Positions 1-10,778 of a stretch of 10,778 nt of DNA are shown here, one piece after another. The stretch comes from a virus (lineage: Duplodnaviria > Heunggongvirae > Uroviricota > Caudoviricetes). The notes beneath the pieces were generated by a model. That model searched no databases. It had not been told where the DNA came from and worked only from the letters and a program-made list of their open reading frames with translations. The first letter of the stretch is position 1; every line of letters starts with the position of its first letter. Made by a program: the position numbers and the translations under genes. The DNA lies in the IMG/VR virus record IMGVR_UViG_2579779002_000007, positions 1-10,778 of that record; one strand, written 5' to 3'.

Positions 1-1
1 C

Positions 2-319
2 GATGAACTGCGGCGTAAGAAAATCAGCGCGCTTATCCCTCCCCGAAAAGGTGCGGGCTACTGGCCCGGTGAATATGCAGACCGTAACCGTGCAGTGGCT
101 AATCAGCGAATGACCGGGAGTAATGCGCGGTGGAAATGGACAACAGATTACAACCGTCGCTCGATAGCGGAAACGGCGATGTACCGGGTAAAACAGCTGT
201 TCGGGGGGTCACTGACGCTGCGTGACTACGATGGTCAGGTTGCGGAGGCTATGGCCCTGGTACGAGCGCTGAACAAAATGACGAAAGCAGGTATGCCTGA
301 AAGCGTGCGTATTGCCTGA
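2..319 (+). CDS. IS903-family DDE transposase, C-terminal fragment (5' end truncated by window edge)
   Basis: Frame 2 is open from the window start to TGA at 317-319. The listed 74-aa ORF (95-319) is only the part after an internal Met. Recalled similarity to the IS903 transposase C-terminus. Confidence 0.85.
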   Translation, partial: DELRRKKISALIPPRKGAGYWPGEYADRNRAVANQRMTGSNARWKWTTDYNRRSIAETAMYRVKQLFGGSLTLRDYDGQVAEAMALVRALNKMTKAGMPESVRIA

Positions 320-357
320 AAACACAACCCGCTACGGGGGAGACTTACCCGAAATCT

Positions 358-375
358 GATTTATTCAACAAAGCC
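358..375. repeat. IS903 terminal inverted repeat (outer end)
   Basis: GATTTATTCAACAAAGCC, the reverse complement of the canonical 18-bp IS903 IR; abuts the truncated hsdS codons. Confidence 0.7.
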
Positions 376-442
376 CCCCCAATGGCAACCACTCAACCTC
401 AACCCCATCCAGCAATTTTTCCAGATAACTCATCTCGCTCAT
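376..442 (-). pseudogene. hsdS: Type I R-M specificity subunit hsdS, 5' remnant (about 22 codons) truncated by the IS903-family insertion
   Basis: Minus-strand ATG at 442-440 overlaps the hsdM stop (ATGA). Translation [23 protein letters not shown] matches the conserved N-terminus of type IC HsdS proteins, then runs directly into the IS terminal repeat at 375. Confidence 0.6.
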
Positions 443-2001
443 TTCTGCACCTCGCAGCCTTCAATTTCAGCCACAATCGCATCAATATCTTTGCGCAACT
501 GGTCGATTTTGCTGACCGTGGTTTTCAGTTCTGCATTCAACTCAGCGATATCGATAATTTCGCGAGTATCTTTCGCTTCCACATAGCTGCTCACTGACAG
601 GTTATAGTCATTAGCGACAACGGTCTCAAACGCGACAGATTTCGCCAGATGAGCAACATCTTCCTTGCTGGCAAATACCTGCATAATCTGTTCGATATGG
701 GCATCGGTCAGGATATTGTTGTTAGTCTCTTTTTTGAATAGCTCGCTGGCGTCAATAAACTGAACGTTGGTATCGGTTTTATGTTTAGACAGCACCAGAA
801 TGTTTACGGCAATGGTGGTGCCAAAGAACAGGTTCGGAGCCAGTGAAATCACGGTTTCGACATAGTTATTATCGACCAGATACTGACGGATTTTCTGCTC
901 CGCGCCGCCACGGTAAAAAATACCCGGGAAGCAGACAATCGCAGCACGACCTTTGGCCGAAAGATAGTTCAGCGCATGTAATACAAACGCAAAGTCAGCT
1001 TTGGATTTGGGGGCCAGAACGCCAGCCGGGGCAAAACGTTCATCGTTAATCAGCGTCGGGTCATCGCTGCCAATCCATTTCACCGAATACGGCGGGTTAG
1101 AAACGATGGCATCAAACGGTTTTTCATCTCTGAAGTGCGGTTCAGTCAGCGTATTGCCCAGCTTGATATCAAACTTGTCGTAGTTGATGTTGTGCAAAAA
1201 CATGTTCATACGCGCCAGGTTATAGGTCGTATGGTTGATTTCCTGACCAAAAAAAACTTCTTCGATGATATGGTCATCAAACTGTTTTTTAGCCTGCAAC
1301 AACAGCGAACCGGAGCCTGCTGCCGGGTCGTAGATTTTGTTAACGTGGGGCTGCCCGTGCATAGCCAGTTGTGCAATCAGCTTGGAGACGTGTTGCGGTG
1401 TAAAGAACTCGCCGCCTGACTTACCGGCATTCGCCGCATAGTTAGAAATCAGGAACTCATAGGCATCGCCAAACAGGTCAATCTGATGTTCATTGAAGTC
1501 ACCAAGTTTTAACCCTTCAACCCCTTTCAGAACCGCAGCCAGGCGGGCATTTTTATCCTTAACGGTGTTACCCAGGCGGTTACTGGTGGTATCGAAATCA
1601 GCAAACAAACCTTTGATGTCAGCTTCTGAAGGGTAACCGTAAGCAGAGCTTTCGATAGCAACGAAGATACTGTTTAAATCTGCATTCAGTCTGTCATTGG
1701 TATTTGCTTTCGCAGCTACGTTGCAGAAAAGCTGACTTGGGTAGATGAAGTAGCCTTTGGTTTTGATGGCATCGTCTTTAATGTCATCAGTAATTACGCT
1801 GTCATCCAGTTTCGCATAACAGATGCTGTCATCACCGGCTTCAATATAGCTGGAAAAATTTTCGCTGATAAAACGGTAGAAAAGTGCGCCCAGAACGTAT
1901 TGCTTAAAATCCCATCCATCGACCGAACCCCTGACATCGTTAGCAATTTGCCAGATTTGACGATGAAGCTCTGCACGTTGTTGAATACTTGTCATTTTCA
2001 T
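439..2001 (-). CDS. hsdM: Type I restriction-modification N6-adenine DNA methyltransferase subunit HsdM (EcoR124I-like, type IC)
   Basis: 520-aa ORF with AdoMet motif I ([10 protein letters not shown]) and catalytic motif IV (NPPY, in SNPPYSVKW). The N-terminus [17 protein letters not shown] and the 520-aa length match my recollection of EcoR124I HsdM. The stop overlaps the hsdS start. Confidence 0.9.
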
Positions 2002-2109
2002 CCACTTATTTCAGGCTTATGTAATTGGATGTGATTCTACAGCAACTTGGATGCTTTAGCAGTTCGGACATTAGGCTACGAATGACCTGCCTAGAGGTTT
2101 GTTAAGCCG

Positions 2110-2177
2110 CAAAGTGCTGGTGCTTTATGCCTGTGAAGTTTATAATTGTGTACACATAACGAGTACACGAGGTGTTT
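2110..2177 (+). promoter_or_regulatory. phd-doc promoter/operator region (perfect -10 TATAAT at 2141-2146; palindrome GTGTACAC at 2148-2155 and a second GTAC-centred half-site at about 2161-2168)
   Basis: Perfect TATAAT followed immediately by an 8-bp perfect palindrome and a related repeat, matching the known architecture of the autoregulated P1 phd-doc operator. GAGG RBS at 2169-2172. Confidence 0.55.
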
Positions 2178-2399
2178 ATGCAATCCATTAACTTCCGTAC
2201 CGCGCGTGGCAACCTTTCTGAAGTGCTCAACAATGTTGAGGCCGGGGAAGAGGTTGAAATCACCCGCAGAGGCCGTGAGCCAGCAGTAATTGTCAGCAAG
2301 GCTACTTTCGAAGCCTACAAAAAAGCGGCGCTGGATGCTGAATTTGCATCCCTGTTTGACACCCTGGACTCCACCAACAAGGAACTGGTTAACCGATAA
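2178..2399 (+). CDS. phd: Phd antitoxin (prevent-host-death), 73 aa
   Basis: [73 protein letters not shown] is recognised as P1 Phd. ATG at 2178 is preferred over the in-frame GTG at 2172 because of RBS spacing and the 73-aa product. Stop overlaps the doc start (TAATG). Confidence 0.9.
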
Positions 2400-2779
2400 T
2401 GAGGCATATATCACCGGAAGAACTTATTGCGCTTCATGATGCGAATATAAACCGCTACGGCGGCCTGCCGGGAATGTCAGATCCGGGTAGGGCAGAGGCC
2501 ATTATCGGGAGAGTTCAGGCCAGAGTTGCCTACGAAGAGATCACCGACCTTTTCGAAGTCTCCGCCACCTACCTGGTGGCTACGGCGAGAGGGCATATAT
2601 TCAATGATGCCAATAAGCGTACCGCGCTAAACAGTGCGCTGTTATTTCTACGCCGTAACGGGGTGCAGGTATTTGATTCACCTGAACTGGCAGACCTTAC
2701 CGTAGGGGCTGCGACTGGCGAGATATCTGTATCTTCTGTCGCCGCCACGTTACGTAGATTGTATGGTTCTGCGGAGTAG
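2399..2779 (+). CDS. doc: Doc toxin (death-on-curing; Fic/Doc-family kinase), 126 aa
   Basis: 126-aa product with the Fic/Doc core [11 protein letters not shown], recognised as P1 Doc; translationally coupled to phd. Confidence 0.9.
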
Positions 2780-2783
2780 ATTA

Positions 2784-2963
2784 ATGGCACGCAAATACAA
2801 CAAATTGTCCCGTGAAGCGTTAAAGATGCTTCTTGATGGCGTGAGTCGCCGCAAGGTAAAGCAATACCTGGTTGGTAAGCAAATTGGTGCCAGGACCGCT
2901 ATTGCTGTGTTATGCCGTCAGGAAATGGCTGTGCTTAAACAGAGAATGCCGGGCAGCAGATAA
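2784..2963 (+). CDS. pdcA: PdcA-like small protein (post-doc gene A), probable helix-turn-helix protein
   Basis: ORF immediately after doc. ATG at 2784 has a GGAG RBS at 2773-2776; the longer listed ORF starts at 2763 inside doc. Position matches P1 gene order phd-doc-pdcA-pdcB. Function unknown. Confidence 0.5.
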   Translation: MARKYNKLSREALKMLLDGVSRRKVKQYLVGKQIGARTAIAVLCRQEMAVLKQRMPGSR

Positions 2964-2990
2964 AGCCCAATCAGTGATTAAAGGTGTGAT

Positions 2991-4034
2991 GTGAAAGCCG
3001 TAATTACTCCCTTTGTACAGAAAGAGCTTGGCCTCGCCACGTTCAAAGTGGATCAGGAGGTCAGAAAGCTGGTGGAGGCTGGCCGTAAATTTATTATGGA
3101 GCCGGTGCCGCGTGAGTTAATCGAGCACATGGAAGACGGCCTCGTTGTTACCGAGCAAACCATGGCAACAAATGAGGCGTTGCAGCCGTTTTTTAACAGC
3201 GATGAACTGTTTCGCCGTATTGGTGGAATTGACGCGCTGGTGGCGTGGTTGCGTAGGAAAGAGGGTCAATGCCAGGCCGCAGATCGTAGTTGGTGTGACA
3301 ACCATATTGTCCACGCTGAACGAGACAATAGCGCTGTGTTGTTGTGCTGGCATCACGATAACCATTACCGGATGCGTGGTTTTAATGAGCTGAAAGAAAC
3401 GCTGCACAATAATCGCGTTAACTGGATACTGGATGTCGCCCGTCAGGAAATGGGCCTTTCAAATAGCCATGATTTAAGTATTCAGGAGCTGTGCTGGTGG
3501 GCTTTCATGCGCAACATGATGCACCTGATGCCGGAAGAAGTCTGCCGCATATCAATAAATAAGATGAAGGCTACTCCGCAGGATAGCGGACCTCTGAAAG
3601 AGGCGGATATTCGCCCGTATGACGATCGCGCTACAGCATATGTTCAGATGATGGAAGAACGCGCCGCGCCGATGCGTGCAAAAGTATGCCCTGTGGATGT
3701 TGACTCCGACCCAGGTATGGCGCATTTCAAAATACCAAAACTTCAATCGCTAAAATTGCCCGAGTACATGGACTTTGTGGCTTCCCGTCCATGCTGTGGC
3801 TGTGGAGCTGCGGGAGCTGGCGCTCACATTACGCCTTATATCGTTCGTCATAGTCGATTATGCGCGCATGACATTTATGCTATTCCTCTGTGCCAGTCAT
3901 GCCAGCGTGATATTGAGCGTGACCGCGATAATTGGGAGAAGACGCACGGCAGGCTGGCGATGCATCAACGATTGTTCTTTGATTACGCGCTTGGAGTCGG
4001 CGCTATCACAAGTCACTCGTCGAGCGTTAGATAA
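2991..4034 (+). CDS. pdcB: PdcB-like protein (post-doc gene B), 347 aa, with two Cys/His-rich HNH-like motifs
   Basis: 347-aa ORF with GTG start and AAGG RBS. Position matches P1 pdcB. Contains [15 protein letters not shown]…[10 protein letters not shown] (aa 94-125) and CCGCG…AHITPYI…IPLCQSCQR (aa 268-306). Confidence 0.6.
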
Positions 4035-4035
4035 A

Positions 4036-4052
4036 ATTGCTCTAATGTATTG
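4036..4052 (+). promoter_or_regulatory. C1 repressor operator-like site upstream of lpa
   Basis: ATTGCTCTAATGTATTG matches the recalled P1 C1 operator consensus ATTGCTCTAATAAATTT at 14 of 17 positions (first 11 perfect). Lies directly after the pdcB stop and upstream of lpa, which is known to be C1-controlled in P1. Confidence 0.45.
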
Positions 4053-4122
4053 CTATTTCTTTAATCAAGGGTATTATATTCGTCGTTGATTAGTTGACAT
4101 GGGCTAATCAGTAGGTGACAGG

Positions 4123-4575
4123 ATGTTACTTAACTGGCAGGGACGCCACTTCATGGAAATAAATCACTCACGAATAACATCGTACGAGATTGCGGATTAC
4201 ATGATCCGCACTAAATCTCTTCTATCAGCGAAAGAACTCGCAGCAATTCTTGAAAAGGAATACCCGCATCTGGATGTCGATAAGCGCGATGTTTATCTGC
4301 GCTTAAAGGCTATCGCTGTGTCTAAGTATTCGTCTGTTTTGATTGATGACAGTACACGCCCACGTAGATTTCAGATCCACTCTCTGAATCCTGAATTCTT
4401 TCGCCGTAGCCGCGCTCCGCGCCGGTTTGATGAAAAACTCCAGAACGAACTCTATATGACGCAGGACGAAAAGGAACGCCGGGAGCACCAGCCTTGGGTA
4501 ATGGCGCGTCAACTTTTCAATAAGGTGGCCCGTCAGCACCGTCATTACGGTAATGCCACATCCGCACGTATCTGA
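4123..4575 (+). CDS. lpa: Lpa-like late promoter activator (P1 gene 10)
   Basis: 150-aa basic protein in the conserved position between pdcB and pacA, preceded by a C1 operator-like site. The start may instead be the internal ATG at 4153. Confidence 0.65.
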   Translation: MLLNWQGRHFMEINHSRITSYEIADYMIRTKSLLSAKELAAILEKEYPHLDVDKRDVYLRLKAIAVSKYSSVLIDDSTRPRRFQIHSLNPEFFRRSRAPRRFDEKLQNELYMTQDEKERREHQPWVMARQLFNKVARQHRHYGNATSARI

Positions 4576-4584
4576 TTGATTGCT

Positions 4585-4606
4585 TGCCCGTTCCGGGCCT
4601 TTTGAC
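4585..4606 (+). terminator. Weak hairpin/attenuator-like structure after lpa (GCCCG-TTC-CGGGC followed by CTTTTG)
   Basis: 5-bp GC stem at 4585-4589/4593-4597 with a 3-nt loop and a short T-tract. Overlaps a perfect TTGACA hexamer at 4601-4606. Confidence 0.3.
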
Positions 4607-4661
4607 ATGTGACTTTCGTTACCCTCGCGTCAAAAAGAGTTTTATACGAAAGGAAGCATAA

Positions 4662-5855
4662 GTGACCTGGGACGATCACAAGAAGAATTTTGCTCGCCTG
4701 GCGCGAGATGGTGGTTACACCATCGCACAATATGCCGCCGAGTTTAATCTCAACCCAAACACCGCACGTCGTTATCTCCGTGCATTCAAAGAAGACACCG
4801 GAACAGCGGACAGCCGTAAGCCAAATAAGCCTGTCAGAAAACCACTAAAAAGCATGATCATTGATCACGCTAATGATCAACGTGCAAGTGATCACATTGT
4901 GGCTGAAATGGCTGAAAAACAAAGAGTTAATGCTGTTGTCAGTGCCGCAGTCGAGAACGCTAAGCGCCAAAATAAGCGCATAAATGATCGTTCTGATGAT
5001 CATGACGTGATCACCCGCGCCCACCGGACCTTACGTGATCGCCTGGAACGCGACACCCTGGATGATGATGGTGAACGCTTTGAATTCGAAGCTGGCGATT
5101 ACCTGATAGATAACGTTGAAGCGCGGAAGGCCGCGCGCGCTATGTTGCGTCGATCCGGGGCCGATGTTCTGGAAACCACTCTTCTGGAAAAGTCTCTTTC
5201 TCATCTCCTTATGCTGGAGAACGCCAGGGATACGTGTATTCGCCTGGTGCAGGAAATGCGCGATCAGCAAAAAGACGATGATGAAGGTACTCCGCCTGAA
5301 TACCGTATCGCGAGCATGCTAAACAGCTGTTCCGCGCAGATAAGCAGTCTGATCAACACCATTTACAGCATCCGGAATAACTATCGAAAAGAAAGCCGGG
5401 AGGCGGAAAAGCACGCTTTGTCTATGGGGCAAGCTGGCATTGTTAAGCTGGCATACGAACGAAAGCGTGAAAATAACTGGTCAGTGCTGGAAGCAGCTGA
5501 ATTCATCGAGGCGCATGGCGGGAAAGTGCCGCCCCTGATGCTGGAGCAAATCAAAGCCGATCTGCGTGCTCCTAAGACCAATACCGATGATGAGGAAAGG
5601 CAAACAGCCGTCGGTGGCCCTTCTCTTGAAGATCTGGACAAAGTTGCGCGAGAACGGGCCGCCAACCGCCGCGCCGATGCCGCATTGTGGATTGAGCAGC
5701 GTAGGGAAGAAATCGCCGATATCGTTGATACAGGCGGTTATGGAGATGTTGATACTGAAGGTGTATCAAACGACCCATGGCTGGAACAAGACCTGGACGA
5801 AGACGAGGAGGAAGACGAAGAAGTTACCCGCAAGCTATACGGGGATGATGATTAA
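4662..5855 (+). CDS. pacA: PacA, P1-type terminase pac-recognition (small) subunit, 397 aa
   Basis: GTG start with AAGGAAG RBS; 397 aa, matching P1 PacA length. The pac site hexamer repeats lie inside the 5' part of the ORF as in P1. Stop overlaps the pacB ATG (TAATG). Confidence 0.85.
4855..5014. other. pac: pac packaging site: 4 + 3 hexanucleotide TGATC(A/G) elements, each carrying a Dam GATC site
   Basis: TGATCA at 4855-4860, 4862-4867, 4874-4879 and 4889-4894 (left cluster). TGATCG at 4985-4990, TGATCA at 4998-5003 and 5009-5014 (right cluster). Matches the known P1 pac architecture with cleavage between the clusters. Confidence 0.7.
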
Positions 5856-7339
5856 TGGCCAGAAGTTGCGTAACGGATCCACGTTGGCGCGAGTTGGTGG
5901 CGCTATATCGTTATGACTGGATTGCGGCCGCTGATGTTTTGTTCGGCAAAACACCTACCTGGCAGCAGGATCTGATTATTGAGTCTGTGCAGGAACAGGG
6001 TAGCAAGACATCTGTTTCGTCTGGTCACGGTACCGGGAAATCAGACATGACTTCTATCATGATCATGTTGTTCATAATCATGTATCCCGGTGCCCGTGCC
6101 ATTATCGTTGCGAACAAAATTCAGCAGGTAATGACCGGTATATTCAAGTACATCAAGATAAACTGGGCTACGGCCACCAGCCGTTTTCCGTGGCTTGCTG
6201 ATTATTTTGTTCTGACAGAAACCGCTTTTTATGAAGTTACTGGTAAAGGTGTATGGACTGTAGTACCGAAGGGCTTTCGTCTGGGAAGTGAATAAGCTCT
6301 CGCAGGTGAACACGCAGATCATCTTCTGTATATTATCGATGAAGCCTCCGGTGTCAGTGATAGAGCTTTCGGTATCATCACCGGTGCTCTTACCGGACAG
6401 GATAACCGCATCTTATTGCTGTCACAGCCTACACGCCCAAGCGGCTATTTCTACGATACTCACCATAAACTGGCCAAGCGTCCTGGTAACCCTGATGGCG
6501 TTTATACGGCGATCACGCTTAACAGTGAGGAATCACCGCTGGTAACGCCAGCATTTATCAAAATGAAGCTGGCGGAGTACGGCGGGCGTGATAACCCTAT
6601 GTACATGATTAAGGTACGCGGACTATTCCCTAAATCACAGGATGGCTTCCTTCTTGGACGTGATGAGGTTGAACGTGCGACGCGGCGGAAAGTCAAGATT
6701 GCCAAAGGATGGGGCTGGCTTGCATGTGTGGACGTTGCTGGTGGTACGGGACGGGATAAGTCCGTTATCAATATCATGATGGTGTCCGGCCAGAGAAATA
6801 AACGCCGTGTAATCAACTATCGAATGCTGGAATACACAGACGTTACAGAAACGCAGCTTGCCGCCAAAATTTTCGCAGAATGTAATCCTGAGCGATTCCC
6901 AAATATCACCATAGCGATAGACGGCGATGGCCTGGGTAAAGCAACGGCGGATCTGATGTACGAGTATTATGGTATTACCGTACAGCGTATACGCTGGGGT
7001 AAAAAGATGCATAGCCGTGAAGATAAGAGCCTGTACTTTGATAAACGTGCTTATGCCAACGTTCAAGCCGCAGAGGCCGTAAAATCTGGTCGTATGAGAC
7101 TGGATAAGGGTAATGAAACTATTGAGGAAGCGTCGAAAATCCCTGTAGGGATTAACTCCGCGGGTCAATGGAAAGTGATGAGTAAGGAGGATATGAAGAA
7201 AAAACTCAACCTGCACTCACCAGACCATTGGGATACATATTGTTTCGCTATGCTGGCGGATTATGTTCCTCAGGATGAAGTGCTTAGCGTCGAAGACGAA
7301 GCGCAGGTTGATGAAGCTCTGGCATGGCTTAATGAATGA
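5855..7339 (+). pseudogene. pacB: PacB-like large terminase subunit, 494 codons in total, interrupted by an in-frame TAA at codon 147 (6293-6295)
   Basis: ORF-track pieces 5855-6295 and 6416-7339 are in the same frame. Hand translation of 6296-6415 is open and encodes the Walker B-like segment [15 protein letters not shown]. Walker A (SGHGTGKS) lies upstream of the stop. Total length of 1485 nt equals the expected P1 PacB size. Confidence 0.7.
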
Positions 7340-7342
7340 ACA

Positions 7343-7359
7343 TTTGCTCTAATGAATTG
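7343..7359 (+). promoter_or_regulatory. C1 operator-like site immediately downstream of pacB stop
   Basis: TTTGCTCTAATGAATTG matches the C1 operator consensus at 14 of 17 positions, with a perfect TTGCTCTAAT core. Confidence 0.4.
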
Positions 7360-7484
7360 TGTTTTTTAACTACCGATGTTACATTGAACCTGACCTCTTG
7401 CGCCTTGAGGCATTTTCGGTTTATGCTTATCAGGCACCTCATTAAAACGGGTGCCGGGATTGAGACCCCGGATAATGCAAAAGG

Positions 7485-7519
7485 CGACACAGACGCCAAA
7501 AGCGTCTTTTTTTGTGTCA
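7485..7519 (+). terminator. Rho-independent terminator after the pac operon
   Basis: Stem AGACGC (7491-7496) / GCGTCT (7502-7507), loop CAAAA, followed by a T7 run (7507-7513). An outer GACACA/TGTGTC pair extends the hairpin. No U-tract on the opposite strand. Confidence 0.55.
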
Positions 7520-7555
7520 TGCCATCGCACAGCCATACGTAGCGTTTAGCTCAGA

Positions 7556-7648
7556 GATCAATGGTAGTGCTGGCTGGGCTGCCGAAAGGCAGGCCGGTTC
7601 CCTTTTGCGCCGGTAGTCTCAACCCAGTCAGTGCTACCGCCATTGAGA
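7556..7648 (+). ncRNA. c4: c4-like antisense RNA candidate (immI-type translational repressor, tRNA-like fold)
   Basis: 7-bp long-range stem TCAATGG (7558-7564) / CCATTGA (7640-7646) encloses a CTGGG/CCCAG helix, a GNRA hairpin (CTGCC-GAAA-GGCAG, 7579-7592) and a hairpin (CCGG 7594-7597 / CCGG 7610-7613) whose 12-nt loop contains CCTTTTGC (7601-7608), perfectly complementary to GCAAAAGG (7680-7687) at the icd RBS. Boundaries are approximate. Confidence 0.4.
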
Positions 7649-7698
7649 TTGAGACCTCACGCGGTAGCTCCTTAAATTAGCAAAAGGAGGCTGCCATT

Positions 7699-7920
7699 GT
7701 GGCTACTATCCCTACCCCTGCTCATTCTGAATTTATCTGGCGCTTTTACTCCTGCCAAAAACGTCACTATCACTTCGTTATTGCACCGACAGAAGATGAG
7801 GCACGTTCTCAGCTTCCGGATGCTCCCTGTATTTTCTCTGCCCGCTTTTCTACCGATTCGCGCAATTCTCTCAGTTACTGGTGCCTCCCTATTAACGCTT
7901 CTGCTCAGGAGGGACTATGA
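7699..7920 (+). CDS. icd: Icd-like small protein (interference with cell division), 73 aa
   Basis: GTG start 8 nt after AAGGAGG (7684-7690). 73 codons matches the recalled size of P1 Icd. Stop overlaps the ant ATG (ATGA), consistent with translational coupling. Frame choice is uncertain. Confidence 0.45.
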   Translation: MATIPTPAHSEFIWRFYSCQKRHYHFVIAPTEDEARSQLPDAPCIFSARFSTDSRNSLSYWCLPINASAQEGL

Positions 7921-9029
7921 GAACGTCATTAGTCACCCGTGAAGAGATGATCGAGGCAATTGAACAGCACACTGCCTGTATCAGTACCAGGGATATACCG
8001 GGCGTTATTGCCAACTACTTCATGATCACCAAACAACTTTACCGGAGAAAGGACAAACACGCGGTTCACCGCATTCTGCTAACCGATATCCGTGAATACC
8101 TGCTCGAACAGGGTCATCTGAATTACGCAACCGTCGCAGCCGAAGCACGCAAGGAGGCACACAGAATGAAAGCAACTAACGTTAAATCAGAAAAAATTTA
8201 TGCACCTTCAGTTCAGGAATCGGAACTGGTGGTTGTTCAGAATCAGCCGGATGAAATTCCCGTTCTGGAATGGCAGGGAGTACGTGTCGTGACAACCGAA
8301 ACTCTTGCTAGAGGGTATGGGGTCGATGAAGCCAATATTCGCAACAATTTGTCTCGCAACCTTGACCGCTTTGAAGAAGGTAAGCATTACTTTCTTCTAA
8401 CTGGTTTAAAATTAAGAGAATTTAAGAACAGAGTAACCGGAAGTTACTCTGTTGGTAAGAACGCCAGAAGCCTTACACTCTGGACAGAGCGCGGCGCTGC
8501 ACGCATGTCTAAGATCGTGGACACAAATGAAGCATGGGCATTCTTTGAAAAACTGGAAGACAGCTACTTCCGGCAAAAAGAACAGCAACCGGTTGCAATC
8601 CCCCAAACATTACCAGAAGCCCTACGCCTGGCTGCCGAACTGGCTGAACAAAAGCAGCTTCTGGAACAGAAAGCCCACCAGCTAAATCAGCAGCTGGTAG
8701 CCGCCGCTCCTAAGGTCGATTTTGCCGACCGGGTATCAGTAGCTAAAGGGATCCTGATTGGGAATTTTGCAAAGGTTGTTGGACTTAAGCAAAACGCGCT
8801 GTTTGCCTGGTTACGGGAGAACGGCATCCTGATAGCGTCCGGTGGACGTAAAAATGTGCCGTTCCAGCAGTACATCAACGCGGGGTATTTCACGGTGAAA
8901 GAAGTGGTGCTGGATGATGAAGATGGCTACCAGATACGGTTGACGCCTCAATTAACGGGTAAAGGCCAGCAGTGGTTGACGCGTAAACTGCTCGATGCTG
9001 GCTTGTTAAAACCGGTGGCGGCTGAATAA
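7917..9029 (+). CDS. ant: Antirepressor Ant (Ant1, 370 aa), N-terminal Ant/ORF6N-like domain plus C-terminal KilA-C/ANT domain; nested in-frame Ant2 start at 8166
   Basis: Central segment VLEWQGVRVVTTETLARGYGVDEANIRNNLSRNLDRFEEGKHYF and C-terminal segment GNFAKVVGLKQNALFAWLRENGILIASGGRKNVPFQQYINAGYFTVKEV are typical of phage antirepressor domains. Internal ATG at 8166 (Met84) is preceded by a perfect AAGGAGG at 8151-8157. Confidence 0.75.
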   Translation: MRTSLVTREEMIEAIEQHTACISTRDIPGVIANYFMITKQLYRRKDKHAVHRILLTDIREYLLEQGHLNYATVAAEARKEAHRMKATNVKSEKIYAPSVQESELVVVQNQPDEIPVLEWQGVRVVTTETLARGYGVDEANIRNNLSRNLDRFEEGKHYFLLTGLKLREFKNRVTGSYSVGKNARSLTLWTERGAARMSKIVDTNEAWAFFEKLEDSYFRQKEQQPVAIPQTLPEALRLAAELAEQKQLLEQKAHQLNQQLVAAAPKVDFADRVSVAKGILIGNFAKVVGLKQNALFAWLRENGILIASGGRKNVPFQQYINAGYFTVKEVVLDDEDGYQIRLTPQLTGKGQQWLTRKLLDAGLLKPVAAE

Positions 9030-9036
9030 TGGAAGA

Positions 9037-9064
9037 ATGCCCGGTTGATGCCGGGCATAATTTA
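9037..9064. terminator. Hairpin between convergent ant and c1 (probable bidirectional terminator)
   Basis: 8-bp perfect stem ATGCCCGG (9037-9044) / CCGGGCAT (9051-9058) with a 6-nt loop, flanked by AT-rich sequence on both sides. Sits between the ant stop (9029) and the c1 stop (9062-9064). Confidence 0.5.
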
Positions 9065-9913
9065 TTGCGCGCTTTCGGGGTTGTCGTTTACTGGCTGCCC
9101 CTTCTTGGTTTTACGGCTGCGCGTAACTGATGCGGCTGACTTAACCTTTTTCTCTTCGCGAGTGATGGCAATTTGTTTTTTTACATTTTCAATATCTGCC
9201 AGGCGATATATTTTTGCTTGCGGCCAGCGGTCGCAGATGATCGGTTCTATGGAGTCATAAAGGCTAAATTTTGCTTTTTCGAATTCACCGTTGATGATAA
9301 TTCCATCACGGAGAGTTTCATCGCAGATAAACACGCCACACAGTGGCACATGGTAACTAACTGATTTACCATCATTGTAGTTAGGGCTACTGGAAATGTA
9401 GTGGACGCGCAGCATTGTTTCGCTAAAGCCGTGTACGCGCATACGGAATTTTTCATCCTCCGGGTACTGCTTCATTAGCTCTTTTGTTGCTTCCAGGTTC
9501 TCTATGTATTTCGCACTGTGCTCATTGATCCCCGCGCTTTTTTGGATGCGAATATCCTTATCAATCAGATGAATAATGCGGCCAGCGGTCATGTTGACGC
9601 TGTTCACAGCCTCTGTCTGATAAGTTGTAACCTTACGCACACCGCGAAGGATGTTAGGCACTGGATATAAAATAGTCTTTGGGATATTGAGGTCTGGGTA
9701 CTGTTCCAGTTCCCGCGCCATTAAAGTCCATTTATCAATTTCAGCCTGAATGCTGTCAGTTTCTTTGAACGGTAGAACGACAACCGGGCGTACAGGACGA
9801 CCGTCGCTGGCTGTATCAACGTGTTGGGCGCGTGCAACAGCTTTTTTTAGAAAGAGATCCCTGAAGCTGACGAACTCCTGGTACAGTTGTTCGCCGTAGA
9901 CATAATTTATCAT
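9062..9913 (-). CDS. c1: C1 repressor of lysogeny (P1 immC), 283 aa
   Basis: 283-aa product beginning MINYVYGEQLYQEFVSFRDLF, recognised as P1 C1. GGAGGAGG RBS upstream of the ATG on the minus strand. Confidence 0.9.
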   Translation of the reverse strand: MINYVYGEQLYQEFVSFRDLFLKKAVARAQHVDTASDGRPVRPVVVLPFKETDSIQAEIDKWTLMARELEQYPDLNIPKTILYPVPNILRGVRKVTTYQTEAVNSVNMTAGRIIHLIDKDIRIQKSAGINEHSAKYIENLEATKELMKQYPEDEKFRMRVHGFSETMLRVHYISSSPNYNDGKSVSYHVPLCGVFICDETLRDGIIINGEFEKAKFSLYDSIEPIICDRWPQAKIYRLADIENVKKQIAITREEKKVKSAASVTRSRKTKKGQPVNDNPESAQ

Positions 9914-10007
9914 TGATCCTCCTCCAGAATTGACATGGCCAATAACGCCCGGCTGAGAAAACCGGTCATTACTGACCTATATTATAGAGGGATCAAACAA
10001 AAATAAT

Positions 10008-10024
10008 AGATTTATTAGTGCATT
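10008..10024 (-). promoter_or_regulatory. C1 operator-like site (Op99-type) between coi and c1
   Basis: Reverse complement AATGCACTAATAAATCT matches the C1 operator consensus at 14 of 17 positions. Located in the c1 upstream region where P1 carries autoregulatory operators. Confidence 0.45.
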
Positions 10025-10233
10025 TATTGTGAGTCTAACTGGTTAGTTGCCATGAGATATTCGATTGTGTCAGTGAGGTCATCCAGGTCGTCTTGGGTGA
10101 TGCGGTACTCCTGATTGGATATCTTTGAGTAGTGTTCAGCAATGGCGCGGGCAGCGTCGGTTTCGGCAGGGTCTACAGATAAAGCGTTAGAGCAATGTCT
10201 AACGTCGTCGATGGTTGGTTGAATGAAAGCCAT
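10024..10233 (-). CDS. coi: Coi, C1 inactivator protein, 69 aa
   Basis: 69-aa acidic protein directly upstream of c1 on the same strand; size and position match P1 Coi. Confidence 0.85.
   Translation of the reverse strand: MAFIQPTIDDVRHCSNALSVDPAETDAARAIAEHYSKISNQEYRITQDDLDDLTDTIEYLMATNQLDSQ
10180..10196 (-). promoter_or_regulatory. Additional C1 operator-like site inside the coi coding region
   Basis: Reverse complement ATTGCTCTAACGCTTTT matches the consensus at 13 of 17 positions, with a perfect ATTGCTCTAA half. Confidence 0.3.
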
Positions 10234-10316
10234 AATTATGCCTCACTGTATTGACAACACAGAGCCTGAAGCTCTGACCTACTGTTTCACCCATGATCCA
10301 TGCTGGGGTAATCTAA

Positions 10317-10778
<462 letters not shown>

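Follow-up and report, generated by a model that had tools for sequence, protein, structure and literature searches.

The hsd genes of the type IC restriction-modification system EcoR124I lie in the order hsdM-hsdS-hsdR. We found this order, with the three genes on one strand, in all intact relatives examined, namely pXD35003, vB_EcoM-673R5, the 1332KP plasmid and a chromosomal island of EBJ003; an explicit statement of the gene order of type IC systems was not found in the literature searched. Three of these (pXD35003, vB_EcoM-673R5 and 1332KP) are P1-like elements, and in each of them phd-doc is located just upstream of hsdM, as it is in the DNA described here. The arrangement is a common one: among the plasmids of PLSDB, the hsdM segment is present in 888, hsdR in 858 and the hsdM-phd junction in approximately 700. 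The hsdM and hsdS genes are co-transcribed, with overlapping stop and start codons (PMC3510504). The active methylase is M2S1, in which the S subunit gives sequence recognition and binds DNA only with M2 (PMC12707154). No paper was found in our search on the IS903B composite described below or on the type IC cassettes of P1-like elements.

The stretch of DNA analyzed here (the window, 10,778 nt) is the whole of the draft contig JJLV01000030.1 (assembly GCA_000627965.1) in reversed orientation, and both of its ends fall inside IS elements, IS903B on the left and ISKpn26 on the right. Two complete E. coli records have the identical IS903B/hsdS junction at 99.9% identity, and both are 99.7–99.8% identical to the window over 10.3 kb. 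These sister genomes are the plasmid pE102651_87 (NZ_CP189663.1) from Gambia and the chromosome of TUM14664 (NZ_CP135649.1) from Japan. The left part of the window is likely a remnant of a type IC operon that was cut by IS903B, the IS copy being an arm of a mobile block of P1 DNA and HsdM an orphan subunit. The starting point would have been an hsdM-hsdS-hsdR operon such as is carried by many P1-type plasmid prophages between pap/pmgS and phd-doc, and the region would represent the promoter-proximal remnant of that EcoR124-family operon, with IS903B occupying hsdS after codon 22. The event is of a known kind, and the junctions are already annotated as partial hsdS and IS903B in the RefSeq records of the sister genomes.

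The hsdM gene (439..2001, minus strand) is an uninterrupted frame encoding 520 residues, or 518 if translation starts at the second Met (1995). Its product matches the NCBIfam profile TIGR00497 (hsdM, 648 bits) and the Pfam domains HsdM_N (PF12161) and N6_Mtase (PF02384), and is identical to the M subunit of EcoR124 (PDB 7BST, chain D) at 516 of 520 positions, end to end. Motif I (DPAAGSGS) is found at residue 225 and motif IV (NPPY) at residue 302. The closeness to EcoR124, the two domains and the two motifs place this protein as the HsdM subunit of the EcoR124 family, in agreement with the initial annotation, which had described a full-length, EcoR124I-like hsdM of 520 aa.

The hsdS gene that follows is reduced to a stub (365..442, minus strand). 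It starts at 442, where its start codon and the hsdM stop codon overlap as ATGA, and consists of 22 native codons (442..377) and one additional nucleotide, followed by three IS-encoded codons (GLC) and a stop, 25 aa in total. The break at 375/376 was placed by comparison with a relative that is uninterrupted there, and the first 22 residues match the conserved N-terminus of HsdS of the relatives. Compared with intact HsdS proteins of 401 aa and 404 aa, the stub is without both target-recognition domains and without the central and C-terminal conserved helices, so that 22 native codons are what remains of the complete two-domain HsdS of a type IC system. PGAP calls the same 66 nt a partial hsdS in both sister genomes.

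The DNA that adjoins the stub is the 3′ terminal 375 bp of IS903B (IS5 family, IS903 group; 1..375, plus strand), as judged from an NCBIfam match to the C-terminus of IS5-family transposases and from 99–99.7% identity to annotated IS903B copies. The C-terminal part of the transposase extends to 319, and positions 358–375 hold the right terminal inverted repeat of 18 bp (GGCTTTGTTGAATAAATC). In both sister genomes the full IS903B has a length of 1057 bp and its terminal repeats match; the window holds the last 375 bp only. The hsdS bases abutting the IS end, which would be the 9-bp target (376..384), read CCCCCAATG, and the uninterrupted relative (L001) reads CTTCCCCCAATGG across the same position. 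The truncation of hsdS after about 22 codons by an IS903-family element, as initially annotated, is therefore borne out.

In the enzymes of this family, HsdS is required for recognition and for the assembly of M2S1, and HsdR for cleavage. Since the locus has no usable HsdS and no HsdR, established enzymology implies that by itself it should be without modification or restriction activity, HsdM being an orphan subunit. The same had been proposed in the initial annotation, and the proposal is sound; the 22 residues left of HsdS stop short of the first recognition domain. With the operon unaltered on its promoter side, HsdM could still be produced, but it would be of use only where a type IC HsdS is provided in trans. 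Type IC half-S subunits of EcoDXXI and EcoR124I are functional (PMC3510504), and by analogy one might imagine that the 25-aa stub, or HsdM alone, gives a working methylase in the manner of dimerizing half-S subunits. Such an activity is barely conceivable, because half-S proteins that function retain one whole target-recognition domain together with one conserved helix (PMC3510504), and the stub comes to its end before the first such domain starts.

The position of hsdR requires a different reading from that given initially, in which hsdR-hsdM-hsdS was taken as the usual type IC order and the spacer of about 170 bp between hsdM and phd, with no hsdR in it, as an anomaly. The first premise is contradicted by the order in all the intact relatives examined. 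The spacer itself is as described: the intergenic region between the divergent hsdM and phd-doc genes (2002..2177) measures 176 bp between the two start codons (hsdM ATG at 2001, phd ATG at 2178) and contains no hsdR. However, this absence upstream of hsdM is normal because the family order is hsdM-hsdS-hsdR, from which it also follows that hsdR is expected downstream of hsdS, which places it left of the IS and beyond the edge of the window. The ORF list of the 10,778-nt window contains no hsdR, and the downstream hsdR of a type IC system is thus not found within it. A "missing hsdR" in type IC loci should not be flagged from the gene order of type IA or type IB systems. Matches to the phages P1, P7 and SJ46 start at query positions 1721–1727 of window segment 376–2400, i.e., at about 2096–2102, and the part of the spacer from 2002 to approximately 2100 therefore belongs to the hsd cassette. 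A simple sigma-70 scan of 2002..2177 gave no consensus site, and in a simple promoter and terminator scan the matches were no more numerous than in shuffled sequence.

What lies on the other side of the IS could be followed in the two sister genomes. The outer flank of the hsdS-side IS903B copy is ATAACAAAG in pE102651_87 and GTTTCAGGC in TUM14664, and a comparison with the inner flank given above for the window shows no 9-bp duplication around this copy in either sister. Since the outer flanks differ from the inner one, the IS903B copy is no longer a simple insertion in the sister genomes. Across the IS, pE102651_87 has Tn5403 and a his/O-antigen block, and TUM14664 has proV; neither the remainder of hsdS nor hsdR was found anywhere in the whole plasmid pE102651_87. 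The pE102651_87 plasmid keeps P1-type repA and parAB genes, and most of its phage genes have been replaced. In their place stand, among other things, an operon for cellulose synthase, an autotransporter gene and numerous IS elements, together with a galF-gnd-his block that includes an O-antigen gene cluster. Several protein accessions in this block may be Klebsiella- or Enterobacter-like.

In TUM14664, a second IS903B in direct orientation interrupts the P1 mat gene at a distance of about 17.5 kb. The two copies bound a block of 18,575 bp (NZ_CP135649.1, 4058725–4077299) located between proV and nrdF, with the order IS903B-hsdS'-hsdM-phd-doc-pdcAB-lpa-pacAB-ant-c1-coi-cra-cre-...-ref'-mat'-IS903B, and a perfect 9-bp duplication of the outer flank noted above for this genome is present on both sides of the whole block. 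Two IS903B arms and a single duplication around the whole unit indicate that the TUM14664 block moved as a composite transposon. Both arms and the one duplication are seen in TUM14664, while the window shows one arm and has ISKpn26 at its right end. In pE102651_87, the IS903B copy in mat has a duplication of its own (GTTGGAACG). We also considered that the distal part of hsdS and hsdR might be located at the far end of a putative integration of a whole plasmid in TUM14664; the insert is only the 18.6-kb block, and this was discarded.

These results bear on the reading implied by the initial annotation, in which a simple insertion of IS903B would have left CCCCCAATG duplicated just beyond the IS, followed there by the rest of hsdS (its 3′ part) and an intact hsdR. 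From such a state, precise excision or recombination could restore the system. It must once have existed for IS903B to enter hsdS, the TUM14664 composite is derivable from it as well as from a state of loss, and the window contig ends in IS903B, so the distal hsdS and hsdR could still adjoin there. It is nevertheless unlikely for the window, given that the two complete genomes that share the junction, which match the window so closely over 10.3 kb, have neither the duplication nor the hsdS remainder nor hsdR. The 9-bp target duplication (a copy of 376–384) that had been predicted, and the hsdS remainder and hsdR that were expected across the IS, are both absent in these nearest complete genomes, and the IS is better described as the arm of a block. 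In the reading that we prefer, the IS903B copy in the lineage of the window would be a rearrangement joint, one arm of an IS903B-bounded block of about 18.6 kb; in the complete sister genomes, hsdR and the distal part of hsdS have been lost. The P1 fragment with immunity, pac, phd-doc and the hsdM remnant is carried between plasmid and chromosome in the form of an IS903B composite.

The hsdM gene is intact in the window but not in its sisters. Both pE102651_87 and TUM14664 have a 1-bp deletion in hsdM at window position 1783, which leads to a stop near codon 95, and PGAP labels their hsdM "frameshifted". Between the window and TUM14664 there are 24 differences over 10.3 kb, of which 16 are located within 1350–1849 (Poisson P ~2e-20). 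At sites that distinguish the alleles of the sisters and of EBJ003, the hsdM of the window is sister-like at 52, then chromosomal-like at 16 and then again sister-like at 18. These sites delimit a tract of 500–569 bp (1350–1849 at minimum, 1316..1884 at maximum) that has 100% identity to the type IC hsdM allele of a chromosomal island (EBJ003) and covers position 1783, the site of the frameshift in the sisters; its flanks are identical to the sisters and 89–95% identical to the chromosomal allele. The hsdM allele of the sisters diverges from other P1-type alleles by about 3%, evenly along the whole gene, and it is therefore the window that is the recombinant. The donor of the tract appears to have been a chromosomal type IC hsdM, which would have converted the gene of the element while both were in one cell; a type IC system would therefore have resided in that cell at some time. 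Conversion may have repaired an ancestral frameshift or replaced a segment that was intact, the frameshift having arisen either before or after the lineages split. At window positions 958, 981 and 1027, within hsdM, pE102651_87 differs from the window and TUM14664, and two of the three match the chromosomal allele; this cluster may be a second small conversion patch.

A contig search with the 518-aa form of HsdM returned the source contig and one independent ENA contig (L009) with an identical protein; the same search with the 520-aa form gave no matches. Over 376–2178 the ENA contig and the window are 100% identical, and the mosaic is therefore not due to chimeric assembly. Because the window is a short draft contig with IS repeats at both ends, one might suspect that the junction or the mosaic gene reflects the collapse of an IS repeat or the joining of two hsdM paralogues into a chimera. 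With the same mosaic in an independent assembly and the identical junction in two complete genomes, an artifact is very improbable. Outside the tract, codon 249 has changed from GGN to GTN (Gly249Val; 1255..1257, minus strand), a change common to the window and the ENA contig only. We considered it as an inactivating change and dropped it as unsupported, since this position varies among homologues and PDB 3LKD has Val.

The conversion patch points to a complementing type IC system, which the initial annotation had named as a condition under which the locus would not be inactive. HsdM could then assemble with the HsdS and HsdR of a putative resident chromosomal system, and the gene would be kept by selection or by conversion. 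The complete identity of the tract to a chromosomal allele, which places both loci once in one cell, is consistent with such complementation, and so are the retention of all motifs by hsdM, the definition of type I families by subunit exchange (PMC12707154) and the presence of a type IC hsdM, mostly chromosomal, in about one quarter of complete E. coli genomes. The frameshifted pseudogene in both sisters argues against selection, and a nonsense codon in the nearby pacB gene fits general decay. A functional locus of this kind is possible but on the unlikely side, and we prefer an orphan HsdM in a decaying operon. A further idea, which we regard as highly doubtful, is that an orphan hsdM, traveling on an IS903B block together with Phd-Doc and kept or restored by conversion with chromosomal type IC loci, might serve as an extra supply of M subunit or as portable homology for the exchange of hsd genes between P1 fragments and the chromosome. 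What the clean tract does show is recombination between the type IC hsdM alleles of plasmids and those of chromosomes; a decaying hsdM can thereby appear intact, and there is a hint of a complementing system resident in the cell.

The surroundings of the hsd remnant are derived from P1 and are in decay. The addiction module that adjoins it (2178..2779, plus strand) consists of phd (2178–2399) and doc (2399–2779), identified from the NCBIfam models phd_fam and DOC_P1, the Pfam families PhdYeFM and Fic and the annotation of relatives, and the reported position of the hsd genes next to a Phd-Doc module holds on these matches. The order phd-doc-pdcA-pdcB-lpa-pacA-pacB...c1-coi, with high identity to genomes of the P1 group, is the synteny of P1-like (Punavirus) elements. 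The pacB gene for the terminase large subunit (5855–7339) is split by a nonsense codon (6293–6295, GAA to TAA) into ORFs of 146 aa and 307 aa; this stop is common to the ENA contig and absent from both sisters. The P1 remnant is probably unable to package DNA. P1 morphogenesis genes are absent from the sister plasmid pE102651_87. The description of the carrier as a phage-plasmid needs to be amended in this respect: the DNA is P1-derived, but it has the pacB nonsense codon, and in the sisters the block is what remains of P1, located in one case in a degraded plasmid and in the other in the chromosome.

On the right, an end of ISKpn26 (IS5 family; 10317–10778) follows coi, with the target CTAA at 10313–10316. 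The 1332KP plasmid, with intact hsdMSR genes and an identity of only about 97%, has the same coi/ISKpn26 junction. The common junction could be either an old insertion or a preferred site. The 1332KP plasmid was considered as a direct ancestor on account of this junction and rejected, as it is only about 97% identical.

Insertions of IS elements into type IC hsd operons are recurrent and independent. The IncHI1B plasmid CP099035.1, which is not a P1 plasmid, carries a fragment with hsdS'-hsdM-phd-doc-pdcA-pdcB-lpa (5351–10583) that is bounded by TnAs1 and by a different IS903-family element, whose junction falls in a different hsdS allele and is 9 nt further into the gene. The first ~25 codons of type IC hsdS have therefore been struck by IS903-type elements on two independent occasions. 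In the chromosomes of CREC-2 and GF43, a type IC operon in a tRNA-Ser island is cut at the 3′ end of hsdM by IS903B (locus ~11400–20400), and hsdS and hsdR are replaced by an O-antigen cluster of the ABC-transporter type (rfbB, glf, glycosyltransferases). We considered these loci as further copies of the P1 block; they are instead independent IS903B truncations of the chromosomal-island operon. In CREC-2, GF43 and pE102651_87, IS903B is associated with polysaccharide gene clusters beside hsd remnants. Inactivation of restriction-modification systems by IS elements is routine, and the locus matters little beyond its annotation; the composite block and the conversion tract round off the picture without bringing a surprise.

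The closest described systems are EcoR124I and EcoR124II of plasmid R124 (PDB 7BST), which have an HsdM of the same length with 516 of 520 residues in common and the same overlap of the hsdM stop and the hsdS start. Relatives of the EcoR124 type have the hsdM-hsdS-hsdR order and TAEL repeats in the central region of HsdS. The present locus differs in that only hsdM survives, with 22 codons of hsdS and no hsdR in the window, and in that the carrier is P1-type DNA and not R124. The type IC cassettes of P1-like elements (IncY, Punavirus-type), such as those of pXD35003, vB_EcoM-673R5 and 1332KP, share the position adjacent to phd-doc and the intergenic sequence. Most of these relatives keep all three hsd genes, whereas hsdS and hsdR are lost from the lineage of the window; in pXD35003, ISEc68 has entered hsdS independently.

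As for the mobile block, the TUM14664 unit resembles the IS903-bounded composites of the Tn903 type in that its cargo is flanked by two directly repeated IS copies, here IS903B of 1057 bp, and the whole unit by a 9-bp duplication. It differs from them in its cargo, which is about 16.5 kb of P1 DNA (hsdS'-hsdM, phd-doc, pac, c1, cre, ref', mat') with no resistance gene. In the window, compared with such a composite, only a single IS903B arm is seen, and past coi the block is broken by ISKpn26. Finally, as in EcoDXXI::Tn5 and the EcoR124I deletion mutants, a mobile element cuts a type IC hsdS here, but those truncations keep a whole recognition domain and helix and are active as dimers (PMC3510504), whereas only 22 residues are left in the present case.

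What the first reader, a model, noticed from the sequence alone, without database searches (positions are those of the whole stretch)
3270..3908. PdcB contains two degenerate HNH-like Cys/His motifs and sits directly upstream of the lpa-terminase block
Residues 94-125 ([15 protein letters not shown]-…[10 protein letters not shown]) and 268-306 (CCGCG-…-AHITPYI-…-IPLCQSCQR) both follow the HNH pattern of a Cys pair, then His-Ile-x-Pro, then Asn/His…Leu-Cys-x-x-Cys. HNH nucleases are recurrently encoded next to terminase genes in phages. As far as I recall, pdcB is a gene of unknown function in P1, so a duplicated HNH-like or zinc-ribbon fold would be a testable prediction for the post-doc genes.
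Basis: inference. Interest (0 to 1): 0.45.

Follow-up and report, generated by a model that had tools for sequence, protein, structure and literature searches.

The report
P1 PdcB: twin HNH-fold protein, degenerate
The phage P1 gene pdcB encodes a member of the known YdfU/DUF968 family with two zinc-held, nuclease-like (HNH-fold) modules, but the P1 lineage has lost the residues that do the cutting, so it is probably a DNA-binding accessory protein and not a nuclease that helps DNA packaging.

Summary

**C-terminal motif.** It lies in a strong Pfam DUF968 match (E 4.6e-50). That family is already placed in the His-Me finger (HNH) superfamily, and RefSeq already calls pdcB "HNH endonuclease". 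This half is known.

**What is new.**
- In 97 lambdoid relatives the C-terminal module carries the full catalytic set (HH...CH...H). In the P1 lineage that set is gone: A278, position 279 variable, Q305, position 309 variable. The zinc cysteines are kept, and purifying selection is strong (dN/dS about 0.05-0.15).

**Terminase idea.** It is not supported. Relatives sit next to Q in lambdoid nin regions, pdcB, lpa and pacA have separate promoters, and pdcB is dispensable.

**Verdict.** Observation confirmed, interpretation partly supported. This is a degenerate variant of a known family, of modest interest.

The parts
2991..4034 (+). pdcB coding sequence (GTG start, 347 aa, TAA stop at 4032-4034)
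   Evidence: ORF list. 98.7-99.1% nucleotide identity to P1/SJ46 pdcB. PHROG 96 matches over the full length, E 2.4e-128.
3156..3566 (+). N-terminal domain core (residues 56-192): a helical bundle carrying a zinc-bound beta-beta-alpha unit. No sequence profile recognises it as HNH.
3270..3365 (+). N-terminal Cys/His motif (residues 94-125). Proposed zinc ligands are C94, C102, C119 and H122. D123-N124 sits at the first turn of the helix.
   Evidence: Predicted strands 106-111 and 114-119, helix 120-129. Positions 102 and 122 are (H,C) in 96, (C,H) in 32, (H,H) in 14 and (N,C) in 1 of 143 sequences, never (C,C). C94, Q95, C119 and W120 are invariant in 111 sequences.
3471..4001 (+). Pfam DUF968 (PF06147) match, residues 161-337
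   Evidence: E 4.6e-50, 170.4 bits against a cut-off of 27.8.
3792..3908 (+). C-terminal HNH-type motif (residues 268-306). Zinc ligands C268, C271, C301 and C304 are kept, as is the H293-D294 pair. The catalytic positions are degenerate: A278, H279, Q305, E309.
   Evidence: Predicted strands 281-284 and 297-300, helix 302-310. Column counts. HMM alignment to the canonical clade. hhalign to YbcO pairs H279 with YbcO H32.
4036..4077 (+). C1 operator Olpa (4036-4052, ATTGCTCTAATGTATTG) and promoter Plpa (4050-4077). They start a separate transcription unit for lpa immediately after pdcB.
   Evidence: P1 record annotation transferred by position. A promoter-like site lies at 4050-4077. Sequence.
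4123..4575 (+). lpa (late promoter activator), the downstream neighbour
   Evidence: Pfam BPP1_LPA, E 3.1e-57.
4662..5855 (+). pacA (terminase/pacase A subunit). In P1 it is transcribed from the late promoter LPpac.

Best explanation
**Architecture.** PdcB is the P1-lineage member of the YdfU/DUF968 phage protein family. It has two zinc-stabilised beta-beta-alpha (His-Me-finger, i.e. HNH-fold) modules joined by helices.
- The N-terminal module has proposed ligands C94, C102, C119 and H122. It is visible only by structure prediction.
- The C-terminal module is the recognised DUF968 module, with ligands C268, C271, C301 and C304.

**Ancestry.** In lambdoid relatives the C-terminal module has the complete HNH catalytic set. 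That set comprises an HH doublet on strand 1, a His after the second Cys pair, and a His four residues further on. The gene sits between the replication genes and the late regulator Q. The ancestral protein was therefore most likely a nuclease acting on replication or recombination DNA (inference; also the hypothesis of PMC5714182).

**P1 lineage.** The fold and the zinc sites are preserved under strong purifying selection, but the catalytic set is gone. The first His is Ala. The general-base position is H, R, Q, N or deleted. The metal-binding His is Gln. The +4 His is variable.

**Most likely function.** P1 PdcB no longer cuts DNA with its DUF968 module. It most likely acts as a non-catalytic DNA-binding accessory protein. 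It is dispensable in the laboratory but kept in natural P1-like phage-plasmids.

**Shown versus inferred.** Shown: fold, conservation pattern, loss of catalytic residues, selection, synteny, dispensability. Inferred: zinc binding, DNA binding, lack of nuclease activity.
For: **Family membership.** Pfam DUF968 E 4.6e-50. PHROG 96 over the full length. 431 homologues, colinear over 98% of the length at 25-30% identity. [quoted passage not shown]

**Fold.**
- The full-length AF2 model shows beta-beta-alpha at both motifs.

**Loss of catalytic residues.** In 97 canonical sequences H279 is present in 97, H305 in 96 and H309 in 97. In 13 P1-clade sequences position 279 is R5/Q3/N2/gap2/H1, position 305 is Q in all 13, and position 309 is A/E/S/V/R. 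The HMM alignment and hhalign to YbcO agree. The canonical profile aligns weakly (E 0.27) to the IscB HNH over the same columns.
- Canonical relatives also hit the Pfam families HNHc_6, YbcO and RecA_dep_nuc and other HNH PHROGs.
- PdcB hits none of these.

**Zinc sites.** C268 and C301 are invariant. C271 is kept in 108 of 111 sequences. Position 304 is Cys in all 14 P1-type sequences and C70/H25/E2 in the 97 canonical ones. Positions 102 and 122 are Cys or His in 142 and 143 of 143 sequences.

**Selection.** pN is 0.07-0.29 against saturated pS of 0.43-0.88. dN/dS is 0.04-0.23 in every region. pdcB is among 21 'extremely conserved' genes in 77 P1-like phage-plasmids (PMC9603915).

**Dispensability.** CRISPRi plating efficiency 0.68, scored non-essential (PMC10695390). 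pdcB::kan phages are viable and form stable lysogens.
Against: - P1 itself, and this window, does carry His at the general-base position 279. YbcO also has an 'AH' rather than an 'HH'. Gln305 could conceivably bind a metal ion. Residual activity in P1 proper is therefore not excluded.
- The N-terminal motif is very strongly conserved in the P1 clade (C102-D103-N104 and H121-H122-D123-N124-H125 are invariant). It could be an unconventional active site.
- No coordinates could be inspected, so residue equivalences rest on sequence and profile alignments plus DSSP strings.
- The alignment between C271 and H293 is ambiguous. One MAFFT run placed the canonical HH opposite Y283-I284.
- DNA binding has not been tested.
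Confidence: 0.55

Rival explanations
1. PdcB is an active HNH-type endonuclease, as RefSeq and PHROG label it. It would cut either with a non-canonical C-terminal site (H279 with Q305, H293-D294) or with the remodelled N-terminal site (D103, H121, H122, D123, N124, H125).
For: - Family membership and fold.
- H279 is present in P1 and in the window. It aligns to the catalytic His of YbcO and, weakly, IscB.
- Q305 is invariant in the P1 clade.
- The N-motif residues are invariant in the P1 clade, and D/E123-N124 is conserved across the family at the helix N-terminus, where His-Me fingers place their metal ligand.
- Purifying selection is strong.
Against: - The general-base position is R, Q, N or deleted in 12 of 13 P1-clade representatives, and R in a 98%-identical variant, P0003.
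- The metal-binding His and the +4 His are lost in every P1-clade member.
- Position 103 of the N module, the only candidate general base by position, varies across the family: H/D/S/T/M/I/A/F.
- PdcB fails to hit any other HNH profile that its canonical relatives hit.
Confidence: 0.25
2. One reading: PdcB is a terminase-associated HNH protein of the HK97 gp74 type. It would assist PacA/PacB in cutting or packaging DNA.
For: The order pdcB-lpa-pacA-pacB is conserved in the divergent P1-like elements where the contig reaches that far. pdcB-lpa also holds in a relative of only 37% identity.
Against: - There is no match to Pfam HNH PF01844.
- PdcB is 347 aa with two modules, unlike the small (about 100-130 aa) terminase-associated HNH proteins (size from my own knowledge).
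- lpa, with its own C1-controlled promoter, lies between pdcB and pacA. pacA uses a late promoter.
- Canonical relatives lie in the nin region next to Q, far from terminase. One such prophage carries a separate PF01844 HNH gene at the far end of the fetched contig.
- pdcB is non-essential, whereas lpa, pacA and pacB are essential in the same screen.
- The catalytic residues are lost.
Confidence: 0.05
3. PdcB is a non-catalytic zinc-finger regulator tied to late gene expression. The family's gene always sits directly upstream of the late activator: Q in lambdoid phages, Lpa in P1-like phages.
For: - A DUF968 gene lies immediately upstream of Q in 3 of 3 lambdoid loci.
- It lies immediately upstream of an Lpa homologue in 6 of 6 P1-like loci, including a relative of 37% identity.
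- There is precedent for inactive His-Me fingers recruited as DNA-binding transcription factors, namely Smad MH1 (PMC5714182).
Against: - The adjacency may only reflect conserved module order (end of the early operon before the late regulator).
- Late functions are essential, but pdcB knock-down has little effect.
- There is no direct evidence of specific DNA binding.
Confidence: 0.1

Closest known systems
YdfU (E. coli Qin prophage) and other lambdoid 'DUF968 domain-containing' proteins, Pfam PF06147
   Same: Colinear over 98% of the length at 25-30% identity. Same two-module architecture, same zinc-ligand positions, same invariant H293-D294 and C94-Q95 / C119-W120. The P1 GenBank record itself notes 25% identity to P76162.
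   Different: - Canonical members have HH...CH...H in the C module and mostly H98/H102-H103/C122 in the N module. The P1 clade has lost the C-module catalytic histidines and has D98/C102-D103/H122 instead.
- The genomic context is a lambdoid nin region next to Q, versus a P1-like plasmid-prophage next to lpa.
YbcO (DLP12 prophage, PDB 3g27; Pfam DUF1364/YbcO), His-Me finger group 7
   Different: YbcO is a single 96-aa module and keeps the metal-binding His (CSACH). PdcB has Gln there, has a second module, and is 347 aa.
P1 Ref (RecA-dependent HNH nuclease, PDB 3plw)
   Different: Only 10-16% identity in the structural alignment, with no significant sequence match. The best sign is RecA_dep_nuc at E 0.08, seen only in a canonical relative. 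That Ref is an active HNH nuclease, as its Pfam family name (RecA-dependent nuclease) and PMC5714182 describe, comes from the literature and was not tested here.
Terminase-associated HNH proteins (HK97 gp74 type, Pfam PF01844)
   Same: Same superfamily fold. PdcB is encoded on the same side of the genome as the packaging genes.
   Different: No PF01844 match, different size and architecture, a separate transcription unit, non-essential, and catalytic residues lost.
Catalytically inactive His-Me fingers (Smad MH1, Enpp nuclease-like domain)
   Same: The fold is retained while the catalytic His is lost. These are proposed to keep ligand or DNA binding (PMC5714182).
   Different: No homology beyond the superfamily. 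The PdcB case is in a phage and involves two modules in one chain.

Membership tests
Pfam DUF968 (PF06147) / YdfU family | Match to the PF06147 profile above its gathering score | tested here: met
   170.4 bits against a cut-off of 27.8, E 4.6e-50, residues 161-337 covering the whole 171-position profile.
Pfam DUF968 (PF06147) / YdfU family | Full-length colinearity with YdfU-like proteins, including the N-terminal region outside the Pfam model | tested here: met
   98% query coverage for more than 100 homologues. PHROG 96 covers residues 1-340 of 347.
His-Me finger (HNH) superfamily - fold | Beta-beta-alpha core with structural similarity to solved HNH nucleases | tested here: met
- Foldseek found nothing significant.
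His-Me finger (HNH) superfamily - active nuclease | Nearly invariant catalytic His on the first beta strand (PMC5714182) | tested here: not met
   - C module: the position is H in 97 of 97 canonical sequences but R5/Q3/N2/gap2/H1 in the P1 clade. P1 and the window carry H279, but it is not conserved.
- N module: the candidate position 103 is D in the P1 clade and variable across the family.
His-Me finger (HNH) superfamily - active nuclease | Asn or His in the first turn of the alpha helix that binds the catalytic metal, often with a polar residue at +4 or +8 (PMC5714182) | tested here: not met
   - C module: H305 is present in 96 of 97 canonical sequences and is Q in 13 of 13 P1-clade sequences. 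H309 is present in 97 of 97 and is A/E/S/V/R in the P1 clade.
- N module: D123-N124 occupies this place. Asp or Glu is not the usual ligand there.
His-Me finger (HNH) superfamily - active nuclease | Metal-dependent cleavage of nucleic acid | not testable with these tools
   Needs purified protein. No published assay for PdcB or YdfU was found.
Zinc-knuckle HNH subtype | Four Cys/His ligands: two before strand 1 and two at the strand 2 / helix junction | tested here: met
   - C module: C268 and C301 are invariant, C271 is kept in 108 of 111, and position 304 is Cys in the P1 clade and C70/H25/E2 in canonical relatives.
- N module: C94 and C119 are invariant in the 111-sequence alignment, and positions 102 and 122 are Cys or His in 142 and 143 of 143 sequences.
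- Actual metal binding was not tested.
Terminase-associated HNH (HK97 gp74 type) | Small single-domain protein matching Pfam HNH PF01844 | tested here: not met
   No PF01844 hit even at E 10. The protein is 347 aa with two modules.
Terminase-associated HNH (HK97 gp74 type) | Encoded in and expressed with the packaging module, and required for genome cutting or packaging | tested here: not met
   Olpa/Plpa and LPpac separate pdcB, lpa and pacA. pdcB is non-essential while pacA and pacB are essential (PMC10695390). Relatives are in nin regions.

The most novel reading that the evidence does not exclude
The whole YdfU/PdcB family would be a tandem of two His-Me-finger modules, with an N-terminal one that no sequence profile detects. 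The P1-like lineage would be a natural 'double pseudo-nuclease': both modules keep their zinc scaffolds but have lost or remodelled their catalytic histidines. The protein would have been re-purposed for a non-cutting job next to the late activator Lpa. Candidate jobs are binding branched or damaged DNA, or blocking a host or rival nuclease.
Probability: 0.3. Interest if true: 0.5.

Novelty: new variant of a known kind. Interest (0 to 1): 0.35.

Why it matters
- **Annotation.** pdcB is one of the most conserved yet unexplained genes of P1-like phage-plasmids, which spread resistance genes. RefSeq currently labels it 'HNH endonuclease'. The analysis here suggests that label is over-confident for the P1 lineage, because the catalytic residues that justify it exist only in the lambdoid relatives.
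- **Family architecture.** The analysis adds an unrecognised second HNH-fold zinc module to the DUF968/YdfU family.
- **Experiments.** It gives concrete point mutations and paired proteins (P1 PdcB versus a canonical YdfU) for a clean test of nuclease loss.
- **Scope.** The practical impact is modest. This is a refinement of a known family, not a new system.

Tried and rejected
- **phmmer of PdcB against PDB sequences:** no hit even at E 10.
- **Family profile against PDB:** only a weak IscB HNH match, E 0.27, on the C module.
- **NCBIfam:** nothing meaningful.
- **PADLOC defence models:** no hit for PdcB, a canonical relative or PdcA.
- **hhalign, N motif against C motif:** probability 0.1-0.5%. 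There is no sequence evidence that the two modules arose by duplication.
- **hhalign, N domain against YbcO:** probability 0.5%. The suggested alignment is topologically sensible but not significant.
- **Pfam and PHROG scans of the N domain alone:** only its own families, PHROG 96 and 11007.
- **Apparent fusions:** the YdfU N-terminus appears fused to tail-tip, tail-fibre, portal or glycine-rich domains (P0039, P0051, P0054, P0081, P0082, P0136). I judged these to be assembly or deletion chimeras, not informative architectures. At least three of them (P0039, P0054 and the similarly truncated P0048) share one identical N motif and break at different points.
- **Mutual exclusion with RusA:** rejected, because phage cdtI has both.
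- **Pseudogene or relaxed-selection reading:** rejected by dN/dS.
- **Rfam and repeat scans:** no RNA or repeat element inside pdcB.
- **P1 genome paper (PMC523184):** not held in the library.

Full report
**What the window is.** The 10.8-kb window comes from a P1-like phage-plasmid. The stretch 2700-4700 is 98.7-99.1% identical to P1, P7 and Salmonella phage SJ46. The local gene order is phd (2172-2399), doc (2399-2779), pdcA (2763-2963), pdcB (2991-4034), lpa (4123-4575), pacA (4662-5855) and pacB (5855-7339), followed further on by c1 and coi.

**The observation.**
- PdcB has 347 residues. It is 100% identical to the SJ46 protein and 98.6-99.4% identical to P1 PdcB.
- The finding's coordinates 3270-3908 are exactly residues 94-306, and both quoted strings are present.
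- The pattern description is generous, though. The N-terminal string contains neither His-Ile-x-Pro nor Cys-x-x-Cys.

**What is already known.**
- Residues 161-337 match Pfam DUF968 (E 4.6e-50).
- PHROG 96, labelled 'HNH endonuclease', covers the whole protein (E 2.4e-128).
- RefSeq records of P1, P7, SJ46 and RCS47 already name the product 'HNH endonuclease'. The original P1 annotation says 'unknown protein function; 25 pct identical to P76162', which is YdfU.
- The systematic classification of His-Me fingers groups DUF968 with DUF1364/YbcO (PDB 3g27) as group 7. It proposes a recombination or repair nuclease role (PMC5714182).
- No experimental study of PdcB or YdfU function was found.
- pdcB is used as a neutral insertion site and scores as non-essential (PMC10067587, PMC10999674, PMC10695390).
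- It is nevertheless one of 21 'extremely conserved' genes in 77 P1-like phage-plasmids (PMC9603915).

**Homologues.**
- A single-sequence search found only P1-type orthologues of 65-99% identity plus one at 37%.
- A profile search found 431 homologues. Most are 'DUF968 domain-containing proteins' of enterobacterial prophages, colinear over 98% of the length at 25-30% identity.
- An exhaustive search of 1.8 billion representatives found 133 clusters.

**C-terminal motif.**
- In 97 canonical relatives the motif reads C-x2-C...DDPHH(I/L)IGHG...KAHD...IPLCR-x-CH-x3-H. H279 is present in 97 of 97, H305 in 96 of 97 and H309 in 97 of 97.
- That is the full His-Me catalytic set as defined in PMC5714182. 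It comprises a general-base His on strand 1 preceded by a metal-assisting residue, a metal-binding His in the first helical turn, and a polar residue at +4.
- The family profile aligns, weakly (E 0.27), to the IscB HNH over exactly these columns. The HH pairs with the IscB HH, whose second His I recall as the H247 used to inactivate the OgeuIscB HNH. That recollection is from memory and was not verified.
- The C-domain profile aligns to YbcO with hhalign probability 83.5% (E 8e-6). H279 pairs with YbcO H32.
- In the 13 P1-clade representatives the four cysteines (268, 271, 301, 304) and H293-D294 are all kept.
- The catalytic positions are not kept. Position 278 is Ala. Position 279 is R5/Q3/N2/deleted 2/H1. 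Position 305 is Gln in all 13. Position 309 is A/E/S/V/R.
- An HMM of the canonical clade aligned to the P1 clade gives the same result.
- His279 is found only in P1 proper, and a 98%-identical variant (P0003) has Arg there.
- A second MAFFT run aligned the HH opposite Y283-I284 instead. On either alignment there is no conserved His, and Y283 is Phe in one lineage.
- Consistently, canonical relatives also hit HNHc_6, YbcO, RecA_dep_nuc and three other HNH PHROGs, and PdcB hits none.

**N-terminal motif.**
- The motif is conserved across the family: C94-Q95, C119-W120 and N124 are (nearly) invariant, and position 123 is Asp or Glu in almost all.
- In 143 full-length homologues position 102 is His or Cys in 142, and position 122 is Cys or His in all 143. 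The combinations are (H,C) 96, (C,H) 32, (H,H) 14 and (N,C) 1, never (C,C).
- The simplest reading is a four-ligand zinc site made of residues 94, 102, 119 and 122. The P1 clade uses C, C, C, H.
- Position 103 is His in most canonical sequences (giving a 'YHH' look), Asp in the P1 clade, and H/D/S/T/M/I/A/F overall. It is therefore not a universal catalytic residue.

**Structure.**
- The full-length AF2 model (pLDDT 77.5, pTM 0.46) predicts strand-strand-helix at both motifs: 106-111 / 114-119 / 120-129 and 281-284 / 297-300 / 302-310.
- A separate model of residues 56-192, which excludes the C module, is confident (pLDDT 91.1, pTM 0.86).
- Sequence profiles do not see this relationship. hhalign gives probability below 1% for the N motif against the C motif and for the N domain against YbcO. 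A duplication origin is therefore unproven.
- Foldseek found nothing significant.

**Selection.** I compared the window gene with three divergent P1-like orthologues (L004-L006). Synonymous sites are saturated (pS 0.43-0.88) and pN is 0.07-0.29. Where it can be computed, dN/dS is 0.04-0.23 in every region, including the degenerate C module. The protein is functional and is not decaying.

**Genomic context.**
- Canonical relatives lie between replication genes and the antiterminator Q in lambdoid prophages.
- One such prophage also carries a separate PF01844 HNH gene at the far end of the fetched contig. Another carries RusA as well.
- In P1-like elements the order pdcB-lpa-pacA-pacB-c1 is conserved while the upstream genes differ, with no phd/doc.
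- A relative of 37% identity that also lacks the catalytic set is likewise followed by an Lpa homologue.
- In P1 the C1 operator Olpa and promoter Plpa start immediately after the pdcB stop codon, and pacA has its own late promoter. The same sequences are in the window at 4036-4077.
- pdcB is therefore a neighbour of the packaging genes but is not part of their transcription unit.

**Conclusion.** The C-terminal assignment is already in the databases. Three points are added here:
- a cryptic N-terminal module;
- the loss of the catalytic histidines in the P1 lineage under continued purifying selection, which makes 'HNH endonuclease' a doubtful functional label for P1 PdcB;
- rejection of the terminase-cofactor idea.

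I consider a non-catalytic, zinc-stabilised DNA-binding accessory role the most likely (about 0.55). A residual or unconventional nuclease activity is the main rival (about 0.25).

Noticed in passing
window 5855-7339 (stop codon at 6293-6295): pacB is interrupted by an in-frame TAA at codon 147. P1 has GAG at the same place. The reading frame continues unchanged to the normal end at 7339, so this copy encodes a truncated PacB (146 aa) unless the stop is a sequencing error or is suppressed. The closest intact relatives are RCS47 and vB_EcoM-673R5 pacB at 98.8-98.9% identity.
   Followed up: partly
window 7434-9029: An immI-like antirepressor module sits between pacB and c1, a position that is empty in P1 and in the divergent P1-like loci L004-L006. 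It comprises an Rfam isrK sRNA (7434-7512), a C4 antisense RNA (7557-7644) and a 370-aa ORF with ORF6N and ANT/KilAC domains (7917-9029).
   Followed up: partly
window 439-2001 (-): A 520-aa type I restriction-modification methylase (HsdM_N plus N6_Mtase, E 2.9e-121) lies just upstream of phd-doc. The P1 record notes that its phd-doc segment is 98% identical to plasmid sequence 'upstream of the EcoDXXI hsd locus'. This window seems to preserve that hsd-phd-doc linkage.
   Followed up: no
window 95-319 (+) and 10464-10742 (-): Fragments of DDE (IS5-like) transposase ORFs lie at both ends of the window. This suggests IS-bounded rearrangement of the region.
   Followed up: no
L001, L002/L003, L008 (lambdoid); window, L004-L006, L009, L010 (P1-like): The DUF968 gene lies immediately upstream of the late-gene activator in every locus examined. 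The activator is Q in lambdoid prophages and Lpa in P1-like elements. This may be mere module order or a functional link.
   Followed up: partly
proteins P0039, P0048, P0051, P0054, P0081, P0082, P0136 (database hits): The N-terminal 160-300 residues of a YdfU-like protein appear fused to portal, tail-tip J, tail-fibre or glycine-rich domains. At least three (P0039, P0048, P0054) share one identical N motif, so they are probably assembly chimeras or deletion junctions in cryptic prophages.
   Followed up: partly
proteins P0005, P0006, P0009 (92-98% identical to PdcB): Frameshifted PdcB variants of 365 aa exist in public assemblies. They switch to another frame from about residue 260-275, which removes the C-terminal zinc and HNH module.
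   Followed up: no
window 2915-2928 and 3440-3453: A perfect 14-nt direct repeat, CCGTCAGGAAATGG, has one copy in pdcA and one in pdcB. With only two copies it is probably chance.
   Followed up: no
window 2763-2963: pdcA (66 aa) overlaps the end of doc by 17 nt. It has no Pfam or PADLOC match, only PHROG 3345 (unknown function). It is absent upstream of pdcB in the divergent P1-like loci.
   Followed up: partly

Follow-up and report, generated by a model that had tools for sequence, protein, structure and literature searches.

A derived ochre codon in pacB of a P1-like segment from Escherichia coli, probably a product of relic decay

In a 10,778-nucleotide stretch of DNA (hereafter the window; contig JJLV01000030.1, assembly GCA_000627965.1) that belongs to a P1-like element of Escherichia coli, the large terminase gene pacB is interrupted by an in-frame ochre codon at codon 147. 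Comparison of this position across assemblies and relatives indicates that the TAA is a genuine, inherited nonsense mutation. We consider it probable that pacB is a pseudogene in this lineage, that the derived ochre codon represents neutral decay in a P1-derived relic segment, and that it was not the first lesion to disable the phage.

Translation of positions 5855-7339 yielded a single frame of 495 codons with stops at codons 147 and 495 only (Table 1). The sense codons on either side of the premature stop add up with it to 494, which is also the length of PacB in P1 and RCS47. An earlier note on this DNA had described two open reading frame pieces in one frame, 494 codons in sum and separated by a TAA at 6293-6295, with a Walker B segment 3' of the stop and a truncated product deprived of function, and our retranslation agrees with it. 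A pattern search, which reports motif matches only, placed the stop between a Walker A-like and a Walker B-like motif, so that the latter and the entire C-terminal part are cut from the translated product; the window holds no uninterrupted pacB frame able to give ATPase and nuclease in one chain. The list of open reading frames splits the gene into 5855-6295 (146 residues) and a downstream piece that begins at the first canonical in-frame start (ATG, GTG or TTG) past the TAA. Since this start lies beyond the Walker B-like motif, re-initiation would be unable to restore the ATPase and was ruled out, and the downstream reading frame is no evidence of a separate gene.

Table 1. Features of the window discussed in the text (positions are those of the window).
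Feature	Position	Strand	Description
IS903B-type transposase 3' end and truncated hsdS remnant	1..388		transposase end at 1..319, abutting the hsdS remnant
hsdM	439..2001	-	type I, intact ORF but orphan (hsdS truncated, hsdR absent)
pacA	4662..5855	+	intact 397-codon ORF, GTG start
pac site inside pacA	4855..5013	+	four TGATCA (4855, 4862, 4874, 4889), then TGATCG (4985) and two TGATCA (4997, 5008)
pacB 5' part	5855..6292	+	146 sense codons, Walker A-like motif inside
Walker A-like motif	6020..6043	+	SGHGTGKS, pacB residues 56-63 (motif match only)
Premature ochre TAA, pacB codon 147	6293..6295	+	derived G to T at 6293; ancestral GAA (Glu)
pacB 3' remnant	6296..7339	+	347 sense codons and TGA, frame open; Walker B-like motif and C-terminal part
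Walker B-like motif	6326..6343	+	LYIIDE, pacB residues 158-163 (motif match only)
ORF called by gene callers 3' of the stop	6416..7339	+	307 codons, TTG start = pacB codon 188
isrK-type Hfq-binding RNA	7434..7512		Rfam, 59 bits
Terminator-like hairpin	7491..7507		
C4 antisense RNA	7557..7644		Rfam, 75 bits
icd	7699..7920		
ant	7917..9029		
IS5-family (ISKpn26-type) element	10317..10778		just past coi

By sequence comparison, the interrupted gene is a homologue of P1 pacB. It is collinear with P1 pacB over the full length (80.9% nucleotide identity, 100% query coverage, the same 1485-nt length) and with the genes of RCS47, SJ46, phiW39 and related phage records (98.4-98.9% nucleotide identity), and several hundred P1-like plasmids match the region as well. 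The intact allele matched the PHROGs family phrog_2, 'terminase large subunit', with an E-value of 5.9e-40 over residues 33-474. No model matching PacB was found in Pfam or NCBIfam, and a sequence search of the PDB returned nothing significant (E about 0.8-0.9); the assignment as a terminase comes from PHROGs alone. In P1, pacB is essential, its CRISPRi knock-down lowering the plating efficiency below 1.2e-7, and pacA and pacB are entered as 'amber mutant reported' in the essentiality table of that phage (PMC10695390). Cleavage at pac has been described as requiring PacA plus PacB (PMC10028697).

The partner gene and the packaging site are preserved, as the earlier note had also held. The uninterrupted pacA frame ends in a TAA that shares one base with the pacB ATG, and its product differs by one residue from that of the closest relatives and by 18 residues from PacA of P1, with a match to phrog_1711, 'terminase' (E 2e-204). 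The seven pac hexamers within pacA equal those of P1, in both number and offsets, around the cleavage sites annotated in AF234172.

Apart from pacB, all P1 genes within the window are intact open reading frames, among them lpa and the immunity genes c1, coi and c4-icd-ant. No tRNA gene was found in the window. The closest complete relatives carry a 1-bp deletion in hsdM (window position 1783), where the gene is annotated as frameshifted, and the hsdM SNPs among the loci cluster at 871-1849 in several haplotypes, a pattern that suggests recombination patches. The two RNAs identified with Rfam lie upstream of icd and ant, and the position of the immI module, between pacB and c1, is that of RCS47-type elements and differs from that in P1. 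In L009, one of the loci with the TAA, 17 bp that separate the isrK-type RNA from the C4 RNA are deleted (7539-7555).

To place the stop in the history of the gene, we inspected codon 147 in five relatives, and all of them encode glutamate. P1, the reference that the earlier note had proposed for comparison, has GAG; the other four, namely RCS47, an E. albertii plasmid and the two closest complete relatives of the window, have GAA. The stop is not conserved in functional homologues, and the recoding that, according to the note, a TAA in functional pacB genes would imply did not hold; judged from these sequences, a family-wide recoding of the pacB stop is excluded. When the window is aligned over 10.3 kb with its two closest complete relatives (99.7-99.8% identity), the TAA corresponds to a clean G-to-T substitution at 6293. 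The pacB of the TAA lineage differs from that of these relatives at three positions, and at two of them it matches the outgroups L001 and L002; the nonsense change is therefore the sole derived change in the allele. No 100% match to the 63 bases centred on the stop came up among complete E. coli records (307), PLSDB plasmids (336) and phage records (9). An exact scan with the 21 bases around the TAA found nothing in IMG/VR viral contigs and nothing in the GTDB species-representative genomes, the latter being expected because this set holds one genome per species and is unlikely to include the relevant E. coli lineage.

The allele occurs in numerous independent assemblies. An exact-sequence look-up, which also returned the window's own contig, located the 146-residue product in 118 indexed blocks of the assembly collection. 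The product is present on 62 contigs from NCBI, ENA and Logan, where it is labelled, for instance, 'terminase, partial' or 'hypothetical protein' (E. coli). The nine loci with the TAA that we fetched have varied sources (NCBI assemblies, a metagenome assembly in ENA and Logan assemblies of several runs), so that the variant is not limited to one assembly or data set. Their pacB sequences are identical or one SNP apart, with only two singleton SNPs in all, and they contain no additional stops or frameshifts, the 3' frame being still open. The flanks, on the other hand, differ: recombination-like patches of SNPs occur in hsdM and in doc-pdcB, IS1 is inserted at varying sites, an IS5-type insertion follows coi, and one locus has the 17-bp deletion described above. 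On these comparisons, the TAA allele is inherited and has been kept through some diversification, and it is recent enough for the sequence 3' of the stop to be free of additional decay.

Both ends of the window lie in insertion sequences (Table 1). The IS5-family insertion occupies the spot expected for imcB/imcA of P1; it is common to the window and one NCBI locus (L012, GCA_000627475.1) and absent from the other TAA loci. The closest complete relatives are 99.7-99.8% identical to the window and have the same IS903B junction on the left, and in them the region is a P1 remnant of about 16.5 kb with the order hsdS'-hsdM-phd-doc-pdcAB-lpa-pacAB-c4/icd/ant-c1-coi-cra-cre-c8, continuing to ref'-mat'. 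One of these relatives is pE102651_87 (NZ_CP189663.1; L016 and L017), an 87-kb plasmid of which about 30 kb, including IS copies, is P1-like. This part includes the P1 replicon and partition genes and a few genes for head and tail; it comprises repA-parAB-23-22-21-pmgG-bplB, a darB fragment with ulx-lxc, an interrupted mat, a truncated ref and the block from cre to phd. No match was found in the plasmid to the P1 regions with prt (portal), pro, lyz/lyd and S/R/U (tail fibres), nor to those with bplA, sit, tub, kilA/repL and ban. The rest includes cargo that is unusual for a P1-derived plasmid: a complete-looking his-gnd-O-antigen-galF cluster (gmd, an aminotransferase, an ABC transporter and glycosyltransferases), a bcsA/B/C cellulose operon broken by a group II intron and an IS200/IS605 element, and a PerC-family regulator together with an autotransporter. 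The other relative is the chromosome of strain TUM14664 (NZ_CP135649.1; L004 and L018), in which the same 16.5-kb remnant, with an intact pacB, is located at about 4,058,757-4,077,243 between proV and nrdF. It has IS903B at either end and thus the structure of a composite transposon, and this transposon-like unit brings pac, pacAB, the c1 immunity, cre and phd-doc into the chromosome.

Contigs with the TAA itself resemble these remnants to different degrees. Three of them (L006, L007 and L013) are 99.8% identical to and collinear with the remnant, and all three have a broken resolvase. One of the three, L006, extends to the left IS903B junction and has a ref without its first 60 residues, the comparison with P1 Ref having been made for this contig only. 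In L009, a further TAA locus, ref and mat are full-length and mat is free of IS903B, so that the bracketed structure is not present in every carrier of the TAA. This locus also has IS1 upstream of lpa, and it shares with pE102651_87 an EAL-domain gene, foreign to P1, beside mat. The longest TAA contig is at most 28 kb, as expected for a segment bounded by repeats.

Based on these results, we propose the following course of events. A G-to-T transversion at 6293 would have changed Glu147 from GAA to TAA in one sublineage of the RCS47/SJ46-type P1-like plasmids of E. coli. Translation would stop after 146 residues, with Walker A kept and Walker B and the entire C-terminal part lost, and this copy of pacB would provide no pacase or packaging motor, hence neither cleavage of pac in cis nor packaging. 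Because the closest complete relatives are remnants devoid of most virion, lysis and lytic-replication genes, we read the stop as decay of a relic, presumably neutral in a gene that was already unneeded. The loss of these genes is shown for the two relatives, which have GAA at codon 147. The element would persist through P1 plasmid functions, namely repA/parAB (as found in a relative), phd-doc addiction and the immunity conferred by c1, coi and c4-icd-ant. Given the intact pacA and pac, packaging that starts here would require a source of PacB in trans, such as a P1-like phage that is co-resident or superinfecting.

The earlier note had framed the finding differently, as a single mutation that turns a phage into a packaging-defective, plasmid-only or helper-dependent element. 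Its first part stands, in that the TAA is real and truncates PacB; its framing fits poorly with closest complete relatives that are remnants. For the pacB stop to be the sole lesion of an otherwise complete and inducible P1-like phage-plasmid is, in our judgement, rather unlikely. Such an element would account for the intact pac and for the intactness of the other P1-derived genes in the window, and it would agree with the TAA allele being free of secondary decay and, in L009, standing beside full-length ref and mat. However, the closest complete relatives have no match to most of the P1 regions for virion, lysis and lytic-replication functions, the three collinear TAA contigs share the broken resolvase of the remnants, with a truncated ref in L006, and IS copies lie at both ends of the window while the TAA contigs do not exceed 28 kb. 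The lack of additional lesions in pacB 3' of the stop (0-1 SNPs per locus, nine loci) may simply reflect a recent mutation, although it would also be compatible with continued selection.

In another reading, an ochre suppressor tRNA or programmed readthrough would carry translation past the stop to give full-length PacB, possibly at a regulated low level. The 347 downstream codons, open in nine of nine loci, would be consistent with such readthrough, but a young allele explains them equally well, and we regard readthrough as very unlikely. None of the relatives inspected, P1 and RCS47 included, has the stop, its 63-base context is absent from the nine phage records, and the window contains no tRNA gene. 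Moreover, the TAA is followed by G, a context that terminates efficiently in E. coli.

Truncated forms of pacB were also encountered elsewhere. The same 146-residue fragment results by another route in L015 (10439-10468), a Logan contig (SRR11484344) that is 97.3% identical to the window and represents a different P1-like sublineage. There the left end of IS2 (TAGACTGGCCCC...) is joined right after codon 146 and the IS provides a TAG stop; its identity was confirmed against the IS2 copy of plasmid F. That the two truncations share a codon boundary most likely reflects ascertainment, the look-up having been made with the exact product. We considered whether the TAA might be a scar of IS2 excision at this boundary and ruled this out, as the change is a clean substitution with no inserted or duplicated bases. 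A product of 158 residues (P0003), present on 155 contigs, reads from about residue 130 into the other end of IS2 (WICPYISRHLL...), and its cluster holds further truncated forms of 125, 139 and 144 residues; all these forms come from one cluster at 90% identity, which probably pre-selects similar lengths, and they are therefore no evidence of a hotspot. Among 617 PLSDB plasmids with similarity to pacB, a contiguous match covering at least 80% of the gene was found in 558, leaving about 10% without one.

Recurrent truncation of pacB in this region, by IS2 after about residue 130, by IS2 after codon 146 and in the forms of 125-144 residues, could suggest that the 146-residue fragment is selected together with intact PacA and pac, acting as a dominant-negative product that blocks the pacase of superinfecting P1-like phages. 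To our minds this is a far-fetched reading of the sequences. The fragments were drawn from a single, probably length-preselected cluster, and the decay of a relic gene through IS insertions and point mutations would account for these facts as well. Equally improbable is the broader proposal that the truncations at about residues 125-158 (two by IS2, one by the ochre codon, and others) would be convergent and would reflect an exclusion function derived from the terminase. Finally, an error of sequencing or assembly over an intact pacB, which the earlier note had also raised and which a one-base difference from the nearest relatives might suggest, is hardly conceivable given that the nine loci from NCBI, ENA and Logan share the TAA, that the product is on 62 contigs, and that the change is a substitution and no homopolymer indel.

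The preferred reading, decay of pacB in a P1-derived relic, has consequences mostly limited to annotation. The reading frames at 5855-6295 and 6416-7339 should be joined in the annotation into a single pacB pseudogene, and surveys of phage-plasmids should leave the element out of their tally of intact, transducing P1-like members. As a lineage marker, the TAA allele can identify a repeatedly sampled family of P1-derived plasmid segments, and the intact pac could still allow a helper P1-like phage to package DNA from the segment. The decay of P1-like phage-plasmids into plain plasmids is already in the literature and nothing here falls outside the known kinds; in the present case decay has also led to an IS903B-bracketed segment that keeps pac, pacA and the immunity and addiction genes.

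Three known systems are closest to the one described here. With PacB of P1 and of the RCS47/SJ46 type (AF234172, NC_005856), the window shares the length and collinearity of the gene, the Walker A- and B-like motifs, the one-base overlap of pacA and pacB and the layout of the pac hexamers inside pacA, whereas codon 147 is TAA in place of GAA or GAG and translation cannot go past residue 146. The laboratory amber mutants of P1 pacA and pacB are similar in having a nonsense codon in an essential packaging gene while pac and the other subunit are intact; the window allele, however, is a natural ochre that circulates in wild E. coli, and it sits in an element that was apparently degraded already. 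P1-like plasmids that have lost lytic functions are known, pJIE250-3 being an example (Venturini et al. 2019, PMC6906374). The family described here resembles these lytic-deficient plasmids in its P1-like backbone maintained as a plasmid, in its IS-mediated deletions and in its insertions of cargo. It differs from them in that the lesion in pacB is a point nonsense mutation as opposed to a deletion, and in that the cargo of its relatives is an O-antigen/his/gnd cluster and a bcs operon in place of resistance or virulence modules.

Follow-up and report, generated by a model that had tools for sequence, protein, structure and literature searches.

The closest described relatives of the locus analyzed here are the immI regions of P1 and P7, in which the operator (Oc4/Op51), the promoters P51a and P51b, the sites a1 and b1, the antisense RNA c4, the sites a2 and b2, and the genes icd and ant1/ant2 follow one another. 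In P1, ant requires translation of icd to escape Rho-dependent polarity. The c4-icd-ant operon of the reference P1 genome (NC_005856) adjoins sim and kilA-repL, and pacB lies directly before c1, with 24 bp from the pacB stop to the c1 stop, as the first-pass annotation of our sequence had correctly stated. A comparable system is the isrK-orf45-anrP locus of Gifsy-1 in Salmonella, which combines a leader of the isrK family, whose leaky terminator is read through, a short upstream ORF to which translation of the antirepressor is coupled, and a processed, structured downstream RNA (STnc1160) complementary to the IsrK leader (Hershko-Shalev et al. 2016, PMC4825925). In the published model, the short IsrK RNA refolds the long mRNA, and the system is not cast as a c4-type repressor (PMC4825925). 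A further relative, the immI-like region of the plasmid prophage D6, adjoins ref/mat. Venturini et al. (2019) devote a single sentence to an insertion between pacB and c1, and this sentence was the only functional description of a pacB-c1 cassette that our search of the literature returned.

The stretch of DNA examined here, hereafter the window, spans 10,778 nucleotides. Its pacB gene ends at position 7339 and its c1 gene, on the minus strand, ends at 9062; relative to the 24-bp gap of P1, a block of 1722 bp (7340-9061) is therefore extra. The sequence analysis confirms this block as a real and intact cassette with the composition of an antirepressor module under antisense-RNA control, and we consider it very probable that the P1 family has here, inserted at the pacB-c1 junction, a second and self-contained cassette of the immI type. 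An operator, a c4-like RNA, a 73-codon icd and a 370-codon ant with a nested start had been proposed by the first-pass annotation, and every one of these elements was recovered where it had been placed, beyond chance expectation. The 24-bp spacer of P1 and the edges of the block have only the short motif ATGCCGG in common; a search for repeated sequence or duplicated target sites at the ends of the insertion found this motif alone, which gives no clue to the mechanism or to the ancestral state. The neighboring repressor gene (9062..9913, minus strand; NF041318 equivalog, 611 bits) is convergent with ant, as had been noted, and encodes a protein 99.3% identical to P1 C1, which presumably regulates the operator and is targeted by Ant. 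The terminator scan located a hairpin with a 9-bp stem in the gap that separates the facing stops of ant and c1 (9037..9058, assigned to neither strand); it is likely a bidirectional terminator with weak T tails on either strand.

At the upstream end of the block, a C1-operator-like site, TTTGCTCTAATGAATTG, occupies positions 7343..7359 on the plus strand. It matches the asymmetric 17-bp C1 operator consensus, ATTGCTCTAATAAATTT, at 14 of 17 positions, and the window contains three sites with three mismatches at most, versus 0.04 expected; the other two are the known Olpa and Oc1a positions. All three deviations are individually present in annotated P1 operators (OrepL or Olpa), the position corresponds to that of P1 Oc4/Op51, and the site aligns with Oc4 and with the -35 region of P2c4. 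The operator core is kept in 56 of 57 loci in the pacB context; the form seen in the window lies one mismatch above the commonest family variant and occurs in only seven of the 57. These features identify 7343-7359 as a candidate C1-controlled operator placed over a promoter, and studies of P1 suggest that C1 would bind it.

Two promoter-like sequences follow on the plus strand. The first, TTGTGT-N17-TACATT (7357..7385), overlaps the operator and is the putative positional homologue of P1 P2c4 (P51a), whose -35 TTTGTAT and -10 TATCTT align with its hexamers; it is weak, with only 7 of 12 consensus positions. The second, TTGCGC-N18-TATGCT (7398..7427), has 8 of 12 consensus positions, ends 6 nt upstream of the leader start (GCACC), and shares its -35 element and spacing with the leader promoter of D6 (TTGCGC-N18-TATATT); the motif recurs in 56 of the 57 pacB-context loci. 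A consensus promoter scan with a threshold of 9 of 12 called neither candidate, so both assignments derive from homology to P1 and D6.

The RNA that would start near 7434 begins with an isrK-type leader (7434..7512, plus strand). It scores 59 bits against Rfam RF01394 (gathering score, 50) and ends in a Rho-independent terminator (7491-7507 followed by a run of seven T residues, plus strand, from the terminator scan), which points to membership of the isrK family. Hfq binding and trans-activation of a downstream ORF and antirepressor by isrK are known only for Gifsy-1. The leader carries, on the same strand, the sites a1 (TTGAGAC, 7460-7466) and b1 (GCAAAAGG, 7477-7484), each an exact complement of a c4 loop. 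The C4 antisense RNA gene itself (7557..7644, plus strand) matches the full Rfam RF01695 model (positions 1-87) with 75 bits (gathering score, 45) and an E-value of 1.4e-13. Its predicted fold has a minimum free energy of -46.4 kcal/mol (z -5.6) and leaves two recognition elements unpaired: b' (CCUUUUGC, 7601-7608), in a hairpin loop, and a' (GUCUCAA, 7616-7622).

Both c4 loops thus have two perfect targets, one in the leader and one at the icd ribosome-binding site, where a2 (7649-7655) and b2 (7680-7687), within 7649..7690 on the plus strand, are complementary without mismatch over 7 and 8 nt; the icd Shine-Dalgarno sequence AAGGAGG (7684-7690) lies partly within b2. When c4 was searched against its flanks for complements of at least 7 nt, a1, b1, a2 and b2 were the exact complements of a' and b'. 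The search also gave three further matches: two involve stem or end positions of c4, and the third (7369-7375) has 2 nt in common with a'. The minimum-free-energy fold of 7434-7725 additionally predicts a local anti-Shine-Dalgarno hairpin (7663-7695, plus strand). Anatomy, homology, complementarity and covariation are read directly from the sequences: the c4 loops and both pairs of targets co-vary among RCS47, D6, P1 and JL22, the covariation extends over at least 10 loop/target combinations in 77 IMG/VR loci, and the c4 type of 673R5 keeps its pairing through G.U wobbles. Together with the score and fold, this complementarity places the RNA, by sequence criteria, in the C4 family. By analogy with P1 and Gifsy-1, it would be processed from the operon transcript and would repress translation of icd and ant.

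The icd homologue (7699..7920, plus strand) encodes 73 amino acids, starts with GTG 8 nt downstream of AAGGAGG, and matches the NCBIfam Icd-like model NF033153 (E-value, 2.4e-13; 49.9 bits versus a cut-off of 25). Among relatives, the start codon is ATG in 48 cases and GTG in 13. The product is 81% identical to P1 Icd over residues 11-73, and this homology, together with the position of the gene directly upstream of and overlapping ant, argues for its assignment as Icd. The two genes overlap through ATGA, and studies of P1 suggest that ant is translationally coupled to icd in this way. The ant1 homologue (7917..9029, plus strand; 370 codons) encodes a protein with matches to Pfam ORF6N (2.5e-18) and ANT (1.5e-31), the latter being the KilA-C ANT domain PF03374 at residues 258-359 (109 bits versus a cut-off of 25.3). 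Its identity to P1 Ant1 is 57% along the full length (1-368; E-value, 1.5e-131), in line with the earlier proposal of an antirepressor. The domain composition of P1 Ant1 is not matched throughout: the window protein is a mosaic of a P1-like N-terminus (1-83), an ORF6N middle and a P1-like KilA-C C-terminus. A nested, ant2-like reading frame (8166..9029, plus strand) starts at Met84 (nucleotide 8166), has AAGGAGG 7 nt upstream, and in the alignment begins at the very residue where P1 Ant2 begins (Met84, within the conserved RKEAHRM motif; P1 ant2 coordinates were taken from the reference annotation). Relative to P1, dN/dS is 0.09 for icd, 0.10 for the N-terminal and 0.07 for the C-terminal part of Ant, and purifying selection acts on all three. 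Inactivation of C1 by Ant1 and Ant2 would follow the pattern described for P1. Four small ORFs in the block, 7336-7542 (plus), 7329-7520 (minus), 7697-7942 (plus) and 7561-7680 (plus), have no Pfam or NCBIfam matches and overlie the operator and leader, c4 or the icd frame; they were therefore dismissed as spurious.

Compared with P1 and P7 immI, the cassette has the same order of parts, the same C4 RNA family and fold, and two recognition elements facing two targets each at similar spacing. The operator/promoter region is homologous to that of P1 (Oc4-P2c4 aligned), and the placement of b2 over the icd Shine-Dalgarno sequence, the 4-nt icd/ant overlap and the Ant2 start residue are likewise those of P1. 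It differs in its location at pacB-c1 instead of sim/kilA-repL, in its leader, which is an Rfam isrK RNA with an explicit intrinsic terminator whereas P1 has an RNA of the c4-a1b1 family at this position, and in the central domain of Ant, where ORF6N replaces the P1-type domain. The recognition elements a' and b' are also unlike those of P1/P7 immI, so the cassette is predicted to be heteroimmune to them. In contrast, the a', b', a1, b1, a2 and b2 sequences of D6 are identical to those of the window, and the leader, c4 and icd start together are 95.4% identical; the predicted c4 immunity specificity is therefore that of D6. The remainder of the D6 region is different: its genomic site is another one, its Icd is only 68% identical, its Ant (313 amino acids) has no similarity detectable by BLASTP, and a P1-type C1 operator is not visible by eye in the ~120 nt upstream of its leader. 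The sequence comparisons depict a mosaic cassette with a D6-identical c4 specificity, a lambdoid ORF6N middle and P1-like Ant ends. Gifsy-1 shares the leader type, the structured RNA and the coupled upstream ORF, but it is a chromosomal lambdoid prophage with a 45-codon upstream ORF, lacks a C1 operator, and has an output read through AntQ. The isrK-type leader with a1 and b1, the c4 specificity shared with D6 and the IS-bounded state of the remnant described below had all been overlooked by the first-pass annotation.

For these parts, we propose a scheme that takes RNA processing, translational repression, Rho coupling, C1-operator binding and the action of Ant on C1 from studies of P1 and Gifsy-1. 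Transcription would start from two promoters downstream of pacB, the weak one being overlapped by the C1 operator, as in P1 Oc4/P51a, and TTGCGC-N18-TATGCT giving an RNA start near 7434. The first ~80 nt of this RNA would form the leader, with a1 and b1 as decoy sites; part of the transcripts would end at its terminator and yield a short RNA, and the remainder would read into c4, icd and ant. The c4 RNA would presumably be excised from the read-through transcript, as in P1, and its unpaired a' and b' would pair with a2 and b2. Because b2 covers the icd Shine-Dalgarno sequence, icd would stay untranslated and, given a P1-type dependence of ant on icd translation, no Ant1 or Ant2 would be made while a matching c4 is present. 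Both would be produced once c4 is absent, outnumbered or titrated, possibly upon entry into a cell without the matching c4 type or through a surplus of leader RNA, as with IsrK in Gifsy-1, and Ant would then inactivate C1. Canonical P1/P7-type immI has another c4 specificity than this cassette (a, TTGAGAC; b, GCAAAAGG), so the two kinds of cassette should operate independently; an element with both could repress two classes of incoming ant operons and could express an antirepressor in lysogens holding just one c4 type.

Whether this scheme operates in the window depends on the state of its host element, which looks defective. The window pacB contains a nonsense codon (GAA>TAA at 6293-6295) that is missing from relatives, and IS903B (1-388) lies at one end of the P1 segment, with an IS5-family element (from 10317) at the other; the window is an IS-bounded, degraded P1 remnant. 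Its closest sequenced relative, plasmid pE102651_87 (99.7% identity over 1-10316), is a cargo plasmid without most phage genes, in which kilA-repL and the tail genes are missing and a single C4 gene is present. The cassette could therefore be inert, a relic left when a P1 prophage or plasmid decayed and retained only because it is linked to c1, phd-doc and the plasmid backbone, and it may have no remaining lytic program to control. We regard this as possible, with the odds against it: the cassette has all its parts in intact form, each of the three Ant segments matches, with 100% protein identity, those of loci on contigs of phage-plasmid size (~98 kb, e.g., L034), and any P1- or D6-like phage that enters could still be affected in trans by c4 and Ant.

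A functional cassette, our preferred reading, may also have a target other than the resident repressor. The middle of Ant (residues ~85-228) is of the lambdoid ORF6N type and highly variable among relatives, so its target could differ from C1. These central 145 residues scarcely align with P1 Ant1, to which they appear unrelated, and are ~40-56% identical to Ant proteins of Stx/lambdoid and Firmicute phages, those of lambdoid/Stx phages being the closest. They also diverge most among relatives (dN 0.26 and dN/dS 0.41, versus at most 0.10 in the flanking parts), and ORF6N and P1-type middles have been swapped between sites. Regulation could then be as proposed, with the ORF6N middle serving in target recognition and Ant aimed mainly at the repressors of other prophages or competing phage-plasmids, in the manner of Gifsy-type antirepressors, whose action crosses from one prophage to another. 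We judge this unlikely, since purifying selection acts on both ends of the protein, which it has in common with P1 Ant1/Ant2, and the cassette has a candidate C1 operator and adjoins c1.

The block is annotated at the same junction in the ICTV exemplar Punavirus RCS47 (NC_042128), in JL22 and in vB_EcoM-673R5, with nucleotide identities of 95%, 99.6% and 87%, respectively, and pTZ20_1P also shares block and junction with the window. RCS47 has a different b' specificity (GTCAAAGG versus GCAAAAGG in the window) and an Ant 86% identical, with differences mostly in the middle; in 673R5 both a' and b' differ. At a coverage of at least 80%, the block is present in 309 PLSDB plasmids, the direct P1-type junction being found in 314 of 703 records, and it occurs in 59 of 79 IMG/VR loci. 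The novelty implied by the first-pass annotation is therefore not borne out: the cassette is an already deposited and annotated variant. Its own proviso, that the block might prove to be the standard arrangement at pacB-c1, largely holds, since about half of the sequenced P1-like plasmids carry it. Published annotations of the block comprise ant, 'roi' or hypothetical ORFs only, with c4, leader and operator absent. Among annotation errors, a PGAP 'ash family protein' CDS lies over the c4 RNA, and icd was called in the wrong frame in JL22.

The search for an additional copy beside kilA-repL, carried out on relatives, found one in JL22, where the pacB-c1 block is accompanied by a canonical icd-ant1-kilA-repL region that has its own c4, of the P1/P7 type, and none in pE102651_87. 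Similarly, most of the top plasmid hits match at two places, and all 10 genomes or contigs with at least two modules combine distinct c4 specificities, one of them (L017) also holding a tandem duplicate of one cassette type. In intact relatives, the sequences thus indicate a second, orthogonal cassette alongside canonical immI, and of the origins first suggested, a second heterologous antirepressor cassette beside immC and a distinct P1-family lineage both gained support. The third, in which the sole c4-icd-ant operon moved from the sim/kilA-repL neighborhood to pacB-c1, could appeal to the single C4 gene and missing kilA-repL of pE102651_87 and to the window being the only visible part of its replicon, but we reject it as highly improbable because JL22, RCS47 and most relatives have both loci by sequence, wholesale deletion of phage genes explains the single copy without transposition, and the leader and c4 are of the isrK/D6 type, unlike canonical P1 c4.

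Taken alone, the window matters little, being a common variant of the P1 backbone with all its components in characterized families, and its residual value is comparative. As a tentative generalization, which we hold to be less than an even bet, P1-family phage-plasmids may combine two to four mutually orthogonal c4-icd-ant cassettes at a small number of fixed positions (kilA-repL, pacB-c1 and ref/mat). Each cassette would have an RNA "barcode" in two parts (a' x b'), reshuffled in a combinatorial way, and the isrK-type leader would serve as a sponge, gated by its terminator, that titrates the c4 of the same cassette. In the literature searched, we found no description of such a multi-cassette barcode logic or of a functional equivalence of isrK and c4-a1b1. 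If the generalization is true, the set of barcodes would decide which entering relatives are silenced and whose lysogens are broken. The reference P1 map is in any case unrepresentative, with about half of P1-like plasmids having a second immunity cassette beside c1, and the specificities given by the c4 loops with their targets are diverse and combinatorial. Among phage-plasmids that disseminate resistance genes, these specificities probably determine superinfection immunity and cross-induction.

The window is a P1-family (Punavirus) segment by its ORF map and family scans, with an IS903B-type end (1-388), beside a truncated hsdS/hsdM region, as its left boundary and an IS5-family element from 10317 (10317-10778 in the window) as its right. 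Between them lie hsdM (439-2001, minus strand), phd-doc (2172-2779), pdcA-pdcB (2763-4034), lpa (4123-4575), pacA (4662-5855), pacB (5855-7339), the block in question (7340-9061), c1 (9062-9913, minus strand; 99.3% amino acid identity to P1 C1) and coi (10024-10233, minus strand; 97%). The P1 map given in the first-pass annotation is correct: in NC_005856 only 24 bp separate the stop codons of pacB and c1, so P1 lacks the 1722-bp block at this junction, and c4-icd-ant1/2 lies between sim and kilA-repL, ~45 kb away. The hsdM gene encodes a complete type I restriction-modification methyltransferase (520 aa) and is the immediate upstream neighbour of phd-doc, an order shared with vB_EcoM-673R5 and many plasmids; in the P1-like phages JL22 and RCS47, the place directly upstream of phd is taken by humD.

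The proposal that the block is an immI-like c4-icd-ant module was borne out by its RNA and protein matches. The c4 RNA gene (7557-7644) scores 75 bits against Rfam C4 (gathering score 45, E 1.4e-13), with a fold z of -5.6. The 73-codon icd (7699-7920) starts at a GTG that follows AAGGAGG by 8 nt, and its product is 81% identical to P1 Icd. It shares an ATGA overlap with the 370-codon ant (7917-9029), whose product carries an ORF6N and a KilA-C ANT domain (Pfam), shares 57% identity with P1 Ant1 along its whole length, and has a Met84, with AAGGAGG upstream, that aligns with the P1 Ant2 start. A likely terminator hairpin with a 9-bp stem (9037-9058) lies between the converging ant and c1. In the JL22 annotation, ant is labelled "roi", gp121 (L001 6356-6601; window 7697-7942) is a +1-frame ORF overlapping icd rather than icd itself, and gp120 (L001 5995-6201; window 7336-7542) lies across the operator, the promoters and the leader RNA. 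RefSeq/PGAP places a 39-aa "ash family protein" CDS exactly over the c4 RNA gene (window 7561-7680, plus strand; L009 7240-7359); the translated ORF matched no NCBIfam model at E <= 1, and an RNA gene has likely been mistaken here for a coding sequence.

Upstream of c4 lies an isrK-type leader (7434-7512; Rfam isrK, 59 bits against a gathering score of 50), with a hairpin and then a T run at its end. Two elements are unpaired in the c4 fold, b' CCUUUUGC (7601-7608) and a' GUCUCAA (7616-7622), and each has two exact complements: a1 (7460-7466) and b1 (7477-7484) within the leader, and a2 (7649-7655) and b2 (7680-7687) before icd, where b2 overlaps the Shine-Dalgarno sequence. P1 has the same annotated layout (a1, b1, c4, a2, b2) with similar spacing, but the sequences differ, and Rfam assigns its leader to c4-a1b1 rather than isrK. 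The two leader families hold the same functional position. Both isrK (window 7434-7512) and c4-a1b1 (L004 1718-1770) lie upstream of C4 and contain a1/b1 decoy sites, although Rfam keeps isrK outside the C4 clan CL00128. Because of this shared position and these shared sites, Gifsy-1 may itself have a c4-type operon in which IsrK is the a1/b1 leader and STnc1160 the homologue of c4.

How the cassette would work can be modelled by transfer from two systems, P1/P7 immI and Gifsy-1 isrK. In P1/P7 immI, c4 reportedly blocks icd translation, and ant is then said to fail through coupling and Rho polarity. Gifsy-1 isrK involves terminator read-through, a trans-activating short leader RNA and upstream-ORF coupling (PMC4825925). 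In the predicted minimum free energy fold of the 292-nt read-through RNA, the c4 shape is retained and the icd Shine-Dalgarno sequence falls within a local hairpin. This predicted hairpin (7663-7695) would pair GGUAGCUCCUU with AAGGAGGCUGCC, sequestering the Shine-Dalgarno sequence and leaving the 5' half of b2 in the loop, and recalls hairpin d-I at Gifsy-1 orf45.

A candidate C1 operator, TTTGCTCTAATGAATTG (7343-7359), matches the consensus at 14/17 positions, and each of its three deviations also occurs in some annotated P1 operator. At this stringency 0.04 sites would be expected in the window and three are present, the remaining two where the known operators Olpa and Oc1a lie. Olpa (4036-4052) is identical to P1 Op94 and Oc1a (10008-10024) to its P1 counterpart; the C1 regulon sites of the segment are therefore intact. 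Alignment with P1 immI shows the block's promoter region to be homologous to P1 Oc4 and to the P2c4 (P51a) promoter that overlaps it. There is a second promoter-like element at 7398-7427, TTGCGC-N18-TATGCT, which stops 6 nt short of the leader, has a -35 and a spacing also seen in phage D6, and recurs in 56/57 related loci. Both elements are weak by consensus, and a promoter scan called neither.

The recognition elements covary with their targets. The b' loop is CCUUUUGC in the window and D6, CCUUUGAC in the RCS47 pacB-c1 cassette, UCACUAAC in P1 and UCACAAUC in the canonical immI of JL22, and the corresponding b1 and b2 targets are GCAAAAGG, GTCAAAGG, GTTAGTGA and GATTGTGA. Among 79 IMG/VR loci retrieved through Icd, 77 with c4, pacB-c1 cassettes carry a-types TTGAGAC, TTGGAAC or TTGGCCT and b-types GCAAAAGG, GTCAAAGG or GTCTAAGG. 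All four combinations of the first two a-types and first two b-types occur there; TTGGCCT and GTCTAAGG occur together, with pairing kept through G.U wobbles. P1-type c4 RNAs at other sites have 2 a-types and 5 b-types. In every exact type the loop is matched by both target copies, and since mutually compensating changes fall at three places, these comparisons are strong evidence that loop-target pairing is functional.

The block is a mosaic when compared with its relatives. Between the start of the leader and the early part of icd it is 95.4% identical to D6, with identical a/b elements, whereas the D6 Ant is unrelated to that of the block. The latter is P1-like in its N-terminus (1-83) and C-terminus (229-370), both of which are under purifying selection (dN/dS 0.10 and 0.07; icd 0.09). 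Its middle, the ORF6N domain, is ~40-56% identical to Ant of Stx/lambdoid and Firmicute phages and is the most variable part among relatives. The pacB-c1 and kilA sites have swapped both c4 types and Ant middle types, as at locus L031, where an isrK-type c4 adjoins kilA.

Among its readings, the first-pass annotation offered a relocated immI and a second cassette. Relocation is very unlikely given JL22, which has both loci, and given the second matching place in most top plasmid matches. The second-cassette reading stands, as JL22 also has the canonical icd-ant1-kilA-repL with its own P1/P7-type c4 and c4-a1b1 leader. Distinct c4 specificities co-reside in 10/10 genomes or contigs that have at least two modules. 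Three different c4 specificities, with one cassette tandemly duplicated, are found on one 42-kb IMG/VR contig (L017, with c4 at 3360 and 4926, L081 and L082), and L074 has two cassettes in opposite orientation. Such multi-cassette contigs may reflect genuine stacking or may have arisen in assembly. A third cassette site, near ref/mat, is used in D6 and, according to Venturini et al., in pSvP1.

The best matches over 1-10316 are an E. coli chromosome (99.8%) and plasmid pE102651_87 (99.7%; NZ_CP189663.1; L008, L009). This plasmid, a P1 replicon in degraded form, retains the genes for P1 replication and partition (repA, parAB), a few structural genes and segment 1-10316; it has only one C4 gene and has lost kilA-repL, the canonical immI and the tail genes. 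Its cargo comprises an O-antigen-like sugar cluster, a cellulose cluster (bcsABC), the his operon, an autotransporter and many IS elements. In the window, pacB has an in-frame TAA at 6293-6295 where pE102651_87 and JL22, both close relatives, have GAA. The large terminase subunit is thereby cut short after 146/494 codons, which reflects either a pseudogene or a sequencing error. The IS5-family element at 10317 follows a CTAA target and starts GGAAGGTGCGAATAAG. It cuts off imcA together with the coi promoter/operator region (P1coi/Oc1d) that lies upstream of coi-c1; in RCS47, too, imcA contains an IS5 (insH). Given the nonsense codon, this insertion and a nearest relative stripped of most phage genes, the host of the cassette is probably a defective P1 derivative, with the cassette's own parts intact.

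The rarity implied by the first-pass annotation did not hold. The full block sits at pacB-c1 in JL22 (99.6% identity), RCS47 (95%) and vB_EcoM-673R5 (87%), and at least 80% of it is carried by 309 PLSDB plasmids. A P1-type pacB-c1 junction probe found 703 PLSDB records, with the junction uninterrupted in 314; with 309 against 314, the two states are about equally common. In IMG/VR, 59/79 loci have pacB upstream and/or c1 downstream. Venturini et al. mention the pacB-c1 arrangement, naming RCS47, and our literature search found no paper analysing the RNA parts or function of the pacB-c1 cassette. The parts of the block are of known kinds, and the arrangement itself is a known and widespread alternative within the P1 family; its comparative interest, which is modest, comes from c4 specificities that are stacked and orthogonal.

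Follow-up and report, generated by a model that had tools for sequence, protein, structure and literature searches.

What kind of molecule does the DNA directly upstream of icd specify, and which sites does it recognise? The window, i.e. the whole stretch of 10,778 nucleotides analysed here, was previously read from its letters alone, and that original prediction took positions 7556-7695 for a tRNA-like structured RNA of the P1/P7 c4 type that is antisense to the icd ribosome-binding site (RBS). Our data uphold the core of this claim: the region matches the C4 antisense RNA family, Icd and Ant homologues follow downstream, the control region is collinear with the ImmI regions of phages P1 and P7, and the antisense elements co-vary with their targets. 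The best explanation, to which we assign a probability of close to nine in ten, is that a c4-type RNA silences icd-ant within an ImmI-like module. All features described below lie on the plus strand.

The C4 RNA and its fold

The covariance-model search that the original prediction had proposed as a check was positive: the Rfam C4 antisense RNA model RF01695 matches 7557-7644 with 75 bits (gathering score 45; E = 1.4e-13), and the match spans the full length of the model (positions 1-87 of 87). Folding, the second check proposed, gave a minimum free energy of -46.4 kcal/mol for 7557-7644, compared with -28.7 +/- 3.2 kcal/mol for shuffled sequences (z = -5.6; 0 of 200 shuffles were as good), and the minimum free energy structure is also the centroid. 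The fold is a three-way junction, in which a long closing helix encloses two hairpins. A three-helix junction had indeed been foreseen, but with a 7-bp acceptor-like stem; the closing helix instead measures 16-17 bp (7562/3-7578 with 7623-7638/9). Hairpin 1 (7579-7592, CUGCC-GAAA-GGCAG), which appears in both the Rfam model and the fold, carries the anticipated GNRA tetraloop as GAAA at 7584-7587, and 4 of its 4 consensus pairs co-vary across the C4 family alignment. Hairpin 2 (7593-7614), placed by the Rfam model, the fold and a pairing check, bears a 12-nt loop, UUCCCUUUUGCG at 7598-7609, on a GCCGG/CCGGU stem, and this loop displays the antisense element b', CCUUUUGC (7601-7608). In the RNAalifold consensus of 53 type representatives, compensatory changes are found in 15 of 24 pairs. 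By family match, fold statistics and family covariation, 7557-7644 is a genuine copy of the phage P1 c4-type antisense RNA.

P1 c4 is excised by RNase P from a longer transcript as an RNA of ~77 nt. Using the annotated mature P1 c4 (L001 3344-3420) as a guide to the mature ends, we find U(-1)/G(+1) at 7562/7563 aligned with the mature 5' end of P1 c4, and the stem is followed by GCCA at 7639-7642. The mature RNA is predicted to extend from approximately 7563 to 7641 (~79 nt), comprising a 16-bp stem, then G, then CC(A).

An RNA that ends in a stem and GCCA also brings a tRNA to mind, as do two motifs that had been pointed out earlier, TAGCTCAG (7547-7554) and GGTTCC (7596-7601), which resemble tRNA D-arm and T-arm motifs. 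The region could on these grounds be regarded as a tRNA-derived element, such as a pseudo-tRNA or an attachment site, whose complementarity to the Shine-Dalgarno (SD) sequence arose by chance. Both motifs are present, but the significance attached to them did not survive: TAGCTCAG falls outside the C4 RNA, in the 5' leader, and is not conserved, near-identical relatives having TAGCTCCA or TAGCTCCG, and GGTTYC is conserved as part of C4 hairpin 2, not as a tRNA motif. ARAGORN detected no tRNA genes in 7400-7750, and the Rfam tRNA model had no match in the window, the same model finding the tRNAs of the near-identical phage JL22. This null result and complementarity that is kept across 59 different address types (see below) refute the tRNA-like reading, and a tRNA-derived element with chance complementarity is extremely improbable.

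Current annotation raises another possibility. The C4 RNA gene is not annotated in the records of the carrier phages JL22 and RCS47, and RefSeq (PGAP) calls the C4 region an 'ash family protein' CDS. This frame, located at 7561-7680 in the window, has 39 codons and covers the C4 RNA and a2, the first target site; it would make the product of the region a small protein and not an RNA. Its translation matches PF10554 with 29.1 bits (cut-off 26), and frame 0 is more often free of stop codons than the other two. However, what is conserved in the region is base pairing, kept up by compensatory changes that alter the peptide, and the AUG of the frame coincides with the site at which RNase P cuts P1 c4, A(-2)U(-1)/G(+1). 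Furthermore, the window frame has no SD, and in P1 the frame is broken after 14 codons. Because conservation lies in the base pairs and the frame is broken in P1, we regard the PF10554 match as translated conserved RNA. In 50 of 72 sequences the conserved AUG and the downstream start share a reading frame. Of these 50, half fall into a single length class; counted by distinct length, the three phases are represented 5/4/4. It is very unlikely that the region encodes a protein in place of an RNA, and the 'ash' frame, a doubtful CDS, is probably a by-product of the RNA.

Antisense elements, their targets and their co-variation

The claim that the loop of hairpin 2 is perfectly complementary to a site on the AAGGAGG RBS proved accurate. 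Written as DNA, b' is CCTTTTGC at 7601-7608 and is exactly complementary to GCAAAAGG at 7680-7687, and this target, b2 (7680-7690), overlaps the SD AAGGAGG at 7684-7690. A recount of the longer pairing between 7593-7608 and 7680-7695 (16 positions) likewise returned the predicted 2 mismatches and 3 G-U pairs, together with 11 Watson-Crick pairs, and all sequence elements that the original prediction had named were found where it had placed them or at most 1-2 bases away.

What did not hold was the suggestion that only one target site is present. A second antisense element, a' (GUCUCAA, 7616-7622), occupies the single-stranded stretch of the junction that joins hairpin 2 to the closing stem, as it does in P1 and P7. 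Its exact complement, UUGAGAC, occurs downstream as a2 (7649-7655), the first target in the icd-ant mRNA leader, and upstream as a1 (7460-7466) in the loop of leader hairpin 2. The exact complement of b' is also found upstream, as b1 (GCAAAAGG, 7477-7484) in a single-stranded leader linker, and both a1 and b1 occupy the same positions as the annotated a1 and b1 of P1. With a2 and b2 downstream and a1 and b1 upstream, the six complementary elements form the full P1 set. In the window as a whole, GCAAAAGG or its complement occurs three times, always inside 7477-7687 (0.49 expected), and TTGAGAC or its complement occurs three times within 7460-7655 and once elsewhere (1.22 expected).

The duplex energies on the cognate downstream targets are -8.8 kcal/mol for a' on a2 and -12.4 kcal/mol for b' on b2, which 13-31 of 1000 shuffled targets equal; with the upstream sites they are -8.8 kcal/mol (a'-a1) and -13.1 kcal/mol (b'-b1). 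The spacing from a2 to b2, 24 nt, is the mode of the family. Since 7593-7597 sit in the hairpin-2 stem, the accessible core of b' is just 8 bp; a' provides 7 bp, and the remainder of the 16-position pairing requires opening of that stem.

Homologous loci were obtained from IMG/VR with pattern scans that accepted a b' loop of P1 length or one base longer and demanded CAACCC, P7-type junctions (CUAACCC) falling outside the sample. The patterns also caught approximately 30 unique non-C4 chance matches, and RNAalifold predicted only 3 pairs for the unfiltered matches; filtering for a closing helix of at least 10 bp left 141 unique loci with 59 a'/b' address types. Across these 141 loci, a' and b' co-vary with their targets. 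An exact complement of at least 7 nt to the locus's own a' or b' is present in the flanks at a1 in 92%, at a2 in 94%, at b1 in 84% and at b2 in 94% of the loci, whereas swapped addresses find flank complements in 0.2-6% (a2 0.2%, b2 3%) and the non-C4 pattern matches in 0-3%. The upstream a1/b1 sites co-vary with a'/b' as strongly as the downstream a2/b2 sites do. Natural single-element switches are among the 59 addresses of this small sample, and one natural allele in a near-identical scaffold has a1, a' and a2 switched jointly, GAGAC to GGAAC and UCUC to UUCC (a1 allele TTGGAAC).

The transcript, icd-ant and the genomic setting

Upstream of the leader, a consensus scan and alignment located a C1-repressor operator-like 17-mer, TTTGCTCTAATGAATTG (7343-7359), which has 3 mismatches to the operator consensus ATTGCTCTAATAAATTT, aligns with the annotated P1 and P7 operators (Op(c4)) and is the counterpart of P1 Oc4/Op51. 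The window contains three operator-like sites compared with 0.04 expected. By alignment to P1 we place a putative promoter for the leader-c4-icd-ant transcript at 7398-7427 (TTGCGC, 18-nt spacer, TATGCT). In both the c4-a1b1 model alignment and a MAFFT alignment, TATGCT lines up with the annotated -10 TATAGT of the P1 promoter P1c4 (former P51b), and the putative promoter lies 7 nt upstream of the isrK model start. Its match to the consensus is too poor for the promoter scan to pick it up, and a scan of 7513-7556 found no separate c4 promoter. The sole promoter-like match, TTGAGA-18-TAAATT at 7649-7678, was discarded, being at chance level (1 found, 0.5 expected).

The leader RNA with a1 and b1 (7434-7512) matches the Rfam isrK model RF01394 with 59 bits (gathering score 50) over model positions 1-77 of 77. 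This match includes the terminator stem, which is the intrinsic terminator-like hairpin AGACGC-CAAAA-GCGUCU followed by U7 that the terminator scan placed at 7491-7512. The c4-a1b1 model RF03163, though aligned full length, reached 22.3 bits on the leader, below its gathering score of 46.7, and for this reason the leader is not filed under RF03163. With a1 and b1 placed as in c4-a1b1, the leader should nevertheless act alike, as a functional counterpart. Production of c4 requires read-through of the leader terminator.

The icd homologue (7699-7920, 73 aa) was identified by protein comparison and by NCBIfam NF033153 (49.9 bits versus 25); its product is 81% identical to P1 Icd, and relatives have ATG where the window icd has its GTG start. 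The ant gene (7917-9029, 370 aa) encodes an antirepressor recognised by its Pfam domains, ANT/KilAC (1.5e-31) and ORF6N (2.5e-18), and this Ant shares 57% identity with P1 Ant1, from which its middle domain differs. The start of ant overlaps the icd stop as ATGA (7917-7920), and the overlap, along with work on P1 and P7, leads us to predict that ant is translationally coupled to icd.

The icd SD is predicted to be buried in a local hairpin (7664-7695) formed by GGUAG/CUGCC and UCCUU/AAGGA. That CTCCTT sequesters the RBS by pairing with AAGGAG had been proposed before, and we find both motifs (7668-7673 and 7684-7689) paired in the predicted fold, where the SD has an unpaired probability of 0.16 and GCAA (7680-7683) one of 0.99, the 5' half of b2 being exposed in the loop. 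The chance of finding CTCCTT in a shuffled 41-nt upstream segment is 0.005, and close relatives show one variant of the hairpin, at the loop-closing pair. The SD is more sequestered than in spacer-shuffled controls in 49 of 65 loci, a statistic that ignores relatedness, and local sequestering of the SD thus appears as a statistical tendency of the C4 family in these modelled folds.

In the order C1 operator-like site, putative promoter, a1/b1 leader with terminator, c4, a2, b2/SD, icd and ant, the locus makes up an ImmI-like immunity module with all its parts, carried by a P1-like phage-plasmid. It is a second c4-icd-ant cassette and lies between pacB and c1, the latter being the next gene after the module (NF041318, 611.6 bits). 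In JL22 the second cassette coexists with the canonical ImmI c4, and blastn showed it to be likewise additional to canonical ImmI in RCS47, D6, 673R5 and Ro157c2YLVW. The cognate a'+b' duplex amounts to -21.2 kcal/mol, compared with -13.9 kcal/mol on the canonical JL22 target and -8.7 kcal/mol in the reverse direction; non-cognate a'+b' duplexes range from -5.7 to -15.7 kcal/mol, comparable to the heteroimmune P1/P7 pair (-9.0 and -14.0 kcal/mol). The module or close relatives of it occur in 409 of 5,426 complete E. coli genomes, almost always plasmid-borne. Many P1-like plasmids with the module carry resistance genes, e.g. CTX-M-55 on JL22. The window's pacB has a premature stop, and the phage may therefore be defective.

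Proposed mode of action and comparison with known systems

If a c4-type RNA silences icd-ant here, the transcript would start near 7434 and pass the leader terminator. A cut by RNase P between U7562 and G7563, with 3' trimming, would then yield the RNA of ~79 nt with its 16-bp stem and 3' GCC(A) tail. The released RNA would pair in trans with the icd-ant mRNA, a' with a2 and b' with b2 across the SD, and translation of icd would be blocked. Because translation of ant would be coupled to that of icd, no antirepressor would be made, and C1 repression, i.e. the lysogenic or plasmid state, would be maintained. The work on P1 and P7 is our basis for expecting processing by RNase P, repression in trans, coupling with polarity and this biological outcome.

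The processed RNA could also pair with its flanking sites mainly for premature transcription termination and not for blocking ribosomes. P4 CI acts in this way on replication genes. In blastn, the C4 region aligns with the P4 cI region at 72.8% identity (query positions 123-289), a1 and b1 directly precede a terminator, and the authors of the IsrK study draw a parallel with P4 seqA/CI/seqC (PMC4825925). Yet in the window the SD of the first ORF lies partly within b2, and the arrangement of b2 and SD indicates the same family-wide; the genes downstream are icd-ant as in P1, not P4 replication genes; and the terminator scan found no terminator-like site 3' of a2/b2. In P1, lowered transcription reportedly results from the translational block, as Biere, Citron and Schuster are said to have found in 1992. 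We consider it unlikely that termination is the main mode of action.

A different challenge to simple repression comes from IsrK of Gifsy-1, a lambdoid prophage of Salmonella. The model of Hershko-Shalev et al. 2016 (PMC4825925) stresses activation by a short leader RNA and mentions neither P1 c4 nor RNase P: IsrK accumulates as a short, Hfq-binding sRNA that acts in trans to switch on translation downstream; compensatory mutations confirmed the a1-a' pairs G28-C162 and G31-C159, and the read-through transcript was seen to be processed to an ~80-nt RNA (PMC4825925). We find that the published IsrK mutations map exactly onto a1-a'. By the same logic, the terminated a1/b1 sRNA (7434-7512) of the window would pair with a'/b', open the leader or titrate c4, and activate icd-ant, C4 being mainly a structured, translatable mRNA leader. 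The isrK match above threshold and the intact intrinsic terminator are consistent with such activation, as are the exact complementarity of a1/b1 to a'/b', with the energies given above, and a co-variation equal to that of the downstream sites; moreover, the frame from the conserved AUG is open for at least 30 codons in 92% of the loci. On the other hand, the window frame ends at 7678-7680, 18 nt before the icd start, the P1 frame is the truncated one described above, and the in-frame relation to the downstream gene is accounted for by one dominant length class. In addition, c4 is a genetically defined trans repressor in P1/P7 (record annotation; PMC8546580). Activation of this type, which would complement repression by c4, is a possibility that we put forward tentatively.

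Because the same architecture has been read in Gifsy-1 as a leader sRNA that activates small-ORF translation, the simple picture in which c4 represses may be incomplete. Speculatively, the module could be a three-layer RNA switch in which c4 represses icd-ant, the a1/b1 sRNA sponges c4 or remodels its precursor to turn the antirepressor on, and RNase P is set against ash/orf45 translation. RNase P would split the conserved AUG at the c4 5' end and so compete with that translation, and ribosomes in the ash/orf45 frame would unfold c4, a2 and the SD hairpin; a replicon could hold two such switches with separate addresses. If this were true, the P1 c4 model and the Gifsy-1 IsrK model would describe one machine from two sides. 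JL22-like plasmids would run two non-cross-reacting switches, the canonical ImmI and one beside c1, and the c1-adjacent switch may act as an input of its own, for induction or anti-immunity.

Which co-resident or superinfecting P1-like elements can silence each other's antirepressor would depend on the a'/b' address, so that immunity and compatibility groups of phage-plasmids should be predictable from a catalogue of addresses. Mapping the Gifsy-1 IsrK mutations onto a1-a' joins two literatures that do not cite each other's mechanism and lends the a1/b1 sites of P1, long called 'putative', a function that can be tested.

Several known systems share parts of this layout. P4 CI (seqA-CI-seqC) has nucleotide similarity to the C4 region and is a processed small RNA between upstream and downstream complementary sites, and its region, as in the window, was historically misannotated as a protein (cI / Ash); the window target differs in overlapping the SD before icd-ant. 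The c4-a1b1 motif RF03163 (Weinberg et al. 2010, PMC2864571) shares its two hairpins with the leader, with a1 in the second loop and b1 after it. The isrK model additionally covers b1 and the terminator; the window leader passes the isrK model but not the c4-a1b1 model, the Gifsy-1 leader passes both, and that of P1 passes c4-a1b1 only.

The Gifsy-1 IsrK - STnc1160/orf45 - AnrP locus has the same pair of Rfam matches, isrK then C4, in the same order and spacing. It shares the layout of a1, b1, a', b', a2 and b2/SD, the antirepressor downstream and an intrinsic terminator on the leader. Its addresses differ (a' ACGCCAA, b' CGGUGA), and it resides in a lambdoid prophage, not a P1-like plasmid. 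Gifsy-1 also lacks icd: orf45, the positional counterpart of the 'ash' frame, runs for 45 codons from the C4 AUG to an ATGA overlap with anrP, whereas the window frame stops short of icd.

The c4 antisense RNA of the P1/P7 ImmI operon was reportedly described by Citron and Schuster in 1990 and 1992. It belongs to the same RF01695 family and has the same three-way junction, with a' in the junction and b' in the hairpin-2 loop. In the ImmI regions of P1 and P7, too, c4 is flanked by a1/b1 on its 5' side and by a2/b2 on its 3' side, b2 covers the icd SD and icd overlaps ant, and their C1 operator lies where the window has its operator-like site. The whole control region is collinear with the window in alignment, and the P1 leader has an equivalent hairpin and U-run at the place of the terminator. 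The window module differs in its site, between pacB and c1 compared with between sim and kilA-repL for ImmI of P1/P7, in the ORF6N middle domain of its Ant, which is unlike that of P1, and in the predicted local SD hairpin, which P1 itself lacks. Compared with P1/P7 c4, the b' loop has one extra base. The guess at a variant specificity in the original prediction was sound: a' is GUCUCAA in the window, CUGUCAA in P1 and CUGCUAA in P7, and b' is CCUUUUGC in the window, UCACUAAC at the same position in P1 and UCACAAUC in P7. As these addresses are unlike those of P1, P7 and the canonical ImmI c4, the module should be an independent, non-cross-reacting circuit. Our findings leave the knowledge of how c4 RNAs work unchanged; the C4 RNA described here is ordinary in kind, a known type of molecule with a new recognition specificity.

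The C4 RNA and its targets

A c4-type antisense RNA occupies 7557-7644 (+), surrounded by a complete control region resembling that of ImmI, the c4-icd-ant immunity operon of phages P1 and P7. The Rfam C4 antisense RNA model (RF01695) matches it over the full model length with 75 bits against a gathering threshold of 45 (E = 1.4e-13), which bears out the original prediction of a c4-type RNA and the model search proposed with it; the sequence features listed there for 7556-7695 are all present in the window. The 88 nt have a minimum free energy of -46.4 kcal/mol, with a centroid of the same structure, compared to -28.7 +/- 3.2 kcal/mol for shuffled sequences (z = -5.6), none of 200 of which equals the native stability. 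The predicted fold is a three-way junction on the plus strand, in which the closing stem of 16-17 bp (7562/3-7578 paired to 7623-7638/9), longer than the 7 bp first proposed, holds hairpin 1 (7579-7592; CUGCC-GAAA-GGCAG), hairpin 2 (7593-7614; GCCGG, a 12-nt loop, CCGGU) and a single-stranded junction of 8 nt (7615-7622). Across 53 type representatives of the family, compensatory changes occur at 15 of 24 consensus pairs, a count that has to be read knowing that the search pattern itself partly fixed the hairpin-2 stem.

The address of the RNA, meaning its antisense elements, consists of a' GUCUCAA (7616-7622) in the junction and b' CCUUUUGC (7601-7608) in the hairpin-2 loop. Where a single target site had been suspected, the window holds the complete P1 set, all on the plus strand: a1 UUGAGAC (7460-7466) and b1 GCAAAAGG (7477-7484) in the upstream leader, a2 UUGAGAC (7649-7655) downstream of C4, and b2 GCAAAAGG (7680-7687), which overlaps the Shine-Dalgarno sequence (SD) AAGGAGG (7684-7690). 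There are 4 matches to the a motif in the window vs 1.22 expected and 3 to the b motif vs 0.49, both clustered in a 270-nt region. The pairing of 7593-7608 with 7680-7695 does have 2 mismatches and 3 G-U pairs over its 16 positions, as originally described; since hairpin 2 uses five of these positions for its stem, the b' core open to pairing is 8 bp.

Homologous loci were collected from IMG/VR using two structure-anchored patterns that left a' and b' free, and chance matches were removed by keeping sequences that fold with 10 bp or more in the closing helix, a filter independent of a'/b' complementarity. In the resulting 141 unique loci with 59 a'/b' combinations, an exact complement of at least 7 nt to the locus's own address, compared to a swapped one, was found in the flanks for a1 in 92% vs 1.8%, for a2 in 94% vs 0.2%, for b1 in 84% vs 6.1% and for b2 in 94% vs 3.1%, while non-C4 pattern matches (n = 31) gave 0-3%. 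A joint change of a1, a' and a2 is seen in a natural allele pair on the window's own, near-identical scaffold, one with a1/a2 TTGAGAC and a' GTCTCAA, the other with a1/a2 TTGGAAC and a' GTTCCAA.

A second cassette in P1-like phage-plasmids

The window comes from a P1-like phage-plasmid: it has 99.7% identity to phage JL22 and 94.8% to RCS47 over 7400-8000, and about 98% identity over 9.9 kb to many plasmids of E. coli, E. fergusonii and E. albertii. The best plasmid matches span 371-10316 only, and the ends (1-370 and 10317-10778) diverge. The gene order is hsdM (-), phd-doc, pdcA, pdcB (DUF968), lpa, pacA, pacB, the C4 region and c1 (minus strand; NF041318, 611.6 bits). The type I restriction-modification gene hsdM (439-2001, -) adjoins phd-doc, where JL22 has humD. 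The icd homologue (7699-7920, +; NCBIfam NF033153) is 81% identical to P1 Icd, its start being fixed at GTG 7699 by the ATG that close relatives have at the same codon. The antirepressor gene ant (7917-9029, +) encodes KilAC (1.5e-31) and ORF6N domains, and its ATG and the icd stop overlap in the sequence ATGA, as in P1. Compared to P1 Ant1 (57% identity) the N- and C-terminal parts are common and the middle domain, which contains ORF6N, is replaced. Ant identity ranges from 83% to 100% across otherwise near-identical cassettes, indicating that the antirepressor itself is mosaic. A hairpin read by eye between the convergent ant and c1 genes (9030-9061; ATGCCCGG-TTGA-TGCCGGGCAT) is probably a bidirectional terminator. 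In pacB (5855-7339), encoding the terminase large subunit, an in-frame premature TAA at 6293-6295 stands where JL22 has GAA (E147*); over 1485 nt the two genes otherwise differ by 21 substitutions, with no indels. With this stop, the element in its present copy probably cannot package DNA and may be a defective P1-like plasmid.

JL22 holds two modules, the canonical c4-icd-ant1-kilA-repL at 43.4-46.7 kb and a window-type module between pacB and c1; RCS47, D6, 673R5 and Ro157c2YLVW likewise match both module queries. Since 'two short orfs and ant' inserted between pacB and c1 (PMC6906374) and a second c4/icd region in D6-like prophages (PMC6799933) were noted earlier, the cassette is not new as DNA. 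Of 5,426 complete E. coli genomes, 409 contain close relatives of the 267-nt module, and 428 of the 443 places are on plasmids. In IMG/VR the scaffold has several settings: the pacB-c1 interval, where it shows three address combinations; the canonical site, which lies upstream of kilA; and non-P1-like contexts with more distant Icd homologues (65-67% identity). Among plasmids, the pacB-c1 site carries at least three combinations on an almost identical scaffold (CCUUUUGC with GUCUCAA, CCUUUUGC with GUUCCAA, and loop UUCCCUUUGACG with GUCUCAA), and these variants look like natural immunity-specificity switches.

Specificity and mechanism compared with P1 and P7

The P1 GenBank record gives the order operator Oc4, two promoters, a1, b1, c4, a2, b2, icd and ant. 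P1 has a' CUGUCAA as the junction strand and b' UCACUAAC in the hairpin-2 loop, and the six elements of the window occupy the same structural positions. P7 has CUGCUAA and UCACAAUC, and the canonical ImmI of JL22 combines a P1-type a' (CUGUCAA) with a P7-type b' (UCACAAUC). The window address differs from all three in both a' and b', in line with the variant specificity originally guessed. Cognate pairs have predicted a'+b' duplex energies of -19.5 to -21.2 kcal/mol, compared to -13.9 kcal/mol for the window c4 on the canonical JL22 target and -8.7 in the reverse direction, values comparable to those of the non-cognate P1/P7 combinations (-9.0 and -14.0 kcal/mol). P1 and P7 are reportedly heteroimmune through minor ImmI differences (PMC6906374). 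The canonical JL22 c4 region (43395-43660) has a P1-type a element (CUGUCAA / TTGACAG) and a P7-type b element (UCACAAUC / GATTGTG), a hybrid suggestive of reassortment of the a and b elements. Across the IMG/VR loci, too, a' and b' types are mixed in a modular fashion.

The P1/P7 mechanism is the best-supported reading for the window module. RNase P would process the read-through transcript to release c4, a' and b' would pair in trans with a2 and b2, and this pairing would block icd initiation, a block that coupling would extend to ant expression. C4 family membership, fold, elements, synteny and co-variation are established for the window. Processing, repression and polarity would carry over to the window module from P1/P7, as suggested by the P1/P7 record annotations, by PMC8546580 and by classical work reportedly done by Citron and Schuster (1990/1992), Hartmann et al. 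(1995) and Biere et al. (1992). Aligned to the mature P1 c4 as annotated, the mature window RNA is expected at about 7563-7641, comprising the 16-bp stem, a discriminator-like G7639 and CC, followed by A7642; stem and CCA tail are conserved across the C4 family.

The local hairpin originally proposed to sequester the SD is also predicted by folding (SD unpaired probability 0.16). The 5' half of b2 (GCAA) lies in its loop with an unpaired probability of 0.99, a modelled geometry that would favor loop-loop nucleation with b'. An anti-SD in the a2-b2 spacer is a family tendency: 49 of 65 loci have an SD less accessible than in spacer-shuffled controls (Wilcoxon p = 5e-7, kinship ignored), with 0.17 vs 0.41 for the window type. 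P1 lacks the effect. A promoter-like TTGAGA-18-TAAATT (7649-7678, +) within the a2-b2 interval is at chance level (1 vs 0.5 expected); its use would yield an icd mRNA without a2.

Leader, 'ash' frame and the link to Gifsy-1 IsrK

The element carrying a1 and b1 matches Rfam isrK (59 bits vs 50), with a1 in the loop of its second hairpin, b1 in the linker and, from a terminator scan, an intrinsic terminator (+; AGACGC-CAAAA-GCGUCU and U7) at its 3' end. Rfam c4-a1b1 aligns to the window leader over its full length, yet scores 22.3 bits, under the threshold of 46.7. As the P1 leader shows the opposite pattern (c4-a1b1 51.0, isrK 35.1) and both models pass on one element in the Salmonella prophage Gifsy-1 (minus strand 34131-34329; isrK 79.3 bits, c4-a1b1 48.1 bits), the two families appear redundant, describing one kind of element. 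The C4 clan CL00128 does not include isrK. In a four-way alignment, a C1-operator-like 17-mer (7343-7359, +) aligns with Op(c4) as annotated in P1 and P7, and TATGCT (7422-7427) with the -10 of the P1 promoter P1c4. The window has three such 17-mers vs 0.04 expected; the other two, each with 3 mismatches, lie just upstream of lpa (4036-4052, +) and in the c1/coi upstream region (10008-10024, -), and P1 also has operators before lpa and in the c1/coi region. JL22 is annotated with a 68-aa hypothetical protein, gp120, at 7336-7542 (+); this frame spans the operator-like site, the putative promoter and the isrK-like RNA with its terminator, has no Pfam or NCBIfam matches, and was probably called as a CDS in error.

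A 39-codon 'ash family protein' (7561-7680, +), a RefSeq/PGAP CDS, lies exactly on the C4 RNA and a2. Pfam PF10554 supports it with 29.1 bits vs a cut-off of 26, frame 0 is open for at least 30 codons in 92% of 103 loci (other frames 69% and 17%), and in 50 of 72 sequences its AUG shares the frame of the downstream start. Shared ancestry can explain this openness and in-frame excess, since one length accounts for 36 of the 50, and the distinct lengths divide 5/4/4 over the three phases. This even split, the end of the frame after 14 codons in P1 and the absence of an SD before the AUG in the window disfavor a real gene. The AUG coincides with A(-2)U(-1)/G(+1) of the predicted RNase P site, and the window frame stops 18 nt before icd. 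Most probably a conserved RNA has been translated here, and the CDS call is an artefact.

Its positional counterpart in Gifsy-1 is orf45, a 45-codon frame from a conserved AUG at the C4 5' end to an ATGA overlap with the antirepressor gene anrP. The Gifsy-1 order is isrK, C4, then anrP, and the processed STnc1160 RNA (~80 nt) is the C4 homologue. With the published numbering mapped onto the sequence, a1 is at transcript positions 26-32, b1 at 42-47, b' at 145-150, a' at 158-164, a2 at 192-198 and b2, on the anrP SD, at 223-228. The compensatory mutations G28A/C162U and G31A/C159U (PMC4825925) map to a1-a' base pairs, and G114/C175 to the C4 closing helix. That paper likens the Gifsy-1 system to P4 CI, with P1 c4 and RNase P unmentioned, and reports that a short leader RNA activates translation in trans. 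This trans activation gives an experimental footing to the hypothesis that the window leader might, as a tentative and rather unlikely additional layer, be an anti-antisense RNA, either titrating c4 or remodelling the precursor. The C4 family, fold and mechanism are textbook, and the new part is the address variant in an already known second cassette of P1-like plasmids; the value of the finding lies mainly in two modules per replicon that are predicted not to cross-react, in natural address switches, and in the link between P1 c4 and Gifsy-1 IsrK.
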